Assembly: GCA_037379345.1 (NCBI GenBank)
Contig: CM074516.1
Coordinates: 45,793,626-45,857,625, forward strand
Direction: 5' to 3'
From: Perna viridis
Taxonomy: Eukaryota
DNA length: 64,000 nt
Made by a program: the position numbers and the translations under genes. How positions within the stretch are numbered: the stretch's first letter is position 1; each line of letters starts with the position of its first letter. The notes below the pieces were generated by a model. That model searched no databases, was not told where the DNA came from, and saw only the letters and a list, made by a program, of their open reading frames with translations. Shown one piece after another: positions 1-64,000 of the stretch.

Positions 1-606
1 GTTTTAGACTGTATTGACCTTCCAGTTGGAGTTTTTTTGTCCTTTATTTTACCATATGATTATTGGGAACAGGCAGTATCCTAAAGTGAGTTTGTCCTCA
101 CAGTTTTATTGGTTGAATTCTGACAGTAAATGATTAATATTTTCTTTTCATGAAAAGTCAGGTTATAGCAGTCTCTTGGGAAGTCATTAATTTGCCTGAA
201 TATCAAGGTCAATTTAAATTCTCTTTGACACTTTCATGCCCCTGGATTTTACAGTTTTATCCACCCCCCTCTAGGATTTATATTAGGATTAAAGGATCAT
301 AATTTCTCTTGACCTTAATACACTGAAGTATTACACAACTTGGTAATACTGGAATCAGCTGGAATAATATGTCACAAGGTTATCAGAATGGCAAGAACAT
401 TATATATTGATAATTAGTTTTAATAAGATGTCATAATTTTACATGGTAGATAATTGCCTTGACCAATGAAGCATTATACTGAATGTCAGTTATTTTTTGT
501 GCATGAAATGTCATGAAATATTCTCCTAAAACATCTAAAGACCATTTATAATAAATTTCATCATGAGTTTCCAGATCAGCAAACAAGTTCGTATTTTCAC
601 TTCTCA

Positions 607-1475
607 GCTATTACCAGTGTACATTGTCTCAGTCTTTAGTGGAGGCCAGGTTGTTCAGCTATTACCAGTGTACATTGTCCATGCACCCAGTCTTTAATGG
701 AGGCCAGGTAGTACATTGTCCATTCAACCAGTCTTTAGTAGAGGCCAGGTAGTACATTGTCCATTCACCCAGTCTGTAGTGGAGACCAGGTTGTTCGGCT
801 ATTACCAGTGTACATTGTCCATTCACCCAGTCTTTAGTGGAGACCAGGTTGTTCAGCTATCACCAGTGTACATTGTCTATTCACCCAGTCTTTAGTGGAG
901 GCCAGGTAGTACATTGTCCATTCAACCAGTCTTTAGTGGAGGCCAGGTAGTACATTGTTCATTCAACCAGTCTTTAGTGGAGGCCAGGTAGTACATTGCC
1001 CATTCACCCAGTCTTTAGTGGAGACCATGTTGTTCAGCTATTACCAGTGTACATTGTCCATTCACCCAGGCTTCAATGGAGGCCAGGTAGTACATTGTCC
1101 ATTCACCCAGTCTGTAATGGAGACCAGGTTGTTCGGCTATTACCAGTGTACATTGTCCATTCACCCAGTCTGTAGTGGAGACCAGGTTGTTCAGCTATTA
1201 CCAGTGTACATTGTCCATTCACCCAGTCTTTAGTGGAGACCAGGTTGTTCAGCTATCACTATTGTACATTGTCCATTCACCCAGTCTGTAGTGGAGACCA
1301 GGTTGTTCAGCTATCACCAGTGTACATTGTCCATTCACCCAGTCTGTAGTGGAGACCAGGTTGTTCATTTACTTTTGTTTCTATATGTTGTGTGTGTGTC
1401 TATTTTCTGTGTCTAGTTGTTGTCCTTTGATTATGTGTTTTTTTATTACTGTTCTAATCCTGGTTCCCTTGATTC
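607..1475 (+). repeat. Minisatellite of interspersed 58-bp and 41-bp units (607-1367) plus a diverged 3' tail of the Penelope-like family (1368-1475)
   Basis: Unit taccagtgtacattgtccattcacccagtctttagtggagaccaggttgttca aligns to the reverse complement of 38693-38745; the tail ends ggttcccttgatt as in the other copies. Confidence 0.8.
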
Positions 1476-2216
1476 CCCCTTTTTTTTAAACTATGGCAGA
1501 GACAATAAACCTACTGATATTCTTAAATCTAGTAATTAACTGCAGATGAAATAGATGATTTTTTTTTGTAACGTTGTATAATTCAGGTGTAATGAGGTAG
1601 ATTTGATCGTAATGATATCTTATAAAAACAGCAAGCCTTGTTTGATAGGAATGGCCTATCGACATTGATGTTACTGATTGTTCACATATCATATAAGCAC
1701 TCTAACAGCCCACCTGCTGGCAGAGAAATATACAAAACCAATGTTATGATTAAGGATAACTTGTATGGTTTATATATTGCCTGAAGATCAATTGATTCAA
1801 TAACCAACTTCTCTCAGGTAGATACAGGTAAAAGACGTTATGGATTAGTTCTAATTAATCTGTGGCTTTCGGACGGTGCCATAATTAGTGACCTGCCGGT
1901 AACTGGTAATCTAGTATGACAGGAAATTAAATATGATTCCAAATGAGGTAAAAATATTTTTGGATTTGTTTTGTGTGTAATATTCATTTATTGTATTTAA
2001 TGATGTTTAATTTGATGATGGATTCTTTTTTATTGATTGTATTAGTTTTGATTTTTTGGAGCTTGAAATGTATTATTGATTGATCAGCAATAATGTTTAA
2101 TCTATTCTAAACATTATAATACTGGAAATGGCATGCTGACTCTTCCATCTGATAAATGTCTTGCTCTTATGACAAACATGTAATTGTTATTTGGTAAAAA
2201 AAGAAAATCTCTTGAT

Positions 2217-2339
2217 TTTGATTAGGTTAATGAATAATTAATCCATTTTGATTAGGTTAATGAATAATTAATCCATTTTGATTAGGTTAATGAATAATTA
2301 ATCCATTTTGATTAGGTTAATGAATAATTAATCCATTTT
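2217..2339. repeat. 30-bp x4 tandem repeat
   Basis: tttgattaggttaatgaataattaatccat. Confidence 0.95.
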
Positions 2340-4760
2340 ACTAGCATGTACTCGGGTTTGAGCAGTTAGCTTTGTATGATATATTCTGTTGGTGACATCT
2401 ATTTATGATTTTAGATAAAGCCTTTAAATTTTAATTTTAGGCCATTTCTAAGTTATGAAACTTCAATAAAGTGTTATTTATCTTCAGTTTAGATACATTT
2501 TAGAATTCTCCCTTGGTAGTTAAGGAGAAAGCTTGAATAAAACATGTTAGTCCCTATTTTCTTTTTGTTAAATTATGTAAGAACAATTCCTTCACAACTT
2601 GTTGACCGATTTATGAACAGAAGATTCAATTTTAAAGTCAGCTGGTTCACAGTTGATTAACCATTAAGTATCATATTAGAATGGAATGGTGGCGCTATAT
2701 TTACATTACTGCTTTATGAGTTTTAAATATTTCCTATTGTCAAGTCAAAAATCATTCTTATGTTAGATTGACTATGATTTAACAAAGTATTAATGCTGTA
2801 ATGGTTTGACCTTATAAGTTCGTGTAATAATTCAGATTATAATGGATTTAAACACTAAACATAAGATACAATGTTCCCCTGAACTTAGGTAGTCTTTAAG
2901 TGGTAATTGATTCTAACTTTTATTTACAACTTAAAAAGCATGGGTTTCACTCTTTTAGATTTTCTCTAAAATGAGTATTACTTTGTGTACAAATTTTAGT
3001 CATGAAATAACTGTGAAGACGTCATCTTAGATAGCTGTAGGCATTGTAACTGCCTTTACTGTACAATAAGACTTCCAGGAGCAGTCATTATTTTGGTATT
3101 GTCATATAATATCATGCCATCTCAATAAGGTATTATTTCTGATTCAGCAAATCTGTAAATCGTAACTTTAGAAATTAGCAATTCTGTATTGTTTGTTTTA
3201 GCGACAATGGTAGTGTATATTTTGCTTGGAGACTCTACAATTATAATGTCAATAGAGTAACAATAATTATAGGTTGTTCAGTGAGAGAACAATGTCTTAT
3301 ACTACCCACTAATACAATGATACCTGAAACTGAAATGTATGTCATATAAGTGCTGGTATCCTGTTTCTGCATTGACGTTTTCTCTTATATTGACGCTGGA
3401 AGTGAAAAAGCCCATAACTGCCGTGTCAATTAATCAATTAACACTGCAATCTATTTTTTATTTATCTTGGTCTATTATTGCTTGGTTGTGTTTCCCTTTA
3501 TAGAAGTTTGTAACTGTAATAGTCCGTTTTGTCAATAAATAATCAGTGAGCAGTGAGTTTAAAAATTGACTGACGTAGATTAATTTTCGTCTTCTCATGC
3601 AAGGTTTGAAATCATTGAATTAAGACACCGTAGATTCCACAGTCAGTAAGTGATTGGCAATGGAGCTTGTAGCAGTTATGCATTTCGATGATGGGGTAAA
3701 GTGATTTTTTTTTCAATTTTTTAATTAAAAATTTTGAATTAAATTGTTTTTGGTTGAAAAATTTCTTTCTCTACAATGACAGTAATATATATTATAATTG
3801 AAAGTTTAATTTGCTGTTATATTAAAATTGAAGAAAGTATATATTTGATTTTTTCTTTCCATTTTAATTTTTTTTAGTATTTAGTTCAAATGTTCTTAGA
3901 ATCATTGGTTTGGTAAATTTAAAATAAATTGTTATTTTTTTTTTCAGCTTGTATTGAATTTTTCAAATTATTTACAAATTCAAATAAATAGTAGCAACAG
4001 TGGATAACTTAAGTTCAAACCATTTTCTGGTGTTGCTACAACATGTCAATCTATTCTCTAATATGTTTGGGTCAGATTTTTAACTTTGGTCAAGAAATCA
4101 GTAGTTGTTGTATTAACAGTAAAATATCACACTATATTTCTGGTTTTCTACTGGTATATACTGTTAATATTAATGTAGAAAAGACCAAATTGATACACTC
4201 CCCCTCCCCCCCCAAAAAAAATACTAGATGGTCAGAGGATTATTGTAGACATTGTGTAAATGTTTATATTGCTGCCTTAAAATGTCTTCAAATTAGAGCG
4301 CAAAATGTATTTATGTAAAAAAATCAAAAGGATTTGATGATGATAACATAAAAGTAGTATTTACTTGTATATCTGTTAATTTGTTCTGATGCATTGTACA
4401 GTCAAACAAAGTACTTAATTGTTGATCAGGTGAACTTTAACCTTATAAAGACAGTGAATAACACTTTTTACTAGATAAATTATTCTTTGTGTTTACAAAT
4501 TGGACTAAACCTGAAGTAATAGTATTGATGTCCAATAAATTTCTTGTTATAAGTTACCCAGCTTAATGTTTCTATCTACAAACCTGATAAGAACTTTTAC
4601 AATACTCTTTGTTTACTGTTAGAAAACATATTTCTTTACTCCTCAACTTTGACTGGACTTAATGGTCCAGTTTTTACTCTTCAACTTTGACTGGACTTCA
4701 TGGTCCAGTTTTATGCACTAGAACACTAGTTTTCATATTTTTCAGGAACCAGTTGGTGAT

Positions 4761-4878
4761 ATGGAACAGTTAGAGAAGTTCCAGATAATATTTAACAATC
4801 CACTGGCCACATACCATGCTGGTGATACTGTGTTTGGGTATGGATGGATTGTTCTCAAGAACTCCATGTTTGTACAAA
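4761..4878 (+). CDS. ARRDC-like coding exon 1 (MEQLEKFQIIFNNPLATYHAGDTVFGYGWIVLKNSMFVQ)
   Basis: Acceptor ttttcag ends at 4745, ATG at 4761, donor GTGAGT at 4879. Confidence 0.88.
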
Positions 4879-7800
4879 GTGAGTAAATATTTTTTTGCTG
4901 GAAACTCAAAAATGAAGTAAATAAATTTTCTACAGGTCATGACTTTGTATGTGATTTTAAAGTTTATGATATTTGGTTTTGCTGTTATGTATTCTACTGT
5001 TTTAAGGTTGTGTGATTATTAATTCCAAACTTAAGGAAATTCTGCTAATGTTATTTTTCTATTAGGCCATATCAATTAAATTTGTAGATTCTCATCCCCA
5101 CCCACCCCTACTTAAAAGGGCCAGCCCCAATTTAAAATTTTTTTTTTACAGTGGTTCAAATTTCCAGATTTCTTTTATGTCCATTACTGTCACGTACTTA
5201 TACACATTATTATGGACTTCCAGTAAAAAAATTGTAGTGTAACATGGTGTATATTTACAGAATATCTTGGTATTTTTCTACAGATCTCAGGATGGTTTTC
5301 GCTGTTAGTCGCATTATAAGGGGAATTAAAGAAAAAAAGCCTTGGTATGGCACAAACATAACCTAAAGTGCACATTTCCAGGAATCGTCACCGGGAATAA
5401 GATTTTTCAAATCTTGGAAAATCAAAAAATAAAAAATAAAATCCTCCCACCCGCCTCATTTTTTTAGTTGCTGGTGGATGAGAATCTACAAATTTACTTG
5501 ATGTGGCCTTATCAATTTCTGTATTTTGTGTAAGAGTCTTAGAGTTGACACCAATAAGGACAGAGTAGATTTTCTGTACATACTGATACATTGTGTTATG
5601 ACCCTACTGTTTTTGTGTAATGTAGGTTTTTTTTCTTTCCTCCTAGTATCCTATTATATATGAAAATATCGAGGAACCTTAATCATTTTAGGGGTTTATT
5701 GTAAGTCTTGAAAACTTTTTTTAAATAAAGTTTATGAAAATTACAAAAATATAGTTCAGTTAAGGTAAAAAACCCGACTGGTTTGTGTCCTTTATTAGAC
5801 AGGCAAATTAGAACATTGAAATTTAATATTTTAATTTGCCATGGACTATAGCTTGTAGTAATTCCTAGAACTATAATGCATATTTGTTTATAGAAATAAG
5901 TTGAGGCACTTATTAGTTCAAGAAATAAAATAAGATCAGGGGCCTATTTAAGTGGATACATTGTGGGCATGTGCCCTCCTTAAAATTGACAAACATGTTT
6001 TTTGGACAGGAGAAAAATTCGAGAAAACAATGCAAGAATTGATTTAGTTACACATAAAATTAACAAAGCATGAACAAACATCCATCCTTTCATTAAAAAA
6101 TATCAAGAATTACATTAAAGAAATGTTTGCATTGCTCTGTTCTGTGTCCTTTTCCTCTCTAAATTCAAATCTGTTATCTGCCCCTAAAATTATATTTATA
6201 ATGAAAGCTTGAAAAGACAAAGAATGTAAGACAGAGAATTCTGACACACCCAAGGGTATGTTTTCAAGTTCTCTAAGGAGGCTCTGCCGAGTTAGAGAAC
6301 ATTGAAATCTTACCCAGTGGTGTCTTAGATTTCTTAGTCTTGCATTTTCTAGTGGTGTTTAATTCTTTTTCTCACTTCAAGAATTAATTTTGTGATAACT
6401 ATGACAATTTGTATGCTCTGCTTTGCCAAATTTCCCTTGAACTTACGGGATGTCATATTTTAATGTGATGTCACAAACAGTCCCATGTTTAATCTCATCA
6501 GAAGGTATCTCTCAGATTTTAATAGTGATATGATTGTCTCTTTAGTGAGACATTTCTTGACTCAAAATAAAAATAAAAATGAAGAATTCAAAATTTCTTT
6601 CATAAATCCATTTGACGCAGGCCATAGTGAATTCATCTATATTCTCCGTATATGTTTACTATAGCAGTTTGAGTAATGAGATTAATAGCACCTTGTTGTA
6701 CCATCTCATTCATCATGAAAAATTAATACTGACCAATTAATGAAGAATAGGTCTTGGTTACAGGGTTTCTGTCACTTGATTTATCAATGTTTACATCTTC
6801 AGTGACCTTCAGAGCATGTCATTCAATATAGCAGAATATTGAGGTATTCCCAAATGCATGTATAGAAATAGGTCTTTGCATTAGCATGCTCTTGCTTCAT
6901 GCACTTGAAAAGTTCAGTTTAACAACCAGCATTTTCTCTTTATGTTTACAGGCATTGTGAAACTGAAAACAAAAATTGTCATTTTCAATTCAAAGCATTT
7001 GTCGTGATACATCAAATTATATCAATTCAGGTTTATAATCTGTTCACATGTGCATCAGGGAATTGAATATTGAAATAAGAATTTGGTTTCAGGGAAAAGT
7101 TTGTTTTGCTTGTCAAGAGAGAAAAATTGATTACAGAGAAATCCAATACAAGACAATTGTTTACTTCTGTATTCATGCAATTTCATCTTGATAATAGCTT
7201 TAGTAATAATTGTATGTATACGTTGTTTTAACTTTAATTTTCATGATAAGAAAGAACTTAAGAATGTCAGTAACAGAGATTGTACCATAAGAGTTACATA
7301 TGTATTTATGATTAAATAAGTTAGTGATGCTTGAACCATTAGCTGAATTCTGGTTTAAGTGCCTTATTCCATATTCTTAGTGTTTTCTAATAAAGGTTTT
7401 CTATTTTTTTTTTCATATTCTATCATGATGAGTAAAATATTGTGTTTTATCAATATATATATATTTTTAAAATTTATAAAAGGAATGTACATGGAATCTA
7501 AGCTTCAGAAGATTAAAATGGCAGAGCTTTTCATTGATATTTTTCGAAAATGTTTTGTTTGGGGATGTAATGGAATTATCGTGTACATACATTTTATGTA
7601 TATCTGTAATGATGTCTGTTGGAGTATCAGTGTAGACATATAACATTGACTTTACCTTTATTGAACTATAAATGAGGGAGAGGGCAACATTTCACAGTTT
7701 CAGCCAGCCTCCTTGAGAAGTACATCTGATGCTCTTAACTTTTTATTATACCCTGCCACATGAAGCATGGAGGTATCATGTGATATTTACCAAAAAATTG

Positions 7801-10800
7801 TCTGTCTGCCTGTCCACCCCCAACAGTTTCCAGATAATAAATAGAGAACAGAATAATGAATTTTTTAAAAACTTTACACAGTTGTTAAGTACCATAACAT
7901 ACAGGTTTTAAAGTGTAATTTTAGCAAATCCAAATTGCAGTTTCCTGGTTAAGCCATTTTGAACATTCTGTCGTCCTCCTTTTTTCAACATAAAGTAGTG
8001 GGGTATCACTTAATCTAACATTTATGTCCTGTTGATTTTTTTTTGTGAAATAAAGCAGCACACACACAAAACTCGTATTTAAAGCAGTGCACACACAAAA
8101 CGAATATTTAAAGCAGTGCACACACAAAACTAATATTTAAAGCAGTGCACACACAAAACTCGTATTTAAAGCAGTGCACACACAAAACGAATATTTAAAG
8201 CAGTGCACATACAATACTCGTATTTAAAGCAATACACACACACAACCTCACTTTAAAGCACAACACACACACACAAAACCTCACTTTAAAGCATTGCACA
8301 CACACAGGACCTCACATTAAAGCACTATACACACACAGAATCTCACTTTAAAGCACTACACACACAGAGAACCTCACTTTAAAGCACTACACACACAGAG
8401 AACCTCACTTTAAAGCACTACACACACAAAACCTCTCTTTAAAGCACTACACACAAACCTTCAATTTAAAGCACTACACACACATAACCTCACTTTAAAG
8501 CACTGCACACACACAAAACTTCACTTTAAAGCACTGCACACACACAGGACCTCACATTAAAGCACTACACACACAGAGAACCTCACTTTAAAGCACTACA
8601 CACACACAAAACCTCACTTTAAAGCCCTACACACACAGAACCTCACGTTAAAAGCACTACTAACACACAGAACCTCACTTTAAAGCACTACACACACACA
8701 CACAGAACCTCACGTTAAAAGCACTACTAACACACAGAACCTCACTTTAAAGCACTACACACACACACACACAGAACCTCACTTTAAAGCACCACACACA
8801 CAAACCTCACTTCAAGGCACTACACACACACAGAACCTCACTTTAAAGCACTACACACACACAGAACCTCACTTAAAAGCACTACACACACATCTCACAA
8901 TTTAATCATGTTTTAAGATTTGCTTAATTGTATGGTACTATAGATAAATTTATGTTCCTTTTAAAAACTAATGCTTTCTTCAGTACTTATAAAAGTGGGT
9001 AATTTACCAAAAACTCATTTGTATAATTCTGAAAAATTGATGTTTAAAGATTGAAGGGTTTGATGAATGATATTGTACTGTAGACTGGTTGGTTAATTAG
9101 ATTAAGAAGTGGTATATGCTGAGTAAGGTTTGAGAAACTAGAACAACTGCTAGTTTGATCTCTCTCTGAAGTGTCTTGTAATCAAAGGTGATGATAATAT
9201 GTTATTGTTCAGTACCTTGGTACAATGTTATAAACTTCCTGATAAATCACAATTAGTCCACACCTCAAAGTTTTGTCAGATTTTCTGTTTTAATTAAACT
9301 CGTTAGCAACTTTATCTCCTGCTAGTTTTCTTCTTATGCATTATTTTTTTCTTCAGTGATTATTCAGCTGTATAAACTAGTGATCTGCCTGTAATTCATT
9401 TGTATAAATCAATTTAAAAGAAAAAATGGATTTCTACTTTGTTATTTTTTTTGTTTGATCTGGTAGAAATTTGGTAACAACTTCAATCAGTGCCTCTGCT
9501 TTTTATCAAAATGATTGATTTTGGATTTAATTAAATTTTCCAGACAAAATTGATAATAACTGATAAAAATATAAGGTTTTAGGTCATATTGTAGTATCTG
9601 GGTTCTGACAATAAAACTTGATGTCCTAAGTTGGAAGAGCATATCTTGTAGGATTGTTGTGTAGATGTTGGTAGTCTTATTTCAAATGGCTGGAGAGTTG
9701 GGGTTGTCTAAATATTGGGGGGTCTTAGATAGTTGGAGAGTTAAGGGTGTCTAAATATTGGGGGATACATATGCTTAGACTTTAATTTTTTGATATGGTG
9801 TAAAAATGTGATTAACAAACAGTAAAGGAATCCTTACAAAGTCGTTCAAGTGATGTTTTCATTATTTCTTGCCGTCACAATATAGATTAAACAAAAGTCA
9901 TCTCATTCCATCTGAAGTGTTTTAATTATATATGTTTTGGTGTATTTCAGCCGTATGTTTAGAAGCCATCGGAGAAGCCAAGGTTGAATGGATGACATCC
10001 AGTGATATCCAGGCTTCAGATGAAGAAGTTTTTAATTACACAACAGTTCTTCCTATAAAAGGTAGTTTCCTATTATGACAAAATCAAATGTAGAAAAATG
10101 TGATATTGACTAATGTGATGTATAAAAGGTGAATCAATTAAGCTTGACTGTTCTGTAACAAACTTAAACTGTGTTTTCAGACATTGTTGTGATGTTTTCA
10201 TTATATAGTATAATGGCTTATTACGTTACATTCTTTAAAACATAAAGTATAATTATATAAATATAATAATTATATAAATATAAGCTTTCAGTAATTCATG
10301 TTGACCTACTCTTGAAATAACAATGTGCCCTCAATACAAAACAGTAAAGAGTAATCAAGGAAACCAAGATTCTAGTGAAAATCTAAAGAATGTAATCCAG
10401 GGACAAAGACCAGACACGGAAAACAGACAATCACAACAAAGAACATAAAGTAACTTAAATGATACATACTAAGCAACAAAAATAAATAAGCAATTCAGAC
10501 TCCACTAAAAACTGGGAGCATGGACCAGGTGCACCGGTAGGGTAAGCATCCTCTACTTTTCTAGAAACACCTAGCGAGTTGCTCATAAAAAGTCAAGTCA
10601 GGGGTGAACAAAAGAGGAAAGGAAAACTAAGACATCTTGATTAAGGAAAAATAATTTTAGGAGTCTTAATGACAGTATGATGATCTTTGTGAGTCTGAGA
10701 ACATGTGTGTAAGTAAGAGAAAATCAGTGTAAGTCAGTCCGAGAAAATCTGTTTAAGCTAGAGAGAGTCTGTGTAAGTTAGAGATAATCAGTGTAAGTTA

Positions 10801-13800
10801 GAGACAATCAGTGTAAGTTAGAGAAGGTCTGTGTAAGTTAGAAAAGGTCGGTGTAAGTTAGAGATTATCAGTGTAAGTTAGAGAAGGTCTGTGTAAGTTA
10901 GAGAAGGTCGGTGTAAGTTAGAGACAGTCAGTGTAAGCTGGAGAAATTCTCTGTTCTGTGTAAGAAATGTTGGATTTCTCTTGACTATCTTTACAATGTA
11001 TCAGATAACATTGGTTCCTATTTTATTTATCAGATAACATTGGTTCCTATTTTATTTATCAGATTACATTGGTTCCTATTTTATTTATTAGATAACATTG
11101 GTTCCTATTTTATTTATCAGATAACATTGGTTCCTATTTTATTTATCAACTTATAAATGTCATTTGGCTTGTTCTTACTCAGAGAAGGAAACTGATTCCT
11201 ATAAAATGAGTTCCTTGACATGGTATTGGAAAAATATTTAGAAAAATAACTATGGAATTTCCAAAAAGCCTGAAATTACATGACAAATCAATAAGAGAGA
11301 AATTAAATCTTGAAGAAAATAGAATAATGTGGCTGTTATGTCACGGACACTGAGGGCCTTACCCTTTCCTCTGGAATTTCCAACTAAATTTTGGGTTATT
11401 TTTCTAAATTAATCATTGTTTTCAATGTGAGTGTTACTAAGTATGATAGCCACACTGTCACTACATCAATTGATTGTCTTCACAAGGATTCTTAGAAATC
11501 ATGGTTTTCTTAAAAATAAATAAGTCAACACCCCCTTGGTAAAGAGGATAGACTTTGTCTATTGTATTTTACAAGATAAACCATATTTGTACACTAAATA
11601 TTTTTGAAGTCTTCAATTTGGAAAATTTAACTTCTCATTTTGAAATGTTCAAACAGCAGAAATGTTTATCTGGAATGATTCCATCACATCATGTGAACCT
11701 TGTAAATGTTCTGAACGCTGATAATGAAACAGAGACAATTAATTCTCATATAGAGCTATATACCATTCATCAAAGTTAAAAGATTCCTTTAATGATAATA
11801 TGGATGTTGGCATGTGATTTGTTCTGCTATTTACGGGCTTTGAACTATTAAATTCCAGGTTTTAAGTTAACATAAGATATTAAAGGGGATAGAAACAATT
11901 GTTATATCTAGATTAAACAACTAATTCTATCAATTTTAAATGTTTATTATTATCATTAAAATCTTTAGTTTTTTCAAAATGTGATCTACATGTTGCGTTA
12001 GATTTAAATGTCATAAACAATTCAAGAGTTAGTATGACCTTGATATTTTGTTAGAGATGTACCTAATATCAACGATACCTTCATATGATATCATACATAC
12101 ATGTACTTAAGTTAATCAAGACATGCTTTAGACGTGGTCTATTTATCTATGATAACATGAATAATAACATTCTTTAGTTTATTTCTACTGTACAGACTCA
12201 ATTTTTCACAGCTAACATAGTAATGAGTTACAATCATTCCTTTACTTGAGATGGTAAAAGATTTTCAACATGCAAGCTTAAGGAAGCATGCTAAAATCTT
12301 AATATTACCACAGAGAGTGGAAAAATAATACATAAGAGAATATGTTTAAAATCTATAAAACTGGTAAAATGTAAAATGAAGTTTTGTTAAATTATTCATG
12401 TGCAAATTTTATCACCAAGTTAGAATGGGAGAGAAGAATATCCTGGTCAGTCTGTCTGTCTGTCTGTTAATGTAAATGTTTCAATGGATTGCAACAAAAT
12501 CGGAAAAGTTGGGCATATTGCCATATATGGATGTCTGTATGATGCATGATTATAATTGTTTTTCCCATAACCATGTATTTCATCTACTAGTTATATCATG
12601 CTTATTTGATGCTTTCTGCACTTCAGTTGTTCTGTATTGACCTTACCATTTTACCCTTGACCAGAAACAATGTGATATATTTCTCTTATTGTGTAGGCAG
12701 GTTGACAATTTATGTTGTATTACATTACAGCATGTATTGACTGGAAACCAAGCAACATTGTTTATCATTGTAGGAGTCTAAAGGTTATAAAATTTTCATG
12801 GACATGGAATGTGTTGAATTTCATAGTTTCAATAATTCATGATTTTAGCCTTTACTTGTATAACTATCATGTTAACCTAGACATCAAAGAATAACAAGAC
12901 AATATCATGATCTTTTTAATAATTGATTTTTCTGGTTATTACATGGTAAAGTAATACTGGCAGAGATTTATGAAGTGATTCAGAAGAAGTTGAACATTAA
13001 TTACTTAGTATATCTAATTGAATTGAATTACCTAGGCTCCAAGTTATAGTTCACATAAGACAGCAGAAATACAACTTTATTGAAAATTAGATTCATTAGG
13101 ATTCATTAATATAGGCCATCGTGTTTACAATCAAATAATAATGTATACAATTAAAACAGTAAAGTCAGCATATATTTAATATCTGACCAATATCTATCAT
13201 CTACAGATATTTATCCACATTCTGTTTTATTATGTTTTGTATGATTGATCCCTGATTGTGTTACTCACATGTTTATGTTACAGGAGAGACTCCAGATGGT
13301 GCTGTGTTACTCACATGTTTATGTTACAGGAGAGACTCCAGATGGCGCTGTGTTACTCACATGTTTATGTTACAGGAGAGACTCCAGATGGTGCTGTGTT
13401 ACTCACATGTTTATGTTACAGGAGAGACTCCAGATGGTGCTGTGTTACTCACATGTTTATGTTACAGGAGAGACACTCCAGATGGTGCTGTGTTACTCAC
13501 ATGTTTATATTACAGGAGAGACTCCAGATGGTGCTGTGTTACTCACATGTTTATGTTACAGGAGAGACACTCTAGATGGTGCTATGTTACTCACATGTGT
13601 ATGTTACAGGAGAGAGAAAATTCAGATGGTGCTGTGTTACTCACATGTTCATAAGTGTTTTTCTATGTTACAGGAGAGAAGGACACATCAGATGGTGCTG
13701 TGTTACACTCAGGTTCACATTACTTTCCATTTGAATTCACACTACCACCAAAGGCACCATCATCATTTAAAGGAAAACATGGAAGGTTAAGATATTATGC

Positions 13801-16800
13801 TAGAATGACTATCTGTACCCCTGGAGGACCCCATCCAACGAGAACCAGCAAGTTTGCTGTAATTGGTTGCTTAGATCTCAACAGTGAACCAGATGCTGCA
13901 GTGAGTAGAAATACTTGTGAAGTTGATTTTAGGCTCATTGTGCCGAAGGTTCATGCTTTCCTCAGATTCAGGCGTTTTTTTTCTGGTGAAACCTTTTCCA
14001 CGTTCAGACTTTACTTGAGTTTTTCTCTGGTGCAGCTTTTCTTCAAATTTTAGCTTGCTATTTGTTATATTATATTGGCTTTAGCTGTAGCATTTTTTGT
14101 AAGACCACATTTTTGCATATGAGTGTCTGTGTCCTCTGCCATATGCTTTCCTCTTTTAAAGGTTTACATCAGGGGTCCAAAAGTATGCTTTGATTAATTT
14201 CAACAAAAACAGAATTCTTGAGTTTTATTGATCTGCCAAATCTATTCACATATTGAGATTTTCTATTATATGTCCCATTTTTAAGTTTGTCCTAATTATG
14301 GTACCAAATTAACCTTTGTTGTATTTTATAAAAAAAAGACAATTCTTTAAGTTGTTCATTATGCCAAAGGTAACCATGTGTTTAGATTAGGATTTTGGGT
14401 CCTGTATTTAAGATGGTCATAATCATAGTCCAAATGGCCTTAAAATCAATTCAGTTCGATATCAGCAAATATGAATATTTGGGTTCTTTGATATGCTGAA
14501 TCTAATTCTCTAGATCAGAAAATTTTGAATTTCAAATCTTCTGTGATCACATTCATTTGTGTCAGAAAACAATACTTTTTCAAACATTTAATCACAACTG
14601 TTCAGGGTTAGATCTCTACAGTTGCATGAAGCTGCACACTGCTGAGCTTTTAAAATCTCTTTAGATTTAAGTTTTTGCAATAAATTAGCTCTGTTCAGGA
14701 AGTGCCAAGAGGGGCTGCAGCATTATGTCAAAACAATTCCACATGTTCTTCCTTTCTGAAATATTTTTTGTGGACAATTAAGATAGAGAGAATGTTTCTA
14801 CAGACATTTAATACTGTACTGTATGCACTTCAGTGGAGCATTACATTTCATAGAACTAGTTATTATTGGAAACTTTATATTTGATGAGTTGCACATTTTT
14901 GTATGAGTAGGTTTGTATAGAAATTGATTGATATGCCCTGCTCATCCTTGTCATGTAGGCTGACATGCCACTAGTTCACCCTGTATAATTCATTAGACTT
15001 AGTAAATAATATCATGGGTTACCATACTCAGTTGATATTGTTCAGAATCATGCCATATACTGAAAGCTTTCAACACCAGATGAACTATGTAGGTTTGGGA
15101 AGTGGAAGTGAATTAGGAAATTCCTACTTAAATCTCAAGGGTCAGGCTGTGCTGGTGTAATTTAACTGATAAGTTTTATATGACATGGAAAATGTGGTTA
15201 AAATCCTAGTACATGATGATATGATAGTTAGAATCACATTTTGTGGTTACATGATATTTTATTGTTTCTTGCCTTTAGTATAAATGGGTGTTAAATGATA
15301 GAGTTTTCTATTCCTCTGTCTTTCACTCTGAATTAAACTGTTCTCCTAGGTGGATTTTGATGTAATTTGTGCAGATGGAAGCCTGTAATATTGTTTTAAA
15401 GTTCATAAGATCTAAGGTCAGGGACTGTCTTCCTGAAAATATCACTTCATATCATTAATTTACCATGAAGGATAGATGGAAGCCTGACTAACAAGGAAGA
15501 ATATTATTTATTCTGGGTCATTAGATCAAAGGTCAAGATCAATCTTGCGAAATATTATATTTTTGTTGCAATGAATTTGTTGTTTTGCTAGTCAAAAGTA
15601 TTTGTTTATCCTGAACTTGTACAGACAAAAAATATACTCCACATACATTAAAACATGAAATGTCAGAGACTAATATTTAACTTTTTCTTAAGCAAGGGAT
15701 TGTGCAAACTTAATGAATAACAAAAAAGAAACTTGTTTTGGTATTCTTCAAGCTGTCAATGGCAGGAACTTCAAGTTTCATCCTGACAGTACTTTTTACA
15801 GTATAGCTATTGAATACTTGAAAATAATTGAACTTTTGAGCTTTGTATTTTTTTTGTACAAGATTTTCTTGCTTGTCCTGATTGACAACCAAATCAATAC
15901 AAAGAATGTTAACTGTCATCAGGGAAGACATTTTTTTACATTGTTAGCATTCCATCCTAATACATGTTCCACAATCTGTTACTTCATTGTAAATCTGTGT
16001 CAAGTATGTTAATTAATCTGTGTGGTCTCATTGAATTAAAAGTACAAATGGGGGAGTCATGTTCTGCTGCTAATTAATGAGTTACTCAGTTAAATGGAAA
16101 ATTAATATTAATATTTCTATTTGTATTTTATGTTTTGTTTGATGTGAAACATATTGGTCTGTTATTAAAATGCTCTTTTCATTTATTGCTTGCTATTAAA
16201 TGATCCATTGTGACAATTTGAACTTAGATTATTTCAAAAGATTGTAACTTGTCTTTCATGAGTTATCACTGATTTTTGAGCCAATTGTCTTTAACTTTGG
16301 ACTATGTATCAATGAAAAAAAACAGTTTAATACCTGTAGTTATTCATTATCTGTAGATTTATATAAGGAATTGTTCCCTGTAGGTTGTATACTAAAACAG
16401 TACAATATTGCATTTAAAGGTCATCGTACAAAAAAAGTCAGTATGACTAAACCAAATGTGATACATTCCCTACACAATTTAATTAAGATGCTGGTGCAAA
16501 AAGAACATGTTAAGAAAGGGTTTCTGAAATGTTTTCTATTCACAGGTCTCTTTTTATTTTCAGTACCCAGTAGAAAATGACACATTTGAGACTGTTGGTT
16601 CATTCTGTTGTATAGCAGGAACAGTCACAGCCTCTATCAGACTGGAGAAGAAAGGATTTGCTTTACGTGATGCCATACCTGTCTATGCTGAAATAAAAAA
16701 TCTCAGTACACGGCGGATATCTCATACACATGTGTCTTTAATACAGGTAAGAATCTCAATCCAAGGAACCCATGGCCTTTAATTATCACACTGAATTGGT

Positions 16801-19800
16801 AGTGTTAGAGACTAAACATTAAGCATTATAAACAAACTAGAGAAGACAGGTTCATAACCTGGGAACTTATTCTATTACAGTGCTATTCTACTTGATAGTG
16901 AATTCTATCCAGAAAATGTGACTGGGAGATGCGTTTATGTTTATAATATCTTATCATATATCACTCAAATAGAACATCACAATTAGATACAAAAAATATG
17001 CATCAAAGACTTCAGTAGACTGGTAGTTGTTATGACGTATACTAAAAGATATAATGCTATTTGTACTTGCATCACCAATGTTAAATAGAGGTCTAGTATC
17101 CTTTTCCCTCTGTCTGTCTGTCTGTACCACCATCCGTCAGACTTAAGGGGGGTACTTTATTTGTGTAATCTGTAGTTTAAAAAGTATTTAACCATATTCA
17201 ACTAATATTATGCAAAACTCATTGTTTATATTTATAGTGATGTAGTGCACCTCCTATTATTGAGAACTTTGATAAAAAATTAATTTTGGAAAAAATTATA
17301 TCATGTTGAATTAGTCGTTTTTTATTGTAACTTTATGTTGTTGATGACACTTTTTTAGTGTAATCTGTAACTCCAAAGGTATTGAACCAATATTATTTAA
17401 ATTTTGCTCTGTGTTTTTTTAATTAACAGAATACTTTTTCTATTGTAACAGGTGCAACCATTATTCTTCATTAAAACATTTTCAGGAAGTTTAGTAATCT
17501 ATAGGCCAAATAAATCATACAGTTTCACCTTAGAGCCTAGTGCTCATTGTAACATTAAGACCTTATATTGTAAAATAATTTGCAATGATTTATATAAATT
17601 ACTCAAAGGAATGTCAAAGAAATGGAACATTAGTAGAAAATTAGAAATAAAGTTTGCTACTTAAATATATATTTGTTGTAGCAGCTGTATGGGTTCAGTT
17701 ACCAAGTACATTAATGTGACCTTGACATTGCTGAAGTAAGGATTTTCCATGAAATAAACATTGGATAAGATTAATGACCTCTCTTGTTCTAGGAAGTATC
17801 ATGGAACCATTTTCTTTGCATGTTTTGTAGCAATTTAAGATATTAGAAACCTTTCTATTTGATGATAAATTGTTTTTTCCATGTATTTCAACAGGAAATC
17901 ATCTTAAATATGTTAATGTCATGAGATTTTCATTTGTATGTTGTCCTTAGTGGTACTCTCCATAGATGTGTGATATCGATCAAGATTTGTCTTTTTGGCT
18001 TTCTAATTGTTAGATGTTACATAACAAGTTCAGATAATTCACTATGACTGGTTCTAAATCTCAGGCATCAATATTATAGTTAATTAGTTTGCCCAAGATC
18101 TTTAACTATAAAAGCATCTGTCTTTAATAGAAGTTACTTTTATAAATTTTAATTTTGTAAGTTGACATCCTGATACCACTTTTCTGCATAGTTTTAGTTT
18201 ACTGGTCTAGTCTAAGGATATTGTATGAACATTTTAGGATAATTCTTCAGTTCTATGGTTCATGGTACTGATAGTGAAAGGGATTTTCTATCAAATTTTT
18301 CAGATTTTGTAAACTTACTATTGTTTTTGGTATCTTCAATAAATTTTGGCATTCTGACTCCTTGCCTTCCTTTCTTATGTGCCAGTATTGAAATCTCTGA
18401 GCTTAAATCTGTCATTTTGCCTATCTAAGGAATTCAGCTTGTTACAATGATACTATTGTCCATTTTGTAATTCTGGGCAGGAATGTAATATATTTTCCAG
18501 TTGTCTTGGCACAAGTTTTACTCTTTTTACATAAGTCAACATTTCTAGTGAAAGATATTTTTGATAAAGTTCTTGATAATATTTATTGAGTAGGTACAGA
18601 ACTGCACTCATGGTTTAAACATTTTGTTAAGATTTAGAAATAGTTTAAAGATAAGTCTGAAACCAAATGTCAGCATGCAAGATGGAAAACAATTGCAAAC
18701 AACCTTGTAAGCAGACATATGGATGTTCATCCTTCTTATTTCTAAAGTTTTATTTTTTTCTAAAAAATTTAATTTGATTTCCAACTAATTCACATGCCAC
18801 CTACATGTAGACCTTTCTATGATATATCCAGTAAGAGATAAGACTTTAATTAACACTGCAGTTTCATTGAGTTTTTTTTTAACACATGGGAATATATATG
18901 GTTATGACTATATACTTTAGGCTCATGTTTAAATGGTTGCAACTCAGTAGCATCAAATGATTTGCCAATGGCACTTACAGGCAATATTAATTTCCATGGT
19001 GAGACATCAACATTAATTTGGCAACAGTTTGGAAAAACGTGATCATTTTTTTAAAAATAGCTATGCATGTTATAGCTTACAGCTACATTTTATTATTGCA
19101 TTTGGTAAAACTTTAACATGCAAATAAAGTACATTGTTGTGAATAGTTTCTTTATTTCTAAGTTTTCAATTATTTTTATTTATGAACGAAAGACGGTAAT
19201 GTTATTTCCCGCTATATGTAACGTAATAATTGCTACGTTGCCACCGGAAGCGACAACTCTTGTATGGAACATCTAGAAACTAAACATATAGAAAGTTGAT
19301 CGTCTTATAGTTGTTTTTCATCGCTCAACATTCCCTAAAATACATGCTTCAAAGGAGAGGAGATTACCCTTTTATAAAGTGCAAGAAAATGATAAGAGTT
19401 GATTGTTTTGAAATCAGATGCCTCATAAATAATCTCATTTTGATTTCCCAACAATCCACTCAGAGCTCATTAAATGACCAATCAAATAAGTGTAAAATGA
19501 AGTAATGATAGAGTGGCTAACCTCCCTTTATAAAATTGCAACATTAAAATTATTTAAGTTTTGTATGTTAAAACATGAACCCCCCCCCCCCCCCAAGAGA
19601 AAAATAGTTTAAAAAATAGTTATAAAATTCATTATTTAGAACAGTTGTATTATAGTATTTCTAATAGAGCAGTTTTAGTACCTTGTTATTGTAATGTAAA
19701 GTAACCCTGTGGACTCCAAGACATGTAAAATAACCCTGTGGTCTTCAAGACATGTAAAGTAACCCTGTGTTCTCCAAGACATTTAAGGACATCATATAAG

Positions 19801-22800
19801 AAAAAAAACATGTGAATATAATTCCTACTTCTTCACTTGAGGAACCTTGGAGCATCCAATTCACTTAGACCCTCCATTGTCATAGTGGTAGTGAAGTCTT
19901 TTTGAAATAATTTAAAATTAGAATGAAATGCCAGCAAGTTGATTATATATTGAAGTTGTTTGTTTTTTTAAAGTACAGTTTGAAAGTATGTATGCATCGA
20001 AGCTTGCATGTTAGGGAACAATCATGCATCTTTGAAATTAATGGCCCAATGCACATTTTGATTAATTGGTCATGGAAAACATAGGTTGATCTATAATAGG
20101 AATCTAAAGTGAAGACATAACTAATTCTCTATTGGTATTCCCTGCTACCACAATAGAACTCCTCTGTATATTGTAGATAATGGTACTTTAGCAGTTTTGT
20201 ACTGAGAATGGTTTCTTTCCTTGCCAATTTGAGTGCTGGAGTCCCATATTGTATCTATCAATGAAAATGGGATTAACAAGGCTGTTTGATAGACAAAATT
20301 CTAATTAATGATTTAGACATTTGTTTTCTAAACAGGAAATCAAGTGCAATCAACTTGTTAATTATCCTTAATACACCTGGATTACACCTGAGTTACACCT
20401 GAAATACACCTAAGAGATCAAAGGCTTTGGTCATAGTATGGAATGTTACTGTTGTTGATATTCTTCAGGTGAACCTAATATCTCAGTTCTTTGTTTCTAA
20501 ATCTTTTGTTTTGGTATTTACTTGTATTATTGATGTTTAGATCTTTCAATTTCATTCTTATTATTCTCTTGGGTTTAAAATGTACAAATACCTCTTATCA
20601 ATTATATTGAATTGAACTGTAGGTACAAACTTTACATTGGTCTAAATATTTTGAACCCCTCTTTAACGGGATAATCTTGTTTCTATTTTGATAGTGGTGT
20701 GAGGTGAAGCTATGTGTATTCCTTTAATGTATGCATTAATGTAGAAATCTAAAGGTTGTATTTTTCAAATGTATCAGATATCCACATTATCTCAGTGCTG
20801 ACTTGACTGAAGCCTTATTTACTGTCCAACTCACTTTGTCCTTTACTTGTGATGTATGGTGGACTGGAGTGTTGGTTTATATTTGTCTTGTGATGTATGG
20901 TGGACTGGAGTGTTGGTTTATATTTGTCTAGTGATGTATGATGGACTGGAGTGTCAGTTTATATTTGTCTAGTGATGTATGGTGGGCTGGAGTGTCGGTT
21001 TTAATTTGTCTAGTGATGTATGGTAGGCTAGAGTGTCATTTTATACTTGTCTGGTGATGGATGGTGGACTGGAGTGTCAGTTTATATTTGTCTGGTTATG
21101 TATAGTGGGCTGGAGTGTCAGTTCATATTTGTCTGGTGATGTGTGGTGGACTGGAGTGTCAGTTTGTGTTTGTCTAGTGATGTATGGTGGACTGGATTGT
21201 CAGTTTATATTTGTCTAGTGATGGATGGTGGACTGGATTGTCAGTTTATATTTGTCTAGTGATGTATAGTGGACTGGAGTGTCAGTTTATATTTGTCTAG
21301 TGATGTATGGTGGGCTGGAGTGTTGGTTTATACTTGTCTAGTGATGTATGGTTGACTGGAGTGTCGGTTTATATTTGTCTAGTGATGTATAGTGGACTGG
21401 AGTGTCAGTTTATATTTGTCTCTCTGTGTTTAGAGTTCTTTGTTACACTTTAATGATGAATTATAAAGATACAGTAGTAAGAGAAAGTTCATATGAGGTT
21501 TACAATTGTGTATACCTAATAACTTTCAATGCACAGTTAAATACTCATATCTCTCTTTTAATGAAGTTTCTCAGTTTAGTTACATGTATATATGTATTAA
21601 GCTTTCATTATTAGGTATGCATTGTATTAACTTATAATATTTCCAACATAGATGGCTTCTTCAGAGCCATCTAGATCTGACATTTGACATTTTGATAACA
21701 GCAAAGCAGAGGCTACAATAAATGTGCTTATTGATTGCCATATTTCATTTGAAGTAACCATATAGAATGTCTAAAAAAACACATTGAAAACTCATTGAGT
21801 AGGCAGTATGTAGTCTATAATGCTTGGTTCCACTACATTTACTGTTAGTTATGTTCCAATGATCCTGAACACATTATCAGTTAATTCAGTGAAAGTGAGT
21901 GTTTATTATATGTTTAAGTCAACCTTAAGAGAATCTAATTAACCAGAAGCAGTATCTGAACACTGATCACAGTTGGCGGTCACTATTTTAATTTCCATGC
22001 ACTTCTCTAAAAGATTCAGTTCATTAAAACAAATGCATAAAGTGCAAGTGGAGGTCTGTCTGTCTGTTAATATATGAACCATGTTACTTCTGTATACCTC
22101 ACTAATTATCATTTTTACAAAAGCATGCTGGCATTGTGCATCATGCACTGTAGCCTTTTAATGGTATATGATCAAGTCTTGTAATTATTTCCTGACATTG
22201 ATGGGAGAATGGATGTTCAATACGAAGTGTTAATACATGTCCTTTACTCTTACTATGAAAAGACAATCTGCCTTAATGAAAGGTTTTATGGACTACCTTA
22301 CTTATACCCCTTCTACCACAAAGTTTAGTGTTCAGTATTGACAGAAATTTGGTTTACATGGATACTGTGATGTGTGATTTCAGTCAGTTTAGTGAGGGTT
22401 TTGTTTAGAAATATGATGAATCAAGATCTTTACCACCTCCTTGATCTGTACCCAGTGTAAGGTTAAACAATAACCAGCTGCCAAAAATGATAGATGTATT
22501 TTCATTTGAAATCTTAACAATTTAGATATGATACTGTCTTCTATCTGTGTGTGGTATGGTTTGTAACTGATTTTGTTGACATTTATGAATCATTCTCACA
22601 AAGTTCTGATTTCCTACTTGACCCTTTTTATTGGCATACATAAAACATGGAGAATATTGTAGTTGTTGTAGAAGTAACATGTGAAGCCTGGCTGGTTTGT
22701 GTTGTTATGGTGAGTTGATCTGTTTTGACTTAATTTGCTATTATGAACTGAGATGGGATTGATTTATTTTCCATTTCTAAGACCTCATTAATATATTTCT

Positions 22801-25800
22801 TCCTATGTTACCAGCCATTAGTTGAAATAGAAAGTTGTTGGAGGAGTTTATATACATTTAGTCATTCTTGTTCTCCATTCCATCTTATTGGCCATCATTT
22901 TAATGAATACCATCATCATTTATACAATGTCACAAGATAATCAGTATTCAGTAAGGCTTCTGATAACCAAAAGGTGATTGAGCCTGCTAATCATGACTTT
23001 AGTGATGATTATGTAATATGTGATGAAGAAATATAAAATACTTGCCTGAATAAATAAAACTTGAGGTTTTGTCTTGTTATCTTTGAGCACTGTTTGGCTG
23101 TGGTACTTGGATTGCTGAGTGCTTTGGTGGTAAATGTAATTGTTAATGATTTGTAATTATAAGAAGATGTTTTTCTTACCAAATGATTAATAATTCTATT
23201 GCAGACTGTATGCATGATTACAGAAATCTGCTATTGTAGATCTCATTGAGAACATTCTCATGTGTATGTTAGATTCTTTTTAGTTATTTCAATAACTGAA
23301 CAACTGTATCCCCAGTCTTTCTATCATTTGCCTCCTTTTTCTGGCCAGATAAACAAACCTAGCAGTACCAAGTATCAACAGTGTCTGTATTTATTATGTT
23401 AGTTGCAGATATATGTGCACTATACTTATTTTACTAGTGTTAAAACAGTGTAACAGATATAAATTTATAATTTTACACTAATTTATAAATAGACCCGAGA
23501 AATCGATCTTTGTTCTTCACTTTGGTTGCAGAAGAATATTCATGTAAATTGTCAAATCTTAAAATAACTGTATTCTGTATTTTTTATGAGTTTTATATCG
23601 ATGTCCCTTTGAATCATGAATGTCTCTATGTAACTCTATGATTGGTTCAGTATTGTATACCCCTACATATTCTGTTCCTTAGATTGATGTCGTGGAGTCC
23701 TGTATTAGCTTTCAGAAACATGGAGATTGGTTTCATGTCTGTCACTATGAAAAAAAATCACACACATTTCAACTTCCATGCCAACACTATTTTTCTCAAT
23801 ATAATGCTTACAGGCTGTTTTTCTTGAGTGATTAAAGTCTGAAAGCTGTAATCTACATACATATTAAAAGTGTTCTTCAACAAGCATTAATACTGCTTTA
23901 TTGTGCGTGTTAGAATTTATAAGACTGCTTATTCTACCATCATACAACAATTAACCCTCATGTACAAATTACATGCCTAAGCTGTTTGATAAATAACAGG
24001 GGTTAATAACCAATAATCCAATGTATTTATTACCCATGATGCTCTTATAAATGCACAATTATGCTTTATTGTGATATTTTCATATCTTGACTACATTATC
24101 TGTGTCAAAACAGCTTAGAACATAGGTTTTTTTCTGGTATTTTGGCATTGTTTCTTTGCAATTTACGCAAGAGGTTTCTGAACGAATATTTGTAGCAATC
24201 CATCTTTAGGTTTAAAACTGGGATATTGACTCTGACATTAAAATCATCTTACTGCCAGTACATAATTCTTTAGTATGAACCTTTTCTATTTATAGAATTA
24301 CATGTATAGTGACATTACAATGTCCTTCTTTTTAGTCATACATTATAGAGTATGGAAATAGATGGTGACAATTGTTTTCAGATGGTTATGCAATAAATAA
24401 TGGTAATAGAGTTTAATTATTGTCACTTATCTTTTTTTATTTACTGCTTTTTTGACATTGCATGAGAAACATTTAAATACTCTGATTAAGAATCAGGCAA
24501 AATATGAATAAGGTGGGGACATGAAGAAAAAAACACAGAGATTTTATTGCATTATTCAAGTATTCATACTGCATAACTTCCAAAAACAATTAAGAATTAC
24601 GGCCAAAAATGATTAAAAACAACCTTTTTACGATGGAACCATTTCACAATAGGAAAGCTGGGATCAATTTTAGGGAGATATGTGTATACTTTCCCTTACT
24701 ATTCAGGATTTGACTCTGCGGTTGTATCAAGCTTAACCCTGTGAAGTATTTGATAAGAAGTGTATTGGCAAATTTGCCTTTAGATAAAAGGTATAATAAA
24801 ATGCAAAAATGTGTGAAATTATTAAATTCAATGTACCAGGAAGATTTGAAGTTAACTGATGGGGCCTCTTGTTTATGTTGTGTCTCATCTTTATACCTAC
24901 ATCATCACTTTGCATTATTTATAAGAACAATAGATACCTGTCTGATCTCCTCACTGAATATATACATCAGATGAACCATCTTCATCTAAAAATAATAAAC
25001 TAATTTATGGAACAATAAAGATTATTGGCTTGTAATAACATCTTGCTATGGTGTCTCGATTTTATCAGTCAAGCCAATAAGATTTAATTAACATGCCTGA
25101 ACTGATACCAGAAAGAGAGACTCAATATATATCAGAATGATGTGTAATGTTAAAAAAAAGAAAATGATTATGTTTTGTTTTACTTATTAAGTTTTTTTTT
25201 GAAGATTTTAATTAATGCATATTTATCTATTGAATATGGACTTGAAAAGGTATTGCCCCTGCTCTGTCTTTACATCTGCTTTGTGTCAAATCAATATTTA
25301 TATAATGTTTTAATGAAGTCATTTTGATGTCTGAAGCTGCTAGTTTTCTCATGTTTATTGTTTTATGCTAGGTTTGTTATGTTTTTTATTGGATTCTCAG
25401 ACCACTTTTGAATTGATTGTTGTGAATTTTGTTGTCTACATTAGCAAGAGATAAAAGGGTTGATTTGGGCTGCATCAAATTAGTATAACCCTGGTACATC
25501 TTATGTGCCTGTCCCAAGTCTGGAAATCTATTCTTTGTCAGTCTTGTGTGATTTTGAATTTCAGTTAAGGTGTGTTATGTGATGCCAGTTTTGCTGAACT
25601 CTGATATATTTATTGTTTCAGTGCCAGTTAGTGGTAGACTGGCTGCTTTTTGCTGTTTTTTCATTGCTGTATAGTTGGGTTTTTTCTCCTTGGCACATTC
25701 CTTGGTTCCACTTTCTCTATAAATGACAGTTTTCATAGTCCAGAATCAAATTCAGCAACTCTGAAATGTTATTTTTGTCAATATTTCTTAATTTACACGG

Positions 25801-28800
25801 ACTATTCAGCTATCTGAGTGAACTTTGGTATTTATTAATATGTAATTAGAGTCTGTGAACTTTCTTTTTGGTTATAGATAGAAAATGATGAAAAATAAAT
25901 TGCACCATCTTTACATGGAGTAAATCTAAAGTTTAACACTGACTAAATTTTTAATGAATGTGTTTCATTTCTTAGGTTACTGTGGTTGATTAAGTTAGAA
26001 TATATACAAAAATAGCATCTAGGATAGAAATAGACTTGACTTTCCTTGGATTGAGACCAGAATATAAGACAAATATGGTAGGCTCCTACAATCTCAGACA
26101 AATATATTACAAGTTTGGCATTGCAAGATGAAAAATAAATTGTTTTGCAGATTTATTGTAATATAGCTACAACACTTAAAGATGGGGATCAATCAGAAAA
26201 AAAAATGGAATTGTACATGAAAATGAATTTGTCTGTATAAAACTGTGCTACAGAATTTATGGTCTGTGCACGGTAAGATAAATGGAATTAAATGGCATTT
26301 AAAGCAGTATGGTCTCTTTAATTAAAGGAATCATTGAATTTATTTAAAGCTTTGTTGATACTAGCAGTACATCTGCCTGGTCTATCATCTCTGCTATTTA
26401 CATGACTTAATCATTTAATGAGATTTTTAAAAAAATGGAGAATGCTTTCACAATACGGTATTCATAAAAAAAATAAAATTATTGAATAGAGGGGGTTTGG
26501 TGGATGAATTATCCTATTTTCCAATCTTTTGAAATGGAACTATTAATTGTTATATATCACTATAAGATAAGCATATAAAATAATTCTGCTTTTAAGTTTG
26601 TTTTGTCTGGGACAAAGAATAGGTAATCACCTATATCGGTTGTTTCTTTCCCCTGTCTTTGTTTTTCAGTTGTCAGATTATTTGGTACTCTAGTTTCAGG
26701 ATATTAGCACTTCCTTTTTGAAGAGTCTTGTTAGTGTTTGTATATTGGACACTTGAAAACAAATTTCTAGGTAACTATTATATTGACCAAACTCTTTACA
26801 TTATTTGATTGATTCTAGAAGTAGGCACCATAGGGATAAATGTCTTTCTGCTTCATATATTATGTGTTTTTTTTTTCTTTTTTTTATTCCTTTTTTTTCA
26901 TTTCTCTTGCTTCCTGACAGGTTCTTTATAATATCTACCATACATTGCTGCAGATCTTGCTTTCATACAACTTTAAGTTAAGTTTTCCAACATATTGGAT
27001 GAATTTACAGTTATATATGTTCATCATAAATACAGATAGTTAAACAAACTGTATTTGAAGCCCTTTCTCTTCACCACAGCACATTTTATCCTTTATAAAC
27101 CTCTCTGTGGTTAAACACTTCATTGCATCCTTTTTTGTATTACCCTACGTTACCTCAGGGGGACCCACTATATTGAAGATCTAGGTCTCATTTCTTCTGA
27201 TATTTGTTTAATTATAGGATCATTTGATTCAGTCAATACTAATCTAAAATACTGAATAACTTTATGGTGGAGAAATGTGAATGTTATTAAGTGATTTTTG
27301 TCAATTATCAGTTGTAATATTCTACACTGATTTAAGCCTTTTGTTTATGAGAGTGTCCTAGTTTTGAGATAAGAATTAAGCTTTGTATTTGAACTATTCT
27401 GTCAATTGTCTCTCAGTAAAATTCTAATTCACAAATGTACTTCAAAAATATTTAATATGTTATTGAATAAGATTTGACATTTAAATTACAGTTTTTTTTC
27501 TGGACAGTTCTGTGATTGAGTTGTAATTGTGGTATAAAGCCTTTTACTACACTGCTTATTTACTGTTGAAAATCTGTGTGAATTTTAATTGAAAATATCA
27601 GTGAGAATTTCTCATATTTACTTCCCATTAAGAAATATTTTTAAGTGGTATATGTTGTCATGTACTTATTATTAAGAATTAATTTGAAGACTTATTTTAA
27701 CTACAAGCACCATTGATGTGTAAGGTTTACTCCAATAAAAAGAGTAACATATAAACATTGATCTAACAACTAGTACCATTACATCCATGATGAGACGTAC
27801 TTGTTCAGTTCATTGACCGCCCAAATGATGATAGTATTGACATTCACCATGTACATCATTGCTGTTTAGAGCCATACATACATCTTCTCTTAGAATTACA
27901 TGAGAACAAATTTGGAACCATATATATTCTTTACTGAGTCCTGTTGACTGCAATTTTCTGGATGTTCACTTCTATCAATGGAATGATATTGTCTTGTTTG
28001 GGAAGCAAATTGTCAGGAAATGGATGTACTTTACAAAGACTGTAATATCAGTAAGCTGTCGAGATAATATGATTGACAGATTCTGGATCAGTTTTCACCC
28101 ATTTTGGAGATGTTATTTATGAATTTCTATTTATGTATGTCCTGCGTGACTTTTATGATTTAGTGAGATGTCTAATGATGAGGATGAATGTTGGGATGTT
28201 GTCTGACATTCACTATATAACTTTCTGCTAATTGTAGGCTGCATGAAGAGAAAGTTTTCCACTGTTTAATGTGACATAAACAGTACAGAAAGTACTCCCC
28301 TTTAATCAGTGGGTTAAACCATGTACTTTTGGAGTTTTTCTCAATACATCCATCTGGTTGTAAAACTTCTATTTTTATGCTGTTTTGTGCTTCAAATTTC
28401 ATCCATTATGGTAATGAAATGGATGTTTTGGGACTGGCTGTGAGACTAATGGTCAGTAATTAAGTGGTATCAATTATAAATGGTACTCTCCTGAAGGTAA
28501 ACTTATTGGTAAAGTTACTGGAACTCTATCCACAAGATAATTTTATTATGTAAAATAAGCTAACTGAATTGGTTAGAAATTTGTTTTTGAATATTAAGTA
28601 TAAAAACATTTTACAGAGCCGTTTTTTTTTCTCAATGGGTTAGAAATTATGAGTTGCTTAAAAGTACAATTTTTGTCAGCAACACATATCAATTACAACA
28701 TGGATGTTAACACTGATAATCTAATTGTATTTGTAACAAGCTTTCTGATTGGTTAGTTCTCTTTGACAAAACCAGGTTATTTTGTATAACTTGTATAACC

Positions 28801-30490
28801 AAGTTACTTTGTAATATGTTTGACAATCATCAGTAGACTACATATAGTTGTATTCATTTCAGAATGTTACATACTACTCATACCGAGGAAGATTTTCTGA
28901 ATCGACAACATTAGTGACTGTACGGAAAGGAAGTATTGTACCACGGGGAAAACAGACTTGGCAGAGAGAACTTATCAGCATTCCAACCACACCACCTTCA
29001 CATCTCCGAGGATGTAAAATTATAGATGTTCAGTATAGTTTGGAGGTAAACATTTGATTAAAAGAACTAAGAAAGTTGATTGTACCTTTAGAAGAGCTGA
29101 CAAATACATACATTTACAGAAATCAGAAGTTTTATTCATTGATTGCATTTGAAAAAAAAAATGTCCTTTTCAATCTGCTCAGTCCATCTGAATTCAGTAA
29201 AGTTAGAGTTTTAGCTATTTATGTGTTTATATGCACATTGAATTGCTTTAACATGGTCTCACATTGGCAATACATGATTTTTAACTTAAATTTTTAATGT
29301 TTTTGCCACAAAGTGGTATTTTTTATAGTTAACTATTCAACATGTTGACTTGTAATTAATGACGCTAGCAAAATGCTTTACTAATGACATATATGTTTCA
29401 GATGCTAAAAGTTTAGGATAGATATCATTCATTTGTTTGTTGTAAATGCATTGCTTTATAGCTTCATTTACTTGTCATTGATTTACATTAGTGGTGGTCT
29501 GAGGTCCAGCACCCTCAGTTTTGACATTGGTCCTTGACCTTCAAAACTTTTAAGTGACACTTTAATTGATTTTTGCTTTTCCTCAAGTGGACCTTTGATT
29601 TGAAACTCGCAAAGGTCCAAGGCCTTCCACTGTTGAAAGTAAATTTGAAAATGCACTTAGAAGTAGATGCAGTAAAATGTTGCTCTGTGAAAGGGTTTCT
29701 GAGTTATCTCCCCTTGTTGACACTGTTATAATCAAGAGAAGTACAAACTACACATGGTTCATACCAACCTGGTCTGGTTTGTGTCAATATAGAATATCAT
29801 TGGAAATCTGTTAGCTGCCATGGTACTGATCTGGTAGAAAGTGGCAAATATTTCCTGTTAAGTAAATATACAAAATATTTATTAAAATACACTGAGTACA
29901 TGAATTTAAATGGTTTGATGGTAAGTTTTTATTTTTCAGTATGTTCTGTATTACTGTATGATGCATAGTAAAAGAAGTAGCACTTTCTGTCTAAATGGAT
30001 AGGAAAAGTTTTCAGCTTGAAAGATGTAAACAAGATACATTTATTCAAGCTGAACACATTACATGATTCAATAAATAAGACAATGTAATCATGTTTAATT
30101 TCTATTTTATGGCTACACGTTACAAAATCCTCTTTGAATTTTTATAGGGAGTGCTTGAAGAAGGAAGTTAAGAATTAAAAAGAACAGTAAATTTAAATGA
30201 GAAAACTGTTTAAAAATGATTTGTTATTTTTCCAGTTGTGCATCAAGCCATCAGGGTTCTCTCGGAAAGTGAAACTCCCTGTGGACATTTTGATAGGAAC
30301 TGTCCCATTGTCTGACAAAACAGTAAAAAGATCATCCTACCATCCATTACCATCAAATGTAGACGAGAGAAGTGTTCCATTTCCATTCTTTGAAAATCCA
30401 TCAGATAAAGCATATCTAACAGACGTAGGATATTTACAACAAATGTTGCCCACAGCACCACCATGGGAAGAAGATGCTGATATTCCATAA
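4761..30490 (+). CDS. Arrestin domain-containing protein (alpha-arrestin, ARRDC2/3/4-like), 6 coding exons: 4761-4878, 9951-10061, 13674-13900, 16564-16746, 28863-29045, 30236-30490; 358 aa
   Basis: All junctions are GT-AG and phase-compatible (1,1,0,0,0). Arrestin_N motifs: YHAGDTVFG, GEAKVEW, GSHYFPFEFTLPPKAPSSFKGKHGRLRY, LDLN. Arrestin_C motifs: FCCIAGTV, EKKGF, AEIKN, IPTTPPSHLRGCKIIDVQYSL, LPVDILIGTVPL. Confidence 0.93.
5065..5508. mobile_element. PIF/Harbinger-type MITE
   Basis: TIR of about 33 bp GGCCAyATCAAnTAAATTTGTAGATTCTCATCC; TTA TSD at 5062-5064 and 5509-5511. Confidence 0.85.
6223..6346. repeat. Imperfect palindrome (fold-back) of about 124 bp
   Basis: aatgtaagac..gacac..gggta..ttcaa.gttctctaa / ttagagaac.ttgaa..taccc..gtgtc..gtcttgcatt. 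Confidence 0.75.
8055..8895. repeat. CA-rich minisatellite with units of about 28 bp
   Basis: acacacagaacctcactttaaagcact with variable (CA)n. Confidence 0.92.
9951..10061 (+). CDS. ARRDC-like coding exon 2 (VCLEAIGEAKVEWMTSSDIQASDEEVFNYTTVLPIK)
   Basis: Acceptor tatttcag, donor G|GTAGTT, phase 1/1. Confidence 0.88.
10346..10643 (-). mobile_element. Solo 3' end of the same Penelope-like family
   Basis: Colinear with 38553-38850 (gtaatcaagg.aaccaag...gactccactaaaaactgg...gagttgctcataaaaagtcaagtc). Confidence 0.85.
10705..10945. repeat. 20-bp minisatellite
   Basis: gtgtaagttagagataatca / gtgtaagttagagaaggtct. Confidence 0.9.
11000..11148. repeat. 29-bp x5 tandem repeat
   Basis: tcagataacattggttcctattttattta. 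Confidence 0.93.
13256..13702 (+). repeat. 46-48-bp minisatellite built from the ARRDC exon 3 acceptor junction
   Basis: Unit tgtgttactcacatgtttatgttacag|gagagactccagatggtgc; AG ends at 13283, 13329, 13375, 13421, 13467, 13515, 13561, 13609, with the true site at 13673. Confidence 0.95.
13674..13900 (+). CDS. ARRDC-like coding exon 3 (EKDTSDGAVLHSGSHYFPFEFTLPP...LDLNSEPDAA)
   Basis: Acceptor tgttacag ends at 13673, donor GTGAGT at 13901; core Arrestin_N motif. Confidence 0.92.
16564..16746 (+). CDS. ARRDC-like coding exon 4 (YPVENDTFETVGSFCCIAG...HVSLIQ)
   Basis: Acceptor ttttcag, donor CAG|GTAAGA, 183 nt, phase 0/0. Confidence 0.9.
19695..19785. repeat. 29-bp x3 tandem repeat
   Basis: gtaaagtaaccctgtggactccaagacat. 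Confidence 0.85.
20848..21421. repeat. 41-bp minisatellite, about 14 units
   Basis: tttatatttgtctagtgatgtatggtggactggagtgtcag. Confidence 0.95.
25470..25720 (+). repeat. Degenerate dispersed repeat related to 48025-48495
   Basis: gcctgtcccaagtctggaaatct ... ttgggttttttctccttggcacattcc. Confidence 0.45.
28863..29045 (+). CDS. ARRDC-like coding exon 5 (NVTYYSYRG...IIDVQYSLE)
   Basis: Acceptor tttcag, donor GAG|GTAAAC, 183 nt. Confidence 0.9.
30236..30490 (+). CDS. ARRDC-like coding exon 6 (LCIKPSG...LPTAPPWEEDADIP*)
   Basis: Acceptor ttttccag, TAA at 30488-30490, then donor CAG|GTAACT at 30499. Confidence 0.88.
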   Translation: MCIKPSGFSRKVKLPVDILIGTVPLSDKTVKRSSYHPLPSNVDERSVPFPFFENPSDKAYLTDVGYLQQMLPTAPPWEEDADIP

Positions 30491-31003
30491 CTACTCAGGT
30501 AACTTATGTCAGAAACAAATAGTTAAATGACAAAGTATTACAATTCATTTATGCACAGACTGTATAAGTTTCAAAACATGAATAAATGTTAATTATCAAA
30601 AATTGCAAATATCTATCAGCTTAGTTTAGGTTAACTACCTATTCTTGTGATAATAAAACCATGGTTTACAGGAAATAAGTTTGGATTTGCACTGAAAAAA
30701 ATACAAAAGTTTTTTTTTCCAAAATTAAATTGATAGATTTCAAAAGCCAGTTTTGATGTAATAAATATTAGGGAAAAAGCAGTAGTGATATCCTATATGC
30801 AGATACTCTGAACATGAATGGCTCAAAATCTTTCAGTTGAAAGTGACATATTTTGGAAGTATGTATATAGTTTGTAGTTAGGAAGTGTTTCATAGAAGTG
30901 CATGGTCCTGTAGGTAGAGAAATCACCCATAAGAATGGCTCAGTTCCTCATTGGCCGAAAATTATATTACATTAATGTATCACATTGTTTTATCTTATTT
31001 CAG

Positions 31004-33264
31004 TGAAATACTGTGGGAACTACTGTCTCCTTTCTGAAGAGCAAATCCATGAGTTTTGAATGTGAAAAAAAAAACCTATGGCGATACAGAAATATAAGAC
31101 TGTTTGATTGGATAAATGTCATCCAGTGCTGTGATTAGTGAACTTTGAACTTTGAACTAAAGATATTTGTAAACTTGTAAGCTTGTAAAGCTAAATGTAC
31201 AACCATGAAAATCTTCCTCAGTCTAAGTTTATTTCTGTTGCATAGTAAATATTTCGTTTGTATTCTCCGTAGACATCACTATATACTATCACAATGACAT
31301 GTAACCATGTTTAACATGAAGCATATTTACTGATAACAGTATGCAATGATATTTGTGTGAATAAGTGCTCATTGTATGACCTTGATAATGAATGTCATAA
31401 AAACCTAAGCAGTCATCAGCAAGGCTTGAATAAATGATATTCATCATGAAATGCTTTCAACTGTAGGTAGGTCAGTGGCAATAACTCTCAGATTTATGTA
31501 AGGTAGAACCATATTTGTTATGGATTAACTGGAAGTCTTAGATTTGTTTTGTAAATACATGTAAATGTAGTTGTTAAGGAAATGTATAATATTGTCTTGA
31601 TTTAGTTTGTACTATAACAATGAAACTCAATCAGCTGTGATATATTGCCAAATATAGTAAATGATGTAATATTTATAGTTTGTCATGTGATAGTCACATG
31701 GTACTATAATGAAGTGCTTGATGTTCAGTTATGTTCATTTAATTGTTACTTATAAAGTTGATAGATTATACATTTTAACATACAAGAATTTTATTGTGAA
31801 GAAGTTTTATATCATTAACTTGTTTTATTGGATATAAATGACATTATGATTTTTTAACCAGCAGATATTTGTAGCCTCATTTAATGGCTTTTTTATAATC
31901 ATTTGTGGAAATCTTGCAGTTAATTTTAGATCGAAATTATTCAGTGAGAAAGCAGTTTTCAATTTCAATCAGTGGCAACTGAACCAAATACTTGCTTATT
32001 TTTTTCTATTGCTTCATAAGTTGGTCCTTTTGTAGCCAAGTCAGGGAAGTTTTTTATCAGCATTTATTGTGTTAAAGACATAATGTCTTTAAGCTTTTTG
32101 TAGTAAAACCAATTAGTCCATGTGTCTTCCAGAAATATTAGACAAATCAAAAGATACTGCTGTAATTTAAAAATGATGAGATTAATTCAAAATTTAGTCT
32201 TTTTTCAAATGTGAGAATTGAAGCAATTGCCTACATAGTATAAAGATAAAATCAGTTGTAAATGTGACGGTTGATAGGTCGTGAATAATGTATTTATTTG
32301 GCATCTTTTATAAAGTATTCTCCAACTTCTGATATGTTCCCATATGTTTGATTAGAGGTATACACCAGAAAACAAACTTGTATAGTTTTAATCCTTATAA
32401 TTACCGATACTGTTACAATCTACTGTAAAGACTTCTATCACAAATTATATTATTACATTCTGAGGTTTAAATTGTAATTATGGGAGGTAACCATGACCTA
32501 AAATTATTTATCAACAAATAGAAATCAACATTAACTTAGAAAAGTTTTTACTAATAATGAACTGATTAATTCTCCTTTATATCCACGATGTTTTTTTACA
32601 ACACATTCAACAAACATGTATGTGTATGTTAGATACTCTCTATAACTAATGAATAGTCCTACAGAAATTAATATCAATCTCCTGTTCAGTTGTGTTAATA
32701 AAAATGTATTTATGTCCTATGTAGGGTTATCATCACAAGATCAGTTCACATTTTATCAATACATAGCATCTTTTATATTGATATTAATGTTCAGTGTATT
32801 AGTTATATGGATATTTAGATTTTAAATCTGCAAGCCAGCAGTGTTCATTACTAAGAACCATAACTCTGCTTATTACATAAGATTGCCATGCATGAAACTA
32901 TATGGACATATTACATCAATAGTAATATGCCCTGTTGTTGGGTAGTATGTCACATTTTATCATTTGTGGAGAGAAATATTGCACTTGTCATTACCACTGT
33001 GAAATAATGTGCATAATCACTGTATAAAGTTAATGGTCATCACTCAAGGGAATAATGTTACATTGACTCTCCCCTAAATAGTAAGTGGAGTTATTACTTT
33101 AGGGAGTTATATTATTCAGCCCTGGGTAGTGTTTCATAATCCAGTTATTACTTGCGGGAGTTATAATATTCTTACTAATGTGTGTCATTATAGGTACAAC
33201 ACTTGTAATGCAATATTGTATGTTGAAATTATGATGACAATAAATTATAATTAACTATAATAAA
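31004..33264 (+). other. Probable terminal 3'UTR exon of the ARRDC-like gene
   Basis: Acceptor cttatttcag ends at 31003; AATAAA at 33239 and 33259; the T-over-A skew of the + strand appears by eye to reverse shortly after this point. Confidence 0.5.
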
Positions 33265-33709
33265 ATGTTGAGTCTTCAATTTTTGTGCTCCATGAACAGA
33301 TTTAGAATTAAAACTTTACAATTGCTATACTGCATGCATTTATATCTGAATCTAGAAATACTAACATATACATCAAAGATTCAGACAGTATATAAATGAA
33401 GGAATCCTATTTGAATTGGATGCAGCTTGATATGACTTCGGAGACTGAACAATAAACAGTTGTGCAGAAAGTATGGACACAACATTCATGCTTGAAACAG
33501 CTCAATTTGAATTGGGATTTAATATAGAACACAGCATTGAATTTGGACTAGAATTAGACATCAAATAACTTAAGCAATTATAAATATACCTAATAATTTA
33601 CATGAAGTGGTATTTACAAATCCTTAAATGTACCTTGTAAGCACTATATTTGTAGTAGACCTATTCTCTCACATGGTCACATGACAAAACTTATGGGCAC
33701 TATTAGCAG

Positions 33710-33822
33710 ATAGATAAGGATTGAAACACTTGTTTTTGGATTTGTAGATAAGGATAGTACATTGAAACTCTAGTTTTTGGATTTGTAGATAAGGATAGTA
33801 CATTGAAACTTGGATTTGTATA
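33710..33822. repeat. Short tandem duplication of about 41 bp
   Basis: ttggatttgtagataaggatagtacattgaaact. Confidence 0.8.
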
Positions 33823-34069
33823 TTTTTTGTCAATAATTAAAACATAACTTAGTATTACCTTGCTCATCCATATCCTTCAAGTGAGAAGATACATAAGTCT
33901 GGATTTAAGTTATATTATTTTACTTGATCAATTTGATAACATAAATAATTCATATCACAATTCTGCTTTAATTTCTGTTCTAGTTCATACATAACATTAT
34001 CTGTGAGAAATCTTGCACCTAATCATTCACACTTCATAAACTTTCTACAAACTCAACTTAATTCACATT

Positions 34070-34281
34070 TACTGTGAAAGTACTTTTATTCATTGGTACC
34101 AATTTTTGTGGGTTTAGGGAAAACTGATCAGTTTGTTGGTTCTTGACTTTGTGGATTTGACACCTCTTATCACACAAACAAATGCAAAATCTCCTTTTTG
34201 TTGGGAACAAATTTCATGGTTAACCAAATACACGAAAACCACGAAAATTGGTACTCCACAATCAATAATACTTTCATAGTA
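34070..34281. mobile_element. Short TA-flanked MITE (Tc1/mariner-like)
   Basis: Ends tactgtgaaagta and tactttcatagta; inner inverted gtaccaatttttgtgg / ccacgaaaattggtac. Confidence 0.7.
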
Positions 34282-34595
34282 TAACATGATTTTTATTGAG
34301 TCTATAAATACCACTATCAACTATCATTTGTTATTCATGGAAAATAAACTTTCATATGAAAAGCACATAAAAAGCACAGAGGCCAGTCCCTCTAAAGCTC
34401 AATCTGTCAGGAAACAAAATCTTGGAGAATCCCTCAATATTCTCATATTTATCACGTAAGTCCATATACTTAATTTGAATACATATTTATAATGAACTAA
34501 TGACTCAATGCTACATTCTTAATGTCTCATTTGATTTAATCAACTGAAGTCACTAAAAGAACACAAGCCTGAAGACAATTCATTCCTGTGTGTGT

Positions 34596-34687
34596 TCAGT
34601 CTTCAGGTTCTGAGCTTGATATGTCATCTTGTAGGACAGCAGATGTAAGAGACTTCAGATCTTCTATCACAGAGGTTATAGGCTCAT
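34596..34687 (-). CDS. CCHCR1: CCHCR1 last coding exon (DEPITSVIEDLKSLTSAVLQDDISSSEPED*)
   Basis: Acceptor ttttag, TGA at 34598-34596. Confidence 0.87.
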
Positions 34688-37600
34688 CTAAAATACACAA
34701 TATACATCATTAATTACAGGAGGTTACTCAATATTTCAGTATGCACATAATTTAAATGTAATACAAAATTACATAATATGAAGAAAAGAATACAACATCC
34801 ACATCATGTTTGAATGATTTTGATACAGCCAGATGATTTGAGTCCTTTTAACCACTTGTAATAAAAAAAATAAATCCTAACACTTATACTTTCATTAAGA
34901 ACAAAATATTAAATAACTTGTGATGATATATCTATACTAAGAATGATCTTACTATAAAAACTATTAAATGTTGAAAAACAATGTGTACAAATCACGCAAA
35001 TAAATTATTTCTACTTAAGAAGTATTGTTTTACTTTTCATTCGCATTTGAAATAGCTTTTGACTATTCCTAAATTAAACAAATAACACTGGAATATTACC
35101 TTTGGTAGGTGGAGATAACTCTACTTTACTTGGTAGATCTGGTTCCCGAAATACTGATGATTCATCTATCATTACTGGTTCCCCTCTAGCATTCTTTATT
35201 CTACCTATCAATCCTTCCTGTCTTAATGTTGCCTAAATATAAGTATTCTTTATTTATAATCCAGAGCCAATGCAGCACAGGTCAAACAATACTGTATCAT
35301 GTAAATTTATAGGGTACAACTTCAAAATCCCCCCCCAAAAAAATGTTTTCTGACTGTATAAATGGTTGATGTGGAATAATGACTATTAAATTTTCCGAGT
35401 GTGGTAAATTTTGATATTTAACAATGCAATACTGACATTTTTTGTTTTCACTCCAGGATTTTACGTGCTAAATACTTCACTATTGAGAGGTATAGTAACT
35501 TATTTCACAGATGGTTTAAGATATTTATATGCTCTTTGCAAAAATAAGATATTCCTGAAATATTGGCCAAAGATAAATTATATTTCACCAATTAAAATGA
35601 TGATTATTTTGATATCAGGTAATCAACCAAGTTCACTCATGCCTAATACACAGAAGACTTAGTACATATAACAAATTGTGTGTTTCTCAGCATTTTACTG
35701 TGAAACCAATATAAGTTGTCACTGAGTATGGATGTGACTGGACAAGAAACCAATATTGCTGTCCCTTAGCATAGATGTGGTTGGACAAGAAACCAATATT
35801 GCTGTCCCTGAGCATTAGATGTGATTGGACAAGAAAAGTTGTCATTTCAGAGGTAATTTACAAGTATGTCGACACTGTATTGTGTAAAATTTTGAAAATT
35901 TCGGCAGACAATTTTCAGTATCTATTTATATAATTACCATCATAAGATTTCTTTCAGCTTCCACCGCTTGTAATCTTTGTTGTAGTCCCTCTATCTGTCT
36001 AGTATAGTGTTGTTCTACTGTGTTTAAATGTTCAGTAGCTCTTTCCTTTTCTCTCCCAGTCTGTCTTTCCAACTGCCTCAAGGAAACCACTAAAACATTT
36101 AAAGAGTAACTGTTATATTTTTTTCATTCTATGAAAAAATAATCTCAATCACACAGTCTACACTAAATAACTTGCTAGCAGATATTTACAAGTGTACACC
36201 ATGGACATTGACGTCTTTTCAAATAGACAGAAAAATATAACAGTCATACCTAATAATTTAATTTAAAAATTCAACGAGTAAATCATGTAAAAATTTTTAA
36301 ATTTATAGGAACATAAAAGGGTTTAATATAACATAAAGCATTTCTCATCAAGAGATTTCATTTAGAATTTTGATACTTGATATCACACAAAACACTAAAG
36401 AAATCCATAGATCATACATGTCTTAAAGTACACACAAAATCATACTCTATATAGTACATGATAATAATAATAGATTTTTTACAATTGTCAATACTAGTAT
36501 TTCATATTTTTAACCTAAAAATATATTTTTAATATTCCAATGACTATAATTATTGTTAATAATAAATCCTTAAGAAATCTTTCCTAACATATGTTTATTT
36601 CACCAAGTATTAAATCAAATATTTGAGCATAGATCATAACTTTAATATATATTCAGAATGTAATTTGTCAATATCTAAAATTAAAAACTGTTTTCATACT
36701 ATGTACATATTGGTAATTTCTACCCTCCCCCAACCCAATGATTTCAGGAAATTATTGTTTTTTTCAGTTTTAATATTTAAACATGACCTAAATATCTTAT
36801 TTAAAAGAGACAAAAGGATGGTTATTTAATGATTCTGATTTTAGCATTATTAGATTATTAAAATATCATCAATATTCTGCAAAAGTTTACAATGATTTTT
36901 ATAATAACACAGACATTTAGTTACAGTAAAAAGGATGAAGAAAAATCCCATAGAAAAGTATGGGATGTGGTAGATACTCCCAATATAATAGCCATAAACA
37001 TTAATGTATGAATAATGACCTGCTTTTGTATGTTCTCTCTTAGTATCATTAAGGTGTCTGTCCAAGTCTGCCAGTCGTTCCTCAAACTGTTGCTCAACAA
37101 TTGTTTTCTGTTCTTCTAAAGCTAAAATAATAGACTAGTTTTTAAAAATAAAAACTGTCAATACTGTAATAAGTTACTTAAAATTTGTTTGCTAAAACAA
37201 ACCAGTTGAATATTTTTGTGAAATTTAACCAATCCTTCTTCTAATTATTCTTAGTAAAGACCAACTAAATATCAAAATTTATCTCTTATTCAACAACTAA
37301 GCTTATGAGAATTTGCAAAGAAATTTACATTCCTAGAACACTCATGAATTTTCAATGTGCTTCTTGAATTTTATCTTGTTCTATGGTGACTTGACATTAA
37401 CAAAGCTCTACTTTCACTTTGATATACATAGTTCTGTAATGACTTAACATTAACAAAGCTCTACTTTCACTTTGGTATACATAGTTCTGTAGTGACTTGA
37501 CATTAACAAAGCTCTCCTTTCACTTTGGTATACATAGTTCTGTATTGAATTGGCAATGACAAAGCTCAACTTTGGTATACATAGTTCTGTATTGACTCGG

Positions 37601-40600
37601 CAATGACAAAGTCCTGCTTAACCTTTGGTTTATTAGTTCTGTAGTGACTAGACATTCAACAAAGCATTTTTGAATTGAATTTACATTTACCAAACTCTAC
37701 TTTCACTTTATCTTTTACCTTGATCTGTATTGACTTGACATTTCCCAAGCTCTACTTTTAAGTTATCTATCTGATCAGTGGCATCTTCAAGTTCTATATT
37801 TAATCTGTCCACTTCACCTGTCAATTTACTACATTGCTGAAAATAAACATAGTAAAGTAGCATATAACTGTCATTAAACTTTACAATTTGATGTGAGATA
37901 ATAATGTAACTATATCTTAAGAAGGGGTTGATTGAATATTACAGGCTAAAACAAATACAATAAGAAATGGCAGACCATATATTAATGTCTTTGTGAAGAC
38001 ATCATTGGGTAATTTAATGGAGACAACATTTGCCTGTGGTCAATATAGGGATCATCATCGGGATGGATATTTGAAGAATACGGAGTTGATGTAAGAGAAC
38101 AGTTCATGTCAATGTTATACCTGTGATTTTATCCTTACTTGATGTAAGAGAACAGTTCATATCAATGCTATACCTGTGATTTTATCCTGAGTTGATGTAA
38201 GAGAACAGTTCATATCAATGTTATACCTGTGATTTTATCTGTAAATCTGTATCTAATTCTTCTACAGTTTCTCTGAGAGTTTTAATTTCTTCATTTTCTG
38301 GAAAATGAATATAACTGTATGACCAAAAGGTTATGGAACATTTAATTTTGACAGTAAGTTTATTATTTCCTGGTGTAATTTGATATCTATCAATTTTGAT
38401 TTGATCTTCCTTGAGAATAGCCCATCAAAATCATGATCAAGTCAATGATGGAGTCTAAACTTCTCATTAATTTTAAGAATATTTTCTGCCACTTCATTAT
38501 TAGTGATGTTTGCTTTTACACAGGGGTAGTATTTGCAGCCATATCTTACAGAAAGTGTAATCAAGGGAACCAAGGTTATAGCGGTAATCAAAAGAATGTA
38601 ATCCAGGGACAAAGACCAGACATGGAAAACAGACATACACAGCAAAGAACATAAAGTAACTAAAATCATACATACAAAGTAACAAAAGCAAATGAGCCAC
38701 TCGGACTCCACTAAAAACTGGTAGTATGGACCAGGTGCACCAGTAGGGTAAGCGTCCTCTGCTTTTCTAGAAACACCCGCTGAGTTGCTCATAAAAAGTC
38801 AAGTCCGGGGTAGACAAACGAGGAAAGGAAAACTATGACCTGTTGAATAAATCAGTTTTCATGGTGCTGATGGATACACCATAACAATCCACGAGTTCAC
38901 AATGATGACCATAAAACTTCTGTAGTGATGACTTCAATCTTGTAGCAACATAACCCTGCTCCAGAAGCCTATTTGTTAGATTTCTAGCGTGATACAAAAA
39001 GTCGGCGTAGTTTGGGCAAGCTCTAGCATAACGTATGAGTTGTGATATGAACACTCCATACGCAGGAGCCGAAGGGATGTTGCCACAGATGAAAGGAAAG
39101 TTGACAATTCTGAATGAAAAGTCATCACGTTTGTCGTAAAGTTTGGTCAATAGTTTTCCTAGTTTTACCATCGATTTCTAAGTGAAGATCAAGATATCAG
39201 GCTGACTTCACAGTGTCTGTAGTATCCTTTATCTCAAGTTCTTTTGGGTAGATGCGATGTATCAAATTCCCGAAATTATTATTGTTTAAAGATAATACGT
39301 CATCTATATAGCGGAAACTGAGACTGAAGGATCAAGACAAAAGATATTTTTTCTTTCTGATTAGATCAGCTATAAAGTCAGCCTTGTAAGAGTGAAGGAA
39401 TAGGTCAGCAAGTAAAGGAGCACAATTTGTTCCCATTGGAATGCTGACCGTTTGTTGAAAAACATGTCCACCACACTGGACAAATATGTTGTCGATTAAA
39501 AATTCCAGCATTTTGTAAACATCTTCCTATGTTTATTTGGAAGATGATTTGGAATTATTTCTTACAAAGTATGAGGAATCTCTACCAAGAACTAGATATT
39601 TGTATCTAGGTGTACCATCTTTTTTGGAAAAACAACAATGTATAATGTTTTTAAGTCAGGATTTTAACTGAGTATGAGCAATAGAAGTATACAGTGTTGA
39701 AAAATCATAGGTTTTAATGCTATTATATTCAGATAATAGTCTTGAACTGATTGTCTCCAAAAGATCTTTCGAATTTTTCAGGATCCACATTGAATTAATA
39801 CCACTATGGGAGTAACAAGTGTTGTGGTAGGACTGCAGACCCTCTTTGACAGTTGTATAGAAGTTAAAAGTTTTGAAAGAGGTTTGGTGTTACATTTTGC
39901 AGATCCAGCTATGAAACGTTGTTTGTATGGATTCTTGTGGAGTTTAGGAATCCAGTACATAGACGGTAAATCACAATCATCGTCCTTGGTAGAGAGACCA
40001 AAAGAGGATAGCACAGATTTATGGTTTTCTACAATCTCTTCTTTGGAGAGAGTGGTAGCAGTATAGGTCTTATCACTGCTATTATTTTCTACGTCTACCT
40101 CTGATAATAAACATTGCATATAAAACATTTTGCTGACAAAAACAGTGTTGTTTCGGGCTTTGTCTGCTGGTACGACAACATATTTGTCATGTATAGTAGA
40201 CAATGTTTTTGCTACACCTAGATTTCTTGTTTTTAAATAATTGTCTTTCAATCTAAAATGTTATACATGAGTCAAAGAGCTAAATGCTGCAAAGTGTTAA
40301 TCTTGATGGTCTTTTATCCTATTTTTATTTGTTATTTTCTTTTATGTGTGTACTTTTTATTTATATATTATTGATAAACAATATGAAACTTTAATACTAA
40401 CTCTGAGTATTGGCTTCCATGTGTCGTTCTGTCCATGTTTCAGAATCTTGCTTCAGTTGTGCAACAACTTTATCTCTCTCTTCTGTCACCCTCTCTAGTT
40501 CTTTTCTCAGAACTGATGAACTGAAAATACAAGTAAAACAACTTATATTGTATTAAGTATAATATAAAATTATATGAACATAACCATTTTATGATGATTA

Positions 40601-43600
40601 ATAAGTTGTACAATAATATGTCAGATAAACATACAATAACATATTTTTCTACACAATAACATTTCCTTTGTTTCTAACCAGAGATATTCCTAGTTATAGT
40701 TATCATTTCAGAACCATTCAACTTATTGTGATGTTTGCATTGTTTAAAAATCTAGACAGATTGAAAACACACTCATCAAATAAATTACTACATAATGCCA
40801 GATAAATGACCATGATTATGGTAATTTTTAATACAAACAATAATCTCCAGTGTCACATCTAAATAGTTATCCAGCATACAGGTACCAAAAAGTCTGAACT
40901 CCACAAGTTATGTCAATTTATCAGAATTATCAATAAGAAAATGGATTCTCTCATTTAACCATTTACTCATCACCCTGATTTTATCCACCACATCTTTTTA
41001 TATGCTATTTCGTATTTATCACTTTTTCTTGTTATTTATACTTCAAACTTACTTCTTCACAGTATTTATCTTACTCACTTTTTTTGTCTGTTTGTTATTT
41101 ATACTTTGTTCTTCACAGTATTTATCTTACTCACTTTTTTTATCCGTTTGTTATTTATACTTTGTTCTTCACAGTATTTATCTTACTCACTTTTTTTGTC
41201 CGTTTGTTATTTATACTTTGTTCTTCACAGTATTTATCTTACTCACTTTTTTTGTCCGTTTGTTATTTATACTTTGTTCTTCACTGTATTTATCTTACTC
41301 ACTTTTTTTGTCCGTTTGTTATTTATACTTTGTTCTTCACTGTATTTATCTCTCTTACTTTTTTGTCTGTTTGTTATTTATACTTCAAACTTTGTTCTTC
41401 ACTGTACTTATCTCTCTTACTTTTTTGACTGTTTGTTATTTATTTTTCAAACTTACTTCCTCACTGTATTTATCTTTCTTACTTTCTTGTCTGTTTGTTA
41501 TTTGTTTCTCAACTGTAGATTAATATTGTAAATTATGCATGTTTATCTGTATACCAATGTTTCTACATAAGTTTAGCAGAATAAAGTATATATACATGTA
41601 CCCTCAATACTTACTCTTCTCCATCAGCCATGAGCTGTACAGGAGATACCACATTTTCTTCTCTTTGAACTTTAGACAAAGCTTTCTTTCTTGCTAACAA
41701 ACCTACAGGAAAATACAAAAATATTAATACCAGTAATTACTTAGTTTCATGTTGTCTGAATACATGTATTACTCTTCCATAATATGATTTTAATGTACAT
41801 ATGTTCAGTATAATACCAGTGTTCGTTATAAATAGAATAAGATAAAATTAAAAGGTGTATTAAAAACAATCACCTGTTCATGTGTGTAAATTTAAACACA
41901 ACTACTTCAATTATATTGTACAGTATTAGGTATTGTCAAGTCTTCCTATTGGAGAGAAAAATACTATAACTTGTGAGGTATCAATATAAACTACTCCACT
42001 CTTCACAGTCATGAAAATTGTAAAGAAACTGTCATAAACTTGTAAGTGTTAAAAACTACAGAAATTGGCAATAAACTAAAAATAGTGAAGTAAAAAGGTT
42101 TATTACATGAAATGTACATATATTTCTTTGAAGATAATGCATAGAAACAACCATAAGTTTGAATTTTTTTTCAAATTGCAACAAAACATAAAAATTTGCA
42201 ATCAAAATTCATGAAAAATACAAGTTGTGAAATTAGCTTGAGGTAATCAGAATATGACACCAAAAAGTCATCAAGTTAAATCTAATTACCTGTGGTCAAT
42301 CACCTGTGTCATAGGTAATTATTTGTTTGTTACAAATAAGTAATGTGATTAGTTTTACAAACATATCACAGAAATGGCAGAGATGGATATTATAGAAACT
42401 TTTATTAGTTTTTATCTGAAGGCCTGCTGTGAAAAATCAGACCCAAATTAATGCCTATTCAAATGCTCACAGTAGCTATTCAACACCTCAAGAATGACAA
42501 ACAATATTGGAATATATAAAGGTCAAATATATAAAGGTCAAAAACAAAGACAAAAAAGAATATCATCTGCTGTTCTATGTAAAGTGTAAATCTGATCAAT
42601 ATTGTGATAAACTGATTTTGTTATAAACACCACAATGGGAGACTACGTGTTTTCATTACACAAAAGATCTTTTGATCTGCTTGGCAAAGTGAGCAAAACC
42701 AATCTAAAGAATAGGCACAGAATCACCTCCACATCCCGTAAAGACTACATCTATGATGAAAACTGGACATATAAAAGGAAGACATCAACACCAATCAAGT
42801 GGTTTCAACAAGGAACACCAAAAAAGTGGCTTCAACAAAGCAAGGACCTAACAAATAACGGAGTCCATTTAGGAAGGGGACTTCAGATTGTAAGTTCTAA
42901 GATTCCCATCTTCAAACGAGAAAAAGCATACAGTATAGACAAGAAAAAGAATATATCTACAGGCAAATTGCCAAAACTTTGTGGGATTAAAAAAAAAATT
43001 GACAAAAAATTAGAGTGTGTTCCATCAGCTTCAACAGACTGTTCAATGATTCCAAAAACTGGTAATACATGTACAATGGACAAAACTCAGGAGAATATAG
43101 GCAAACCTATGGGCCAAGTATCTATTAATCCAATGCCAAACTTTGAGGTGAATTCAGCTGGAGTTGTTAAACTTACAATGCAAATGACAATATGGACCAA
43201 TCAGTTAAACAGACTGAAACGAAGAACAGAAAGACTAAGGGAAAAAGACAATCAACTAAAACAGAAGTATGAAGAATTGAAACAAAGGACTAAAAGAGTG
43301 TTATCTGAAGATGATGAACCACAAGAAAATCTAGGAGGTTCTCCTCCAAAACGTGCTAGAGTGGAAGATGTGACAAACAAACTGAAAAATTGTTCACTGA
43401 GACCAAAGAAGAACAAAACACCATCAAGAATTCCTCATCTTAGAAACAATGTGTTCTCTTATGCTAAAGCCAGGAGTTTGTTTGATAAACATGTGACAAA
43501 GGAGAAACTGTTTGGAAACCAAAACAAAAATGGGACATTAAATTCTACAAGTTCAGACATATTATTTACCTTTTTGAAGAATGGTAAGAAATGTACAATT

Positions 43601-46600
43601 TGTTGAATCTCTCAAACCAGGACAAAAACTTATCTACTGAACTTTAACCCTTTGAATAGTTCTGTTACCTCATTGTTATAATTATGGCCTTATAATAGTA
43701 TATATAAAAAAAATAAAAACAAAAACAAAAAAACATGAATATATTACCATTACACTGATTGATGACGACTTTAAGGTGCAAATGTAAACTGTTCACTTAT
43801 CAATTTATTCTTTTTTCAATTATAGAGGTCATTAAAAACAATCAGTCAGACATATTATAAGAATTTGATATGACATTGGTAACTTGGAACAAGAGTTGAT
43901 ACCATAAAAATATAGAAAACAGACACTAATTTATATTCTGATATTACCAGTAATTTCTTTACGAGTTCTTAATATATAACTGAACATAGTACACACTAAG
44001 GAGAGAAGACATTCAGGTTGTACCAATCAAATTAGAAAAATAAGACATGTAATGACAAAAACAGTTTTAAAACCTTGGTCTTAATATACAGAATATGATA
44101 ATAGAATGTACATGTTTATCAACAGTTAAAAAAAAAAAACAGTGTAATACCTTGTAACATTTCAATACGCCCGCTGGCAAAGCTAATTCTCTGCCCATAT
44201 GTCCTCACAGTACTGAACACAGTATTAAGTACACTGTACGATTCTTCTAGTCTACCACACACACTGTACAAAACAAAAGTTCTCAAAAGTAGCAGTCTTT
44301 ATGAAGATAGGAGGTGATACATACATGTCCAAAAACCACATTCAAATTTATTTCTTTATTTAGAAACATTTACAGACCAAATAACCAGTCTTAGTTTTTC
44401 ATTTGGTTGTTGCACTTATGAGATAAATATTCTAGATTGTACATAAAATTGGCACTTTGCAAGAGTTAACTTTCTTGATTTGGTTGATTTTAGTGGGAGA
44501 TGAATTTATGGTCTTCTAATAAATATAGATAGACCTACTTGCAGAAATGACTATGGTAAAGTAAAAATTTTGTGTATGTAGATTGAAAAAGTATAGTTTG
44601 TTTGGTGGTGTTTTCTACCATTGGTAGAGTCTTAATTTTATAGTTTTATAGGGATTGGTAATAATGGTACACAGCCATTTGCTAACAGTTAAAAAAAACC
44701 CTGAACTTTATTTTCATAAACAAGAGGCTCCCAGGAGCCTGAATCGCTCACCTGGTTGAATTTTGCCTTTCATGGGCAATAAATTATACAAGAAGTTGTC
44801 CAACGATTTTGACTCAAGAAAACTTTGATAGGACTTATCATAAGAATCATTTCAGCAATTGAAAGTTTAAATCTATCATAGTTTTCAAGACATTGGCTGA
44901 AAACTGTTAAAAAAAACTGTCATTTTCCCCTATCAAGGGCAATAACTCTTATAAGAAGGCGTCTGACAACTTTTATGCCTGAAGACTTTTGTAGTCCCAA
45001 AAATAAAGATCATTTCACTTCGTGAAAGAATTTGGCTAAATCTAACAGTTTTGGAGATATATGCGAAAAACTACTGTCTGACCCCTACATCCTATTATTG
45101 GTAACAGCGGCCATGTTTTTCGAAGAATCATAAAACCCCACCTCAGTTCTATGCAGCATACCCCAAGGAAAACTCATACCAAGTTTTGTTTCATTAGTAA
45201 AATAGTGTCAGAGGAGAAGATTTTTGAAAGAAATAACATTAAAAATAGCAAAAAAACATTGAAAAAGGGCAATAACTCCAATACGGCTTCATAGATTAAA
45301 ATGAAAATTTGACCGCAGATAGATCTCATCATGCTGAACACTTTTATCCATCTCAAAATTTAGCTAAACCTAATGGTTTTGGAGATACATGTATATGCAT
45401 AAAATTACTGTTGGCACCTTTGTTCTATTTTTAGTAACTGTGGCCATGCTTTTCAACTGATCAAAGTTCCCCACATCAGTTCTATGCACGATACCCCAAG
45501 GAACATTCATAACAAGTTTGGTTCCAATTGGTCAAGTAGTGTCAGAGGAGAAGATTTTTTGAAAGAAATAACATTAAAAATAGAAAAAAAAGGTTAAAAA
45601 AGGGCAATAACTCCAACATGGCTTAATAGATTAAAATGAAAATTTGACCACAGACAGATCTCCTCAAGCTTAACACTTCTAACATGTCAGAATTTGACTA
45701 AACCTAACCTATCTGACCCCTATGTTCTATTTTTAGTAATGGCAGCCATGTTTTTCAACGGATTGAAAATCCCCACATCAGTTCTATGCAGGATACCCCA
45801 TGAAGGAACATTCATACCAAGTTTGATTCCAATTGGTCAAGTAGTTTCAGAGGAGAAGAGTTTTTGAGGAAGACGGACGCCAAGTGATGGCAATAGCTCA
45901 TGTGGCCTTTGGCCAGGTGAGCTAAAAAAATCAGCATGATCAGACCAATAAGCAGGAGTATCAGTATAAATGTGTTTGTAAATAATCAGTCATAAAAGTC
46001 CTTATGATCTTCAATTTAGTACCAAATGTATACAAAGATTACTCATAACTAATGATTCTATATATATTTACCTTTTACAAAAGTGTTGCAAATGTTCTGC
46101 AGACTGATGATTGTCAGTAAGTCTGTCATCTAATAGAAGTGCCATTTGTTGGGCTTGTGTTACTTCATGCTGGAGTTTCTAAAAAAACAGTGAAACGAAA
46201 AGAATTATTTTGAATTTTTCAATACTATCTTAATTTTGCAAGAAGAAACCTATACAAATTATTCAATTCCACCAATTAACAATAAGAAAAGAATGGAATT
46301 TTTTAACATTATCACTTATCAAGCAGTTTGTAGAAGAGACAGACAGGAAAGATTACTTTAGCAAGGTTTTTTCACATATCATATTATTGGAGTATATACT
46401 GTCAGAGAAAGGTCACAAAAAAGATACCACCTGCTTCACTTATCTTCAAATATGTAACATCTTTAAGTTGGACTATTTCCTCTTGCAAGTTTTTCACACT
46501 ATTACTTCATGCACATCTGCATACATATAGAATACCAGATCTTCTTATATCAGAATAAAATTACCAGTTTAAGAGGAGTGCTGCTTACAAGACATACACA

Positions 46601-49600
46601 TTTAAAAACTATTTAAGTGGATTACCTTCCCTTGTATAGTTCAGACAATGAATAACTTCCTGCATGCACATCTACACATGACGCCTAACTTTCCTTATAA
46701 GTTTCCTTAAAATCTATCAAGCAGTTTAAGAGTTTCTTTTATGAGATGTGCCTAATAATTTGATAATCTTCTTTAAATGGACACTAAAATGACCACCTGC
46801 ATTTATTCACATCCCATTCTTCCTAAAGTTTCATCCAAATCAAGCAAGCTATTCAGGAGTTGCATTTGCAAATTGGACATGTGTGGCCACACTTCATGCA
46901 CATATACACATGATGCCTTACCTTCATGTTATCATAAAGTTTCATCTTACTCTGTTAAGCAATTTAGGTGGTTAGAAAATGAAAACATAATTCACCCTTA
47001 AATTGTATTTTCTCCGCTTGCAGAAATTCTTATGCACAACTAAATATGATGCCTTACAAGATGTGTGGACAGACAGACAAGGTGATTCCTGTATACCCCA
47101 ACCTTTTATTTTAGGGTATAATAATAAAATAATGACCCAATTTTATTTGTTATACTTACCTTAGTATTATTAATTTCCATATCAAGTTGAGCCTGTTTAT
47201 CTGACATACCATGTGATAACATGTTTATCTGGTTATTGGCTGAAACCAGTCTGCCCTCTAAACTTTTGACCTGAAATCATATGTTTTGGTGATCAATTTC
47301 ATCAGTAGTTGTCAGCATTTAAAAACTCAGTATGTTCTATAATTAAATTAAAAAAAAAATGAATGTATACACTTACTAGGGTAGTAGAAATTTATTCTTG
47401 GCTCTAGGTTGTAACCGACAAGTTAAAGCCGATCAGCAACAAGTGCTCATATAACAACTGATTGGATATTTAGTACCAGTACTACGTGTACATTGCAGTA
47501 ACTGTATTGTTAAAATATTTTTGAACCTTCACTACCAGTACATATGGTGTCCTTGACATTTACAATTGGGTAGTTATTGACAGTCTTACATCAGTTATTG
47601 GCTGAACTTTCTATTGTCATTTACCAAGAAATAAGATTATAACTAAAGAAAGAAGTAAAGAAGTGGAACATATCTAAACAGCTGATTTTAATCAAGATTG
47701 TTTCTTATTGTTATAGCAACAATTTCCTATTTTGTGAAACTAGTAAAATACTAAAGATCTTTTTCTTTATAAATCTTAACCTTTTCCTTCCAGTTCTGTT
47801 CATCTTTCTTTTTGATTATATCAGCTGATTTCTGTTGTACCATTAAAGCAAATACCTTTTCTCTCCATCTATATAATAAGTTTTAACATCATAATTATAT
47901 TACTTTTAAACAAACAAATTTATTTACATTGAAAGAAAACATCAATAAAAATGAAGCTGGACAGATTGCATCTGATACTGTATGTTTTCCTCAAGACTAG
48001 TGACAACTTTAGAATATACAAAAACAGGTCTGGAGCTGGCATGTCAGTCAACTGCTAACAGTCCTTAGTTTGTACGTTTGTGTAATTTATATTCAGTTTC
48101 TTTATTTCTGTTATAACAAGGGACTGATTCTTAGGTGTGTTTAATTGTGTAATATTTTTCCACAGTAACCAGGTTTTAAAAGGGAAGGATTGTAATCATG
48201 CCAAAGAACTTTAACCTGCCAAATTTTTGTCCCTCTCCCAAGTCAGGAATTTCTGGCCTCAGTATGTCTTTTTCTTTCTCATTTTCACATTTAGTTTATT
48301 TTTATGTTACTTGAGTATATAGGGGCATCATTATGGCTGTATCTGTGTATAATGTCTTGGAATCAGCTGTAGCTTGCCATGTGGTATGAGGGTTTCCTCA
48401 TTGTTCACTGCAGACCAATGGGTGGACTGGGGCTATTTTCATCCTGATGGGGTTGTTTTCTCTTTGACATATACACCATGCCCATTCTCATTATATATGT
48501 ACAGTAAATAAGTTCACATACATTGCAGTATAGACTGAGATGACTCAAAAAATTGGTTACTTTGTAGAAGAAAAAAAATCTTAAGAGAGATATAGTAGTT
48601 TAGATCTTTTTTACTGTCTTTCAGCCTAATAATTAATTGCTTCACAGAATGCAGCTTGATATGACAATAGAGGTTGAATCCTATGCAGTTGGGGCAAGTA
48701 TGAATGTAGGTCTGAAATCTGATTTTGATAAAATATTTGAAACAATATAAGAATTAGACTGGAATCAAAATGGCTGCTGTTTGGTCCCTTACTCATAAAT
48801 GGTTCAAGGCTCCAACCTGAAAATTAATCCTAGCCTTCCTTTTCAGATATGACACCTTGAGGTACAATTCAAAGCAATCCATTCACTTATACAATATAAT
48901 CAAGTAATGTCCTGACATAAAGAAAATACCTATTTCTGACCCTTTTTTTGCCCATAATTTCTAAACTGTTCAAGTCATAACCCCTAAAATCAATCTCAAC
49001 CTTATTTTTGTGGTATAGCACCTTGTGGTAGAATATAAATGGGGTCCATACATTTATACTCAATTTATTGTCTGGACATAATAAACATCCTTCTTTCTGG
49101 CACCTATTTGGCTGCTAATTCCAAAAGGATTCAAGTCAAAACTCAAAAAAAGAAATCAAAAGCCTTCCTTTTGTAGTATGTCGCATTGAGGAAAAAATCA
49201 AAGAGATTCATACTCTTATACTCAATAATTCTATAGATAGTAGGGATTTATCAATTATTCCCTCTGTAAAAAATTTCAATAATTCACAATGTAAAATAAA
49301 TTGGTCTTTCTCTCATCAAAGTGTCACAAGTCGGATTTCAATCCACTGATCACAAAAAAGGTAAAATTTATGTAGAAATTAGCAATAAATTTCAGAGAAA
49401 TCTATATAATAAATAGGATAATCAATTGGTTATCATGAATAATTAAAATATAAATACATGTGCAAAGAAAGCTAGAAGACTTAACTAGTGTGTGAAATAA
49501 GTTCCTAAACTCATTAAATCTATGTGTTCCTCCGCACTTATGATTGTATTTCAGTTATTCACTCTTACAAATTAATTATCCTAATAGTAATTGTCTAGTC

Positions 49601-52600
49601 ATAATGAATTTACTGTTTCGTGCCCTTTTTTGGTCCTCAATTCCTAAACAGTTCAAATTTCAATCCCAAAAATTAATCCCAGCCTTTCATTTGTCGTGTG
49701 GCACCAGGTCATACAATTTCAAAGAATTCACTTAAATTCAAATTATTATCTGCACATAATGAAAAGCTGGTTTCTAGCCACTTTTTAACCCCTAATTCCT
49801 ATACATTTTCAGTCACAACCAAGATACCTTTCAGCCTTCCCTATGATACCGGGTGGTTAAATTTCAAAGAGATTGATTCACTTTTATTCATGGTTTTTAT
49901 CTGGAAACCTAATTGTCTACAGACATGGGACAATAACAACAATAGCATAGTACTATTATACAAGCACAAATATTTCATGCTGTCATATTAAAAAACAGTT
50001 CACCAATTAACCAGTATGGTGGTGATACCCCTTAGTTGTGAGCAATACAGCAGTTCTTACCTAGTCAACAGTATGTTCTCACCCAGTCAATAGTATGCTC
50101 TGATCTAGTCAACAGTATGTTCTCACCCAGTCAACAGTATGTTCTCACCTAGTCAACAGTATGGTCTTACCAAGTCAAAAGTATGTTCTTACCTAGTCAA
50201 CGGTATGGTCTAACCTAGTCAATGTTATGTTCTTACCTAGTAAATAGTATGTTCTTACCTAGTCAACAGTATGTTCTTACCTAGTCAAAAGTATGTTCTA
50301 ACCTAGTCAATGTTATGTTCTTACCTAGTCAATAGTATGTTCTTACCTAGTCAATGTTATGTTCTTACCTAGTCAACAGTATGTTCTTACCTAGTCAAAA
50401 GTATGTTCTAACCTAGTCAATGTTATGGTCTTACCAAGTCAAAAGTATGTTCTTACCTAGTCAACGGTATGGTCTAACCTAGTCAATGTTATGTTCTTAC
50501 CTAGTAAATAGTATGTTCTTACCTAGTCAACAGTATGTTCTTACCTATAGTCGGCGTCACATAAATAACATACTGTTAAAATTTGAATAAAAATATTTTC
50601 TACGACTTTATTGACACCTACCGTCGTTTAAATTGTCTTAAATGACTTGCTCATTCGTTTAGCCAAACGGCTTCTCCCTAAACATTGAATTGTTAAATTC
50701 CGGTCAGATTTTAATTCTAGGTGGCAATATTTACATTGTAAAAAGTCGGCCATGTTTACAGTGATCGGGTTGCTAGGAGATGTTGTTTACGTTTAAATGG
50801 TTTGTCCAAAAACCGAAGAACCCAGAATGCACTTCGGCGTTATTTCGGATATCTCGGATTTATTTTACGCGAACAACGTACAATACCGAGAAGTTGATCA
50901 AGCAGACGATTGTCACCGGAGTTCGACGCGAACTTACGAACTTCGTTTGTAAACAAATCGTCCCGTAAAAACCAACATGGCGGATATTAGTATGGGATTT
51001 TCCAGTAAGGATTTGTTACGCATGATTTAAGCTAATAAGCGACTTGTTTTTGAGAAGCTGTTTGGCTAAACGAATGAGCAAGTCATTTAAGACAATTTAA
51101 ACGACAGTTGGTGTCAATAAAGTCGTAGAAAATATTTTTATTCAAATTTTAACAGTATGTTATTTATGTGACGCCGAGTATAGTCAATAGTATGTTCTTA
51201 CCTAGTCAATAGTATGTTCTTACCTAGTCAATGTTATGTTCTTATCTAGTCAATGTTATGTTCTAACCTAGTCAATAGTATGTTCTTACCAAGTCAAAAG
51301 TATGTTCTTACCTAGTCAATGTTATGTTCTTACATAGTCAACAGTATGTTCTTACCTAGTCAATAGTATGTCTCACCCAGTCAATAGTATGGTCTAACCT
51401 AGTCAACAGTATGTTCTCACCCAGTCAACAGTATGTTCTAACCTAGTCAATAGTATGTTCTTACCTAGTCAATGTTATGTTCTAACCTAGTCAATAGTAT
51501 GTTCTTACCTAGTCAATGTTATGTTCTTACCTAGTCAATAGTATGTTCTTACCTAGTCAATGTTATGTTCTAACCTAGTCAACAGTATGGTCTTACCAAG
51601 TCAAAAGTATGTTCTTACCTAGTCAACAGTATGTTCTTACCTAGTCAATAGCATATTCTTACCTAGTCAATAGCATGGTTTCTTGCTTGTTCTTGTCAAA
51701 TTTGTCCAGAGAAACCTAGACAAAAGCAAACAGACAACATGCTTAATTGAACTTTCTGCATGGATTCAAATGTTTTAAAAAGTAATGTAGAATCAAATAT
51801 TGAATTTTTCAAAACATTAGTTACATTTTTTTTCACCACAAAAGGAAAATTCACCATATACTTATAATTAGAAGAAAACTGAAATTAGGTAAAGCTGAAA
51901 TTTCTTGATTTCTTGATTTATTTAAGCAAAAATCAAGTCAAATCTTTTATGATATAAAATTATGTAAAATACATGAAAACATTTTTTTAGCTGTTCTGTA
52001 TGCGCTTCTAATATAAATGCACCTTTTTATGAATTAACAAAATATGTTGTAAACCTTTTAATGAATTCACAAAAAAGTTGTAAACTATCATTTGAAGCTG
52101 GTCATGACTGTAAATATAACATATTAAGATATATCAGTTATGTTCAAAATAATGATAAAAACATGCAGTGAATACACTGATCCATACTGATGAACTAGTT
52201 TCAGTTTTCCAACTTTGCTTTGTTTTTCAGCTTTGATACTGAATAAAAGAATAAGAGTTTTATCTTTTGATTTCAAATCTACCTTTGATATTTCAGCCTC
52301 TTGTGTCTTCAGTATCTCATTCAGAGAAGAAAATCTGATATTTAGAAGCTGTAAATTGGACTGTAAGTTTTCTTTATCTACTTCTAATATCTGTAAAATA
52401 TGCATATAAATCACTTTTTAAACACAAAATCTAAATACAAAGAAGGCACTACTGTTAATGCAACTGATTAAGTCAAATCAAAAGTGAAAATGAATCAAAT
52501 TATTGCTATCTTAAATGTTACTGTAATTAAATAGAGCAGACTTCACTCATGTGACAAAAATGTCCTGTGATCTATATAGATCTGTCATATATAAATCAAA

Positions 52601-60934: not shown

Positions 60935-63900
60935 TTTTGTTACTTGGAATATAAAATGTACGATGCATGTAGATTCAGTATACTAACAAGCTTTACACTT
61001 AATTAATTGTTATAACAGTCTTCCAGTCGTACATGGACACAGTGATTCAAAAGTTGATTGATTTTGACATTGTTACTAATTTTATACATTATAAATAACC
61101 ACACCCATCTGATACCACTAAAGTGGACAAATTTCTCAGGTAAAGTTTATTGTTTCCATATATGGATATAAAATGACCTTTTAACAAACAATGAACGAAA
61201 TGGAAAAAAGAGAGTGGCATACATGTACAAATAAGAACCTGGAACAAAAAGTACGAAAACTTACATGAAAATGGTACATTTGAAAGTACATTTTAGATGC
61301 ACATTGTATCAAACAAATAATAGCACCAGATGATTAACTAAGCCCGAAGAAAATTTTCTCATTTTTTAAATGTGCGAGAAAAAGCTTTGGCACACCAAGG
61401 AGTAACATCAAATGATAAAGCTGAAAAAAATTCCAATTGTTTACAAAAAAGTTAAGCCAGATTGGAAATGAAAGACATTACTTTTACAGTAAATTGCTGA
61501 AAGAACTACATCCTAATAAAGCAACTGCCCTAAGACAACCTCACCAAATGTAAAACTCCATCAGTCACATTTCTATTCCACAAATCACTGACTTGAGGAC
61601 AAAAACCAACAACGCATCTTATAGCATCCAAAATCATGAAAAATTAAGAAAGAAACAGAACACTTTTTGAATTAGTACACAATTTTAAAAATAGGAGATC
61701 CCATGCAACTGAATGGAGTGATATATATATATATGATACAATAGATAGATAATTAATTGGCAAAACTCAAATGCATACTCAGCAAAATGTACAGTTTGCA
61801 TGGTTATTTTTGTAGCATTTAATACTTCTAAATAGACAAATCAACACACACCTAAAATATTGAGTACTCATAGATAATTTCATTTACATAATACAATACT
61901 TATACATGTACATGTATTTCAGACCATGAAAATACTGACAATGTATTAGGACAATTTAAATCGTATATCAGGACGATTTAAACCATAAAGGTAATCAGAG
62001 TAATATAACAGGGCTGAAAAAATTATAGGTGGTATGAATTAATGTTTCTTTAGGAGTGTTTCACCTGTCTGATATCCATATATAGATAGAAGTTTGTTTA
62101 AAAAAAAAAAATCATCATTTTGACCACTTTAGAAACTATCTCCAAAGCAAAAAGCTACTGATCAAGGAGTAGTTCTTGCCAACCATTTTAAAAAAAAAAT
62201 TTTTTTCCCTGACGTAGTCGATATAGTTTCGCTCTTTGCCCTTTGACCTTAAAGACACTCTTCAACAGAAACACAAGTTACTTGACCTTCATTCTGTTTC
62301 TTGATTGGCCAAATACTGATAACTTAGTGGCGTTAAAAAAACTGTATTGGAAATTCAAATTGCGTGCCATGTGTTATTTCCTGAATGAAATGTAGATAAT
62401 TATACAAATGTAAGTAAAAAGAACAAATTTTACTGCGTCGACTATCTTTTTTTAAAGATAGTACTTGTTAACCCTTTCCTCTGGAACAAAATTGAAGAAA
62501 AATGTCAAACAGGATGCTGATATTTTACTCTCAAAAACGAGCTATCATACAATGATCTGCATTGAGGAATAACATTTTGGTGAGAACTGATTCTGATCTA
62601 CTCAGTACATCAGGATCTATTGATGCTTTGAAACACATTTTGTACAGTTAAAAACATCACCTTGACAAAAAGTTTCAAAGACATGTTTGTTATCTGATTG
62701 GAAATACATTTGTACATGTATATGTATCCAGAAATTTTTAAAAAAGGTTCTTGTGTATGAAAAAAATCATGATAAAACCTTGCATTCAAGACCAAATCCA
62801 GAACTGTTTGACCAGTACTATAATAAATATTTGGAATATCCATTGAGAGATCCCACTGATAAAAATACAACATATAAAGTCTACTTCAGTTTCAAAAAAG
62901 TGAAACCTTTAGCTTTGATTCCACTTAAGGCTAATGTCTTACTCATGTTTTTATACCCAGTCAGTACTTGCACTTAGATGTAATTGTATAGAAAATCATC
63001 TAAATTTCATAATACTGACATTTGAGAAACTTTCATCCAGCCAAAACACTATATCATAATTATTGAAGCAGTCATTCCCAAGGTTCATTGGACATTGGTA
63101 AAGTCTGATGAAATTTGCTTTGGCCTGCTAAAAATGTGCTGAGCATAAGCAAAGGACCAATGTTTAGTTGACAATGTCATAGCACTTCAGTAATGACTAG
63201 CAACTTTGTCAATGAAAAAAACATGACAAAGTTGCATAAAACCCCTTTGTTATTTTAAGTTTTCAAGAAAATGAACTGTAAATAGATTTTTTTCAAAACT
63301 GGTTTTTTTCCCTGCCACATGGGGATTTTCTTAATCTTCATCAGTTGCACATTTAGAAGCAAGGCAAAAATGCAAAGAGGTTTGATGAAAAGCTTCAACA
63401 TTGAATTTTAACCATGGGTGGGTCTCCATTATGTAGACGGGACAATCATAGGAAAGCATTCCAAAGGAAAAAAGTTGGCCACAGAACAAAAAAAGGAAAT
63501 AAATCAAACGATATCAGGCGAACAGGAAAAAATCCAAACCAAGAGGGTTTAAGGCCAAGATTGGCTGCAATTTGATGGCAATAAAAATGCGATGACAAGC
63601 ACTAAGAAATGACAAACTGGTCGCTTGTCAATGACTTTACCAGAGACTAAAGATGTTTAATTATTAAAATAATAGTTTAAAAACAAAAATGAAGTTTTTT
63701 TTGGTTTTTGGGGTCCGGTAATAACATACCTGCCAACTTTTGAAAATCCCCATGGAGGTTTTTCGTGTGAGGCGTGTGAAAGGACAACTTCGCGACATAT
63801 TTTGAAAGCTGTATGGTTTTTATGGTTGTAATGTATGAATAAGACAACCACTCCAGTAATACTGGTTCTTTTTCAGTTGAACAGCATGTGCATGAAATGT

Positions 63901-64000
63901 AACGAATTGACGTTTGTAAGCCCCTTTTTGTGGTGGATTCTTCCAAACCTAATTGAAATGCTGAAGTTTAAATTCTAAGAAAATAAATGAGAAAACTTTT

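Follow-up and report, generated by a model that had tools for sequence, protein, structure and literature searches.

Described proteins with comparable parts

AMER2 is a protein that binds membrane. It is named together with STIM1 among the membrane-linked SxIP proteins in the portion of a review consulted (PMC4834103), where STIM1 is described as coupling EB-decorated plus ends to membrane by means of a transmembrane helix. SLAIN2, in the sections consulted (PMC3115796), combines a short two-stranded coiled coil with a basic disordered chain, several SxIP-like motifs, CDK1 consensus sites and a conserved C-terminal binding tail. GTSE1 is mostly disordered and basic, with multiple conserved SKIP-like motifs and TP sites (PMC3517537, in part), and Drosophila Kebab is a basic coiled-coil protein with EB1-binding SxIP motifs (PMC3166307, in part); the same source found Kebab dispensable for viability and fertility, which advises caution on the importance of such proteins. 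Drosophila Kugelkern is a non-lamin protein of 570 aa with a short coiled coil, an NLS and, at its C terminus, a farnesylation motif, and SxIP motifs were not seen in the part of its description consulted (PMC2947476). A natural protein joining SxIP motifs to a CaaX box was not noticed in the literature examined by listing.

The protein reported here, P0001, is encoded in a window of 64,000 nucleotides (the whole stretch of DNA analysed) of Perna viridis, and it resembles each of these proteins in part while departing from all of them. Its coiled coil is central, whereas that of SLAIN2 is N-terminal, and it ends in GKKCTxC where SLAIN2 has a CAP-Gly-binding aromatic end; moreover, its family is known from bivalves only and no sequence similarity to SLAIN2 was found. 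Compared with GTSE1, it has no GTSE1 N-terminal domain but does have a coiled coil and a tail with Cys, and the motif-adjacent TP sites that are conserved in GTSE1 are represented by a TP before SRIP that is kept in 2/4 homologues. The Ndc80-like CH domain of Kebab was not seen in P0001, and a predicted prenyl anchor would take the place of the STIM1 transmembrane helix. Pfam, ESM Atlas and a PDB sequence profile gave no SLAIN or GTSE1 domain or homology, and none of the 11 profile matches was named Kugelkern. The architecture of the latter may recur in P0001, with a predicted coiled coil, a plausible CaaX box and an imperfectly conserved candidate NLS.

An intronless gene nested in a CCHCR1 intron

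The ORF is a conserved gene without introns, its frame intact, which lies antisense within an intron of CCHCR1 (Table 1). The original prediction had described it as a 323-aa lysine-rich ORF in such an intron, and the ORF, its strand, the intron and the host were all found; the numbers 11 and 12 given there to the flanking coding exons are provisional, exon scans having yielded no complete gene model. The whole frame is contained in a spliced intron of the opposite-strand gene, as is characteristic of a nested antisense gene, and the joint produced by skipping this intron was found in contigs of 4/4 sequencing runs. The longest frame reaches 331 codons in the real intron versus 193 in 1,000 dinucleotide shuffles of it, and the protein contains 15% Lys, with a net charge of +39. 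The host gene is CCHCR1 as judged from its sequence; the Pfam HCR model matches 2/7 candidate host exons, with E values of 9e-6 and 6e-5 that both fall short of its curated cut-off, and a second scan found the same two.

Table 1. Features of the nested gene, its product and its host intron (positions in the window)
Feature	Position	Strand	Remarks
Intronless ORF, 323 aa (P0001)	42635..43606	+	ATG context CCACAATGG
CCHCR1 host intron, 2,448 nt, GT-AG	41703..44150	-	Splice sites and assembled-contig joint
CCHCR1 exon upstream of host intron	44151..44265	-	Contig joint, exon scan; identity from neighbouring exons
CCHCR1 exon downstream of host intron	41615..41702	-	Contig joint, exon scan
Candidate polyadenylation signal AATAAA	43712..43717	+	105 nt past the stop; A-rich run
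Conserved block, aa 38-55 (YDENWTYK...STPIK)	42746..42799	+	Includes conserved CDK site T52
TPxKWxQQ tandem repeat	42787..42838	+	27-nt period; second copy species-specific
SxIP 1, SKIP, aa 88-91	42896..42907	+	Present in P0003 and P0004, absent from P0005 by loss
SxIP 2, SMIP, aa 137-140	43043..43054	+	Conserved in the four homologues; two copies in P0004/P0005
Coiled-coil helix, aa 182-223	43178..43303	+	Family core; models and alignment
K220-R221, acidic linker, S236-P-P-K-R-A-R	43292..43360	+	Candidate CDK-gated long-linker bipartite NLS
SxIP 3, SRIP, aa 264-267	43424..43435	+	Basic surroundings; conserved in the four homologues
Family tail, aa 310-323	43562..43606	+	Predicted beta-hairpin round NG; CTIC-stop; CaaX candidate C320

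CCHCR1 has been located at the centrosome and P-body in the part of the literature consulted (PMC9590400), and a tie between the nested gene and the function of CCHCR1 was considered. It was set aside because the paralogue of P0001 appears to sit in an unrelated host gene, and the choice of host intron is likely incidental.

A bivalve protein family

Sequence searches returned full-length homologues at 43-46% identity as well as a paralogue in the same genome, and the claim that P0001 is an orphan was thus wrong. According to these alignments, P0001 belongs to an undescribed bivalve family, which reaches beyond mussels to a member in an oyster; one homologue cluster includes the Mytilus galloprovincialis protein VDI77120.1, and in cluster 4 two of the 15 records (P0036 and P0040) end out of frame. 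Of 11 matches from a profile search, 10 align with the family and the remaining one is spurious. No Pfam family was above the cut-off for P0001, nor was any better than E 0.001 in 13/13 members, and the family has no Pfam model. The profile and Pfam searches found no relatives outside it by sequence; two metagenome scans aimed at synteny in relatives confirmed 0/422 and 0/239 pattern matches; the PDB sequence profile gave a single match, at E 9.2; and the best ESM Atlas scores for P0001 (0.76-0.80) were at chance level, with none obtained for P0013. DUF6827, seen at E 0.001-0.13 in 4/13 members, was rejected as a generic coiled coil because its own genome search did not return the P0001 gene. 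No publication naming the family by accession was found. As to a link with mussel mitochondrial inheritance, the identifiers searched for were absent from the text and two supplementary files of PMC12750733 that were consulted, where another locus tag may apply.

Family members have in common a coiled coil of 42 residues, the segment KR...[ST]PxK and the ending GK[KR]CTxC, from which P0016 departs with HTVC. The paralogue is intronless and apparently nested in a GH31 glucosidase gene, so that both copies apparently occupy introns of unrelated genes, and its group has no valid SxIP motif, with PPxY in place. Since SxIP occurs only in the P0001 subfamily, the family would be older than these motifs, which were likely gained after the duplication. 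Two paralogues bearing SxIP or PPxY on one core and tail would then illustrate how short motifs are swapped after gene duplication.

SxIP motifs and possible EB binding

The three SxIP motifs that had been claimed are present at residues 88, 137 and 264, a number improbable in shuffled sequence (P=5e-5). P0001, P0003, P0004 and P0005 each carry 3-4 of them, compared with about 0.05 in shuffles of the first three proteins. Among the four homologues, the SxIP-defining residues are identical at 8/9 positions versus a background of 62/256 (Fisher p=1e-4) and versus 10/45 for other S, I and P residues (p=3e-4), in a test whose positions were picked because they form the motif and which, P0004 and P0005 being 90% identical, amounts to three lineages. 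This pattern indicates that the motifs are selectively conserved in the P0001 subfamily.

The sequence context differs among the motifs. SRIP has a net charge of +6/+7 around it in all four homologues and is the only one that clearly passes the literal context wording in the part of the review consulted (PMC4834103); SKIP passes one form of the basic-context rule, not that literal wording, and both match the EB consensus of the same source in a basic, disordered context. SMIP has an acidic context in P0001 and P0003 and fails the basic-context rule; it belongs to a C-S-[MVI]-I-P repeat whose context is neutral or acidic in 2/4 homologues. The reading of P0001 as a plus-end protein is supported by motifs held in position at 43-46% identity, the middle one duplicated in P0004/P0005; the surroundings of SMIP speak against it. 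A CDK site beside an SxIP motif had also been proposed as a conserved switch, and this failed, the Thr of TPSRIP being T/K/T/M in the homologues. In the structure model, 197/323 residues have pLDDT <50, and order is confined to the helix and the tail; the SxIP sites lie at pLDDT ~40 (81-90 and 131-140) and 52 (261-270) without secondary structure, from a shallow alignment. The genome holds two EB genes, and a complex predicted without alignments between two copies of the EB homology exon and aa 250-284 scored a median of 0.27 versus a mark of 0.34, which weighs neither for nor against binding.

Coiled coil, CDK sites and basic cluster

The coiled coil that had been proposed is matched by a structure model: the helix at 182-223 has pLDDT 84-95 and Leu in four successive d positions, and 28/44 positions of the region, which has invariant columns, are identical in the four homologues. 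This single 42-residue helix, with no IF-rod or lamin-tail Pfam match, sets the protein apart from lamins. A bZIP was likewise rejected, for the sequence misses the N-x7-R-x9-L spacing of that class by one residue and no bZIP match came from Pfam. The four full CDK sites (residues 52, 61, 236 and 262) are all present (shuffle P=0.001), but only T52 and S236 are conserved. The PPKRAR proposed as an NLS is likewise there in sequence, but its KRAR cluster becomes KSAR in P0005 and KQAK, KQIK or KITK in other relatives, and the element is conserved more as a [ST]PxK site for CDK than as an NLS of the monopartite kind; K220, R221 and K239 are invariant (10/10 rows).

The C-terminal tail

The C-terminal KKCTIC is present as claimed, and the tail forms a hairpin in two separate models (pLDDT 71-78). 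The repetitive P0017 (3,641 aa) was removed as spurious before the tails were counted. Cys occupies the fourth position from the end in 13/14 aligned rows and in 61/66 records, the others consisting of HTVC plus four records that are fragments or end out of frame; CTFC is the commonest end (47/66 records), CTNC is that of the oyster protein, and P0016, without Cys at -4, has the longest branch, at 3.4. All 14/14 rows carry Thr(-2) and the final Cys, while position -1 is I, F, L, N or V.

Yeast data in the supplements consulted bear on these ends as prenylation boxes. CTIC and CTLC are among the positives of the prenylation training set, and 4/4 predictors call CTIC positive (PMC9231725); on the Ras heat-map it scores 15.7, compared with 19.4 for CVIM and 4.9 for CASQ (PMC10320760). 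CTFC makes a weaker box, being negative with PrePS, scoring 6.5 on the Ras map and showing a Ydj1 enrichment of 0.15 from few reads, and CTNC sits in the negative training set. With Ydj1 scores of 3.08-4.12, all four CTxC variants exceed the permissive heat-map cut-off of 3. CTIC is thus a good yeast farnesylation box. The proposal of prenylation is supported for P0001 by this box and by the fixed Cys. It is weakened by the CTNC and HTVC ends and by the invariance of Thr(-2) and of the last residue, Cys, which prenylation alone would not require.

Proposed mechanism and alternatives

We consider P0001 to be possibly a dimeric EB-binding plus-end protein of SLAIN/GTSE1-like type, with a farnesyl group, predicted on the C-terminal Cys, as its tie to a membrane; the probability is about 0.4. 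The helix would form a two-stranded coiled coil, so that each dimer would present four to six SxIP motifs and, like SLAIN2, hold EB at growing plus ends with added avidity. Farnesyltransferase would modify C320, the lipid and the basic-hydrophobic tail would bind membrane, and P0001 would thereby join that membrane to plus ends. This activity may be timed by CDK acting on T52 and S236; phospho-S236 would weaken importin binding to the adjoining basic cluster, and the membrane may therefore be the nuclear envelope or ER-derived. In a wider scenario, which is distinctly unlikely, an intronless family with a lipid tail entered unrelated introns, one copy, having gained three to four EB motifs, turned into a plus-end tracker anchored by farnesyl, and a CDK-gated NLS keeps this mussel microtubule-membrane coupler in the nuclear envelope until M phase, when envelope or ER would be tethered to spindle microtubule tips in eggs and early embryos.

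Since relatives end in CTFC, CTNC and HTVC, the tail may instead be a PDZ ligand or a zinc clasp: P0001 would be a soluble plus-end adaptor with an unlipidated tail, its T-x-C serving as a class 1 PDZ ligand or its CxxC/HxxC as half a zinc site completed by another copy or a partner. Cys can act as the hydrophobe of a class 1 PDZ ligand. In that event T-x-C fits the X[T/S]X-hydrophobe pattern (PMC2553845, in part); the invariance of T(-2) and C(0) beside a varied position -1, the first Cys replaced by His in P0016, the hairpin, and CTNC and CTFC being poor canonical boxes are also in keeping with it. We nevertheless regard it as unlikely, given Cys(-4) in all rows except one on the longest branch, the permissive Ydj1 scores, P0001's own strong canonical CTIC and the failure to find a partner. 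A Kugelkern-like inner nuclear membrane protein, reaching the lamina and shaping nuclei, with SxIP secondary or acting only after nuclear envelope breakdown, would account for the same three parts as in Kugelkern (PMC2947476, in part), for the strongly basic chain, and for SxIP not being among the family-wide features. It is rather unlikely, as relatives keep the major basic cluster imperfectly, multiple conserved SxIP motifs imply cytoplasmic EB contact and the family has no sequence relatives outside it. The 17-residue linker also exceeds the 10-12 residues of a classical bipartite NLS.

That S-x-I-P is kept in a real bivalve protein for some other partner, with no EB or microtubule role, would suit the neutral or acidic middle repeat and the paralogue group with PPxY, yet it is quite improbable in view of SKIP and SRIP fitting the EB consensus and the low chance of three motifs arising at random. 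Finally, the ORF could be a chance, silent, transposon-derived or viral sequence. The contigs over it are only 151-254 nt long, at a depth of 2-3.3, strandless and patchy, and run X11 has contigs in the non-coding part of the intron as well; both family members here are intronless and intronic, like retroposed or mobile sequence, and a Hermes BED domain tops the PDB Foldseek rows, but at E 7.3. The original prediction had named ORF disruption in relatives and a transposon or viral match as signs against it. Homologue frames are instead intact across 43-46% identity, with block-wise conservation; Pfam found no transposon domain in P0001 or family members; none of 36 pattern matches in viral contigs was a relative; and Foldseek with the low-confidence model gave 0 matches at E<=0.001 in both the viral structure library and the PDB. 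The genome has at least two family loci, from 8 and 11 candidates scored, and the host-intron DNA one other 40-nt match; of a domain, multiple copies, terminal repeats and viral homologues, these copy counts being lower bounds, none marked a mobile element. This reading is largely refuted already and scarcely tenable.

Should EB binding and prenylation both prove right, P0001 would be a natural one-chain, lipid-anchored link from growing microtubule ends to membrane. SxIP conservation makes direct and inexpensive tests possible in animals where cell division has had little study at the level of its machinery. All the parts are of known kinds, and the surprise would therefore be moderate unless location or phenotype proved unusual.

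Other segments of the protein

The TPxKWxQQ tandem repeat is present as described, but the importance given to it did not hold, for only 3/29 positions are kept in the region 56-84. Block 38-55 is identical at 13/18 positions in the four homologues, forms a weak hairpin in the model (pLDDT 52-55) and holds no known motif apart from its CDK site, and block 271-290 is identical at 12/20; both are about as conserved as the regions flanking the SxIP motifs.

A conserved bivalve family

The ORF nested in the CCHCR1 intron is a real, conserved member of a gene family, and this bivalve family is itself real, conserved and undescribed. Its open frame spans 331 codons, whereas dinucleotide shuffling of the intron, repeated 1,000 times, yielded a longest frame of 193 (mean 86); its GC content was 35% vs 27% in the flanking intron. 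The protein product, P0001, is rich in lysine (15%), with a net charge of +39. Every motif listed in the original prediction was found in it, including three SxIP motifs (frequency 5e-5 when the residues were shuffled 20,000 times) and four complete CDK consensus sites (shuffle frequency 0.001). The TPxKWxQQ tandem repeat was also present as a duplication of 27 nt, but it proved private to this species.

The description of this gene as an orphan was overturned by a same-genome paralogue and by full-length homologues. The first protein search returned four matches among 1,600 candidates scored, one at allele level (98%) and three at 43-46% identity across 99% of the length. The cluster of P0003 includes Mytilus galloprovincialis VDI77120.1, and P0013 is Saccostrea LOC134231096; these being the only species named among the members, the range covers at least mussels and an oyster. 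A profile search of 1.84 billion representatives gave 11 matches at E<=0.001, ten of them family members, and a wider one added no member among at least 7,987 candidates. A repetitive profile match of 3,641 aa was dropped from the family. Frame-broken ends, observed in 2 of the 15 records of cluster 4 and in 1 of the 15 listed records of cluster 7, may be sequence errors or null alleles, and count against clean conservation of the family.

A transposon or viral origin was looked for and found no support, and P0001 is not a lamin. A literature search on five identifiers of the named homologues, limited to papers outside subscription and a minority of supplements, found no paper, and nothing relevant was present among the matches listed for CCHCR1, nested genes and bivalves.

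Genomic setting and expression

Two minus-strand exons matched Pfam HCR (E 9e-6 and 6e-5, both under the whole-protein cut-off), five other candidate exons gave no HCR match, and an HCR family search of the genome returned the same two places. In each of the four sequencing runs examined of 24 listed (three guessed to be RNA, one of unknown kind), a contig skipped 2,448 nt to link the exons on either side; the intron ends are GT-AG and the join preserves the reading frame. This places the whole ORF inside the intron, on the strand opposite to CCHCR1, as originally proposed. Only short contigs touched it, at a depth of 2-3.3. In three runs (X12, X13 and X15) the unique intron pieces, among those listed, fell within the ORF, a weak hint of its transcription; in X11 they also lay outside it, as expected of pre-mRNA or DNA. 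Since the contigs are strandless, this cover cannot be assigned to a + strand transcript. CCHCR1 is centrosomal (PMC9590400); the data gathered here held no tie between host and guest.

Searches of the genome, which scored 8 and 11 candidates, identified two family members. The paralogue is antisense to the GH31 catalytic exons (Pfam E 6e-10) of a maltase-glucoamylase-like gene and lies upstream of them. It also sits downstream of an exon for a signal anchor, which we infer to belong to the same gene; judging from the sequence, the paralogue is apparently nested antisense within that gene. The two unrelated hosts suggest that the location is incidental, and retroposition is the likely route of family copies into introns. 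The paralogue carries an N-terminal MxKF, a PPGY (a WW-ligand pattern), three full CDK sites and a CTFC end, with no SxIP. In its relatives P0008-P0011 a long low-complexity repeat of the K-[NG]-G-T-[DG]-[NI]-S type, variable in copy number, separates the N-terminal motif from the coiled coil.

Features of the window and of the Perna viridis genome (G000)
Feature	Location	Strand	Remarks
ORF (P0001)	window 42635-43606	+	323 residues
ORF tail	window 43562-43606	+	model's best PDB Foldseek row: Hermes BED zinc-finger domain, 21 columns, E 7.3, not significant
Paralogue	L002:1192-1989 = C2:61599385-61600179	+	265 aa, single open frame
EB (MAPRE) gene	L005:1471-1647 (C1)		
EB (MAPRE) gene	L006:1471-1656 (C1)		
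Arrestin-domain exon	window 13245-14053	+	Pfam Arrestin_N, E 1.8e-17; tandem repeat before exon
Retroelement-like fragments	window 38442-40260	-	another CCHCR1 intron; we take them to resemble a reverse-transcriptase retroelement; one frame scanned against Pfam, no match
Tandem arrays	window 40867-41531 and 53830-55641		intronic; long open frames there are repeat artefacts
High-copy repeat	window 44289-44600		next intron; contig depth up to ~3,900
Non-LTR retrotransposon-like frames	window 55970-57211	+	CCHCR1 intron; broken; weak RNase H match, E 1.6e-4

Conserved motifs and proposed mechanism

Common to the family is a predicted helix at aa 182-223 (pLDDT 84-95 in P0001, 79-95 in the paralogue), in which the d positions 194, 201, 208 and 215 are Leu and the a positions are polar. 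Also shared family-wide are the pair K220-R221, the acidic linker and [ST]P-x-K that come after this pair, and a tail of the form [TS]-[FVI]-[LFMY]-[KR]-x-G-K-[KR]-C-T-x-C-stop. P0001 and its SxIP-bearing homologues P0003, P0004 and P0005 form one side of a 99/99 branch, the other forks being open and long branches present. In this subfamily the SxIP-defining positions were identical in 8/9 cases vs 62/256 elsewhere, a count resting on three independent lineages and on motif-chosen positions, and the middle motif is doubled in P0004 and P0005. Neither the oyster protein nor any member of the paralogue group has an SxIP that satisfies the context rule; P0006, P0008-P0012 and P0015 present PPxY near the N-terminal MxKF in its place. 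All four CDK sites occur in P0001, but their retention in the subfamily was uneven (T52 4/4, S236-P 3/4, T262 2/4, T61 1/4). Conservation is also strong, for no evident reason, across the blocks aa 38-55 and 271-290.

The EB homology domain recognises SxIP motifs that lie in basic, disordered stretches of chain, and affinity rises when the motifs are repeated or the protein oligomerises (PMC4834103). The genome harbors two EB genes ~0.9 Mb apart, whose EBH exons are 49% identical, the second without the ILY-type end of the groove. P0001 is predicted, with reasonable likelihood, to bind EB; combined with a lipid anchor, such binding would link growing microtubule ends to a membrane. Within this undescribed bivalve family, P0001 is most likely a lipid-anchored plus-end protein that binds EB; the probability of this joint reading is about 0.4. 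The conserved CDK site adjoins the basic cluster and not an SxIP, so that a conserved switch would more likely control entry into the nucleus than the binding of EB.

SLAIN2 has several SxIP-like motifs and CDK1 sites alongside a short coiled coil that dimerises (PMC3115796), and GTSE1 no longer tracks microtubule tips under CDK1 (PMC3517537). P0001 resembles SLAIN, GTSE1 and Kebab (PMC3166307) in its mode of working but belongs to none of them: Pfam returned no family over its cut-off for P0001, nor any better than E 0.001 for the 13 members scanned, and PDB, Atlas and fold searches with the family gave nothing usable. If its NLS works, it would be Kugelkern-like in interphase (PMC2947476) and contact EB only once the envelope opens.

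The C-terminal tail

Among 66 tail records, many of them near-copies, 47 ended in CTFC, 8 in CTLC, 4 in CTIC, 2 in CTNC and 1 in HTVC, the remaining 4 being fragments or out of frame. In PMC9231725, CTIC and CTLC belong to the positive training set and CTNC to the negative, CTFC being positive by 3/4 predictors. PMC10320760 gives Ras heat-map scores of 15.7 for CTIC, 10.8 for CTLC, 6.5 for CTFC and 2.4 for CTNC, and places all four above the permissive Ydj1 cut-off of 3, with a direct Ydj1 enrichment of 0.15 for CTFC from few reads. The earlier suggestion of a +TIP or prenylated nuclear protein stood in part: SxIP retention in the subfamily and a good CTIC box in P0001 speak for it, and the ends of the family are mixed.

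The last 13 residues form a hairpin in both models, P0001 and paralogue (pLDDT 71-78), and Thr(-2) and Cys(0), counted from the last residue, are invariant. This pair fits a class 1 PDZ ligand (PMC2553845), and CxxC or HxxC would fit half of a zinc site. The most distant member, P0016, ends in REHTVC, where His replaces the first Cys and T-x-C is kept, and this end is the key to separating CaaX from the PDZ or zinc readings. Among known CaaX proteins the whole four-residue box can stay conserved for long periods, so the invariant Thr and Cys weaken the case for prenylation but leave it plausible; farnesylation of C320 in P0001 is predicted at somewhat better than even odds.
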